A stretch of 64,000 bases of DNA. Source: Neoechinorhynchus agilis. Lineage: Eukaryota; Animalia; Acanthocephala. The stretch is taken from assembly GCA_051530055.1 (NCBI GenBank), contig CM121341.1, positions 9,402,784-9,466,783 of the forward strand, read 5' to 3'. Below, in pieces: positions 1-64,000 of the stretch. Under the pieces are notes generated by a model that made no database searches, was not told where the DNA came from, and saw only the letters and a program-made list of their open reading frames with translations. The translations under genes were made by a program, and so were the position numbers. Position 1 is the stretch's first letter. The number at the start of each line of letters is the position of its first letter.

Positions 1-480
1 ATCGCGCAGTACAACGGAGGGATCACCTCCGAGCGCAGCGTCATCCAAGTACCAAGCGTTGAAGCTGGAATGGAGAGAATACGCTATTGGATTTCCTGTT
101 AGGGAGAATGCGATTGGACCGAGGGGATCTCCTTGCTGTACTCCTCTTTCGGACCAATTGAGATGGTCTTCGAAAAGCAAAGGAGTCGCCGCGCGGAACA
201 TGCTTTCTCCATTGAGAGAGTTAAAGGCGTTCCGAAAATCACACCTAAGAATCACGCACGGCTCTGAGCTTCTCGTAGCAAAGTTTCGGAGCGAGTGGAC
301 AATAGCTTCCGCCCCGCAGGATGTGCAGCAGCCCAGTTAGACTGGGCGAAGTTACTGCCGTCTTTTGCAGAGCGCACTTCCTAGAGAGAGCTGTTTCACC
401 AGTTGAAAAGGACATCATGTCCTTTAGGTGCTGAGGCCTTAGTCCGCCAAGCCCGTGACCCGAACCATTTGCAAAAGTTG
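1..480 (-). mobile_element. CRE-clade non-LTR retrotransposon RT fragment, runs off the window edge
   Basis: The minus strand encodes GVQQGDPLGP and AWYLDD RT motifs. It is homologous to the copy at 59.3-60.1 kb but with an internal deletion. Confidence 0.85.
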
Positions 481-1258
481 AGATTATTCGATTTTCCCTT
501 GAAATTTTCTTTTACTGTGTGATTCCCAAAGACTTGGTCTATTTTTCGTCGACGTTTACGAAGATAGAAAACTACGGCGTGTACGGAAACCGCCATCAGC
601 TTGAACAAATAGAGCATCTGTGTTCTTAATCATCTAAAGAAAATCCTTTTGGATAATAACGTTCAAAAAAAGATGTGATGATCAGTAATCCTCGAATCGC
701 GAATAGTTTTCTGGTTTATTTTAATCAAAATAAATTCATTTAATATACGTTCAAATCACCGATTAATCGTTCCAGCCGGTTATTAGGACAAAAAGCGATC
801 GTTTTCCGGTGTGGCCCTATTAGTCTCGGAATCGATTTTAATTCAATACACGAATTGGTCTCATTAGAAAAATGAATTATCGCTTAGTCGTCGATTGATG
901 AAGAGAATTCGCTTGGTACCAGTGGCGCTGTTCGGGTTCGTACGGCACGGAATCCGCGAGGAGATTCCGAGTATCACCGCTCTTCGATCTACTTTGCCCT
1001 ATGAAGTGAGGATCATAGAGCCGAGCGCTTCGACGTTCACATTGCGAAATTCACCAACGAGAATCACGGAAGCGCAGTTAGAACTTTAGTCGGGCATTTT
1101 CGATCGGTGTTTAAAATATGAATTCGATCGAAGAATAAATAAAGATTTAAAAGCAAAGAATTTCTTACTCGAAAATGCCGATTATTTCTAAACGCTACAG
1201 TAAAATATTAGTCGAGATCGCAAATCTCGAAAACTGAAAAGAACTACCTTTCTTCATC

Positions 1259-2063
1259 AAAGAGAGTTTCCTCTTCCCTTCAACGAGGTATTTCGTCCCC
1301 TTTTTCTTTGTGAGCCATCTTCGATCGTGGATTTTGAACCTTTTGACTCACTTAAACAGGGATTAAGGCCAAAAGTCCACTTGACCACTCCTTGGGGGTA
1401 AGCGTTGATTTTCTTTAATGGTTTACGGACGAGCCGGTGTTTTTTATGGAAAATTTCTTACTTGGCTTATTTCGAACATTTTGGACACCCAACCAACCGA
1501 TCTTTTACATCGTAGAAGCGCATAAAATCACTTTGACTCTCAAAAACTTACGGTTATGAGTTTTGTACGAATCTGTTCGGATCCTCCCGAGAAAGAGAGT
1601 TCCCCTTCCCTTCAACGAGGTATTTCGTCCCCTTTTTCTTTGTGAGCCATCTTCGATCGTGGATTTTGAACCTTTTGACTCACTTAAACAGGGATTAAGG
1701 CCAAAAGTCCACTTGACCACTCCTTGGTGGTAAGCGTTGATTTTCTTTAATGGTTTACGGACGAGCCGGTGTTTTTTATGGAAAATTTCTTACTTGGCTT
1801 ATTTCGAACATTTTGGACACCCAACCAACCGATCTTTTACATCGTAGAAGCGCATAAAATCACTTTGACTCTCAAAAACTTACGGTTATGAGTTTTGTAC
1901 GAATCTGTTCGGATCCTCCCGAGAAAGAGAGTTCCCCTTCCCTTCAACGAGGTATTTCGTCCCCTTTTTCTTTGTGAGCCATCTTCGATCGTGGATTTTG
2001 AACCTTTTGACTCACTTAAACAGGGATTAAGGCCAAAAGTCCACTTGACCACTCCTTGGTGGT
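1259..2063 (-). mobile_element. tRNA-derived SINE-like element in a head-to-tail array (332-bp unit, about 2.4 copies)
   Basis: Near-identical units at 1400-1731 and 1732-2063, plus a partial unit at 1259-1399. On the minus strand each starts with an A-box-like TGGTCAAGTGG and a B-box-like GGTTCAAAATCC. Dispersed relatives lie at 17.6 kb and 61.2 kb. Confidence 0.7.
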
Positions 2064-2522
2064 ATGGAAAATTTATTGGCTTTAATCGATATCTCACATC
2101 AAGGAATTGATTGAATAACTCAATACTCTGAACCATAGGGAATCTTAGAATATAGCATCGACTTTTGACGGGCATAGGATTCTTGCGCAATGACTTGTTG
2201 ATGGTACGTCAAATTGCGCTGAGAATTGTGGTCTACTAGCGATTCCGGTTAGTACCGAAACTTTTCCGTCTTGAGTTTTGGTTTCAAACCGGCCTTATTT
2301 TATTTTTTCCTTGTGTAAAATTAGTTTTTTTCTATTTTAGTACCAAGGAGTTCGTATGTTCGATATTCTACAAAAAAATGAGTGAATTGTTCTAAATTTG
2401 ATTTAACTAAAACTTTAATCACAATATTGATTATTTTTACGATTTTACAAGTTCATTTTAATCAGTGTCTCTCTTTTTTTGTTAACGTTCAATTTCATGC
2501 AGCATTGCATTCGCGTGGAAAG

Positions 2523-2687
2523 ATATTCTTGTTGAGCTTTTCAAACCCCGAGAAATATGTTATTTAATATTCCGTGGACAAAATCCACCTCTTGAGATAT
2601 CCACAAAAATCGGTTATTTTATGAATTACCATAGATTCGTTGAATTTTTCCACGAAATATTGGGTTTGAACCGCTCAACAAGAATAT
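2523..2687. mobile_element. MITE-like foldback element
   Basis: About 26-bp terminal inverted repeats (ATATTCTTGTTGAGC..TTCAAACCC / GGGTTTGAA..GCTCAACAAGAATAT) plus an inner 13-bp inverted repeat; non-coding. Confidence 0.55.
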
Positions 2688-3206
2688 AATCGAATACAAT
2701 TTCAATTTTCTTGAAAATAATTTTTATGCGAAATCTTCTAATTTTTTAGTGCACTTGTAACTTCAAAACTAAATTTCGAATAAGGCTTTCTTCACCTCAG
2801 ACGACTATTGGTTACGACTGTGTCCTAAATTTGTTATGAGACACCGATTTGTTAAAGTTCGATTTATCGGCATAATCTATTTACAGATTTTTTGTGCTTC
2901 TTGAAAAAACAAGACCCTTTCTTTATACTAATAAATTATTCTGTTAATTAGAGATAGAGGAAAAGCTTTGAGATTAATCTCTAAAAAACTTTTTTAGATA
3001 ATGTCATTTTTAAAGGAAATGTAATTTTTTTGTAAAAAATCACGTTAATTTTGACTCGTTGAGTTCATAACTAAATTTTGATGCACAAACGAAATTGAGT
3101 CATTCCATTTTGGTTGTAGGGAAAAGCCCTCGAGTTACACAATTCGCGTTTCCTTAAGCCGACACATTAGATCGCGATAAGATAATTTTTTTATGATACC
3201 CCTCGG

Positions 3207-5572
3207 AATTTGAGTACAAACGTTACTTTTGCGGTTTTTTGAACTTTCAAAATGCTCAGTAATCCGATTTAGAACAATTGGAGTTTTCTTTTAGGAATTG
3301 AGAAGTGAAAAAGGTCGCCAAATTGTGAATTTTTTATTGGTTTCATTCAGGTTTCACCTTCACTCGCTTAATTGTCGCAATTCGACTACAAACGCAATTT
3401 TTGCGGGTTTTTTGGACTTTCAAAATGCTTAGTAATCTGATTTAGAACAATTGGAGTTTTCTTTTAGGAATTTGAGAAGTGACAAAGGTAGCCAAATTGT
3501 GAATTTTTTATTGGTTTCATTCAGGTTTCACCTTCATTCGCTTAATTGTCGCAATTCGACTACAAACGCAATTTTTGCGGGTTTTTTGGACTTTCAAAAT
3601 GCTTAGTAATCCGATTTAGAACAATTGGAGTTTTCTTTTAGGAATTTGAGAAGTGAAAAAGGTCGCCAAATTGTGAATTTTTTATTGGTTTCATTCAGGT
3701 TTCACCTTCACTCGCTTAATTGTCGCAATTCGACTACAAACGCAATTTTTGCGGGTTTTTTGGACTTTCAAAATGCTTAGTAATCCGATTTAGAACAATT
3801 GGAGTTTTCTTTTAGGAATTTGAGAAGTGAAAAAGGTCGCCAAATTGTGAATTTTTTATTGGTTTCATTCAGGTTTCACCTTCATTCGCTTAATTGTCGC
3901 AATTCGACTACAAACGCAACTTTTGCGGGTTTTTTGGACTTTCAAAATGCTCAGTAATCCGATTTAGAACAATTTGAGTATTCTTTTATGAATTCGATGA
4001 CAAAGGTGCCAAATTGTGAATTTTTTATTGGTTTCATTCAGGTTTCACCTTCATTCGCTTAATTGTCGCAATTCGACTACAAACGCAACTTTTGCGGTTT
4101 TTTGAACTTTCAAAATTCTTAGTAATCTGATTTAGAACAATTTGAGTTTTCTTTTAAGAATTGAGAAGTGACAAAGGTAGCCAAATTGTGAATTTTTATT
4201 GGTTTCATTCAGGTTTCACCTTCACTCGCTTAATTGTCGCAATTCGACTACAAACGCAATTTTTGCGGTTTTTTGGACTTTCAAAATGCTCAGTAATCCG
4301 ATTTAGAACAATTGGAGTTTTCTTTTAGGAATTTGAGAAGTGAAAAAGGTCGCCAAATTGTGAATTTTTTATTGGTTTCATTCAGGTTTCACCTTCACTC
4401 GCTTAATTGTCGCAATTCGACTACAAACGCAATTTTTGCGGGTTTTTTGGACTTTCAAAATGCTCAGTAATCCGATTTAGAACAATTTGAGTTTTCTTTT
4501 AGGAATTTGAGAAGTGAAAAAGGTCGCCAAATTGTGAATTTTTTATTGGTTTCATTCAGGTTTCATCTTCACTCGCTTAATTGTCGCAATTCGACTACAA
4601 ACGTAACTTTTACGCTTTCTTTGGACTAACAAAATGCTCAGTAATCCGATTTAGAACAATTGGAGTTTTCTTTTAGGAATTTGAGAAGTGAAAAAGGTCG
4701 CCAAATTGTGAATTTTTTATTGGTTTCATTCAGGTTTCATCTTCACTCGCTTAATTGTCGCAATTCGACTACATACGTAACTTTTACGCTTTCTTTGGAC
4801 TAACAAAATGCTCAGTAATCCGATTTAGAACAATTGGAGTTTTCTTTTAGGAATTTGAGAAGTGAAAAAGGTCGCCAAATTGTGAATTTTTTATTGGTTT
4901 CATTCAGGTTTCACCTTCACTCGCTTAATTGTCGCAATTCGACTACATACGTAACTTTTGCGGGTTTTTTGGACTTTCAAAATGCTCAGTAATCCGATTT
5001 AGAACAATTTGAATTTTTATTAAGAATTGTGGAGTGACAAAGGTAGCCAATTCGTTAATTTTTTATTGGTTCCTTTAAGGTTTCATCTTCATTCGCTTAA
5101 TTGTCGCAATTCGACTACAAACGCAACTTTTGCGGATTTTTAGACTTTCAAAATTCTTAGTAATCTGATTTAGAACCATTTGAGTTTTCTTTTAAGAATT
5201 CAGAAGTGACAAAGGTAGCCAATTCGTTAATTTTTTATTGGTTCCTTTAAGGTTTCACCTTCATTCGCTTAATTGTCGCAATTTGAGTACAAACGCAACT
5301 TTTGCGGGTTTTTGGACTTTCAAAATGCTCAGTAATCCGATTTAGAACAATTGGAGTTTTCTTTTAGGAATTTGAGAAGTGACAAAGGTAGCCAAATTGT
5401 GAATTTTTTATTGGTTTCATTCAGGTTTCACCTTCATTCGCTTAATTGTCGCAATTTGAGTACAAACGCAACTTTTGCGCTTTCTTTGCACTTTCAAAAG
5501 TCTCGCTAATCCGATTTAGAACAATTGGAGTTTTGTTTTAAGAATTTTGAACTGGCAAAGGTCGCCAATTCA
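3207..5572. repeat. Satellite array, about 174-bp monomer, about 14 copies
   Basis: The landmark AATC(C/T)GATTTAGAAC recurs 14 times, and AACGCA landmarks at 3391, 3565 and 3739 are 174 bp apart. Variant blocks are shared by adjacent monomers. Confidence 0.95.
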
Positions 5573-8500
5573 TGTTTTAGAGACCTTTCCAGTTCTTTTT
5601 AGTTCCATCCTATTCGATAATTTGTCTGGCTCCTACTATCCTCCCACATCAGGAAATGTCTGGATGTTAATAGATTATCTTTTTTGCTCCTTTCGTCTAA
5701 TCCGCTCTGCTTCTTTACACAATATTTCGTCGCTTTCAATTGTTATCGTCCCCTTTTTTGCTCTATATATTCCATACACCACCGCGCCTGCAGGAATCAT
5801 CTCTTATCCGAAAATGCAAACAACTTTTATCCATTTTCGGACAGATTGAATGAAAGCGCTCCACTTCGTTTGATACCCCTCATGTTTATGATAACCATTT
5901 TTGTTCTTGGTGTTGCGAGTTTTGTGAGTGCACTTTAGGGTTTTTCTGCGAACTCGACGCGCAATATAGCATTTGGTTCGGAGATTAGTTAACCTTGAAG
6001 CTTTGTTTATACCCAGATTGACTGCAAAGAAACTCTCATAACCACATTTATCACAGGGACGTGTTTAAGTTTTAAATGACTTCGCACTCTGCGAAATGTC
6101 AACCAGTAGGAGGTTGAAGTTTGCATGAGAAATTAGGACCACGTAGGTTTTAACGTTTGCTTTTATTTTGGTTTAATTTTCAATACGGCCTTTCGATGGA
6201 ACTTTCGAAATCGTCTAATAATGATCGAATTGAGCGCCATTCGATCGAAATTTAAAGGAAATTTTCGCTATTAAAATTTTATTCAGACACCCAACAACCG
6301 AACTCTATAATTAACTAATTCAAAGTGTCAATTTTAATCCTCAATGCGTTTGAGACTTGTAATATTAAATCCATTGTTGTAACGGTGACACTAAAATTAT
6401 TTCTCTCATTATAATATCAGAAGTAGAGCTGCCAATCTCGATTTTTCACATATTCTTTTTAATCTATTTAGTAAGTATCATCATAATGGACAATTAATCA
6501 ACATTTATCTCAAGTTTTTAACAATGAATGAAGCGTAAGCATAGGTTGTACCGATGAGAGTTTGCTGTTTTCGTTGTTTTTCAATGGATCCGTTTTCTTT
6601 GGTACCTGAATATGCAGATTTTCGCTCAATCACGTTCGGTCATTCATCGTTAATTCTAATTAAAGTCTCCTCGTATTCCAAATAAAACAATAACTGAATG
6701 ACCTATGGAGAAGATCTTATCAATGTTTGCAAATACTTATGCCTGTCTCTCATCTTAATCATTTGGCAATGACTATCGCTTCTACATTGGTCATATTTAT
6801 GCTTTCTTTGTCATTAATCTTTTTGTTATATCTGATAGAGTAGCCAAATAATAATTTCATATTTAGAACATATTGTTTGCTATTAACTGCAAGTTGATAT
6901 GCTGCATCTACACACCTCTTCTTTGACTCTTCATTTTATTTTCAAAAGGAATTCCTTATTCCAATGAAAGGAAATGATCAGTAGAGTTTTTAAAAACTAT
7001 TGCCCGTGATTTAGTTTAAGTGTATTTGTGCAAAAATGAATGTTTAATGCGATTGGCACCGCGGACTATTAATGCGCTCATTCTAATGAATGGTATAAAG
7101 TTCTTAATAGTTTCTTTTAACTAGAGAATTCCCCGTTTCTCGTCCATAAATTGTTTAATCAGTTTACGTTCAGCACAGTTGACTTTTACTTTCACCCTAG
7201 TTTTTTCTGGCGGAAAATGACTTTGCAGTTTCGGCTTATTCGTTATGGAAGCTATCACAACCGGGAAATAACCACCGATCCATGAAATCAACGGATCCAT
7301 CAGCTCGGTTTATCTTAGCTTTATGATGTGGGTAATATTAAAACTACGATCCTTCCTTAATGAAGAAGTTATTTTATATGAAAGTAAAAATTGTTCGTAT
7401 TTTACCAATCATAATAGCTCCATCTCACTGTTTCTTTGACTTTTTCTGCAATATTGGTTGCTAAAAAACATTAAAGTACTGGCTCTATACAATATATATA
7501 AAGAAATTATTGATATATACTTGCTTTGTGGAATTTTACCGTCTTTTCGATAGACTAACAACTATCTTTTGACGATCAAATTAATTCGGCCAGTCATGCA
7601 CCGAGCGGCATTTTTGAGAGAGCATTTTATTAGTCCCCGCGTGAACTTAAAATCGAATTATGATTTAAATCCTTTTATTAGGAAAAAAATCGAAATTCAT
7701 GTATAATGGATATATTTTCTATGTTTTATTTTGTGATTGAAAACCCAAACGATTGAAAATTTTCCTAGTTTTTCCTAAACAATCTTGTATTTATTTTGTC
7801 GCAAAAATGCTGTATATAAGATAAGTAACCAGCAAACTTTTGTCCGACTTTTTTTAGCAGTCAAAAGGCGATTGGAACTACATGTGAGTATCAAATCTTT
7901 ACGATTTTTGTCGTCCTGTTTAATAAGTCTTTTCAAATACTTTGCTCTTAGTTGCTATTAATTCGCATTATTTGAAACACATTATTAATTTCTAACAACC
8001 CATTGAATTTTCTTCTCTTTTGAACCAAATTTACTTTTGGTTTCTGGCACTTTGATAAATTGCCATGTTTTAATTTGATGATTTAGAAATTCCTTGGAGA
8101 ATAGAAAGATAACAAACATGGATTGTAAGCTTTTTTAAGATAATCTTTGTGCTTAAAATAAAGCGCCATTAATTGATCGTAGATTTTCTTATCGGCTGAA
8201 TTTGATTTTTGTTTGAGAATCCCATGACTGTACTACACTTATGAGTTTATACTTCCCTCCGGATTCTCACTTACCTTCTGAGGAAGAGGCGTCGGAACTG
8301 ATCTTAGATTTCACCCTTAAAACTCATAAACTGTTTAAATGACTTTAACAATTTTAAACTTAGATTCATCTGTATATTTCCATTCGTTTTTCCAGGAAAT
8401 TTCCTTTGACCTGCTCTTACCCTCGTGCACTCAATCTAATCATCCAGCATTCCTTGCATTAGTGCTTTTCCTCGATCTTTATCTCTCACAGCAACCGACT

Positions 8501-11299
8501 TCCTACCAAATTTAAAATGGCGGAAAATGGGCACAGCGAATGGTCGTCCAATGTAGTCTCTCAATAAAGTATTTACCACAGTATTCTGCACCGCTGTTGC
8601 CGCTGGTGGAATTATGCTGGCGCCGAGACGATTGCACTTTCACAGAGTGAAGGCACAAAGACGTGTCTCGTCTTGTACTGCACAACCAAACAAGGAGCAT
8701 TGGTAGTAAAGGGCGAGACTTTTGTTCAAACTTAGTTCTTTACACCGCTGGGACTTTGAAATCCCAATACATTGCCAATCAGATTCCCAGGTGAAATAAG
8801 ATTCTCGAAGAAAAAACATGTCGCGTCTACAAAGGCACCCAGAATAACTATTTGCCCCAGGCGATCACACTTCCTTCCACACTTCAGCCGCAAAAATCGA
8901 ATCTGAAACATTTAAATGAGGAAGCGTAGCGGGGAATCAGAAATTCGTTTCTCTTAACATCAAGGAATTCCAGCATATACATTTTACCGAGAAGCAGACT
9001 GATAAGATTATCACTTGAGCATGCCAGAATTTATGATGTTCATAATTGTCCGGAGGGAACACTTTATCTTTTATAAACGGTAGGAGAAAGCTCAATGAAC
9101 ACGGAGTCGCTCATCTACGTTATGTTCACATTAGCAAACACCTCCAAAATCTACTGAGATTTTTAGTAGTTTAATTGTGATCAGTAAGTTTGTAGAAGTC
9201 TTGGCAGAAATTAGGTGAGATCGAAACAGAAATGGATTGCATTCGGATAATTTTCTCATCTGCCAACGCATTAATTCGCAAACTTTGCAATTCTGGTTTT
9301 CTAATGACTTCTTAGTTATCCTAATCCACTTATTTTTTCAACTTGCACAAACCTTTTTAAGCCACGATTAATATGTAAGATTTTCAGTATCTATTCTTAT
9401 ACCGTTCAAATTTTTTAGTTCTGAGTTAATTATATGAGTATTGATGAACTTAATGTTGCATTTTCTGTCAAAAACTCATTGCTAACTAAAGTTAATGCAA
9501 TTAAATTTTTCGTCTAAAAGTCAGTGGCTAAATCGATCATCATTTAACATGAGGATTATAACAAAGCTTTTCTAATTTAAAACGGTAAATATACTCCGTT
9601 GTAATTGTTTAATCTTCATCCTTTTTCTATATATTCTTTATTCACAACGACTAAATCCCACAAAAATGATGCCAATTGAACTTAACTTGAAAGTAAATAC
9701 TTCATTAATGATCATAAACTTTTTTCGGTACCACTTCATTGCTTCTTAATGTTAAGAGTTTACAATTTATCCGTAGAAATGTCAGTGAAACCATTTCCCA
9801 CTTCATCGAGTCTAAATAGCTTTCAAACAATATGATTACTTCTGATTACCCGGTAACGAAAAGCAGAATATGGATCGGAAACATCAAGTGTCGCCTTTTT
9901 TGACTTTCATTGTCTTCTAACGGGTTTTCTTTGCAGAACTTAACTACTAAAACAGAGATACTCTGGTATAAACAGATAAGATTTCTTCATTGATAGGATT
10001 TTCTGAGTTGGTTTAGCCGCTTCTAGAGAGATGTAAACCACCAAAAATAGCTCGTAGATCCCATTTAAGTGTACTTCGGCTTTTCAAACTTTTAAAATTA
10101 TTTAGAAACAGAACGGGAGAACTCATTTTTACGGTGAATACTCATTAGGCGTCGTGATTTCGATCTTCAATGCGATCCACCTCATCGTCTCGAACATAGC
10201 ACGCCACTTAAATTGCTTTCCAGTGTACCCTTTTAGTTTGTCTGTCTCTACTAATGAAATTTGTGACCACTATGTCGCCGGATGTGCTCCTATTCTTGCC
10301 ATTTCTGAAGTTTTAGGAATCTCCACAATCAATCTTTGCAACCCTTGTAATAAATGTCATTCCGCTTTAAACTCTTCGTCAGATATTATTCAGTAAATTC
10401 TTTTTTTTAATTGTTAATTTTATTAGCAACAATAGATTTGTTGAAACGTTTGCTCTTGTGGGATTACTACACGCATTTTTAAAGAAACTTTTCTTACAAT
10501 CTCAGTAGAGCTCTTCGCATTTGGTGACTTTGCTGGCACTAAATCAACAATATACTCTTTAAAAAAACAAAATTTATCGAGACTTCGGCAGCTTTATCAC
10601 TCTCTTGCCGTCTTAATTACCCTTGACAATGTTGGCATTTTTCTGTGAAATATCGGCAATTATATAGATGTCAGTGCCGCTTATGTTGAATAATTAGGAA
10701 TGATAAAACGCATTGCTTAGTACTATTTTTTGCTTGGATAAGAGAAGCATGTGGATCTTCACACTTATCAAAGTTTTCTTCATTTTTAAACCACTTTTCC
10801 TTTGGGTGACATTTTAGATAAAATGGTCTTTTTTGCAGCCAAAAATCCTGATTTTGAATCGCATAATCCGGAAAACTCATTGTTTTTGTCTTTTAGGTTG
10901 CGATTGATGGATTTTGCGCCTCATTTACACATTAGGATTCGCACTAAAAGTTTTGCTTGCTTCAAGATCACTGAGAAAACAATACGCATCTGATTTTAAG
11001 CTATTCGTATTCTCCACATTTACTTGGTAGATTTTGTTGAGATAACAAAAAGAAACAACACGCCACCTCTCTGTAGACCACTCAAATGGTCCAAGTGGAC
11101 ACCCTCCTCGTTAAGATTTTTCTCAAAAATATTGCGAGTTCATCAATGTTTTGTTTGAAAACTCTCTGTTGATTGGAACCAAATAACGTCAATGTGATAG
11201 GATTGAAAGTCATTTTAGTATTTCAGTTGTAGGCTAGATTAAAGATCGAGGATGGATGTTAAGGTAAAAAAATTAAATTTCCTATTTCTACTGTTTCAG

Positions 11300-12504
11300 A
11301 TGGGTTGCACTGGGTCTAAGACCAAAGATGAAGACACCCACCCATACTCTGATAAGGTTCCGTTGACTACTACAAACATCTCAAATGCGGTGGACACTGA
11401 TCAGAATTTCCATGATGACAAACGATTTGAGAATGTGCCATACATTGATGCAGCTGGCACTCCGGCTACAACAGTGAAGCCATCTCCTTATGGATGCGGC
11501 GAAAAAGTTAAGATCGAGCGACTGAGCGACGCTGAATGCGTGGTGACGACCTCATATCAGAATCAGCGAGTTTTTAACAATGAACAAACTCTTAGTAGGC
11601 TTAAGGAAGAAGCGTACGACGTCGTAAAGAAGAAGATGTCTGAGAAGGACGACGAATGGGAAGTCCTTCGGCATATTCAGGCATCGTCCGCGAGCAATGG
11701 AACACATGAGGCGAATTGCGTTCAAAGTGCAAATCAAGAATGTTCATGTTTCGACAGATCACTAATGCTTAGACTCATTGAAGTTATTAGGAATGGCGAA
11801 GGAGAAGTGGGTTCTGGCATAAAGAACCTCGATGACTTGTGTAAGTTTGTAGGAAAATCAAATGGAGATATTGACGGAAAGTTTGATATTCGCTTGGAGA
11901 AGTGCATTGCGTTTTTACTAGAGTACGCACAGTCTCAGTCGGACCGGGGAAGTTTTTTAAGAGCTATTGGCAGTCGCTTAAGTGCCGGTGAGAATGATAA
12001 TTTGACGGGATTAGACGGTCGTCCTGGGAGGTTGGGTTCACATATTACCGGGACGAACGCAGATCAGGGCTTTTAAATCGAACCTCTGGAAACGATGGAA
12101 TCACAGTCCATTGCCGCGAAGATGAGAATGTGGAAGTTATGGTTAAGAAGACTGTCATAAGAAAAGATACTGATAATGGTTATATAAAGGAATATCTTGC
12201 AAGTCGAGGTCTAGAGTACAGTGAGGATATTGTGAACGCTCAAGAAATTCTTATTGAGACGGAGCCTCCAGCTGAGATCGATAACGAATTAAAGAAGCGG
12301 GCTGAGATGTTGATGCGTCTGGCGGATTCCGTAAATAGCGCAGACGATGGAAAAGTGGAAGATGGTAATGCCGGGAGTTCACCAGATCATTCTGCGTCCG
12401 GACAGTTACGCGATTCCAGTGATAAACGATCAGCCACAAGTGCTGAGACCGTTCTCAGTGAAGTGGTCAACGAGCTTACCGAGGCTATAATTAAAGATTT
12501 TTGA
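11300..12504 (+). CDS. Orphan protein with N-terminal MGCTGS dual-acylation motif; two overlapping frames (11300-12076 and about 12001-12504), probably one gene
   Basis: The ATG at 11300 directly follows a pyrimidine-rich TTTCAG acceptor (36-nt GT-AG intron at 11264-11299). MGCxxS is a myristoylation/palmitoylation consensus. The second frame is open from 12001. The junction (intron or indel) is unresolved. Confidence 0.6.
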
Positions 12505-13060
12505 ACAAAGAAAAGAGTCCGAAGGCACCAGTGAGTTTGTGTAGAGTTGATTCCGGTGGTGGTTCGTGATGCACGAGTTATATGCTAATAATAAAGAGTT
12601 TTTGCCAATGGCGAAAATCCTTCTTTAGTTTGCCGAGAAATGATTGTCATAAAATGATTGAAAGTCTCGTTGAATAGAATTCTGAAATAAGTCTAACGAC
12701 GAATAGACGACTCTTAAAACATTCGAATTGTTCTCATTAATTTTCAAAAACGTCCCATCAGAAATGCGAATGATCCCAAAGAGGCTGATTTTGTCTGTTA
12801 GTTTTATTTTTTCCTAGTAAATTGAATGATGTAGATGCATACTAAGAAATTCTTTGTTTTTAATTCACTCAATTAGTTTAAACCTCTTGTCACTTTGTGT
12901 GTTTGTCAGATATAGCCAAATTGGTAAATATGAAAAGACGTATTGGCTTTCCTAAGGCTTTTTCTCCTTAAAAATGATACCAAACGAGATCTTTTGTGTG
13001 TGTGTGTTTGCACAGTGCGAATTATATTAGCACTTTGAAATGCTGCGTAGAAAAACCAAT

Positions 13061-13352
13061 CATAGAAGTGAGTATAATTGAAAGGAAACTTGCGTATTTC
13101 TCTTATTTCCAAGTGAAGGAATTTTGGATTTCAATTCCTAGTGCTTCACAGATATTCATCCGTCACACATGAAGATTTTTTGTCTTAAATACAAGTCCTT
13201 TAACCTCATAGAAGTGAGTATAATTGAAAGGAAACTTGCGTATTTCTCTTATTTCCAAGTAAAGGAATTTTGGATTTCAATTCCTAGTGCTTCACAGATA
13301 TTCATCCGCCACACATGAAGATTTTTTGTCTTAAATACAAGTCCTTTAACCT
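13061..13352. repeat. Tandem duplication, 2 x 146 bp
   Basis: The unit CATAGAAGTGAG...CCTTTAACCT starts at 13061 and again at 13207, with about 2 differences. Confidence 0.95.
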
Positions 13353-15144
13353 CAAAGTTGCCATCTGAGTTATAAATTGAGTTTTTGCAGGTTGAGTCAA
13401 AATACGATTTTATAGAACCAACGGAACGAAAAAGTGAATCCGTAGTGAAAAAAATCTCATTTCAATCTAATTTAGTAGTGTAGACCTTAAAACTATGCAG
13501 CTACCAACAAACTCGGGTTTTTCCCCTCGTCCTTCAAATGTTTTGAAAAACAATTGGTCTGTTCAGTATTCAACTTTTGTTTCATGGTTGCAGTTCTTGC
13601 AAAAGAAAAAATCGTGAAATCATTCAAAATTTTTGAACTTCGTTTTTAAATAATCTCAAATTCCGTACACTGCTTAAGATTTCATTTTTCACAACAACAA
13701 AAAAGAACTAACCGAGATTTGAAATTCAATTACATCCTTCACTTTAGACGTTGCTCATTTCCTAGAATGCCTCATGAATGAGTGATCTCTAATTGAAAAC
13801 GTCTATGAAAAGATAGAAAATCATCTAACGTCGAGATTTACTGTAAAACTACTTAAGACGAATGGCTGTCAAGTAGAAGTTTTTGGCAAAGATTTTCCCT
13901 AGAGTCGTTGTTTTTAAATTTCGTGAATTTCACTTTGCCCATTTGTTGTGGCTTATGAATATTACAGGTCCTTATTTTATGCATGAATACATTTACTCTA
14001 TAAACCCAATCAAGCATTCAAAAGAGTCGCTCAAGTTTGCTGTTCGTTCATTAAGCATTGTACTCGTTAAAATATGAGATTGCATGGAGACGTTTGATAC
14101 TCCATTGATAGCATTTTATATCGAATTACTGTTACGCAGTTGCTTTGGAGAAACACTTTAATCGCACTCGTTTCCTATAGTTTCCTCTTGGACTAATTTA
14201 AAGTATTGGTCTCAGAAATTTATAGTCAAATTTCTAAATCTGAAAAATACACTGAGCCGAGAACAGAAGATAAATAATAAAATTATAACACTGTAAATGG
14301 TGGTTTATCTTTAAGACACTTCTTTTTAGCTCTGCTAAAACTTATTCACTTAAATTTGAAGAATATCTTCACCTTTTTAATATATTAAAAGAATTAACTT
14401 GCTTTGCGAGAATGTTTTGCGAACTAGACTTCTAATTGCGAAATTCCTAAGTGATTAATTGCATTATGCGTTTGAAAAGAAACAAATAGATATAATTTCA
14501 TTTTAATCAAATTAAAAATTGTCCTTTTCGTCCCAAGGGTTCCACATTTCACATAAATGTTAGTTATGATGAAAGCAGAGATTTATTTCAGCGTCTCGAA
14601 TTCAAAGCTTGTTATTTGTTCGAAACAATCATAAAGGCAGATCAGTTGGCAAATCTTAATGGTTTCTCTCAAAATCTGAAACGACCATTTTTTAATTCGT
14701 TGTTTCATTTTTTCTTCATAAAATTCAAGCTTGTTAGATCAATTTAGACAATATTCGATACATTTAGGCAATCCACATGAACTGAGGTTATTTATGGCTT
14801 TCTCTATAGGATATAATTTTCGGAACCTTTTATTTTTGCCCTAAACAAAATACTTCTCTCATCAGTAAACGAAAAGCAACGGGTCACTTTCCATTTAAAC
14901 TTTGAAAAAGTCCACATTCTGCTTAAACGAACGCTCAATCGTACCCTTTTGAATGCGCTGCTAAATCTTCTTCAAACAACATGCTGATGGCAAATAGCTT
15001 TGAAATTTTTCTTTTATTAACTCCAAGGCTATTTTTTAATCTTTTAGACTTGGACGGGCAGAACATATTCACTAGCACTAGGATATAATTTATAAGCAAC
15101 AACCTACTTCCTGTTCCAACAATCTTATTTAACCGGCAGCGGTA

Positions 15145-17311
15145 ATGAAGCCATGGAGGGAGGAATATGATCATGTGTGCGATTACACCTCGATTCCCAC
15201 CACTTATGAACAATTGATCAACTTTAACCTTTGCACGATGCTTTCAGTTATTTGTTTGGTGTTTTGTGGGATCAGTACACTCATGGTGATTCTTAATTGT
15301 CTCGTAAATCAAGAAAGATCCAAAAGATACCGAATCCTAACAACCTTCTACTCACATCTGCTTGTGTTCGCAACCGCTGGAATGTACGGATGGTCATTTA
15401 TTTACTCTCTTAGCCATCTCACTCACGTATCACTCACCACTCGATACACTCATCTTTGTCAAATCACTGTATTTCTCAACAATTTTGCTTTTGATGGATA
15501 CACAATGCTCAGTTGTGTGTTCAGTGTGTTCCAGACGACCAGGGTTACACGAAGTCGCTTTGCAAAGAAATTCTTTACCGTCAGGAACACTACAAGAGAT
15601 TGGGTATTCGTCAGGAGGCTAAGAACATGTTTTAAAGGTTCTAAACCAGTTTATTCGATATTTCCTATAATGCTGATACCATTTCAAACGAACCAACGTC
15701 CTTAGATCCCCATTTTTTTAAAACAAACATCAAAACAATACAATGGGAAAATCCTGCGGGATGATAAAACTTAAATTGTAGTGATGATAATCCCTAGCCA
15801 AATATAAGATATTTCCAAAGAAGGAGCCTATCTAGAAAACAATTTACAATGACTGATGAAGCTTCCGCCACTCCAAATACCTCTCGTTAAAATACGCTTT
15901 ATCCAATCGGAGGTGGAGGATTATGATCATCACAATTTTTGGCAAGTTCAATGAAACAAATTACGAATCTGATTAGAACTCCCCGTAAAGTTCAATTACT
16001 CCGTCTATACTTTAATGATAAAAAACATTTGTATTTTAAATTATCGATATGTGATGAGTTACCGGTTTATATGATTAGAGAATTATTGTTTAGAAGTCTT
16101 CACCCGCGGTAAAAAGTTTATTAAAGACGTTTCGAACATTGCCGGGTTCATCATCAATTCTATTGTGCACGTGGTTAAATGAAATCGACGAGGTTCGCAG
16201 AACGTTTTTAATAAAAAAAATATTTATCGGGTGAAGACTTCTAAATACTTGTGTTTACTTTAAGGTTAACGGATTTTTTCCAACTTTTTTCGGTGTAAAG
16301 ATACGACTTGGAGAGTTTGAAGGAATTTTCCGCCGTATTTAATGATTTTATCAATAACTGTCTAAAACAGTCGGCTCTCTAGACTTCTAATTAAACAAAG
16401 AAATGAGGCAGTTTAAAATCAAAGAGAAATATCCCACTTGCTTTCAATTATTATTTTTTGATCTGAAAGCTATATACTCGACTTATTTAGAAAAGTGTCA
16501 CGGGTAATCTAAAAAAAGTATCGATGTGATTGCCTCGAATATGCATTTATCATTTCCTTTCTGAATTCTGGTTTATTACACCCGAAAAAAAGCGAACTAC
16601 ATTAGATCTAAATTTATTAAATCTTATCTAAAAAATTTAAGTGAATAATTTAAAAATCCTAGAATCCAAATACCTCAATAGATGGACTTCCTCAACACGG
16701 ATGCTCAATCGGATAGAATAGTGGTTATTACTATATTCTTGATTTCATTCTTAATGTCAAGTCTAGTGATTCGTCCCTCAGTAATGCGAGTATACGATCG
16801 TAACACCAGTCATTTCAAGGAATACTGCGTTCATACTGTTCTGGAGGACAAGATACCGAGTGATCAACGATTTTGGCAGATTTATCAGATGATTCGGGTA
16901 ATAATGGGCGTCGTGGTTCCAGCTATCCTCTACACAACTTCAATGGTCATCTTCATTAGATATGTAGCTAAACGCAAAATGATTTGCGGATTTCCTTTCA
17001 GGATCAATAATAGCAACTCCGGTCCGACTGAGCGGGACAATGTCGACACTGTTCAATCCTTGAAATACTTTTATATCATTGTGCACCGATCACTCAAGTA
17101 TGCAACGCATATAACCGTTGGAATAGTAGTCGAGATCGTCCCTATTTACTTTCACTATTATATTATGAGGAATCAGGCATGCGCACTCATTCAATTGACT
17201 CTTAGGATGACCAGTATTTTGATGTACATGTCCGTATCGGTCAATATACTATTCAACAAACAAGGGAGAAAAATACTTAAGAAAATCTTTACGAAAAGTA
17301 AAGTAGTGTGA
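15145..17311 (+). CDS. Divergent class-A-like 7TM receptor, two main exons (about 15145-15603 and 16682-17311)
   Basis: Exon 1 has about three hydrophobic helices with an extracellular Cys before TM3 (THLCQITVF). Exon 2 has about four helices, an ECL2 Cys (KEYCV), a TM5 Pro (VVVPAILY) and a helix-8-like FNKQGRKILKKIF. There is an AATAG acceptor before 16682. Splice sites are approximate. Confidence 0.65.
16089..16245. mobile_element. MITE-like foldback element in the receptor intron
   Basis: 18-bp terminal inverted repeat TTTAGAAGTCTTCACCCG / CGGGTGAAGACTTCTAAA plus an inner inverted repeat (TTATTAAAGACGTT / AACGTTTTTAATAA). Confidence 0.6.
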
Positions 17312-17479
17312 CCGATATGTAGGTCGGGTATAATTTAGATTTAACCATTTCAAGAAAAGTACACATTCAACGTGGTTTTATAACCTTCTTAGAATGTAAA
17401 CATCTCCAACATTTTTAGGCACCCCTTCCTCGGCTTTTTAGCTTTTTTTGCTTCTTGGCTTGAAACCACACACTTGGAC

Positions 17480-17879
17480 TCTAAAATCAGAATCAATAGA
17501 ACCAGCTTGTCAGTAAAAACATTAAACGAATTCAACACTCACCTCGAAGTATAAAACTGGCCGAATTTGTACATTACGTAGTTGTGCCGGGGAATCTCTA
17601 TTTAAGTAGGTCAAAGGGTTCAAATTCAACGATCGATGATGGCTCACAAAGAAAAAGGGGACGAAATACTTCGTTGAAGGGAAGAGGAAACTCTCTTTCT
17701 CGGGAGGATCCGAACAGTTTCATACAAAACTCATAACCGTAAGTTTTTGAGAGTCAAAGTGATTTTATGCGCTTCTACGATGTAAAAGATCGGTTGGTTG
17801 GGTGTCCAAAAGAACAAAAGCCGAGTAAGGGATGATCTAAAATCCGAATCAATAGAACCAGCTTGTCAGTAAAAACATT
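17480..17879 (+). repeat. 44-bp direct repeats (17480-17523 and 17836-17879) flanking a SINE copy
   Basis: TCTAAAATC(A/C)GAATCAATAGAACCAGCTTGTCAGTAAAAACATT occurs twice, with one mismatch. Confidence 0.9.
17585..17830 (+). mobile_element. tRNA-derived SINE-like copy, same family as 1259-2063
   Basis: High similarity to the reverse complement of the 332-bp unit, from the B-box (GGGTTCAAATTC) to GGGTGTCCAAAA. Confidence 0.8.
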
Positions 17880-19244
17880 TAAGTAAACATTTCCAATATT
17901 TTTTCATTGCCGTCGATATTAAAATCCAGACTAAATCTAAAGGTTAAAAATCCCTAACCATAAATTCCAATAAGGTTCAAAGATTTGAGATCATCCCACG
18001 GTTATTACTGGATTATTTGTGTAAATACCAGAATACCGTAAGTGTGTTCTTGAGTGTTCAAAATTGCTCCACGACAAGAAATCTATTCTGATTTGTATCT
18101 AACCATATTGTGTGATTCTAAAAATTTGTAGCAATTTGCTTGTAAAGCTCCTCAATTTCTTAGCAAAAAGGTTCTTATATTATGTAAATTCACGGACCGC
18201 AACATTCGCTATCCACGATGAATTTAGGAGTCAATTTTTTAAACTGTTCCGTTTAGTAAGGTTTACTATCGATTTATTACAACGTTACACATTCGTCCTA
18301 AAACATCCGATTTGTTATCGTGTTTAAAAAAGAATCACTGTGTGTGTATCTTTTTTATCAACAAAAAAAGGAAAAGGTTGTGAATCGATTTTATTAATAC
18401 TGTCGCGTTGAACCAAATTTCATTCTCGATCAGCAACTATGGTGAGTCGCTTTTAGGACAAACCGATACCTATAACGGTCAATGATGAGCTTCGCTTTAT
18501 AGTTTTCGATCAGAACCAAAATAAATTGAAAAAACAAAAAATCCAAACTTCAGTTTACAATTTCATCGATATGCTAAATATTTCCACGCAAAAAAATTGT
18601 TCGTCGTTTTCACATCCGCGACTATTACCCCAAAATAGTATACTAGAATAAAATCTACAACTTGTCTTCTAAATAAATATTCATTTGTACTTAAATGAAT
18701 TTTTGTTGACTGATGTTACGATAATCCTTTTTTGTCGTGCTAAAAGTAAACATTACTTTAACTCCCGTAAAGCACAATTCATTTCAGTAACGATAAAATG
18801 CCAGTCGATACTTTGGAATCAAGTAATTCTTAACCATTGCGAGGATTAGAAACTAAAGAATGGAAGGCAACAAAATGCGTTCCACGATGCCGCAAATGTT
18901 CCTTGATTTGTCCATGCACAATAAAATAATACTGTATAACTTTCTTTACAATAGGATTTTTGTATTCAAATTTTTGAGGGCTTTTAATACACGTCAAATT
19001 TTAATTACATACTCAATGTTATGGAGTAAAATTTTATTTTTTGGTGAGTCATAATACATATTTTGTTGGATTTTCTCATTTTTTGCCTGATAATAAACGT
19101 TAATTTTTACACCCTTAGAATCCACATTCCAGGAGCTATCGATACAAATTAGATTTGTCCAATTAGGACTCGTATTTCTCGAGATGGTTGTTTTTCACGC
19201 TATTACGCGATTTGTTTTTGAACTAACATAAGCTCGACTATGAG

Positions 19245-19252
19245 TATAAATA
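19245..19252 (+). promoter_or_regulatory. TATA box candidate
   Basis: TATAAATA lies about 50 nt upstream of the ATG at 19296. Confidence 0.45.
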
Positions 19253-19295
19253 GACCCGGGTCGGGACGAGAGCGCAAACATTTTAACTAACCTCA

Positions 19296-20545
19296 ATGCA
19301 AACTGATGGGCTGGACAGAAATCTCGCTTGCGTACCATACCAACCACAACCGAATACCGAATGGGGAGCAAATGTCACATTAGCCTTGCAGGGGCATCCG
19401 GATAAGTTGTACTTCAATGGTGAATCCATCAAGTTTGATGCCAATATGTCTGTCTACGAGAAGAAAATCGACGTGAAAAGTGTGAGTATTGAGCTAATTG
19501 GTGAGGTTAAAATTAGACGAATGAGGTAAAGCCACTGATGATCAGGTTTAAATAGGCAGGCAGTTTGAAATGCTTCTTATAAAATTCTATGCATTCATGT
19601 TAGGCTTTCGTTTAAAGTATGGAAACACTCTAAGCTTTAGTTTACTAAATATTCTAAAGGAGAAATACTTGGATTTTTTTTAGAAACAAATGTCCTTTTA
19701 AACCGATCATCAGCAATCACTGTTTTCAATGTCGAACACTGTGCGTTTCGTGCGCATTTCGAAGATGTTACCAACTCCTGATAAGTCCTTACAGAACACT
19801 ACACTTAATTTAAAGGGTTCATTGAATATTCCATCGTATGTGCCATCGACTATCGGCCACGAAAATGAAAAAGAAGCCGTGTTCGTACTCCGATACTTCG
19901 CTAAGATCATTATAGTGATCCAATTTGACAGCAATCGCCTTTTTCGTTTCAACGGTCATGCTACAAGGCGTATTAGTGCAACCCAAGAAATAAGAATTTA
20001 TCCGAGAATACGATCCAACGACATACCTGTTCTTTATCACAACCCTGAGGAAATATGGATAATAAATGAATCATTGATTCTTCTTATCGGTCAAATGAAT
20101 CAAAACATTAATCCGTATGGCATCATAACTGTTCCGTTTGAGGTGCCTGGTCATAAGAAGTGTTTTCCAGTGATGTTAAAAATCGTTCAATTGGTTGAAA
20201 TAAAAGCTAAGAATCCGGATCGTCAGTCGAAAAAGTATGAAAATGAGATAGCGGCTTTCACAATAATTCCTGGGAGTCTTTACAAAACGAAAGGAATTTT
20301 TGTAAAGCCAGGTACAGACAATGTTTGTCGATCTAGGAAATTCTGGAGGTAAGCGCAGAACAATAAGATTTAGGAGACCAATGGGTATTATAAGCCCGAC
20401 TTGTGAATGGAGTTTCTACCACAATAGTGATACTGTTATGCTGTCCGCTGGTTATGCTCTCGTTATTCAGACTAGCTGTCCTGATTTTAGTGTTCAGGTT
20501 CCACTTTTCATGACTAACGAAGGCTCTATCAGTGCGTGGAGATAG
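19296..20545 (+). CDS. Multi-exon orphan gene, no recognisable domain
   Basis: Three coding blocks: 19296 to about 19483 ending at a GTGAGT donor, about 19700-20348, and 20374-20545. A 25-nt GTAAGC..TTTAG intron (20349-20373) joins the last two in frame. Confidence 0.55.
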
Positions 20546-21244
20546 AGCCACGCACAGGAAATAAAAAAGGAATCATTTATTTTCGTCGTTTGTGTGGGAT
20601 TGCGGGGATTTTCCATATTAGCGATAATAGCTTGCAAACTTATGCACAAAACCAAAATTCTTATCATAATTTAATTGGTGGTTTGAGCACGCGATGAAAT
20701 GACTTTTTGCAGCTATGCATAGGATTCGCTATTTCCGCCACTCGAATTCGCATTTAGTCCATCCTTACCATTCGAATTTTTGATTTAAATCTACCATTTG
20801 TCACAATGTTTGCATTTTAGTTTTACTCCGTTAAAAGCGTGCATTCCTTATATTTATTTTTTCCATTCGTAAGACCATCAGAAGTAAATAGTTGTTTAGA
20901 AAAACGAATGTTTGAACGGTCCGGAGAAAAACAAAAGATTAATATTGTATTTTTCAAACAGAATTGTTTCAGATATAAAGATTAACTGGTCTCCAGTTGT
21001 TATAAAAAGACGCAGGAGCAAATGTCGACATGAATGTCATAGCTCATGAAACCATGAGAAAATATATTTTTATAGTAAAGGAAAATTAGTGGTATAAGTA
21101 AACTTGTGATGTACCAAAAAAAGTGAGCAAAACAATACAGTTTTCAGTCAATTATTCCAAGTAAATATAAAGTTGAATAAGAAATCTCCACCATTCATTT
21201 CCAATTAAACGTCTATGTGTTTATTTTTTTCGAACAAGAATAAA

Positions 21245-21436
21245 TTATCGATTTTCCTTAACATTGTTTTCAACAATATCTAATATGGGAGGTCTTTCAA
21301 CAATATCCGTCCAGCAATTTGGCACATTCCGGATTTTGATTTTGAGTATGCATAAGCAAAGGAGGTATAGTAGAATTACGAGCAAAGAAAAAGCCAACAA
21401 TGAGAGAACTATAATTAAAGAAATCTTTAACATCAT
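21245..21436 (-). CDS. Possible small single-pass membrane protein
   Basis: 63-aa ATG ORF with one long hydrophobic stretch followed by Cys and basic residues; could be a chance ORF in AT-rich DNA. Confidence 0.25.
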   Translation of the reverse strand: MMLKISLIIVLSLLAFSLLVILLYLLCLCILKIKIRNVPNCWTDIVERPPILDIVENNVKENR

Positions 21437-22442
21437 TGAGAATTGACGTCTTCGTCTCTAGAAACTCCTTTTTTAGTAGCAAACGTTTGTCGTAAGTGAC
21501 GGTGCCAAAGCAGTAGTTTGTTGTGTGAATATTTAAAGTTTCAATTAAACTGATTCCAAGGTTACGACGATATCTACTTTTTTGTGTCTATCAAGATCTT
21601 GGTTGTTGATATGTTTGCCGAATGGTACTTGGGGTACTTCAGAATTTCCTGATTTGGGAATTGAATGGATTATGGCGGGAAAATAAGTAGATTCAAGGTC
21701 GATATACGAACGATTTAAGGGTCTAATGTCTAGAAAAGAGCGTGTGTTTTTAATATTTGCCCCACTTCGATTACATTAGTTCTCGTTTGGCGTAATCGAG
21801 CACGCGACAAAATCCGTAGTTAGGTATCACTATTCTCCTAGCATCAACTAAGCATAATTTCGGTCTGACTTTTGAAAAACGACGGCGTTGGTAACATTAT
21901 TATGATAGTGCTTGAAGTGTTCTCATTGGATGACTCCAAAAAAACATCTAATTAGTCGTAAATTTCGGTGATTCGTCGACCTAAGTTTTGAGAATTACCT
22001 ACTAGAAAGGTGTTTTATCAAGATTAATAACTAATTTCTTTTTTCAATACAATTCTAGTTTATGACGGTGAAAAATTGAAGGAATTTATTAAATCCGAAC
22101 GCCGAACACAAAATCGATTTAGTTCAATCTTCAAATAAATAAAATCTTAGAACTATTTATTCCAAACAAAACTATTCGCTCCTATAAAAAATCGCTCGTT
22201 AATAAGAAAATTTGTAACTTAAAATACGTCTACTAATGATCAGTGATTCGTTAAGTTTCATGCGCAACGACAAAACTAATCCATTAGTACAATTGGAAAC
22301 AACATATTTTCGTAACTATTTGTCGTGAAGTGAGTTGAAACTAACTGGAGTTACGTCAAATGTATAAACACTCAAAGCTTTTGAAAAAGTTTCTAGTCGT
22401 AGAAATGCGAATACTCGTAACTTATGTTTGTCAAGAGACACT

Positions 22443-22529
22443 GCCGCTGTGTCCTCTGGTGGTCCAGGGTGCAGGCTTCAAACCTGTAACGGTTCATCGA
22501 CCGTGTGGTTCAATTCCACCTCGGCGGCG
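22443..22529 (+). tRNA. trsp: Selenocysteine tRNA, anticodon TCA
   Basis: 87 nt folding as a eukaryotic 9/4 tRNA-Sec: acceptor stem GCCGCTGTG/CTCGGCGGC with the U-U pair, 6-bp D-stem with a TGGT loop, anticodon loop CTTCAAA, 6-bp variable arm, T-arm GTGG-TTCAATT-CCAC and discriminator G. A T4 run follows at 22548-22551. Confidence 0.97.
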
Positions 22530-25009
22530 GTTGATTTCCAGGGCACATTTTCATCGGTCACGACATTAAAATAGTACGTTAAGCAGAAATTCAACAAGTT
22601 TAGTCCATTATTTTTCCTATTTTGTCTGGTATTTCTTTTTATGATTTCAGAGCATCCTAGAGGAGTAATAGGAACTAATAAAACGTTCTCCATTTACGCA
22701 ATTACTTCATATTCACCCATATCTCACAATTCAACTTTTGCTCTTTGAAATCATCATAGTTCGCGCCTCATCCTAAAAATTATTAAAAATTCTCACAAGA
22801 TGATTCGTCCATACTCCGTAATTTTAGAGGATTGTAGCACTTGTTATTCGTTTATAAGAAATAAAATTCTTGGCAAACATATCAACTACCTTAGATCGGC
22901 TTTTTCGCTTTGTTTTCGTGTACCAACGAATCACTTGAAAAATGGTGTGCGTTTTTCGTTTGAGTAAGTTTATATTACCGATAAGATTCTTAGGAGAATT
23001 TGAGTGGATTATTCGGCAGCGAAACTAATGTAATATTGTAGAATTTCAATATTTATCTCCAATTTCAGTCAACACAATCTTTCATTTTTATGTCCATTGG
23101 CTCTTTAGTGCCAGTCTTGGAATTCGTTTAACCATTAGTTAACCGCTAAGCTGGAACAATCCCGTGAAATATTTTTTGTATTAGAAAATTCAATTTTGGT
23201 TTTCAATGCTTTTTGAAGTTGCCATTTTTTAGATCCGTTGTAAATGTTTTGATCAACGAATGTTGCCTTTAAATCAATTTATTGAATTAATGTTGAGGAT
23301 ATGAAGGGAAACCGATTCGCAGATCCTGGCACTAGTGATATTGACAAAAATGCAGGTACCAATTTAAATTTTTAAAGATTCTGAATTTATTTCTTATGAA
23401 TTTCTAAAGTCGATTTGGGGAAGTGGTATCGATGAATTCGAGATTTACTGACAATGTTAAACACTATTTCGAGGGAATGAGACACCATTGGGGGGAATTC
23501 TAACTTACATTGCTACAGAAAAATCAGTAGTGCTGTTTTTAACAACTACAAACATTCACCTGATGCAAATAGTGTTTCTTCTATTTTTAGTCATTATTAA
23601 ACAACTTCAACCTATATAGTGAAAATGGCTATCAATTCTGCTCTAAGGTTTTTTGCTGACTACTACTTTTCTGCTTAATTTAAAGAATATGATCCAAGTT
23701 TCGAAATTTAATAAAAATTAGTCACTTTGCACGTTCAGACGCCAACCTCCATTTGTTTGAATACATCTATGAGTGGAACGTGATGATTCAAGGTAGTCAA
23801 GCGAGCTTCCTTCCCACCAATCTATACGTGGCAAACTTTACTTTGAGAAAAGATCCTTGTATAAAACTCGTTTCCTCTTTCTATCAAGCTTAGGTAAAGC
23901 GTTGTTGAACCTGTTATTATCTTCAATCGCTCATTAAAAAATTAAATATTTCATGTAAAAAACTCACGAAAAATAGTTTTTAGAATTCACCAAATATTTA
24001 CAATGCGAAAACGCCACAAAAATAGAAGGTAATAATTATCCACATAGGGCTTTTATCAAATAATAAAAATTTGATTAAAAAATACGACAAAATAGACAAT
24101 TTTTCCAGGAATATGATTTTTGTTCATTTAGAATATGAAAATCCCTAGCCAGAATCGCGTTTATTCCTGTGGACAAGGGCGATTATAAAAAGAAACTTTG
24201 GAGTAATTCGGTTTAGTTAAGAAAGCGATAGACTAAAGGGTTCTTTGAATATTTTAGTGACAAGAAATGCTTAGATCATGTGATGGCTTACACTCCAAAT
24301 TACTTTGGAATTCGCCGGTTTCTCTCTTAAATAACTAAGGAACTTAAACGCGGTACGTTTTATTAGTACCGAGTGAAGTTTTTACTCTCAAAATATCTGA
24401 AAAAGCACGCAACGAAATTCGTTCAGCAACTTGAGTGATTGCGATTTACCCGTCATCTTTTAAGAAACAATTCATGAACTCCGTTCTCCGAAAAAATTCC
24501 AAGGGAACCGAACCTACAAATGAAACTCCGCAACAGCCCATAAAAATTAATGTTGAAGATTTAACCAACAACAGAAGTTGCGGGAGATGTTCGCAAAGCG
24601 CTTAACTTCTAATGTTGAATACTTAGGCGTTTACAGCCAATATTTAAATGGTTAAAACAAAGGAGGAGAGACGCTAGTCGCTTAGCACAGTTCTTACTTT
24701 ATGAGGACAACGTCTATTCTTATACACTTTTACAAACCTTCAGGACCTTAAGCTTCTTATTTTATCTCATTGTTAAATTTCCAATGATGCTATTAACCAG
24801 ATACACATACACGGCAGTAGGAAAGGCGATGGAGAACTTCATGAAAAATTTATGATGAATTACTGAATTAGAAAATAGCGATTTTTTAACTTGTGAGTGA
24901 AAATGCACTTGTAGGAATAACAAAAAATTATAGCAGTTGATAAATTAATTTTTTACACAGGAATATTGTGCGAGAGTTCTGCATAGGAACGTTCTGAAGA
25001 GAATCCCAA

Positions 25010-27010
25010 GGGGCGCACTCAGAGTTGTCGTGGATGCGTCTCTTTGCGGAATAGCGTTTTCCGCGGGTGATGTTTTTGAGAAATCTCTGACCACAAAAAT
25101 AAAAGAGCGAATAAGTTCTGTTGACGAAAATTTTACTCAATGCCTTTCAGCAGCATGGAGCTACGTAAGGAGCGTGCCCAGAAAGTTAACCCCCACCGAA
25201 ACTCAAATCGGTCGCTTGCTGGAAGCGTTTCTTCGAAGCTCGGAGACAGAGATGTCAGAGGAGCAGTTCGTTTTTATCATCAATGGACAGTCTCCCCAAA
25301 GATAACGAAGAAACTTTACGAACTCTTCATTCCAAACATCCGAGTGACGGCGGTCGGCAGTTTTCGTGGAATCCTCCTTATCATCGAAATCAGAAGTGAA
25401 GATGGCAATAGGAATCGCTGCCCAGGTCCCTCGAAGATGCATTGGCACGTCGACCAATTTGCATGGTGAGACTTGATTCCGAAAGCAATGGAGCTACTTT
25501 TCGGCGCATCTTTGTGTGCCCTCGCGAAAAAGTAAAGTGGAATTCGTCCCATTGCACTTGGAACAACTCTGCGACGCTTAACGGCAAAAATTTTAAATGA
25601 ATCACGGAAAAAGTGGCGATGCTGCTTCATCCTACCCAGTTAGGCTGCCGTACTCCTTGTGGCGCAGAGGTGATTGTTCATTCACTCCGCACTTTCATCA
25701 CCGGAAACTCAAAGCCGTGCGTGATCTTGAAATGTGATTTCAAAATGAGATCACGCACGAGAAGCATTTTGCTATTTCGTTAATGCCTAATGGGATTTCA
25801 ACTCCTTTGTTGTTCAATAACCACATTTTGTGGTATGAAAGCTAAGTTCAACAAGGGGATCCTTTGGGCCTTCTCACTCGCAGTCAATCCCGCCGTGCAC
25901 TCTCTATAGTCGAGCTTTAAAGACTGAAATTCTGATGATGCCACGCTGGGAGGAAACCCCCTGTTGTAAACTCGTGAAGGAGACGGCGAAAATGGCATTG
26001 AATTGAATGCTGAAAAATGCGAGATTTTAATGATGAACGTGGATTCAGAACGTGGCCCCGGGATAGAATTGATCACTTTAGACCGGTTCAATCTTCTAAA
26101 AAGCTGCATTTTTGGTTCTAATGTTAAACCAGAGATTGCCAATCTTCAACCGTAACTTTGGGTACTGTGTGAACGAGTTGATGAATTATCTTCACATGAG
26201 GATCTGTTCCTGATCAAGAACACCCTCTTCATTCCAAAACTGATGTATAAACTCCGCACAGCACCTATTTTATACATAAGGATAAGCTGGCAAAATTAGA
26301 CGAGAAGGTGAAAGACTCTCTCGGGGAATTTTAAATACTCAGCTGTCGGACGAAGCTTGGCGTCAAGCGTCCTTGCCTGTGTCGTCCGGCGGTTATGGTA
26401 TCCGAAAAGCAGCCGATATTTCTCAGCTTATTTGGGATCGTTTGAAGCAATCCGCAAAATAATTAAATCCGTTCTCGGCGAGAATTACACTTTGGATGAA
26501 GATTTCGTTGAGGCGCTTAATTTTTGGTGTTGATATTCAGACAGCGAGCGGGTAAACCCGTCAATGGTTGCAAACAATCAGTTTAACACTCGCGGCTGGT
26601 AGCGAGAATTCATAACTCTTTAATTTCAGATTCTCGTGACCTAGTGAACCGAACTCGATTGGCGGCAGTCTCAACAAGAGAATCGGGTGCTTGGCTCAAT
26701 GCTATCCGAATCGGTTGTTTTCTGGCGTCGAAATTAAAATTATTTTGATTACTACGCCAGAAAACAACTTATATGAACAATTCAATTTTCAAGCTATCCC
26801 AATCGCTTTTTGTCGGTGCGGCGCAGGACCTGGTCAAGCAATTGTCCAAGAGATTGAGACGAATCACTGGCGATCTTAGATCAGGAGCATTCCTCCTACA
26901 AAACATAAGTCCAACTCTGCAACGAGGGAACGCTACATCCGTCCTCTCGACCGTTACACCGGGACGGCAGCTGAGTGATCCAGAAAGGCGGTGGTGTGAT
27001 ACATTTCATG
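25010..27010 (+). mobile_element. Degenerate CRE-clade retrotransposon
   Basis: Broken frames give KLGDRDVRGAVR, FGASLCALAKK, GIRPIALGTTLRRL and the terminal QNISPTLQRGNATSVLST; many stops and indels. Confidence 0.85.
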
Positions 27011-27621
27011 CCTGAAAAAAATATAAAAATATGATGTCAAACCGAAGATTAATTGGCCACGGCAAAAAGAGTATTAGATTTAATATTAAACGTTTGAGAT
27101 TTTTAAAAGGATAACAGAAACATTAGAATTTACTAATCATCGAGAGATAAGATGTGGTTATCGTGATAAATTGCTAAAAAATATGATTATAAATTAGAAG
27201 TGTGGACTTTTTATAAAACCGGGTTTTCAGTACTTTTAAATGCAAATTTAATAATTTAGTCATCATTAATTTAAGAAACGAATAGCGAAAAATTAAGGTT
27301 AAAAGTAAATTAAATTTCATAAATTGATTTCTTTGAATAATGACTGAAGAGACGAGGTTACGTCTTTCGAATTATTTCAAATAAATCAAATATGCCATGC
27401 TTTGGAGCATGTTCACCAAAATTATAGCATGGTTATCCCAAATGATTATCTATCGTTGATTAAATTTTATATTCACGTTAAAATCCGAGAAAATGATTTC
27501 GGATAAAAATAACAATATTTGTCATCAACTATAATAAAGCGTGGCGTTCAATAACCGAGCGTAAAATGTGATCGTGGCAAAGATGTACGAGAAAAACAAC
27601 ATATCTTTCAATCGAAACGAA

Positions 27622-28785
27622 ATGAAGCTCGTTTCAATCTTTATTGTGCTTTCAGCAGTGGAATCATCGAAAGCCGGACTAAAAAGAGGTATAATTGAAG
27701 CCGAAGAATTGCTGGTTGCAATGGTGGACACCAACATTTCATTCCGTTTTTTGGAATGCGGAATTAGCCCATACGACCGCTTTGAGTTTGAAAAGTAAGG
27801 ATTAATTTAAAGTGTTCTGTTTCTTAAAAAGCCAAATATTTAGGGAACATATCCCAGGAGCCTTGTACTTCGATGCTCTTAGATGTATTGGATTGCAAGA
27901 GTTTTCTTCACTTGTTCCGGGTAATGTGACCCGGGAGTGTTTTCAAAGCTATGCCACTGGTGTTCTTGAACTCTCCAAAAATGATAATATAGTCCTCTAT
28001 GATTGTTTTAGCCGTGCCCCTGGAATCGTAGCCAGTAGAGTTTGGTGGCTATTTAGAGTTTTCGGACAACATAATGTGAGCGTTCTTAATGGAGGCTTGG
28101 AGTCTTGGAACAGGCTGGGAATCACGAAAACGGAAGCTGGACGTGGATTCGATAGCTGCGTGTTCAGAGGACGAACATTCGGTGATCAACTGCGAATAAG
28201 TCGAGAACCTTCGTTCGAAGGAATCATAGCAACACTTGATTCTGGATTGTTTAAAACGTTTGATCAAGTTTTTGACAATATACGAACTAAGGAGTTCCAG
28301 TTAATAGATTCCCGCTCGAGTGAGGAGTTCTATGGTATTTCCGGTCCTCGCATTCCCGGTAAGCGTATTGCGAAAGAGATATTGACCATTCTTAAATTAA
28401 AGGAGGAAAAGTCGGCCACGTTCCAGCGGCTGTAAATCTTCCCTTCACAAGACTTATTGATTACGATCAAATGAAGTTTCTGGGCAAACGGGAAATCGAG
28501 AAAGGTCTGTTCATTTCTAAAGCATATTTTGAGCGTTTGTGTTGAAAGTTCTTAGAGAATTCAAAGTAGCAATTTCGCATCCTTCGATTGCGATGTGTAA
28601 TATGGGTCTTACGGCCTCGATTGTCCCGATTACTCTCTTTGAGTTCGGAAATAGTAATGTCTCCATTTATTGCGTAAGAAATCAGGGAAGGTACTTTCTT
28701 TAGAACTAAACGGCTTACAATTTAGGGTTCGTGGAAAGACTGGACCTCTCGTGTTAGCGATGATTACATTAGTACCCATTATTGA
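27622..28785 (+). CDS. MPST: Tandem-rhodanese sulfurtransferase (MPST/TST family), 5 exons
   Basis: Motifs EHIPGALYFD, ASRVWWLFRVFG, VSVLNGG, QLIDSR, GHVPAAVNLPF, an active-site loop AMCNMGLTAS and terminal YCGSWKDW. In-frame GT-AG introns at 27795-27843, 28359-28402, 28505-28548 and 28674-28725; stop at 28783-28785. MPST versus TST is not resolved. Confidence 0.9.
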
Positions 28786-29026
28786 GTATTTCTTATCACA
28801 CAAAAATAAATCAGGCTAATAATTTTCGATTTATAACACAAAAAAATGTTCATTTGAAACAATGATGCAATGTGAATTTTTCGGCGAATCGTTTACAGAT
28901 TACTCGCATTTTTTGGAAACGGAGACTCACTTCAAATAGTTGAGGAAGCTTAGCATGCTATCACAAATCATTAGACGGATTACGATTCTAAGCAACGCTG
29001 ATTTAATGGTAAACCTAATTAAAATT

Positions 29027-30890
29027 TTAATCGCTATCGATCACCTTTTTTCTCTGTCCTCCAACTTTTTCAACATTTACTTTTTTCATAAATATCGTTT
29101 TGAGTTCGTCTAAATTATCCATCGTGAACCACATGAGAAAAATAGCGTCCGCGAGCCGAAAAATCTGGCTGAAAGGAATAAAAGGTAAGGTCCAAATAAT
29201 AGAACGTCTCAATTTTCCAACAAGTTGTGGCCTATATAAATTTATCCATTGAAAGAACCCGTCTACATGTCTTTGGGTCTTTATTTCCTTACAGTAACTG
29301 TTGCTTTTTTTGTACTTCATCAATGTCTCACTCGCGAATCCCAGCACCCAAATCGAATATAAAATGCAGATGAACAGTAAAGGCATTGGCGTCGATTGAG
29401 CATCAATCATCACCATCGGCATAATTTCCAGAATTATTGGCCACAGAAGCTGTTCAACGATCATCAATAGTCCAAAGTTGTGTGATTTGAGGGCAAAATC
29501 AATAGCAAGAAAAGATTCAAAGAATACGCTGTTCAAAGCTGCGATGAGGTTTGAGGTCCCGATGCTCAGAATCCATAGGTCAATAAGATTGAACAAAACA
29601 TCGGATGTAGAAAGTGCTCGGTAAATTGTAGCGATAGCCATGAACGTCCGAAGAGAACTTGAGATATGAAAATGGAGAACGTGATCGTAGTCGATATGTT
29701 TATCCTTATTCCGTTCTTTACCTTTTAGTGGACTTTTTGGAATGCCGAAAAGGAGACGTTGAAAAAAACTCGTCTTGATGTTTTTTGGAGGTGGACATTG
29801 GTTTGGAAAAATTGAAAAGCGAACGGCGCAGAAGGTTACAGTGATGATCTGTGGATAACAAAAAAAGAATAAAGGCCGTATTTCACTTAAAAAGGAACAC
29901 ATAATTTTCTCAATTAAAATTTGGTTGTTATAGGTGAAATTTATTCGTTGAGCGATAATTCTTAAAAATTCAGGCAATCGTAACGGTTAAATGATTCGAA
30001 AATGAACACAGAAATACAAGAAAGCAAAAACTTAAAACTAAAAAAGCGAGTTATTATTAAAAACTTAATTCCAATTTTTGCGCTTAGACTAAAAACACTA
30101 ATGAAATTGCTTGTACGGAGGTTGATTTATCACAATCAGGATTGCAATCGACAGATCATCAACTTTAAAAGCATGGGAGTCATTAATGCGCAAATGAATG
30201 GAAAGTGGGCTATGGTCGGAAACTTGTTCACTACAAAGCACAAGGGCAGATCGATCGCTAAGCCAATCCAAAAACATCGATTAGAATTGACTCGTCCACT
30301 CACGATCGCACCGCGATGGTCAGGATAGCTTATAACCGAAGCTGGTACATACCAATGAATGCCGATTTTGATACATATCCATGTAAATGAGCAAAGTGCA
30401 CAGCCGAATAAGTGAGCCGATTGTAAGCGTTGGAGTTTTTGAATTTCAAGGATTAGTACAGCAATCAGAAATGCGTAAGATAAGAACGTTACGACAATTT
30501 TCTTTGTCAGCCTGGAATCAGTGTGTGTCTTCATCAACAATGTCGCATTTAAAACCTAAGTGTTTTAAAAGGTTTGGTTGCCATGGTAACGTCCACAAAA
30601 ACTTTATATTCAAGTCTGAAACGTCCATGTTGTCATCCGGAAGCTCTTCAAAATAGCCATTTTGTATCGATTAGATAATTAATTAAATTATTTTAATAAG
30701 ACTGGGGAGCGTATACCCTTCTGACGATCAATAATTTATTTTCTTTAATTAAAATTTTCCAAAAGGGACAAATAGATATCTCAGAAGAATATAGTTCATT
30801 CTTTTCGTTCACAAATTGCTCCTTTTCGTCCAATTCTGCAACTGTCGTAATGATTGTTCGGCAGCTTCCTTGATGGCCGCGTTGGATCAC
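29027..30890 (-). CDS. Divergent ERG4/ERG24-family membrane protein (LBR/TM7SF2-like), multi-exon
   Basis: Colinear resemblance to sterol reductases as recalled: LLFGIPKSP ~ FFIGRELNP; FESFLAIDFALKSHNFGLLMIVEQLLW ~ [40 protein letters not shown] ~ HPNYLGDL..LAWSLP. Many TM helices. The 5-prime exon structure is uncertain. Confidence 0.65.
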
Positions 30891-31099
30891 CGTCTTATTC
30901 TAAACGCAAAACTCACCGTTAATATTCCAGCCCATGATTGATCAAGTTTTGGGCCTTTAAAAAATGAACACTTGGAAGAGGGCTGTTGTAATGATAAAAA
31001 GAAAAATCTTTTTTCTCTCTATACGGCGAGTTTTTGTTCTCCTCGAGGTTTATTTACATACAAATTTTCGAGACCTCAATCTCCTTATCAAGCATCAAA

Positions 31100-31610
31100 A
31101 ATCACATGTAGAAGGAACGTTCATTTGAACCCTCGAAGCGGGACCATCAATTTCCAAGGTTGCGCTTCACCCTTTGCGCTACTGTTCCACGGAGGTTATT
31201 TATCGGAAGGACAAGAGCGAAGTTGCTCTTATTGCCTTCCATTGTCCTCTCCGCGTTGATGAGAAGGGCCATGACTTTTTCAGTGAGTTGGACTCCACTC
31301 TATACCAGGCTTGTGGAATAACGAGGTGGTAATCGACGCTCCGTTTCGTTGTAATATGACGTCCAAGAAGCTGATCCACCCATTTTTGTCTTCTGGGGGT
31401 GATTGTCCACTTTATCGACGGGTTTATCGCGTTCAGCTGTTCCTCCAGAGCGTCGATTACCACATCGTTTTTCCACAAGCCTGGTATAGAGTGGGGTCCA
31501 ACTCACTGGAAAAGTCATGGCCCCAGCAGATATAAGGTTAACGCTGCCTGCAATGTATTCTGGAGAGCGCTGGAAATAGGGAGCAACAAATTCGAATGAA
31601 TTAGACTACA
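31100..31610 (-). mobile_element. Penelope-like element RT fragment with an inverted partial duplicate
   Basis: The minus strand reads QLNAINPSIKWTIT..EDKNGWISFLDVILQRNGASITTSLFHKP, a PLE RT C-terminal signature. The plus strand from 31448 repeats ASITTSFFHKP..HWKSHGPSRYKVNAACNVFWRALEIGS. The 76-bp inverted arms are at 31266-31341 and 31448-31523. Confidence 0.7.
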
Positions 31611-31614
31611 AAGA

Positions 31615-34600
31615 TCGAAATGGATAATGCTGCGCCTGTGGCCGCATAGGCCACTATTCGAGATGCTGCAGGAGTCGTAAGCATATACAAGTATGTTCAA
31701 ATAGCCAAACTTCGTCCGGTATCGACGAAATATTCAAGACGTCTGGGAATACGAGACTGATGATGGAAGTGGAAGGTTATCCTGTTAGGATGCTATTCGA
31801 TACAGGTGCTGATATCTCAGTTATTACTTCGGAAGTTTGGAAAATGATAGGATCGCCACGGTTAAGAACAACAAAACCACCTCGAGCGTTTGGAGGCAAT
31901 TTAGTTGAAGTTATGGGCGAATGTGAGGTGCAAGTGAGATATCAACAAAAGATCAGACATCTTCGAGCGGTTGTGTCCAGAGATGCGGAAAAGTCGCTTT
32001 TTGGATCGCCACGGGCGTTGGCGTTTGGAATACCACTTCCGCAACCCGCCGTCGCCATCCTCACAATTGGAGAAAACGAAGAAATATGCGAGCTACTGAA
32101 AGCGTTCGATGATGTGTTCACTAACAACAATCGAGCAGTAAATAATTTTACGGCGAAATTTGCTATTCCGGAAAACGCAAAACCGATTCGTTGGCCTTTC
32201 CGTCGAATTCCGTTTGCATTAGAAGCCGCAGTCAAAGAACAGCTAGAGGAATTGTGCGATACGGACGTTTTGGAAAAAGTGAACCCAAGTGACGATATAG
32301 TCGAATGGGCTACTCCGATGGTTATTGTGAGAAATACAAGTGGAAAACTGCGAATATGTGCGGATTTCAAAGTTACGATTAATCAATATTTGCATCCAGG
32401 GCCCTATCAAATGCCCAGCATCGATAATATGCTAAATAACATTTCAAATGGCAAAGTGTTTTCTAAAAAAAATTTTTTAAGGCGAAGAGAAGTAAATTTA
32501 TTAATATTTCGCCCTCGATTTATTCTATTTCTTGGTAAAACTATTTCGCTTTTCATTCCTGTAAACATCCCGACGTTGCCAGTACATCGCGATTCGTTAA
32601 GAGGGGAAATTCCTCGAGCGCGAGGCTCCATACGTTTCCACGGCAAAAGGGACGAAATGGTAACTCCTTAGGAGCTCTTTATATTTTGAACGCTTTCGTT
32701 CCTCAGCTACGACCGCTGAACCTCCAGGACTCTTTTTTAAAAAAAAGTGAAAATTACTGGGTTGCTTCAAATAAAAGCGGTTTTCCCTCCCGCCATGGAA
32801 AAACCGTGACACCGTCAGGTCGCTTGCTGTCTAGGCGGCATAAATTTCTTGGCTCTAGAATATTGGGCACGTGAACGGAATCTAGGGCTCTGCTCAAAAT
32901 TGAGTTCAACTCTGCGCTTAACAAATGCTTATTTACAAATTCCGGTGGATCCCTCCTCTCAACGTTTACTGACTATTACGACGCCGTGGGGATTTTCCCG
33001 ATATACCAGATTGCCCTTCGGGATCTCCAACGCTCCTTCGATCTTCCAAAAGTACATTGATTCAACGATCGAAGGCATGAAAGGAATCCATGCATACTTG
33101 AACGACGTGATAATCGTTTCAGACTCCGTAGATGCACATATTTTGAGCTTGGAGCAGTTGTTCAGAAAATTCCGCGAAGTTGGACTCACAATCTCTAAGC
33201 AGAAATGTTCATTTAATACGGATAATATAGAATACCTTGGATTCACTATAAGATAAAATTCGATCCTGCCGAACGAAGAACGGACAATAAGCGATGCACC
33301 CCCGTCCAACTACGAAACAAAATCTCAAGTCGTGGCTGGGATTAGCAAATTATAACTTGCGATTTTTCCCGCACTTGCAGGATGTTTGCAAACCATTACA
33401 CGATTTGACAAGAAAGAGAAACGGTTCGCTTGGACGAACATAGAAGAAAAGGCTTTCCAGAAAGCCAAAGAAATCTTGTCGAGACCACAGACGGCGGTTC
33501 CATACCGCGTGCGATGCGAGCAATAACGGATTAGGGGCAGCGTTGTGCCATACCGATGAAAACAACGAACTATTGCCGATTTCGTCTGTGTCTAGGGTAT
33601 TTTCGGACGCAGTCTCGTTATTGCACTACCGATAAGGAAGCTTTATCAATCATATTCGGAGTCAGGCGTTTTCACATGTACCTATACGGCCGTTATTTCG
33701 AAATATTTACGGACCATAAGGCTTTAACATATATATTCGGACCCGCAAGAGACCCGTCCAAAATGTCGAACGGTCGAATGGTGAGATGGGCAATGTTACT
33801 AACGACTTACGATTACACAATAAAACAAGTGTCCGGAAAACAGAATATTTACGCACTTTTCCGGTAATATACACTGTTTAAAGGAAGAAAAAAGTGATCA
33901 AATGGGATTGTCGACTTGGGTGATTAGGAAGGAATCGACACTCAATAGGCAGTTACAAAGGATATATCGATATTGTAAATTCGGTTGACCCGATACTGTA
34001 GTTGAAAGCGATAAAATGTATTATGATAGACGAAACGAAATTTCATGCGAAAACGGAATACTGATGTGGCTACTGCGCATGATAATTCCCGAGTCGCTTA
34101 GAACACGAGTCCTTTGGATCACTCATACTAGACACCCTGGAGAGGCGGCAATGAAGGGTTTTGCTCGGTATTACGTTTGGTGGCCGCAGTTGGATGCAAG
34201 TATAAGTAAATTCGTGGCTAGGTGGGGCAGCTGCCAAATGATTCGTCCAAGATCGAAGGAACAACCGCTGCTAATGTGGGACTATCCTAGCCAACCATGG
34301 GGAAGGATCCACATCGACTTTGCAGGGCCGGTTCACGGATTATTGTATATGGTTTTGGTGGATGCCCATAGTAAGTGGCCGGAGGTGATTCCGGCACAGC
34401 GGTGGACATCAGAATCACTAGTTGATAGATTGAGAGAAGTATTCGCTAGATGGGGTTTACCGAAGCAGATAGTGAGTGATAACGGCCCTCAGTTCATCAG
34501 TGCAGTTTTTCAAAACTTCTGCAAAGACAACTGCATAAAACACATCAAAACGAGCACTTATCACTCACAGACTAATGGGCTTGCCGAAAGATTTGTGCAG

Positions 34601-35363
34601 ACAATGAAAAACAGAGTTTTGAAACGGGGAGTCGATCTGAAGAAGGCCAACCTTTATGATTTCTTACAAGTGTATCGAAATATCCCGCACTCGACCACCG
34701 GTAAGATCCCGTCCGAAGCTATGGCCGCGAGAAGGATTCCGACGATTTTCGATAATTGGAGGCATTGCCTCAAAAATTATCATGGACACAGGTCAGACAA
34801 ATTCAAAGAGTATCACGACCGAAGGTTCGCAAAGGAAACAAACTTCGACGTTGGACTTCCAGTATGGTGGAGAAATGTACAAACGGGAAGATGGCAGGAA
34901 GCAACGATTGCTGAACGGAATGGTCCGGTGTCCTACGAAGTGGTCATCGGGGTTGGAATGAAGCGAACGCACGCAAACCAGATAAGGACACGAGAAGGGG
35001 AAGATATAATTGCTGGGGAAGCCATAATTAATACTAAGCGGGAAAATGGAGGAGAGGGTGCAGAGGAATGTTTACCCGAAGGAGGAAATGTACTCAAATG
35101 GCGATGAAGTGAAAGAAGACAAACGAACAACTTTGATAGAAGACAAAGAGCACTGTGATGACCCCGAAATCGAAGCACCAACACTTCGGAGAAGTGAGAG
35201 AATAAGGCGCCCCACCCTCCCGTGCGGAGGGGGAAGAATACGATAAGTAGCGGCATTCTGACGTGGCCAATCAATGTTACACATCGTGTTGACCGTTGTT
35301 CGTGCGTGTGCGATCTGGGCGAATATTAAAAAACGTTAACTAAGTATGTCAAGGAATGTCACA
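31615..35363 (+). mobile_element. Ty3/Gypsy LTR retrotransposon (Mag/K02A2.6-like), degenerate, 5-prime LTR missing
   Basis: CX2CX4HX4C knuckle at about 31628, protease DTGA, RT (EWATPMVIV, RICADFK, RLPFGI, YLNDV), RNase H (KEALSIIFG, TDHKAL) and integrase (IHIDFAGP, VSDNGPQF, NGLAERFVQT). A purine tract GGAGGGGGAAGAA at about 35226 precedes a putative 3-prime LTR. Confidence 0.9.
32466..32907 (-). mobile_element. 5-prime-truncated CRE fragment nested in the Gypsy RT
   Basis: REL-domain motifs [12 protein letters not shown] and EERKRSKYKELLRSYHFVPFAVETYGA; it splits the Gypsy GKVFS | TLRLTNAYLQIP sequence. Confidence 0.85.
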
Positions 35364-35364
35364 C

Positions 35365-35535
35365 ATCCCTCCCAACCAGATATTACCTTTCGAACGGGCA
35401 TCCCTCGACTGGATATTCCCATATTAACGGATACATTTTTCTTTTTTTAAACAATAGTGAACTTGAATGCTTATGAGGACCCAAAAGTACATCTTTCTTT
35501 GTATTCTGAACAATAAATGTGTTATTATTATCTTT
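35365..35535 (+). mobile_element. 3-prime end of the L2/CR1-like LINE family
   Basis: Matches 53260-53400 (CGAACGG.CATCCC, GA.GACCCAAAAGTACAT, GTGTTATTATTATCT tail). Confidence 0.7.
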
Positions 35536-35582
35536 TTTCAGTTGAGGATGATTAGAAGTCCAAAAAAAGGTAAACAGTTTAT

Positions 35583-35830
35583 TGTTTGAAGATTGAATTG
35601 TTCATATAGGTTGTTTCCTGGCGAAGAAATTAAAATGATTTTATTCTAAAATCCGATTGATTTTGCAGGCACAATCTTGTACGCGTTTATTATGGCTCAC
35701 ATATTTAAAAACTTACAAGCAACCTTGATAAACGCGAACAAGATTGTTCCGAATTGTCGGATTTTAAAATAAAATCATTTTAATTTCTCCGCTAGAAAAC
35801 GACAAATGTGAACAATTCAATCTTCAAACA
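35583..35830. mobile_element. Palindromic MITE family, copy 1
   Basis: Long imperfect inverted arms beginning TGTTTGAAGATTGAATTGTTCA / TGAACAATTCAATCTTCAAACA; related to 54209-54512 and 63918-63962. Confidence 0.75.
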
Positions 35831-35908
35831 GTCATTATTTCTTACATCCTTATAATCATAATATACGGTTTTTTCAGACTTTGACAGCAGAGACCTTTCT
35901 TATCTAAG

Positions 35909-37062
35909 ATGGCGTTTATTGCACCCAAGACCTTGTGTAGCATTCTTGGATGTGTAAATACCAGTCGCAGTCACAATGAAAATGATTCAGCGGTTCTGTT
36001 GGGCAATCGAATCCTTCAGGCAATTCTCTTAAGCATTGTTTGGATTTCCATCTTTTTACAAGGAGGCCTTTGTAGCTTTAAATAAAAAATATCAAAATAA
36101 ATCTAAAGAATGATTAGAATCCTCGGATAACTTGAGATATTAATGGCCACTAGAAGACTTTTTAGACGACATTCGAAATGATGAGCTTACTAATCACTAC
36201 TGTGCTCGCAATAATTCCTAAAATGTTGGATCGGTTGAATACTTACGAACCACACGTACTAATGGTTATCCCGTTTAGAGAAAGGCTAAGTGTTGAAACC
36301 TCCATCATTTGCTACATTGAAGGTTTCTTCAGTAAATGAGCTCCATCGAGTCCTGAAACCATTGAGGACGAATATTAATCGAGCATGTCCATTTACGCTC
36401 TCGGTTCTAATTGCGTGCCAAGAAGATCGATTCAGATTTAATCGGGGCGCTCTACTCAATGCTGGATTTATTGAGTATTTTAGAATGATTAGTCAGTCAA
36501 AGGGAAAATATCCACGATATATCTGGTTCCACGATATCGATCTTTTTCCATCCGAGTTTCAGTGTCTGCCTCTTCCAATAATAGGCCGAACCTATAGACA
36601 ACTTTATCGGCACGTATCGGCGAATGATCAAGGCGAAGGGGGTTCTGTGCTTGTGAGTACGTTTGATTTCATAAGAAGCAATGGATATAGTAATCGCTTT
36701 TGGGGCTGGGGAAAAGAAGACGAATTATTAGCGCAGAGGCTTGTTTATTTGAACTTAAAGGTTATTAAACAAGAGGTCCTTTAAACTAAGATAATTTATC
36801 GGATCTTTTGTGGATTAGAAGCCTGGAGTTCGTACATCTTCATGGCGATAGAATTCGGGATTTTATTCAGTATGCAGGACAGGCTGAAGACTCTAAGGAT
36901 TTGCGTCTACACCGAAGCAGTGGTCTATTAGATCATAAATATAACGTTGTTTATAACAGTAAAGTCGTCATTAATGGTGATTTGATCAGAATGATTGGAT
37001 TTGAATTCCGATGTAATTTGAGTGATCAGCCATGGTGCAAACATAATTTCAAAATAAAATAG
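35909..37062 (+). CDS. B4GALT7: Xylosylprotein beta-1,4-galactosyltransferase (B4GALT7-like), multi-exon type II membrane protein
   Basis: N-terminal TM segment, VIPFRER, FRFNRGALLNAGF, DxD motif FHDID, NGYSNRFWGWGKEDE, FVHLH and C-terminal C..SDQPWC; short introns at about 36290-36332 and about 36780. Confidence 0.88.
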
Positions 37063-37530
37063 TACTCAATTCCAGGAACTGATGTGAATTTTACCTTGTT
37101 ATCCTCATGTATTCTTTAAAACAGTATCAAACATGTTAAGACAATTCGGCGATGATTTCAGTTTTCTTTCAATTTTGAATGGAAGTTTGAAGAAAGGTTT
37201 ATCGATCCGTTAGCAGCTGAAAATCCACAACACTTATTTGAAGCAGCAATCGATGTTAAAACAAGTCGACGATATTTAAGAGCGATTGCATGTAAAATCA
37301 AAAAGCGTCCTCATTTAAGCTCTTCACGGCAATAGTAAGTGCTACATGAATGGTCTTTAGAGCATCGTATTTGTGAAGTACCATCTTAAAACGCCTGTTC
37401 CCGTACAAGTGGGAACTTTGCGTTTTTGAAACTAAGAGCAAGTTCCGCGAGGAGAGAAAAGCCATTTCTGCATACATAGGAAGCAAATACTATGTTTTCG
37501 ATAATCGCATACGAATAACGGACTTTAACC

Positions 37531-38391
37531 ATGATGACTAAGCTGGAAACTAGCGTCCCTGATTGGCTTTTAACAAGTCATAACATTTTGTCTGTCATGA
37601 CTCATTTATTAACTATAACGATCCTGGTTTACGGTGTACTTAAGTCTCCCGCCAGGTCCCAATCGTTTTACCTATACAAAACGCTAATGCTGATGGGAAA
37701 CTGTTACAGCATTAATTTCGCGATGAGTATTCAGTTTCGAATCCGAGCATTCTCTGATGGAACAAAATTCGACTTATCTCTTGACTTCATTGATGCAGAC
37801 AAAAAAGATCCTTATGTTGGATACAATGAAATTCCAATAACCACAAAGTTCTTCGTTGTCCTTTGTTCTCTTGTATTTACTGCTTTTCTACTGAACGGGA
37901 TCGTATCGCTTCTGTTCTCAATCAGTGACAAAATCAATGAAGTTACTGCAAAATGGATATGCGGAGTCATTATTGTTTGTTGTGCTGTTCAATCAATCAC
38001 ACGAATCGATTGTCTAAACTTTTTATACCCAAGAAAATTATGTATGCGCCCGTGCCGGTGCAACGTAGCAATCAAATGGACGTACACTATCCTCGGATTA
38101 CTTCTGCCGATATTCACTACTATGCTGACAGCCACGATAACCCTCATCTACTTTCTCTGGAGTTCTAATTATTGCTGCTATCGACATCGAGGATTGTCGC
38201 GCTCGAAAAAGGGATTATTGTTTAGTCTCGGCGCAAATTCCTTTACCGGTATTCTCAGTCTGGTCGGTCATGTTGGCCATTATTGGGTGACTAATCAAAA
38301 CGTTCAACACGTCCTTAACGTCCTCAGAATAAGCAGGTTTTGGCTTTACCCTTTCATTGTAACATGTGAGCTGCTAGTTTTTTCCGAATAA
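37531..38391 (+). CDS. Intronless multi-pass (about 7 TM) receptor-like orphan protein
   Basis: 286-aa uninterrupted ORF in AT-rich DNA with about seven hydrophobic segments and a Cys-rich loop; no canonical DRY or NPxxY motifs. Confidence 0.6.
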   Translation: MMTKLETSVPDWLLTSHNILSVMTHLLTITILVYGVLKSPARSQSFYLYKTLMLMGNCYSINFAMSIQFRIRAFSDGTKFDLSLDFIDADKKDPYVGYNEIPITTKFFVVLCSLVFTAFLLNGIVSLLFSISDKINEVTAKWICGVIIVCCAVQSITRIDCLNFLYPRKLCMRPCRCNVAIKWTYTILGLLLPIFTTMLTATITLIYFLWSSNYCCYRHRGLSRSKKGLLFSLGANSFTGILSLVGHVGHYWVTNQNVQHVLNVLRISRFWLYPFIVTCELLVFSE

Positions 38392-39350
38392 ATCATTGTG
38401 ACTACAATTTCTTTGCAATCATCCATTTCTGTTTCGAACATGTCGATAGTTTTAATATGGGAGAGTGTAAGATCGTCCACCAATATCGAGATGTGGTGCG
38501 TTTTCGAATCCGGCAAAGGAGCCACGCAAAAGAGAATATCTTAGTGTGCACTTAAGTACGAGCATTGGTTACATTTAAGTACCTAAAATATCCCTAAAGC
38601 AATAATGCCTAGCGATATGCTAACAATTCCCCTCATCAATTGTCTTCCTATTGAGATTCCTTCTCGTAAATCAACAGCATTGAACGCTTTGTAATAAAAA
38701 GAACGTAAATATTTATAATTGGATCTTTAGCAATATGTTAAATTAACTAACTTGCGTAACTAATGATGAATTCAATGATAAAATTCCCCCATATTGAGGT
38801 TAATAAGCTCCATGATCAATCAATGTAGCACTCTATGTAAAGCGAACTCAATCTAACGGTCCAGGTATAACTGCCATTATAATCCAATCTAATAAAATAC
38901 TAGATTTAGTCTTTAATAATTATCTCTACACCGGAAATAGAAATGCACTAAACAAAATACTGTTAATTTGTCAAGTTCGATTTTATTAGCCATGAAAATT
39001 CGATTTGGTAGTTAAAAAAATCAGTGAGTGCCGAAATGTACATAATCGAATCACGTAAATTTATTCACTATATAACTTTTTTAGCGTCAATAACACACCG
39101 ATTCGCTACTAATATATTTCATACCCATACACAATTTGGGCGTGTTCAAAACTTCATCATAGTAACGTTTTGGCAAATAAGAGTTCGGATTATTATCTCG
39201 CACGCTCTGAAACTCTCTTCCGCTTCTTTGTCCCATGACCACTGTATCTTTGAGCTGCATAGGTGATGTAAAGGTGCAGCACAACCTTGAAGGTTAGGCC
39301 AAAATCGATCGTAGTAGTTAACCATTCAAAGAAACGATTTGAGCGCTTTC

Positions 39351-40005
39351 TTATTCGTCGGTTCTGGCCGGTCCTATCATGTTTCCATCCAAACGATATC
39401 CTAGAAATTCGATAGTTCCTTTAGCCCAAACACATTTTTCGTTCTTTACAGCTATATTGGCCCCTGACAACCGATTAACCAGTTCCTCGACTCGCTCCAT
39501 GTGCTCCATTTCATTTTCACTAACGCCCAGAATTTTCCTCAAAAGATCATCCATAAATCCCTGAAAAATGCTCGGAGCCGTCTTAATTCCAAATGGAAGT
39601 CTCGTATATTTGAAATAACCGAACGGTGTGCTTATCACTAACAATTTCTGAGTTCTCTCATCGACTCCGATTTGTAAATATGCATTTTTAAGGTCTATTT
39701 CCGAACATATTTTAGCCCCAGCTATCTTCATCGATATCTCATTGAAGGTCGGCAACATGTAAGTGTCTGCTGCTAAGTATGGGTTAAGCGTAATCCGGAA
39801 ATCTCCACGTAATCGGATTTTACCATCTGATTTCGCAATCGCTACAATCGGCGTCGCCCATTCAATACTTTCCTTCATCGGATCTACCTCCTTCAGAATT
39901 CCTTCGCTCATCAACTTATCGACTTCCTCTTTGACGATATCTCTAATAGCGTAAGGTATTCTGCGACTTCCGTATATTTTAGGTATAGCCTCTTCCTTTA
40001 GGATC
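39351..40005 (-). mobile_element. Second Gypsy RT fragment
   Basis: EWATPIVAIAKSDGKIRLRGDFR, IDLKNAYLQI and YTRLPFGIKTAPSIFQ; it ends where the RTE element begins. Confidence 0.85.
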
Positions 40006-40019
40006 CCTTATTTCACGAG

Positions 40020-43000
40020 TCCCAAACTTTCTTTCACCATGATCGGACTTGATGTTACTGGTTCTTGTCGGTCACGTAAAAGAAGCAGCTCTGGCGGCCA
40101 GACAGCTACTGATAGTAGCCTGTCAACGCGGGGTCGGTGTGTTGCTCCACTTGGTGATGCGGCAGCGAACGGGAGCAACAAAATCCACCAGTGCAAGGGG
40201 AAAAAGTGAGAGCGTCGTAGCTCTCGTCGACGACTTGAGCGTCGAAATGAGCGAAACTGTCGCCGGAGGCAACGAAAGCGTCGGTCGAAGCTCATCACCG
40301 TGGTGGGTACGGACTGTTCAGGTGGCGCTGACAGCCGTGAGCCCTTTGGCCCAGCTATTTCAAATAGAAGAGGACTACGAATCGGATCCTTGAATTGTAG
40401 GTGTCTGCGAGCGCAATGGCGTAGGGGAACCCTGGCCAAATTGGCAGGGGACGCCAGAATGGATCTTGTGTTTTTACAAGAATTGCGCATAAGAGGCCAG
40501 TCAGACACAGCCGTAAATCAGGAGGATTTAGGAGGAGGCTGGTCATTATCTTACCTATCTGCGGACGGTCGAGGAAATGGAGGTGTAGGCGTTTGTTTAT
40601 AACCCCGCCTCCGAAACTCAGCACTATGCAGTATTATAACTGACCGAATCCTTCGTGTCAGCATAAAGCTTCGGTCGAGAAATCTCTATGCTTTGGCGTA
40701 TATTCACTGACGCCGAAGCGTTAGATGATGTACCGAACAGAGGCACCCTCCTAGTAGCCGGTGACTTCAACGCGATTTTACCGCATTCTGAAAGATCGCT
40801 ATATGTGTTGAAAGGCGAGAATCGGAACAGCCGGTACTTGGTTGAGGCGCTGGAGCGGCATGATCTCGTGTCTGCTAACACTTTATTCCGGAAACGTCCG
40901 TGGCGTTTTGCGACGTTTATGGGTCAAAAGAATCCGTCCAAACATGCCATGGGAAAAAATAAAACGCTGACACATTCACAGTTGACGGGCTGCCAACCGA
41001 CCACAAGTTGGTTAGGTGTCAGTTGAGCATGAGTGACTCGTTGTTCCGCACGCTTAAGCATCCTCCACGTCCGTTCTATGGCGCCCTCGCTAATGAGGAG
41101 AAGAGGAAAGAGTTCGATATCGAACTAGAGAATCAACTGAGCTCGATGCCAGCTGCTGAAACGGATATTGATTTTTATTACAAGTCAATCCGCGACGCAG
41201 TGACCGAAGCGGCCGAGAAAACCCTCCCAAAAATGATGCGTATAAAAGCTGCAAAGATTATATGGCAGGAGGACTGTGAATTTATAGCAATGGCTGAGCA
41301 GATCAAAACTCTAAGAAAAAGAGGAAAACGATCTGAGGCTCGCATTACAAGTCTTGAACTTGCCAACCTCTATAATGAAAAGCAAAAGGCTTCGATAGAG
41401 GATGCAGTTCGCGGGATCGCATATAAGGAAGGTTTTGTTCGTACCTCCTTAGCATGGAGAGCGATAAACACTCTCACAGGAAGATCCCAAAGACAGCCAA
41501 CTTTGATTAAAAGTCCCTCCCCGGAAATCAGAAAAAAAGAGATTCGCAAATTATTTTGCGGAAATTCTCAATTCGCCATTATCGTCTTTGGAAGGGAGTC
41601 CTGCACTTCCAAAAGGCACAATCGTCCCAAGCACTGAGGCATACTTCACTGGACCGATTTCCGTGAAGGAAGCGATCGCTGCGGCGAAAATGATGCGTGC
41701 GGGACGTGCATTAGGCCCAGATGCGAAAATGGCAGAGGTACTGAAATTTGAATCCATTGCCAGAAAAATCATACCGATAATGAATGGCATAATGAATGGT
41801 GGCTCAGTACCTCAAATCTGGCAAACGACGCATTTAACAATGATCCCCAAGAAATGCTGCTCGACAAAGGCGGAGGACTACAGAGCAGCATTTTGAGACG
41901 CCGAATTCAGCCAATCCTCGAACCGTTTCTAAGAATTGAACAGAACGGCTTCAGGAAAGGTCGAGGCACCACAGAGCACATATTGGCTTTGAGGAGGATC
42001 CTCGAGGAGGCACGAATTCATCAAACGGATGTGACTCTGGTATTTGTTGATTTCCGTCGAGCTTTCGATTCGGTAAATCGAACGATGATTGGCGGTATCT
42101 TAAAGGAGTATGGAGTGCCGCCGATCATTGTCACATCCGTTATGACATTATACAAAAACACAATTTCCGCCGTAAAGACAACTGACGGTTTGACAGAATA
42201 CTTTTCCACCACTTCAGGTATTCTGCAGGGCGACACATTGGCTCCTTTCCTCTTCATCTTGGTGCTTGATTGGGTAATGAGATGGGCACTACCGAATGAT
42301 GAAGATGGATTTCTTCTGTTGAGGAAAAGAGGTCGCAGGTATCCTGAGATACGCGCCTCCTACATGGCATATGCCGACGACATCGTATTGATGCCCTCAA
42401 CAGTCGAAGGAGCTCAACGCATGCTAAATAGACTGTGCGAGAGGGCGAGTTTGATTGGTCTGACCATCAACTCGAAAAAGACGATTCCGCATGCCGCGCA
42501 TACAGTCTCTGGCGAAGGGCCGAATGGCGTTGGGCAATTAAAACAGATAGAGCGGTATGTCTATCTGGGAGCTGTCGTTCCTGAGGTGAGTGCGGATGTC
42601 AGCCGGCGGAGAGCTAGAGCTTGGAGAGCAATGGGGCAACTTAAACCATTGTTTGACAGTGAGTCTTTGCCAGATGAACTCCGTTCGCAGCTGTTCAGGA
42701 CTCTAATTGAGAGCATTCTCTACTACAATGCAGAGACCTGGACACTGTTACCAACGGCGACGAGGCAGTTGGACCAAAATCATTCATCTCTCTTACGTTC
42801 GACGTTCAAGGTCAGATGGTCAGATAAAGTGACCAACAAAGCACTGTATAAGAGAGCCGGAGTCCAACCGCCCAGTGAATATTTGCGCCGCAGACGACTG
42901 CAGTTCACCGGCAATATAATTCCGTCCGAGGCATCTTGCCCACAGGTCGTGCAACAGTTCCTTTTCTCGAAGCCAACGACATTGTATCGTAAAGGCAAAG

Positions 43001-43165
43001 GGAACTGTCATACATACGATGACCTGATTTTAAGAGACGCGAACTGCCCGCATAACAGAACTGCTGTCGTGTATTTTAGATCCCTTGCGGAGTCCAATTC
43101 TATTTGACGGGCTTATATCTACGGTGAACGTAGGAAAGTACCGTTGCATACAATACAATACAATG
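40020..43165 (+). mobile_element. RTE-clade LINE (APE endonuclease plus RT), near full length, frameshifted
   Basis: EN motifs LNCRCL, LQELR, GGVGV and AGDFNA; RT motifs EQNGFRKGRGT, VDFRRAFDSV, GILQGDTLAPFLF and AYADD; short (TACAA)n tail at 43148-43164. Confidence 0.9.
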
Positions 43166-43199
43166 TTCTCCCCTCTCGCCCACCTTATTCTTAATTGTC

Positions 43200-44162
43200 C
43201 TCATATATATTTTTAAAAATTTAAAGAACTGTTCTTCCATATTTCCGCTAGTTTATGCAGATGATATATTTCTATTTTTTTAAAGCTAGAACATATTCAA
43301 TCCTAACTAATAATATAGCTAATTATATGCATTCTTTGTCTTCGGAACTTATGAAAGCCAATCTGGTTGTAAATAGTAATAAAACTTTCTTTATTCCACT
43401 TACTAAAACCTTGGTCTCGAGGAAACTCATATTTTAATGAATTAGCATCTAATTTAAATTTAATTAATATCAACTTTAGATCGCATTCCAGGATTTTAGG
43501 TGTAGACTTCCCTTGTAAGAATCATAGAATTTTTATTAACTCTTCCGTTAAAAGTCTATTGGCAAAAACAGTTATCTTCATCAAAAGAGCAAAAAGGCTC
43601 TCCATCTCTTCTCCTTTTATCTCGAAAGTTTTAAAAATCTTTTTAGGGTGTTCCATTTGTTTTTTCGCACGAGGCCGGCCCCCTGAAAATAGGCTTTCAT
43701 TTTATCGTATCTTGCTAAATAAGCTTAGTAGTATTCTCTTTAGAAATAATATAGATACGGAACCCCTTTTTTCCTTTTTAACAAGACTTTTCTTGTCTAA
43801 AATCTGGGTTTTTTTTAATCTTAATTCTAACTGTAAATATTTTAAATAAAACTCTTCAATTCTTACAATCCTTTACAATAACTCTTCTAGTTTTTTACCC
43901 ATTAATTCCACTAATCTCTTAAACAGGAAAGAGGTAAGTGATTTCATTACGCTCATTTCTCTTTTACAGGCTCAGGATAGGAAAAGGATACTTATTAATA
44001 GACAATAAAAAGGGTACTCGAGGCTGCTGTGAGGGATTTAAGAGATCGTCCTTCAACTCACAGTTGTCTTAGGCCCGGGACATGCTGGAACGCATAAACT
44101 AAAGAATTAAGGAACTGATTTGTGTGTTTGTTTGTATGAGGCGTATGAATAATAATAATAAT
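43200..44162 (+). mobile_element. Heavily decayed LINE RT 3-prime fragment (CR1/L2-like)
   Basis: Remnants NLVVNSNKT and RILGVDF; ends in an (AAT)n tail at about 44150-44162. Confidence 0.45.
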
Positions 44163-44519
44163 TCATACTGGAATGTCAAAAATCACAAAAAGCTGATAAT
44201 CTAAATCAAACTAAAAATTTAAGGTTAGGGATGGCAACACGTTCAAAGATGAGCGAGGAGATTTGACCTTTATAAATTGTTCCCTTGAAATTAAGCGTCC
44301 TCTTATTTAGATGACAAAATATTTTGGTTAATATTGAAAAGAAGGTATTCTTGCGACGGATCAAAACGAAATGTCATTTACGGTAATAGTTTGTTAAATA
44401 CAATATAAAAAAATCGTGATTTTACAACAAATTAAAGTTGTTCTAATATTTTCTTGGATGACTTTCACATTTATGAATAAATAATAAAGCACAAAAGGTA
44501 CAATCACTACCGTCCGCAA

Positions 44520-45310
44520 ATTCTTAGCTTCTCTCTTTCCTCGGCTGTCGCTATCACGCTAGCGGCATTGCCTCGTTGTACTGTCAGCGAGATATTTTGT
44601 CACAGGAATACATTTGCTCGTGCGTCGCCGGTCGTTTCTCTCAATTTCTTCGAGAGATCCTGGAGCAGAGTGAATGCCGAGCTGCCAAGCGCTCCATACG
44701 TCTCTACTCCGAAGGGGACAAAATAGTGGGCCCTTGCTAAATCCCTATATTTTCGTATTATCCTCCCTTCCGCTGCACCTCCAGCGATTTCGAGAGAGTA
44801 CGGAATGTTGCTTACTGTGAGGGACGTGGCGTCCCAGAGAAGGCATTTGCCCTCCCGCCACGGAAAGACCGAAATTCCGTCGGGTCGACGACTGTCAAGT
44901 CGACAAAGATGGGAGGGGAAGTTCGCCGTTCTCAACGCCCGAAAAATTGCGCTGTTGATCTCAGAATGGCATGAGAACCTTCCTTGTGACTTTCGGCGAA
45001 CGAGACCGTGTCTCTCGAAAGCATCAACCAAAGACCCACATCGACAGCGATGGGCGTGCATATCGGGAGACCAAGTCTTAAGGACACTGCGATCCTCGTT
45101 ACCTCATCAGTGAGAAGAGTTCCCACGGATGCCAAAGGAACAGCCTCCAACCACGCCCCCGATTCTCGTGTCGAAACTGCCAACAATCTAATTCGGACGA
45201 CCCCATCGCGGGAACCTGAAAGTAGAGAGCGCAACGATCATTTCCGCAGACAATGCGAGGTAGAGTTCTGGACATCAGTTAGGCAAAGCTACAGAACTGT
45301 TCAACAAGAG
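44520..45310 (-). mobile_element. 5-prime-truncated CRE copy (REL domain and 3-prime UTR)
   Basis: [39 protein letters not shown] and FVPFGVETYGALG; the 3-prime end closely matches 58850-59000. Confidence 0.9.
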
Positions 45311-45596
45311 GGATGAACTTTCCGTTTCGATGTTGCTACTATAACACACTTCAAAGCTCCACGTGCCTTTGTAGATTTCTGAAGAAGCCGTAAGACGTTA
45401 AATGCTCGAAAATATTGATTTTTCTTTATATCTACAACAGCCCGTCCAAGTGCCAATAAAAAACCTGATCAATCACGCGGCTAGCAAATCAAGTTGTATT
45501 GCACATGATTTTTCGAAATGATGCGATTAAACTTTATTTTTTAAATGTCTGCTGGAAGAGAACTTTATAAGTTAAAGTCAAATATGTGAACTTGAA

Positions 45597-45847
45597 ACAG
45601 CAAATCAAGTCTAATGTATCTACGAGCCTCCCAGATCCATCTCTTCACAACTCGGAACCGTCGCAAGGACACTTGCAGCGTTGCCGCGCTGGATCGCGAG
45701 ACCTATGTTTTGCAGGAAGAACGTTCCTGCTCTTGGGTCTCCGGTTGCGATCCTCATCTTCCTTGAAGGATCCACCTTAAAGTTCTTGGCCTCAGCACCG
45801 AAGGCACCGAGCGTCTCAACGCCGAAAGGGACGAAGTGATGCGCCCT
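45597..45847 (-). mobile_element. 3-prime piece of the CRE element whose body lies at 48243-50830
   Basis: Reads RA-HHFVPFGVETLGAFG...QNIGLAIQRGNAASVLAT, continuing exactly where the 48243 piece stops (KYDELLRA). Confidence 0.85.
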
Positions 45848-45984
45848 GAACAAAACAACCGCGAGATCTTCCAGTAAACCCAGAAAACGTACGGCTGATG
45901 TTGAACTTTCGGATAAATCAGTAGTAGCTGAACCAAAGAGAAGGTTAACGGAACACGAAACGGCCGCATCAGAATGAAACTGAA

Positions 45985-46806
45985 GTGAAACGTTCACGTC
46001 CTGATCGTAACGATCCCGATAGGTCAGTTCAGCGAGTTTCATCGTATGGCGTTTCCACTGGATCAACTCAATGGCCATTGGTTCAAATGGGACAATCCTT
46101 CTCCCAACAGCAGCAAATAAATCGCGGCCACCAACGATCGATTCAACAACGACAGCAAAATGCCAATACGAGTGTTCAATCTAACTACATGGCGTCTATA
46201 CCATCGTACGGTGAAAGTTTTGTTCAACCAATGAGCAGTCAACAGGAAGTTCCGTTGGATCTGTCGATGCCGCGAGGACGCTATCCAATACAACAAGACA
46301 ACCGAGGAAATGCCTACTCGCAGCATTCTTACCAATTGCAAAGGTATCCGCAAACGTGGACCCCTTACGATTTGATTGCGATTCAACCTCAGGCGCAACC
46401 CATGAGCAATGCCTATAACAATTTCCAAGGAACTTCATTATCGACCTCTAATGAGTACGTCTATCGACCAGGATATTCCCGAATGATAAATCAATCGGTG
46501 CCAAATAGTATGGAAGTTTATCCTGGAGGATATTACGCCGAAAGGCCCTATATTAATGAACGTTTCCCACAGCGACTATATCATCGAGCAAGCCAATCCA
46601 ATCCATCGAGAATGGTACATAACCTTCAAAACTATTACGATGGAGCACGATGGAGTTCGCAACAACCGAATAATTTTCAAGGAATTCCTCAGTTTCCTAC
46701 ACGAATGGAAATGCCGCAAGGAACAAATTATCGAATGGCTTACAATCCTAATGCGCTGGTCCCACGCAGCCATCAACGACGTACTAGAAACCGATCACGT
46801 CGTTAA
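45985..46806 (+). pseudogene. 5-prime-truncated duplicate of the Q/N/S/Y-rich tail ORF, lacking the TBP-like domain
   Basis: 273-codon frame still open. The listed start is GTG; the first ATG is codon 35. The upstream linker is frameshifted by the 14-nt deletion. Confidence 0.7.
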
Positions 46807-47681
46807 TAGGAATCGTTTATATGCTGCAAATTAATTCGATTTGTTTGACGCCACTAATCGAATATTTTCAACTAAGTGCATTTAGCAAAGGACATTTCCG
46901 ATTTTTGAAAGACGAACGTCCTGTGGAAATTAAGGAGATTACGACTGTTTTGGTTGTCGTGGAAGATAAATTATGGGAGGAATCGATATAAGTTTTCGAT
47001 CGGCAATGGTTGGATCAGAGACAATTGGATGAGCTGATTTATGGTATAATGATGTAGGGACTCGGTGATAACTTTATATTTGTTTCGGAAGGAAAATCGC
47101 GTTTAATGTGGAAAAACTATGTGGTTGTCTTTTATAGCTTTTCGGGCGCCTATGGAATTGCACATAGTCAAAGAAGTTAGGGATTCGGTTACTATTCGAG
47201 TTTTTAGGGTGTGAAATATGTTTTAGGGTATTCTTTAAAAGCGATTGGTTAGAGGGACGGCGGTAGCATGCGATGATGGTACTGATGCTTTATTCGGATT
47301 GTTGAGGTTATTGGTTACGATAGCTTTTTTTTTCGTAAATTCGACGCTAATATTTCCAGAAACGAGTTCATTGTCCAAATCTAAAGATTTATGTAGCGAT
47401 TACGGGGTTCAAAAGGTAAAATTTATGGCGCGGGGTGTTTCAAATGATAATAAAACTTAAACACACCTTTATTATCCAGTCTATAATCACTTAAAGTCTC
47501 TACTTGTGCCTTTAAAATGCTAAAATCGTTATTAGAACATTGCGTTTCTTCAAAAGTTGCGAAATAAATATATCCTGAAATGCTAACAACTAGAAAAACT
47601 TTCTGACCAATCGGTGAACAGATTTACGTTCATTTAATTGAGATCATTTCATTAAATAAATTTAAGAGCACGTCTCCAAGT

Positions 47682-48233
47682 TCAGCTTGTCCACATTATG
47701 TATAAAATGCAACGGTCACCATCTGAACCATCTTCTTGTGTTGTTGAAGTCTTAGATTTTCTAATTTTTCCAGAATTTTGGTTTTTCAAATTTTTATTAA
47801 CTTTGGATATAGCCGTATATTTATTTTCGATGTTTGATGTTGGATTGACTTCTTCTTTTTGCTTCAAACCCCCAATAACCATAATTTTATTGTTGTCCTG
47901 ATTGACGACTTCATCAACAATTTTTTTCCAGCCTTCGCGATAGTCTTGCCACGTTTTCTTGTTTTCATGATGGAAGGATAGGTTCAAATCACTATCTTTA
48001 CTGTTGCTGCTGATATCAACTTTCTCTTCTAACTCCGTAGCCCCACAAAAGCATTTTACTAATGCTCGCAATATTCCGCGAAATCCTTTTAATTTTTTGG
48101 TCTCCTTAGTGTTCGCACCATTGCTAATTTCACTTAGTTTTGTATCACGGCTCTGCTTAAAACAAAAGCATTTTCTCATCACTAAACGAAAAGATGTTAA
48201 GAAAAAATATAAAATTTAATACTTACTTTTCAT
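47682..48233 (-). pseudogene. Duplicate of the tail-anchored protein gene with most of the TM segment deleted
   Basis: Keeps the ATG exon and the 45-nt intron, but ends IMWTS* because of the about 193-nt deletion. Confidence 0.7.
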
Positions 48234-48242
48234 TTTACTAGT

Positions 48243-50830
48243 GCCCTCAAGAGCTCATCGTACTTCCCGCGCTTGCGTTCCTCTGCGGCAATTGCAGCAC
48301 CTCCTTCGCGCCTTGAGGAATGTCGTAGATTGGGCAGAGCAAGGGTGTCCACACAAGTAGCGTCCCAGAGAAGGGATTTCCCTTCTCGCCACGGGAACAC
48401 CGTTACGCTATCCGGTCTTTGACCGTCGATTCTGCAGAGATGACTCGGTTCGAGCAGATTCGGTGCGTGTATCGTGTTTAACGCCCGACTAATAACCGAG
48501 TTAATCTCAGCGTGGCGAGCATACCTGCCACCGGACTGGCGACAGACGAGACCGTGTCTACCCAAAGAATCCACAAGGGCTCCACAACGACAGTAGTGTG
48601 GGACACAAATCGGGATTCCCAGTCGTAAGGACACTCCGATCCTTACTGTTTCGTCCGACAGTAAATTTTCGATCGAAGGAATCGGAACTGCGTTCAGCCA
48701 GGCACCGGATTCTTTCGAGGAGACCGCCAACAATCGAGCTCGGGTCATCTCATCACGCGCGTCGGAAAGCATTGAGTCGTGAACTCGCGTGATTAAAGGT
48801 TTATCCCAAACTGACTGTCTCTTGCCTCTCAGAGTAACTTCATCGCACTGCGTAATGCAACAAAATTCGAAGACCGCCTCTTTAAAATTTTCATCAAGTA
48901 AAAACTCTTTTTCGAGCAATTTAGCTACCAACTTTCGGCTGCTCTCATAGGAACCTAAAAAGGCCGGAATCGCAACATCGGATGTTTTACGAATACTCAA
49001 ACCGCCAAAAGATACAGGCAAACAAGCTTGTCTCCATGCCTCATCCGACAGTTGGATATTTAAAATCCCCTCGAGACACCTCCTTAAATTATCATCAATT
49101 TTCGTCAAGGAGTGTTGATGTTTGAAGAAGGGCGCTGTACGCAACTTGTATAGCAACTTCGGAAGGAACAGGGCACTCTTTATTAAAAATAATGCCTGAT
49201 GGGATGGAAGTTCCTTCGTACGCTCGCAGAGCAATTCGACTCTCGGCGCTATTTGGAGGAACTCCTGAGGTATATTTTCATTAAAAACGCAACTACCCAG
49301 AAGAGACAGTTGAGCACGCGAAAATATTTTGATGTTAGGTGCTAGCTGCGTAAAGCTGTTGAGGATCTCAGTTTGACTAGCGGCGTTTTCTGCATTCATC
49401 AAAAACAGCTCACATTTCGAGGTATTAAGCTCAACGCCGAGCTGGGCAGCTTCCCTCATGACGACCTCCAAATCTCGCAACACCACGGAGGGAGACCCAC
49501 CGAGTGTTGCATCGTCCGAATACCAAGCATTAAACTTGGATTGAAGCGAATGAGCGATCCGGTTGACGGTAAGAGAGAAACCGATGGGACCGAGAGGATC
49601 ACCTTGTTGGACACCTCGTTGAGACCAGATGATACGGTCGTTGAAAACAAGAGGAGTCTCAGTCCCATAGGCGTTGAGGAAATACTGGTATGCTTCCGGT
49701 GCGTAAGTTGCGACGATGCAATTCGTCACCAACGAACAGATCAACGAGGCGTGACAATCTATTCGAAAGGCTCTGAGCGGCTTCACCAACGGAGAAGGAC
49801 AACATGTCCTTGAGGTGTTTAGGCCTAAGCCCGTCTAGCCCATGACCGGATCCACTAGCAAGGGAGGATATCGCTGAATTGAGTTCCTTTACAGAGCAGG
49901 GAGACTTCGAGGCAGCCGCGAGGCAAGTCGGGATTTTCGGTGGTTCCGATGGAGGATGTTTTTGATTCAGGGTTTTGAGAGTTTCCTCGTTAACCTGGGT
50001 AAAAACTTTAGAGGAGGAAAGGATGCGAACAGCTCCCCGGATGTCGCCATCCGCAATTTTAAAGGAGGCACGTTCCCCTATGGATCTAGCCGAAAAATTA
50101 CTGTGTATAGGTTGTTCTGTATGTCCGCGATCGGCAGCTCGAATTGCGCCCGAAAAGAGTTGATCGAAGGAGGCGATTCTTTCTTTGATTGAACTGACCA
50201 ACAACCCCTCCGAACGGTCACCAGCGCTAAGAACCAGCCTGGGAAAAGCGAAGAGACGTGTCCATGCAATGTCAGACCCGTTTTCTAAGCAATCCCTTAG
50301 CAAAGCACTAAATGACTTCGTCATCTGATACCGAGCGCCCTTTGGGATCCGTTTCAGGATGTTACTGCGCAGAGCGCGCAAGATATCAGGGAATTTCGTG
50401 GGAATGACCTGAGGCGCTGGGACATTCCGAGGAGGTAGTGGGTTCGGGATGACAGATCTTGGGGGCGGGAGGAACCAGAACAGCGGGATCTGAAGGGACC
50501 GTGTATCCGTACTAACAAGGATTTGTTAAGGCAAAAACAACCACCGCATTCCGAACAAAAACCTTTCGGAGAAGAGGTGGCCTGGAGGTTTGATAACGCG
50601 GCCTGTCGTTGTAAAGCCATTGCGTCATCATCATCATTCAACTCGACGTCGTCCGGTTGTCGTGTTATGGGCACAGGGTAATCCAACTCAATTGATGACG
50701 TCACAGTCGGCACGGCAGAATCCGAGAGGTCAACGTTCGGCTGCATTGTGTAAAGAAAGACCTCAAAAAAGACCGACCGAGACCACACAACGAATTCTCA
50801 GCTAGCTTATCGGTCGGTAAGCGAAGAACG
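48243..50830 (-). mobile_element. Body of a nearly full-length CRE-clade retrotransposon (Zn-finger-like N-terminus, RT, REL endonuclease)
   Basis: CSECGGCF...HGPFRSRC, KIADGDIRGAVR, DGLRPKHLKD, GVQQGDPLGP, WYSDD, PVSFGGL, CRCGA..H and [22 protein letters not shown]; three frames joined by frameshifts or a deletion. Confidence 0.92.
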
Positions 50831-50949
50831 CTGTCAAGAACTGCTAAGACAGTTTGCGCAGGAAATTACGATATATAGAACGCAAAAGCTCAGAGTTTTT
50901 AAATATTCGAGTAGGATCTCCGAGATGGCAATTAGTTTTGCTTTGTTGC

Positions 50950-51167
50950 AGGACGAAGTTTGCTTGTAAGTTTGCCAAGAGCCTTACGGCGGATCTTTCA
51001 AGGAAGATGGGGATCGCAACCGGAGACCAAAGAGCAGGAACGTTCTTCCTGCAAAACATAGGTCTCGCGATCCAGCGCGGCAACGCTGCAAGTGTCCTTG
51101 CGACGGTTCGGAGTGGTGAAGAGATGGATCTGGGAGGCTCGTAGATACATGAGACTTGATTTGCTGT
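50950..51167 (+). mobile_element. CRE 3-prime end, same subfamily as 45597-45847, opposite orientation
   Basis: SRKMGIATGDQRAGTFFLQNIGLAIQRGNAASVLAT; an about 170-bp near-identical inverted match to 45597-45770. Confidence 0.85.
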
Positions 51168-51689
51168 GAGCTTAGTTTTTGTATGAATTAAATCTGTCTA
51201 CTTCACTTGAAACATATTTTCATAAATTCCGGAGTATACAAAAGCTTTGTTTAAAGCAGAGACGTTTTATCAATATTTCATAAGAGTGCAATTTAAGTAT
51301 GTTCATTAAAGTGAAGTTCAAGCAAAAAATCGTGTTCCAATGTTGGTGATTTTATAATTGCTTCATTTTTTATTTAAAGCGGTTAAACTGGTTGCCAACA
51401 AAAATTGAAAAAAATGATAAACAGATTGTTCAGTTTTCTTGAAGCCTACTGACTAGCCATAATCCATATAAAGCAGTATTTTAATTCTCTTCTGAATTCG
51501 TCGCAACCTTCAAGGCAAAGCGTTTATTGACCGAAATTCTCCGAATCGACTTTTGCCTGAAAATAAGCATTAATATTTGCGTTACACGCAAATGCCGCAG
51601 CAATTATCAGTCGATCGGCAGCAAGATTATATGGGCTTGTCTATGCTTGGTTGTTTTGCGTTCAATGGAACCAAAGATCAACATCAAGA

Positions 51690-53400
51690 ACTGTAAACAT
51701 CCTCTTCCAATACGAATCAACTTTATACTTTTTTACTTTCAGAACCTCGGTCATGACTCAACTTACAATCATTGCTCAACGTCAGTCTCCACACAACCCG
51801 AAACTTTTGTCAACTCGCCGATACTCCCCTTAGTTTCATCATATAAAGTACTACAGTATCTCAAGGAATTACATAAAAATTCGTCCTCTCAATCCGAAAT
51901 CCCAAACTGGGCTCTTCGCGCCATCATCCCCGAACTTCTCTACCCTCTTACCCACGTTATAAACCTCAGCTTTTTATATGGCATTTACCCCTCTCGCCTG
52001 AAAGCTGCTAAAGTTATCCTTGTTCCTTAAAAGAGGCATCCTATTTCGGCCGAATCATTCCTCCCAATATCCATCCTACCCGCCGCTCCTTCAAAAATCA
52101 TCGAAAAATGTTATAAATCTCGCCTTTTTTCACGATACAATTTGGCTTCCGGCCCAAATTTTCTGCAGCCGATGCCCTACTTTGCATTTATGACAAGCTT
52201 CTACGTAACCTCGACAATATTCCCTTCCACGTCACCCGTCTCATTCAACTGGACTTCTCGAAAGCTTTCGACTCGGTAAACAACTTACTCCTTCTCCGGG
52301 CCCGCTCCGATTTTGGTCTCAACTTGTGACAGATCTACAGGTTCGAATCTTATCTTCATAATCGCAAACAATACACTCAGTTCCGTTCTACCTCTTCTGT
52401 CAGCCTATCCCTCACCAAAGGCGTACCTCAATGTGCTGTGCTGTCATCACTTCTTTTTAATATTTTTCTAAACAACCTCTAACCTCTTTCCTCTCACTCT
52501 AAACTCTTCTTAAACGTCGACGATATCACCCTCATCGCCCATTAACCACACCTCCTCTCCTTCTTCTTAACCTCTAATGAAATTACACACATAAAAGACT
52601 TCTGCACCAATCACAAACTCCACCTGAATTTCTCTAAATGCTTCGAAATGATCCCCTCTCGCCCGCAACCCTACATTCTCTCCTGAGCTTCTAAATGACA
52701 TCCTAGGAGTAACCACCCTAAGAATTATGGGTCTCCAATTTCAATCGAATTTGAAATGGGACTCGCACATCGCTCTTTCCCTCAAGCGCAACACTTTTAA
52801 AATTTATCTCCTCAAACGTCTCCAACATTTAGGAATCCCTTCACCGGATCTTTACATATTTTACTTCGGCTTTATCTTACAATTTCTCGCCTACGGTTAT
52901 CCCGTCTTCTGCAAACTATCCAAATCTCAAATCCGCCGTCTTGAAATGTTTCAAGAAGAAGAGCTTCTAAAAATTGCACAGTTGATTTTCTGCTCTCACC
53001 GAATGCCTCGATGCTATTTTCATAAAACAATCAAAACGCATATCAACCCCACCATCACAATTTCTACTACATATCGCCCCTTTTCTCATGAGCACAACAC
53101 TCTTAATCCTAGTCCGTTTCATCCACCCTCAATTTAACACCTCCATGTACCTAAGCTCCTTTTTCCAAACGCAAAATCTTCTCGGATATCATAGCTTGAA
53201 ATTAACCTGAGGAAAGACCAACCTTACAAACGCTCCTGCAAACAATATCCGCCAATTCCCACTCGAACGGACATCCCCTTACCGGTCATTCCCATCTCAA
53301 CAGACAAACAAAAATTTTTTGTATGTTTTTGAAGACCCAAAAGTACATGGTCCTCTTCTTTGTAAATCAACAAATAAAACGTGTTATTATTATCTATCTT
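51690..53400 (+). mobile_element. Degenerate L2/CR1-like LINE, RT half and 3-prime UTR
   Basis: YPLTHVINLSF, KAAKVILVPK, QFGFR, LDFSKAFDSV, GVPQ, LNFSKC and LRIMGLQFQSNLKWDSHI; TTATTATTAT tail. Confidence 0.85.
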
Positions 53401-53849
53401 ATCGATTATTCTCTAGCCTCTAATAAAGTGGAATATTTATGTTAAATATTGTTGTCTTTCTAGAGATCTGCTTCCGGGCATGAAACGGAAAATAAAAGCG
53501 CAAAATCCTTCAATCGACTTTAATTTCAGATGAACGATAAAAACAGTCCAAAGAAATCTAAAACTTGCTCTACGGGAGCCGAGGAGGTGCAATCATGGGC
53601 TCTCGATAAGAATGATGAAATTTTCACAGATCGCTATACTAAAATATTTATTTCATGTTTCCAATGCTCGTGATCGAGGTAAAAACAATTAGACACGTAA
53701 GCCGGGTACAAGGAGCAAATAAAATTTAATAATGATATTATCCTTTACCACAAATTCATGCTCCATTTTGAATAATCTTTCTATTTTGCATTGATAAATA
53801 AATCACCAAAACATATTGTTGGTCGAATAAAAACTGTTCAAGAATACTT

Positions 53850-54562
53850 GTTTATTCTTAACAACCCAGTTTAGCCGGCATTACGCAGGCAAATACGAAC
53901 AAAACGTAACACTATTACACTTCATGCCTTTTGCTTTGACGTTAATGCTTTGGTCTTTAGTTCATTATCTAATGCAAATCGCCTATAATAAATATCAGTG
54001 CTTTAAATCTAAATGAATATTTAAAATCATGTTACGGAAAATCTTCTTCGACTCCAAAGAAAACCATTGAATTAATTTCAAAAGCTTCGCTTATCGTAAT
54101 CATGAGAATTAGATTTCGTATTCTGTTTACAAAATTAATTGGCTTAGAAATAATCGTATTTTCAACTTATTTTGATACAGTGACTCGGAAACAAATTAAC
54201 GTTTAGACTGTTTTATGGCGAAGAAATTAAAATGATTTTGTTTTAAAATTCGGTATTTCGGAGGCACTATCCTGTACGCGTTTATGGAGGTTGTAAATTG
54301 TTTCGAGATCAAATTGAAAGTTATAAAGATCGATTTTGACAAACGATCTCTCACTGCGAAAAATACCTTTATAACTTTCAATTTGATCTCGAAACAATTT
54401 ACAACCTTGATGAACGCGTACAAGATGATGCCGAAATATCGGATTTAAAAATAAAATCATTTTAATTTCTTCGCGATAAAACAACCAATACGAACAATTC
54501 AATATTCAAACATAATTCTCGTTTATTCTTAACAACCCAGTTTAGCCGGCATTACGCAGGCA
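53850..54562 (+). repeat. 42-bp perfect direct repeats (53850-53891 and 54521-54562) enclosing about 630 bp
   Basis: GTTTATTCTTAACAACCCAGTTTAGCCGGCATTACGCAGGCA occurs twice. Confidence 0.92.
54209..54512. mobile_element. Palindromic MITE family, copy 2
   Basis: Long near-perfect inverted arms (GGTTGTAAATTGTTTCGAGATCAAATTGAAAGTTATAAAG / CTTTATAACTTTCAATTTGATCTCGAAACAATTTACAACC); shares outer arms with 35583-35830. Confidence 0.8.
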
Positions 54563-55005
54563 GACCTTATTGAAGAATAGATAATCAATATTCTATCGTT
54601 AAAAAATGATCAAAAACTACGCTAATTAAAATTCAAAAATCGCCTGGCATTGCCATCAACGGACTCTCCTTTGCAGTCTTCGATTTGATTTAATTAGATG
54701 CTAACATTCTGCCGTTAAACACGATTAGTTCGCTAACGACTAGTGAGGAATCCTTTTTACAGACTTGAATTTCGTTCACTACCAATTAAATGATCGCTTA
54801 CAATTCGAACCCATGTCGTTTTTCTGGATTATACGGAATGCAATTATTTTGAATCTTTTAAAATTAAAAACAACTGGCCATTGGAAGTCTTAAACCAAAA
54901 ATTCAGTGATCAAAACGGTTCTTTTTCCTGCTAGGCTAAATTTGCGCCCCATCGCGTCGAACTATAAAATTAACCGAAGATTAAATCTATACGTCATATA
55001 ATTAA

Positions 55006-55029
55006 TGAACACGTGACGTCACGTGTTCA
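55006..55029. promoter_or_regulatory. Perfect 24-bp palindrome: E-box / CRE / E-box
   Basis: TGAACACGTGACGTCACGTGTTCA contains two CACGTG sites overlapping a central TGACGTCA, about 225 bp upstream of the TBP-like ATG. Confidence 0.6.
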
Positions 55030-55254
55030 ATCTCCCTCACCCCCGGATTCATACTTTCCCAAATATTTAATAGCAAAGAAACAAACAAATTGCTCGGCCT
55101 TATGTATTTAGAACTTCGAAGTTGAATAGAAGGTGCTTCAGCCCAATAGTTCTCCTAAACTTGAAAAAATTGACCCACATAGCCTCCTTGTATCGAATTT
55201 GCTTTAAATTTATAAACAGAAGTAGATTTCAACTTACTTTTACTTTAGACAAAA

Positions 55255-55872
55255 ATGACATCGTCTCTCACTACCGCCTACAACTGCAGTGCAAAATTCA
55301 AAATGAACGAAGTGAGTCTTGTCGAACTCAAGAGGAAAATGCCGCATACGGAATTGCAAAAAGGACCAACAATCTTATACACTGTACCAAATGATCGTGA
55401 AGATTTGATGTTTCCTGGTGCAACGGCTCGCATTTTTAGAAGTGGGAAAGTCGTCGTAAATGTACAAAGCGAAGTACAAGACGGAGCAAAGTTATTTTCT
55501 AATCATGTTGCTGAACTCATTGGTAACATTTGCCTCAGAGCCGGACAAATGAGCGATTATTCGATTACAAATATCGGATTGAATATAACTTTAAAATATT
55601 GCGTTGACCTTGACTTGTTATTTAACAATTGGGAAGCAATGAAGTTGCCAGATTTGAGGAAAACTGTAAAGCGGGTATATTATTACCCAGAGTTCTCCAA
55701 AGTCGGAGAAATTTGGTTTAGGGAATCAAGCGTAAAAATTACTGCTCATGGCAATGAAATGCTCCAACTTTCGGGTACAAGCGCCGAGGAGATGATGGAG
55801 AAATTTAGAATAGTTGAACCCCTGCTAGAACATTTCGAAGAAAACAAACAAACGCGCGAGATCTTCCAGTAA
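55255..55872 (+). CDS. Highly divergent TBP-family (TRF/TLF-like) domain, intronless
   Basis: Two-repeat TBP pattern: YNCSAKF ~ QNIVST; PGATARIFRSGKVV ~ PRTTALIFSSGKMV; DYSITNI ~ DFKIQNM; YYPEF ~ YEPELF; LSGT..EEMMEKFRIVEPLLEHF ~ LTGA..EIYEAFENIYPILKGF. A TTTACTTTAG acceptor lies just upstream of the ATG. Confidence 0.8.
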   Translation: MTSSLTTAYNCSAKFKMNEVSLVELKRKMPHTELQKGPTILYTVPNDREDLMFPGATARIFRSGKVVVNVQSEVQDGAKLFSNHVAELIGNICLRAGQMSDYSITNIGLNITLKYCVDLDLLFNNWEAMKLPDLRKTVKRVYYYPEFSKVGEIWFRESSVKITAHGNEMLQLSGTSAEEMMEKFRIVEPLLEHFEENKQTREIFQ

Positions 55873-56815
55873 ACCCAGAAAACGTACGGCTGATGTTGAA
55901 CTTTCGGATAAATCAGTAGTAGCTGAACCAAAGAGGAGGTTAACGGAACACGAAACGACCGCAAAAGACGAGCAACATCAGAATGAAACTGAAGTGAAAC
56001 GTTCACGTCCTGATCGTAACGATCCCGATAGGTCAGTTCAGCGAGTTTCATCGTATGGCGTTTCCACTGGATCAACTCAATGGCCATTGGTTCAAATGGG
56101 ACAATCCTTCTCCCAACAGCAGCAAATAAATCGCGGCCACCAACGATCGATTCAACAACGACAGCAAAATGCCAATACGAGTGTTCAATCTAACTACATG
56201 GCGTCTATACCATCGTACGGTGAAAGTTTTGTTCAACCAATGAGCAGTCAACAGGAAGTTCCGTTAGATCTGTCGATGCCGCGAGGACGCTATCCAATAC
56301 AGCAGGACAACCGAGGAAATGCCTACTCGCAGCATTCTTACCAATTGCAAAGGTATCCGCAAACGTGGACCCCTTACGATTTGATTGCGGTTCAACCTCA
56401 GGCGCAACCCATGAGCAATGCCTATAACAATTTCCAAGGAACTTCATTATCGACCTCTAATGAGTACGTCTATCGACCAGGATATTTCCGAATGATAAAT
56501 CAATCGTTGCCAAATAGTATGGAAGTTTATCCTGGAGGATATTACGCCGAAAGGCCCTATATTAATGAACGTTTCCCACAGCGACTATATCATCGAGCAA
56601 GCCAATCCAATCCATCGAGAATGGTACATAACCTTCAAAACTATTACGATGGAGCACGATGGAGTTCGCAACAACCGAATAATTTTCAAGGAATTCCTCA
56701 GTTTCCTACACGAATGGAAATGCCGCAAGGAACAAATTATCGAATGGCTTACAATCCTAATGCGCTGGTCCCACGCAGCCATCAACGACGTACTAGAAAC
56801 CGATCACGTCGTTAA
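55829..56815 (+). CDS. Basic linker plus Q/N/S/Y/P-rich low-complexity domain with PLDLS; probable C-terminal continuation of the TBP-like protein in the +1 frame
   Basis: The frame is open from 55829, overlapping the TBP-like 3-prime end: KTNKRARSSSKPRKRTADVELSDK...EVKRSRPD...EVPLDLSMP...RRTRNRSRR. There is no ATG until 56096. Confidence 0.7.
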   Translation, partial: NISKKTNKRARSSSKPRKRTADVELSDKSVVAEPKRRLTEHETTAKDEQHQNETEVKRSRPDRNDPDRSVQRVSSYGVSTGSTQWPLVQMGQSFSQQQQINRGHQRSIQQRQQNANTSVQSNYMASIPSYGESFVQPMSSQQEVPLDLSMPRGRYPIQQDNRGNAYSQHSYQLQRYPQTWTPYDLIAVQPQAQPMSNAYNNFQGTSLSTSNEYVYRPGYFRMINQSLPNSMEVYPGGYYAERPYINERFPQRLYHRASQSNPSRMVHNLQNYYDGARWSSQQPNNFQGIPQFPTRMEMPQGTNYRMAYNPNALVPRSHQRRTRNRSRR

Positions 56816-57827
56816 TAGGAATCGTTTATATGCTGCAAATTAATTCGATTTGTTTGACGCCACTAATCGAATATTTTCAACTAAGTGCATTTAGCAAAGG
56901 ACATTTCCGATTTTTGAAAGACGAACGTCCTGTGGAAATTAAGGAGATTACGACTGTTTTGGTTGTCGTGGAAGATAAATTATGGGAGGAATCGATATAA
57001 GTTTTCGATCGGCAATGGTTGGATCAGAGACAATTGGATGAGCTGATTTATGGTATAATGATGTAGGGACTCGGTGATAACTTTATATTTGTTTCGGAAG
57101 GAAAATCGCGTTTAATGTGGAAAAACTATGTGGTTGTCTTTTATAGCTTTTCGGGCGCCTATGGAATTGCACATAGTCAAAGAAGTTAGGGATTCGGTTA
57201 CTATTCGAGTTTTTAAGATGTGAAATATGTTTTAGGCTATTCTTTAAAAGCGATTGGTTAGAGGGACGGCGGTAGCATGCGATGATGGTACTGATGCTTT
57301 ATTCGGATTGTTGAGGTTATTGGTTACGATAGCTTTTTTTTTTCGTAAATTCGACGCTAATATTTCCAGAAACGAGTTCATTGTCCAAATCTAAAGATTT
57401 ATGTAGCGATTACGGGGTTAAAAAGGTAAAATTTATGGCGCGGGGTGTTTCAAATGATAATAAAACTTAAACACACCTTTATTATCCAGTCTATAATCAC
57501 TTAAAGTCTCTACTTGTGCCTTTAAAATGCTAAAATCGTTATTAGAACATTGCGTTTCTTCAAAAGTTGCGAAATAAATATATCCTGAAATGCTAACAAC
57601 TAGAAAAACTTTCTGACCAATCGGTGAACAGATTTACGTTCATTTAATTGAGATCATTTCATTAAATAAATTTAAGAGCACGTCTCCAAGTTCAGCTTTA
57701 TCTCAATTTCTAAAGTGTAACGTTAAGCGCAAAAACGTCGGGAAACTTTGTCATTAATTTCGAACAAAGACGAAACACGCAAACGATTGAAAGTAACGCG
57801 GAAACCAATTTAGAAACTACTTTATTC

Positions 57828-58433
57828 TCAGTAACATTTGAAAAATGTGCTCCCAACAACAATTGCACAAAGCAGCATAATAAATATCGCCGTCCACATT
57901 ATGTATAAAATGCAACGGTCACCATCTGAACCATCTTCTTGTGTTGTTGAAGTCTTAGATTTTCTAATTTTTCCAGAATTTTGGTTTTTCAAATTTTTAA
58001 CTTTGGATATAGCCGTATATTTATTTTCGATGTTTGATGTTGGATTGACTTCTTCTTTTTGCTTCAAACCCCCAATAACCATAATTTTATTGTTGTCCTG
58101 ATTGACGACTTCATCAACAATTTTTTTCCAGCCTTCGCGATAGTCTTGCCACGTTTTCTTGTTTTCATGATGGAAGGATAGGTTCAAATCACTATCTTTA
58201 CTGTTGTTGCTGACATCAACTTTCTCTTCTAACTCCGTAGCCCCACAAAAGCATTTTACTAATGCTCGCAATATTCCGCGAAATCCTTTTAATTTTTTGG
58301 TCTCCTTTGTGTTCCCACCATTGCTAATTTCACTTAGTTTTGTATCACGGCTCTGCTTAAAACAAAAGCATTTTCTCATCACTAAACGAAAAGATGTTTA
58401 GAAAAAATATAAAATTTTATACTTACTTTTCAT
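57828..58433 (-). CDS. Orphan tail-anchored membrane protein (about 186 aa) with N-terminal Cys motifs
   Basis: An ATG AAA A exon, a 45-nt GTAAGT..TTTAG intron (58382-58426), then MRKCFCF..KCFCG, a K/N/S-rich middle and a C-terminal hydrophobic ILYIMWTAIFIMLLCAIVVGSTFF. Confidence 0.7.
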
Positions 58434-58849
58434 TTTACTAGTATTAAAGCCGCAATATTACAAAAGTGAAACGTTTAAGGATGAAAAGTTGCCATAGTGA
58501 TGCAAAAATTTTTTCTTGAATTCTGATTGGACAGATTTTAATCTTATCAATCTGTCGCATTGGGAAGAAGAGAACTTGATTGTTTCAAGCTTAAACTTAA
58601 CGCGATCATCGAAGGCCTAGGATAGTTCAATATTTTTTCGATCTTTTAAGTTTGAAACTCGATACTAAAATTCATTCGAACTTATTTTGTTTACGGTCGT
58701 CAGGTTACGTTTGCTGATCTTTAGAAATGGAATATATTATTTCCGTTTACTCGATAACTCCTTCGTAAATCTAAGTGCCCAGCTACCGAGCGCACCAACA
58801 GTCTCCACTCCACACTTTTTTATTTGTAAAACATAATAAAGTTCTAAAC

Positions 58850-60390
58850 GTGCAATCACCACCGTCCGCAAAATTGCAGCTTCTCTCTTTCCTCGGCTGT
58901 CGCTATCACGCTAGCGGCATTGCCTCGTTGTACTGTCAGCGAGATATTTTGTCGCAGGAATACACTTGCGCGTGCGTCGCCGGTCGTTACTCTCAATTTC
59001 TTCGAGAGATCCTGGAGGGAGTGGTGAGCTGCCAAGCGCTCCATACGACTCTACTCCGATGGGGACAAAATAGTGGGCCCTTGCTAATTCTCCATATTTT
59101 CGTCCCCTCCTCTAGCGTCCCAGAGAAGGCATTTGCCCTCCCGCCACGGAAAGACCGAAATTCCGTCAGGTCGACGACCGTCTAGTCAACAAAGATGATC
59201 GGGTTCAAAGATGTTGGGGAAGTTCCCATACATTAGCTCCTTGACTTTGGCGGCGTCTTCGATGTTAAATACTAGGGGCTCACACTTTCCAGCATTAAGA
59301 TCAACGCCCAATCTCGCAGTCTCCCTAACCAGCGTCTCCAAATCGTTCAGTACAACGGAGGGATCACCTCCGAGCGCAGCGTCATCCGAGTACCAAGCGT
59401 TGAAGCTGGAATGGAGAGAATGCGCTATTGGATTTACTGTTAGGGAGAATGCGATTGGGCCGAGGGGATCTCCTTGCTGCACTCCTCTTTCGGACCAAAT
59501 GAGATGGTCTTCGAAAAGCAAAGGAGTCGCCACCAGTAGGCATTGAGAAAATACTGGAAGGCTTCTGGTGTTTGATCCCTAATTGCGCGGAACATGCTTT
59601 CTTTATTGAGAGAGTTAAAGGCATTCTGAAAATCATACTGAAGAATCACGCACGGCTCTGAGCTTCTCGTAGCAAAGTTTCGGAACGAGTGGACAATAGC
59701 TTCCGCCCCGCAGGATGTGCAGCTGGACTGGGCGAAGTTACTGCCCGTTTTTCTCTGTGATACGTTTACAGAGAATTTTTTTCCTGCAAGTCGACGTATC
59801 GTCGAAAATACGGCGATGGGACGAATCCCACCTTCTTTTTTAGCCGAAAACATTGACCAGGTCCAGTTCGTCCAGCTCTTCCCGCACGCTGTTCAGCATT
59901 CGCTTGACTAATCGGAAACACTTGGAGGGCAGGATGTGCTATTTGGTACACTGAAAAAATCCGAAAAATAGGTCTTTTGCAGAGCGCACTTTCTAGTGGG
60001 CTGTTTCACAAGTTGTAAAGGACATCATGTCTTTTAGGTGCTGAGGCCCTAGCCCATCGAACCCATGGCCCGATCCATTTGCAAAAGGTGGGATGGCATT
60101 TTTTAATTCTGAAATTTGAGCGGGTGTCCTGTCTTGTATGGGAGAAGGTGGAATTTCTAAACTGCCACTACTGCATGGGTGTTTTGATCGAAGTATTTGT
60201 AGTGTCGTGTTGTCTCCTTGTGCAAAACTGTTGCAGGATGACAATAACCCGAACATTTCCGTTCGCAAGCTTCGAAGAGACACGTTCAGTCAGGGATCGC
60301 TTGGACAGAACGCTTCGTATTTAGGAATTGCCGTCCGTACCCTTGGCTAGGGTTTCGCTAGGCTGCAGACAGCGACAGTAGGAAACTCAA
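58850..60390 (-). mobile_element. Internally deleted CRE copy
   Basis: [33 protein letters not shown] and WYSDD, then a direct jump to [21 protein letters not shown] and QNISLTVQRGNAASVIAT. Confidence 0.9.
59841..59930 (-). pseudogene. DHX38: Captured DEAH-helicase motif VI fragment (Prp16/DHX38-like)
   Basis: [30 protein letters not shown] is embedded between CRE RT segments. Confidence 0.8.
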
Positions 60391-61149
60391 TAATCCATTC
60401 ATGAACGTCGCTATTTAGATGACGATCCATTTAGCTGGGCATGCATTTATTACCCAGTTATCAAACACTTTACAATGTTGTTATTAAAAGATCAGTCTTT
60501 TAGAGTTGAGTCTTTTCTATTTTTAATTCGTTGTACACCATTTCGAAGTGCCCTTTATTGTTTGGGTTTTTAATCGTTTGCTGTTGCCCCCTTTTTTTGA
60601 GAATTCTTCATTGTTGCTATTCCTGCAGGAGCTACGATCCATGTAGTTTCCCCGATTTATGAGTTGTTGCCTCTGGCACCACCGTCGGCCCGAAAAAACA
60701 TGGAATACCATCAAGGACTGCTCGGCTGCGGTATTTGCAACATTCCGCGCAGTTCGCTGTCGAATGGAGAGGAGCCTCAGGCGGGGGAGTAAAGAGTTGC
60801 TAAATGTTCCCCGGAATATCACTGCTAGACTGATAGTCGAGAATTTATTCTCCGGCACGTTTAGTTCTCTTGTAACTACTGGTACAATGGGCGCAGATCC
60901 TTCAAAGAAGAATCTCAACATTTTGGTTTTCAACTCTGAGGATGCCTGAAAGATGAATTGATTAAATCATTGAGTTTAAGGACGGAGCGTAGTCTTTACT
61001 AAGCGGTGTTTTCTCATTTCTACTTCGATTTGTAAATGAGCAATCGAGTTCGTCGAGAAATTCTAAATGCTTTCATCAGTGCGATGAATGATTTTGAAGT
61101 CCAGAAAACCGGAAAAGGTTGAAAAATAAAATTTAAAAATTGTTTTGGA

Positions 61150-61330
61150 CAATCATAAAAGAATCTCTCCGGATCCTCACGTGCCTCCAGGAGGCGGGAC
61201 TCATCCGTGAGTTTCCTTCCTTCAACGAAGTATTTCGTCCCCTTTGGTTGTGCGTCATCGGTGGTAACGGATTCGAATCCGTTGACCCTTAACTGTGATC
61301 AAGAGCATTAGTCGACTACTGCTGATAGCG
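61150..61330 (-). mobile_element. Divergent relative of the tRNA-derived SINE
   Basis: B-box-like GGATTCGAATCC followed by the shared core GATG.C.CACAA..AGGGGACGAAATACTTCGTTGAAGG.AGG.AACTC, then GAGGATCCG and a GTCCAAAA end. Confidence 0.6.
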
Positions 61331-61559
61331 TAGGAAATCGCTGGTTTAATCGTAGAGTTTTCTACGGCAGTAAAAGTCTCAAAGTAACGCTAAGGGCCTG
61401 GATGGTAGATTGTTACGTTCTGGGATGCGGAATCAGGAACCATTTCGTCAAGTGGGAAACTTATAGCACTCTAGAGCATAACAATGGAAGCAATGTAAAG
61501 GAACGGATGCAAAGGGATACTTTGTACAATTGCGAAACTCTTTTTAAGACGATTTGTGC

Positions 61560-63720
61560 TGCCCCACCCATTGTGAGCGTTCGTAGAAATTTTAGTGACT
61601 ATTCACTAAGTTAATTTCAACCAGAGCAATGAATTTACCTCCACGTTCAATGTGGACGCCGCCATTGCTTGAGTCATCAAATAGAATGCTTGGATTATTA
61701 TGATAAAATCTTTTTAAAAAAGTTCAGGCAGTCTCGAGCATTTCTAATAGAAAATGAATACTTTTTGCCGACAGACGAAGCGCTTAACGAAATGCTCATA
61801 TAGTTGCAAAACTGTTGATTTCTCAATAGTTACTACCCGGTATTATTATTGCTATCAGATGGCTAAAGAGACGTGGGAATGCCATTTTCGGTCTTGTTGG
61901 AACTGGAGGCCCAAAATTCGAAGGTTAGCGACGCGTTTTATCGCATTTGGTAGATATGGCTGTGTTTAGGATGACGGGTTTCCTTTAAGAGCCTGGATCA
62001 TCTCAAACGATTTCGAGAAATTGATCGATAATTTCATGCCGTCGCAGAAATCTGTAATGTTTGAGATTTCAGCCCCGTTTGTCCTAGACGGGAACTGCTG
62101 GATATTTTATACGAGGAGGTGGGCTAGAAGAGGAGACGAGGACGCAGGAGTGATCTGAGTTGGCGAATGGCGGTAGTTTAGTAGCGGTTGTGTAGGCTTG
62201 TATGTTGGAGAACACTTTTTCGAGGCGGGATTTTTGCCGTGTAGGAAATTTGATGAGTTGATGCAGGTCAGAGAGTGGCGTAAATTGAAAAAGGTTGTTA
62301 AAGTCGCCTGCAGTGAGGAAGTGGTGTGAATTGTTGCTGTTGAACAGATCCATCAGTGTTTCTATTTGGGCTTCTGCGGCCGAAGGGCGAGAATAGGGAG
62401 GACGGTAGACGCCTGCGATCGAGAACTCTCGGAAGCTGTTTCTTAAGTGGGTGGAGAGATGAATGGCAATGAACTTAAGGTCGGGATGTTGTAGGGAACC
62501 TATGCAGGATACAAAATGGGGCAGTAGAGTGCGAAAGGATTGAGATTCCTCCCCCTGTTTTATCTTCGCGATAAGAGTGAAACGCTGAGAACCCGGGCAG
62601 GATTGCGGAGTCCTTGTTTATAAGGGTAAGCCATGTTTCGGTTGTTATTATGATATCCGCATTGGTGCTTGCTGACATACTTATAACCTCATCGAGTTTG
62701 AGAAGGAGGCTGCGAGCATTTGAGTAAAGTATCCTAGGAAAGTATATTTCCTTCTAGGATTGAGGCGATGATTTGCTGAGACCGACTTGGCGTCAGATAC
62801 GCTTAACTCGGTGGCGCATAAGGAGCGTTCATGGGATGGATTAGTGGGTGCGAAAATAGATGTGGAGCGTATATCGCAGGGATTGGGTGTGAGAATCGAT
62901 TTGTCGGATAAATTAGGGGTTGCTGTTGCGGTGATGGTCGTTGTAGAAGATACGGAGACGCCCATTGCTGTGCCAAAGGGGTATAGTTGGTAGTGCCGAC
63001 CAAGTTACGGCGGGTTCTTTGGGCACATTCGAAAAATTTACGGCGTTGGATCCATTTGGCTGAGACGAGGGATATATGGGCCGAGTTTTCTTGAGGGGTC
63101 GTGAGCGTAATTTTTGCTGTTGTTGATGAGTTCCCCCGAGAGCTTGAGGATGCTTTTTTGTGATTGTAAGGTTGAGCTTGCCCTTTGGGCGGAAATGCGA
63201 TAAGGAAAGGATGATGAGTGCATAACCCCTCCTTTTCCCACGAATAAAGAGGCTGTGAGCGGAGAGAAAATTCCGGCAAGAGGGTTTGGGTCATTTGCAT
63301 GATTTCTTGTTAGTGGTGTAGATTGCTCGAGGCATGATCAGTATGTGGGCATTCTGGGATTCCAGAAATGAAGACGCTGCAGTCTTGTGAATGGGCAGGG
63401 GAGTGAAGAAGTGGGGGCACTTCGAGGCGAGCGCGGTGGGCGAGTCAGGGCCGGTTCGAGGATTCTGAGTGTCCATACATTGAGAACACGTCAAGAGTGC
63501 CATCCTTTGCAATGGTCGATTGGATGAAAGATGAAGCTGATTTGATTGTTATTTTGTTTGGGGGGAGGGGCCGATTTAGCGTCCGGTACAGTAATGATAG
63601 TGTCGGATTCGGTTTGAGTTCGAAGTTGTGTGCTTACTTCAGTGATTGAGTGTTTAGGGGTTAATTTCGAGAGTATCCGTGCGCAACGGAACTCACACAG
63701 TCCGGGCTTGAACACGAAAT
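61560..63720 (-). mobile_element. Internally deleted L2/CR1-like LINE (ORF1, APE endonuclease, RT C-terminus)
   Basis: YSNARSLLLKLDE, IIITTETWL, TGGGISI, TAGDFN, PTRQKSRLEKVF and SDHSCV, then INFSKSFEMI and LRILGLQFQQDRKWHSHV; same family as 51690-53400. Confidence 0.8.
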
Positions 63721-63917
63721 ACGTTTTGTGTTTAGTTTGTTGGATTTTCTGACCATTTTAAAAAACTGACGAAGGCGGATGACTAGTTGCCTTGAATAGA
63801 TTTATTTTGCTGTTTTTAAGTTCTGAAATTTCGCAAAACGATTCTTGTCATTAAATGCCAGAATTTAAAAACGCCTAAACGAACTTGCTTATTTCAATTG
63901 AAACAGTCATTATTTCG

Positions 63918-63962
63918 GTTGTATTCTGGCGGAGAAATTGAAATGATTTTATTTTAAAATCC
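63918..63962. mobile_element. Single arm of the palindromic MITE family
   Basis: GGTTGTATTCTGGCGGAGAAATTGAAATGATTTTATTTTAAAATCC matches the arm of 35583-35830. Confidence 0.55.
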
Positions 63963-64000
63963 AGCTACTTATGTACTGTATCGACTACATTTAAACGGTG

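Follow-up and report, generated by a model that had tools for sequence, protein, structure and literature searches.

An apparently frameshifted locus of Neoechinorhynchus agilis is probably one intact copy of a young, multi-copy family of TBP-fold genes

The locus, its reading frames and its transcripts

The window analyzed, 64,000 nucleotides of the N. agilis (Acanthocephala) chromosome record CM121341.1, contains a TBP-like gene whose coding sequence appears to be split between two frames. The ORF listing of the window includes a 205-aa ORF at 55255–55872, and a +1 frame runs without a stop from 55829 to 56815 (987 nt), with its first ATG at about 56096, approximately 267 nt in. Both frames had been described in an earlier note on this DNA, which joined them at an A-rich "slippery" stretch into a single protein. 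The features of the locus are as follows.

53655–53678, plus strand: small 5′ coding exon of 8 codons (MFPMLVIE), from one spliced RNA contig, with a GT donor at 53679–53680
53679–55248, plus strand: intron 1, 1570 nt, GT..AG, from an RNA contig, with the acceptor TTTTACTTTAG/ACAAAAATG
55006–55029, no strand assigned: perfect 24-nt palindrome GAACACGTGACGTCACGTGTTC with the core CACGTGACGTCACGTG, E-box/CRE-like, found as an opposite-strand self-match inside intron 1, about 230 nt 5′ of the main ATG
55255–55830, plus strand: TBP-like saddle core, codons 1–192, two repeats, from Pfam, BLASTP to the N. agilis protein P0005, an AlphaFold2 model, Foldseek and selection
55831, plus strand: extra C that causes the frameshift, absent from the related loci L001, L002 and L003, from reads and from contigs, most likely an assembly consensus error
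55832–56056, plus strand: opening segment of the tail, basic and NLS-like, 75 aa with 27% K+R (KKTNKRARSSSKPRKR...KRR), from composition
56057–56815, plus strand: low-complexity tail with a basic C-terminal end and the stop, from composition and the full-length model
45849–47796, plus strand: 5′-truncated, tail-only copy, 98.4% identical to 55843–57698, adjoining retrotransposon sequence and encoding P0002

The A-rich run GAAGAAAACAAACAAAC is indeed present at 55837–55853, but the two frames do not join there. The window was compared with L001, a 6.8-kb contig that encodes the 521-aa protein P0001, annotated as partial. They share 99% DNA identity, and the sole frame-changing difference is the extra C at 55831 (GAA[C]ATTTCG), located 6 nt 5′ of the A-rich run and outside any homopolymer. 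A four-way alignment of the window, L001, L002 and L003 showed that L002 and L003 also lack this C. When the 55831 column is removed, the window copy has 519 codons and 0 internal stops. Since the paralogue alignment places the difference at this base, a frameshift at the A-rich run was ruled out. An intron bridging the two frames was rejected after a hand check because the sole GT in the overlap (55869) has no in-frame acceptor at a plausible distance; the alignment, which reduces the frame difference to one inserted C, makes the question moot.

The 90% cluster of P0001 also includes P0008 (519 aa) and P0007 (558 aa), and for each of these proteins the TBP-like core and the tail are encoded in a single frame (...EKFKIVEPLLEISKKTNKPARSSSKPRKR...). 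In the three full paralogues core and tail occupy a single, intact 519-codon frame reading ...EPLLE-ISKKTNK... at the junction, which bears out the proposal that they make up one protein of about 520 aa. The sequence PLLEISKKTNK crosses the junction in P0001, P0004, P0007 and P0008 as well as in the older, diverged P0006. The natural junction peptide is ...EPLLE/ISKKTNK..., with the codons GAA ATT TCG specifying E-I-S; the peptide predicted in the earlier note, HFEEKTNK, was incorrect, as P0001, P0004 and P0006–P0008 have EISKKTNK.

RNA contig sets, which carry no strand, cover approximately 55058–57150. In a contig of the RNA set X1, the 28 nt abutting 55247 match 53649–53676 exactly and nowhere else in the window. 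The 5′ exon defined by this contig reads ATG TTT CCA ATG CTC GTG ATC GAG and then GTAAAA (boundary GATCGAG/GTAAAA), and L001 and L002 retain both its ATG and its donor. The exon is read in frame with the main ATG and extends the protein by the 10 residues MFPMLVIETK. The annotated partial P0001 starts with TKMTSS, which corresponds to the intron 1 acceptor. On this evidence the gene would not be strictly intronless. The extent to which the 5′ exon is used is judged from that single RNA contig. A 47-codon ORF (MNDKNSPKKSK...FQCS, then stop) lies in another frame at 53530–53672, after TTTCAG, and overlaps the 5′ exon; it is possibly an upstream ORF, or else an exon of a different transcript.

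The sequence CTATAAAA is located about 40 nt before the palindrome of intron 1, and both are kept in L001 and L002 and absent from L003. Judging from these motifs, the palindrome region is a possible internal promoter within intron 1. A contig of the second RNA set, X2, skips 51 nt (55187–55237). The deletion is RNA-only, being found in no DNA read and no assembled paralogue, and its CT..AC ends rule out a sense intron and correspond to a minus-strand GTAAGT...AG intron. The contig, seemingly derived from the L003 copy, may come from an antisense transcript that is spliced and covers the gene's 5′ end.

Origin of the extra C

Reads and RNA across the junction, which the earlier note had proposed as a check, were compared over 54700–57300 using the Illumina WGS run X8, the RNA contig sets X1 and X2, and the DNA contig set X5. 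The C at 55831 is left out in 97 of 100 X8 reads, while at most 3 of the 100 may carry it. Every X1, X2 and X5 contig covering the position lacks the C, including an RNA contig that spans 55744–55883 in the unshifted frame. Loose ends of X1 and X5 contain ...TGCTAGAA immediately 5′ of ATTTCG.

Four to five near-identical copies contribute to the reads stacked over 55831, and therefore the share expected from the window copy must be weighed. Nine alleles are private to the window copy with respect to the assembled copies (55686, 55740, 55808, 55854, 55936, 56266, 56302, 56305 and 56507), and they are found in 14–34% of the X8 reads. Those situated 23 nt on either side of the C, a distance that fits inside a single 150-nt read, occur in 18% and 29% of reads, as opposed to no more than 3% for the C. 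Junctions specific to single other copies are represented by 13–17 reads; these are the truncated-copy junction, seen as a loose end at 55855 in 13 Illumina reads, and the L003 boundary at 55058. Approximately 20 C-bearing reads would be expected and at most 3 were seen (binomial P about 6e-7 if the share is 0.2, and 2e-4 if it is 0.14), the missing C being tied to the window copy by allele frequencies and by the private SNPs 23 nt away, not by read-by-read phasing. Since C-bearing reads fit the reference better than C-less reads, mapping bias opposes, rather than favors, the conclusion that the C is an artefact.

The assembly is a MaSuRCA hybrid of Illumina and Nanopore R9.4 reads with very little HiFi, followed by Hi-C scaffolding and then TGS-GapCloser. 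The DNA came from about 50 pooled worms and single females, and the pool of about 50 was the source of the Nanopore R9.4 reads (PMC12690905). The genome paper reports 17.2 Gb of Illumina data in two libraries and 42.5 Gb of Hi-C (PMC12690905). Run X8 comprises 12.3 Gb and comes from the same sample as two Hi-C runs whose sizes add up to 42.5 Gb. From its size and the shared Hi-C sample, X8 seems to be one of the two Illumina libraries produced by the project itself.

The private alleles at 14–34%, the C at 3% or less, and the paralogues and contigs without it indicated that the frameshift is most likely a consensus error, and most likely not a real feature of the gene. The C would be a long-read error left in a repeated region. 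Of the three origins considered in the earlier note, the best fit is thus an assembly error, though one that inserted a C into non-homopolymer sequence rather than a homopolymer error at the A-rich run. A fixed disabling mutation is unlikely with 97 of 100 reads lacking the base.

It is improbable, though less so than the other alternatives, that the C is real and marks either a very recent pseudogene or a null allele that segregates in the population and was caught by the pooled Nanopore reads. The base is present in the deposited assembly outside a homopolymer, up to 3 of 100 Illumina reads retain it, the DNA source was a pool of worms together with single females, and pseudogenes do arise in the family, as seen in the truncated copy at 45849 and the decayed copies in L003 and L004. 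The C may then be a rare allele in the worm pool. Nonetheless, the private SNPs that flank it are several times more frequent than the C itself, and the window copy has no lesion other than the C. Its dN/dS against the other copies is 0.27–0.45 overall and 0.05–0.17 in the core.

A split into two genes, a stand-alone 205-aa TBP-like protein and a separately initiated tail protein, is very unlikely. Annotated tail-only copies exist (P0002, P0003 and the window segment 45849–47796), and RNA depth is 2–5 times greater over the tail than over the core. However, the excess is explained by reads from the additional tail-only copies, the tail frame opens with a long stretch devoid of ATG, three paralogues encode core and tail in one uninterrupted frame, and an RNA contig bridges the junction in the unshifted frame. 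As for the A-rich stretch as a site of programmed +1 ribosomal frameshifting or of transcriptional slippage, for which the two long overlapping frames and the A-rich run could be invoked, it can practically be dismissed: the inserted C sits 5′ of the run, the shift is absent from all paralogues and RNA contigs and from all but a negligible share of the reads, the three full paralogues and the older copy encode the junction in a single frame that yields EISKKTNK instead of HFEEKTNK, and with the C already missing from the RNA contigs and 97% of the DNA reads nothing remains to be shifted.

The TBP-like core and the C-terminal tail

Sequence alone gives weak evidence that the core is related to TBP, and the fold search and the similarity to P0005 make the relationship clear. 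The Pfam TBP model PF00352, suggested as a check in the earlier note, gave a partial answer. It matches residues 10–83 of the ORF with an E-value of 3.3e-4, but the score of 20.9 bits is below the gathering score of 22.9 and the match is limited to repeat 1. Scores are lower for the intact paralogues, 16.6 bits for P0008 and 15.5 bits for P0007, against the same gathering score. Yeast TBP matches residues 53–122 of the ORF with an E-value of 1e-3. An exhaustive phmmer search of the core against 1.84 billion representatives found three proteins, all from N. agilis, and no homologue outside this species. They are the paralogue P0004, the chimeric model P0006, which contains an old copy, and P0005 (E 2.4e-6). 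P0005 is the clear TBP-family protein of N. agilis, with two repeats and a Pfam TBP score of 94.9 bits, and "TATA box-binding protein-like 1" is among its nearest ESM Atlas clusters. When the ORF was aligned pairwise with P0005 by BLASTP, the E-value was 4e-15 over residues 54–192, which links the core to an undisputed member of the family; identity to P0005 is 26%. The ORF and P0005 also have in common about 11 inserted aa in repeat 2, which are not found in canonical TBP.

The AlphaFold2 model of the core shows the element order S1-H1-S2-S3-S4-S5-H2 twice, in agreement with the two half-repeats that the earlier note had read from the sequence. The confidence of this model is low (pLDDT 58) because the underlying alignment holds only paralogues and P0005. 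When this model was searched with Foldseek against the PDB, the top 44 matches were all TBP, with E-values from 5e-9 to 4e-5 over about 200 columns and TM scores of 0.42–0.48. The top 30 in the Swiss-Prot AlphaFold database were all TBP, TBPL1 or TBPL2. In a feature search of the ESM Atlas, PF00352 was present in 88 of the 100 nearest clusters. A profile built from the alignment A2 matched TBP in the PDB with an E-value of 1e-15; since A2 includes P0005, a true member of the TBP family, this match is not independent evidence, and the profile served only to place the Phe positions. The TBP fold and the family-level homology of the core were accepted on these grounds.

Binding of TATA-binding TBP proper involves four intercalating Phe residues, F193, F210, F284 and F301 in the human protein (PMC3142196). 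In alignments to yeast TBP, the sole strict equivalent kept in the core is F61 (IFRSG, within ARIFRSGK), which matches F210. The other three intercalating positions are occupied by P38, S156 and H170. The earlier count of about two Phe equivalents thus stands for the residue in IFRSG, but the Phe of PEF (F155, in YYPEF) lies one residue before the third position. With three of the four kinking Phe residues gone, the protein is unlikely to bind the canonical TATA box. Within the family, it is TLF that is unable to bind the TATA box, and TLF varies strongly across species (PMC3142196).

The composition of the tail agrees with the description in the earlier note of a basic segment followed by a region rich in Q, N, S, Y, P and R. 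The basic stretch may act in nuclear targeting, as its composition suggests. The remaining 252 residues contain 14% Q, 11% S, 9.5% R, 9% P, 9% N and 8% Y. In the full-length model there is no secondary structure past residue 197 and the pLDDT is 22–36, which fits disorder, although the underlying alignment is shallow. Protein searches with the tail found no homologues outside N. agilis, and the matches were only to proteins of its assembly GCA_051530055.1. Searches with both the core and the tail therefore agree with the view that the protein is lineage-specific. The length variants of the tail among the copies, an added CCC at 56155 and a 42-nt skip at 56455–56496, are all in frame. The CCC insertion is found in 27 of 128 reads and in L003, and the 42-nt skip in 36 Illumina reads as well as in RNA and DNA contigs.

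Family copies, constraint and proposed function

P0007 and P0008 are encoded on the window's own chromosome record, CM121341.1, which is 19.4 Mb long. P0008 lies a few kb beyond the window end, and P0007 is within the range 9,303,092–9,326,651, reversed with respect to the strand of the P0008 locus. As segmental duplicates, the copies range from 3.6 to at least 5.7 kb, with 96.4–97.8% identity and differing boundaries. An older copy with 76% protein identity and frame breaks is found 4.5 Mb away inside P0006, and further older copies, at 63% and 47%, are neighbors of young ones; no ORF of at least 100 aa is left in the one at 47%. P0006 (778 aa; L004 6308–7690, at about 13.97 Mb of CM121341.1) combines an RRM-like N-terminal part with the frame-broken older copy; this gene model is probably a chimera that covers a pseudogene. 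Remnants of a retrotransposon ORF (...HHFVPFGVETLGAFG...) on the minus strand at 45586–45848 and 44600–45234 adjoin the tail-only copy at 45849.

The core of this family is under purifying selection and its tail is near-neutral. Comparison of the four full young copies yielded 7 synonymous and 2 nonsynonymous changes in the core (P 4e-4 against neutrality), and 8 synonymous and 21 nonsynonymous changes in the tail (P 0.29). Pairwise dN/dS is 0–0.17 for the core and 0.3–2.3 for the tail.

The comparison with known members of the TBP family suggested more than one partial likeness. As in TLF/TRF2/TBPL1, the worm protein has a divergent two-repeat TBP saddle that has lost kinking Phe residues, and the Atlas clusters of P0005, the nearest relative of its core, hint at the same group. 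However, the worm gene is multi-copy with no detectable orthologue outside N. agilis, and it adds a C-terminal tail of about 327 aa, whereas vertebrate TLF consists of the core only, about 186 aa (PMC3142196). The insect TRF1 and the vertebrate TBP2/TRF3 are also single-lineage TBP duplicates, often with germline or developmental roles (PMC3142196), but they retain high core identity and TATA binding, while the worm protein is far more divergent and its family consists of several 96–99% identical segmental duplicates together with decayed older copies. Canonical TBP (PF00352; yeast SPT15 and human TBP) shares with the worm protein the fold, the repeat topology and the repeat 1 motif IFxSGK, including its Phe, and it differs in sequence (12–20% identity), in the intercalating Phe residues, of which the worm protein keeps one of four, and in the position of the low-complexity region, which in the worm is C-terminal and not N-terminal. 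The "inverted architecture" described in the earlier note accordingly holds relative to vertebrate TBP. Invertebrate TRF2 proteins also bear C-terminal extensions.

The explanation that best accommodates these results, with a probability of about 0.85, is that the locus holds an intact copy of a young, multi-copy TBP-fold gene confined to N. agilis and that its frameshift is a spurious C; a TRF2/TLF-like function of the product is inferred. Counted from the main ATG, the predicted product would be about 519 aa long, and the 5′ exon would bring it to about 529 aa; it would consist of a divergent N-terminal TBP-fold saddle followed by the basic NLS-like stretch and a disordered tail of about 250 aa rich in Q, S, R, P, N and Y. 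It would be a nuclear TBP-related factor, probably derived from the divergent TBP-family gene of the worm that encodes P0005. Fold, residues and composition are consistent with a TRF2/TLF-like role in which the protein would nucleate or sequester general factors at TATA-less promoters, and the tail may provide low-specificity multivalent contacts. A more specific and tentative proposal, which we consider possible but rather doubtful, is that the family encodes a recently amplified, acanthocephalan-specific core-promoter factor incapable of TATA binding, whose rapidly evolving, disordered tail of Q, N, Y and R recruits or condenses the transcription machinery for a lineage-specific program, for example in the germline or syncytial tissues. 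Separately, the C may be a real, segregating null allele, at odds much lower than those of this promoter-factor proposal.

Lineage-specific TBP paralogues are a route by which animals diversify transcription initiation. The TBP-like gene family is not a new kind of system. A multi-copy, core-constrained relative of TBP that is deficient in the TATA-contacting Phe residues and has a long disordered C-terminal tail, in a little-studied phylum of parasites, is a modest but real addition, and if the proposal is correct it would represent a new TBP/TRF branch in which the core comes first and the tail last. At the level of the assembly, a probable one-base consensus error has broken a gene model within repeated sequence of the hybrid Nanopore/Illumina data set, and other "frameshifted" genes of this assembly merit an equal check against the reads. 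The proteins of the family are annotated only as "hypothetical protein".

A 184-aa ORF on the minus strand at 57828–58382 was duplicated along with the TBP-like gene in every segmental copy and is also found at L001 5772–6328 and L003 14571–15125. It has a hydrophobic, tail-anchor-like C-terminal segment and no Pfam family on record. The DNA reads also contain rearranged family copies not recognized among the four loci compared, in which 56141 or 56156 is joined back to 55467 (five reads each). In another 14 DNA reads the start of intron 1 (GGTAAAAACAATTAG...) is fused straight to 56111.
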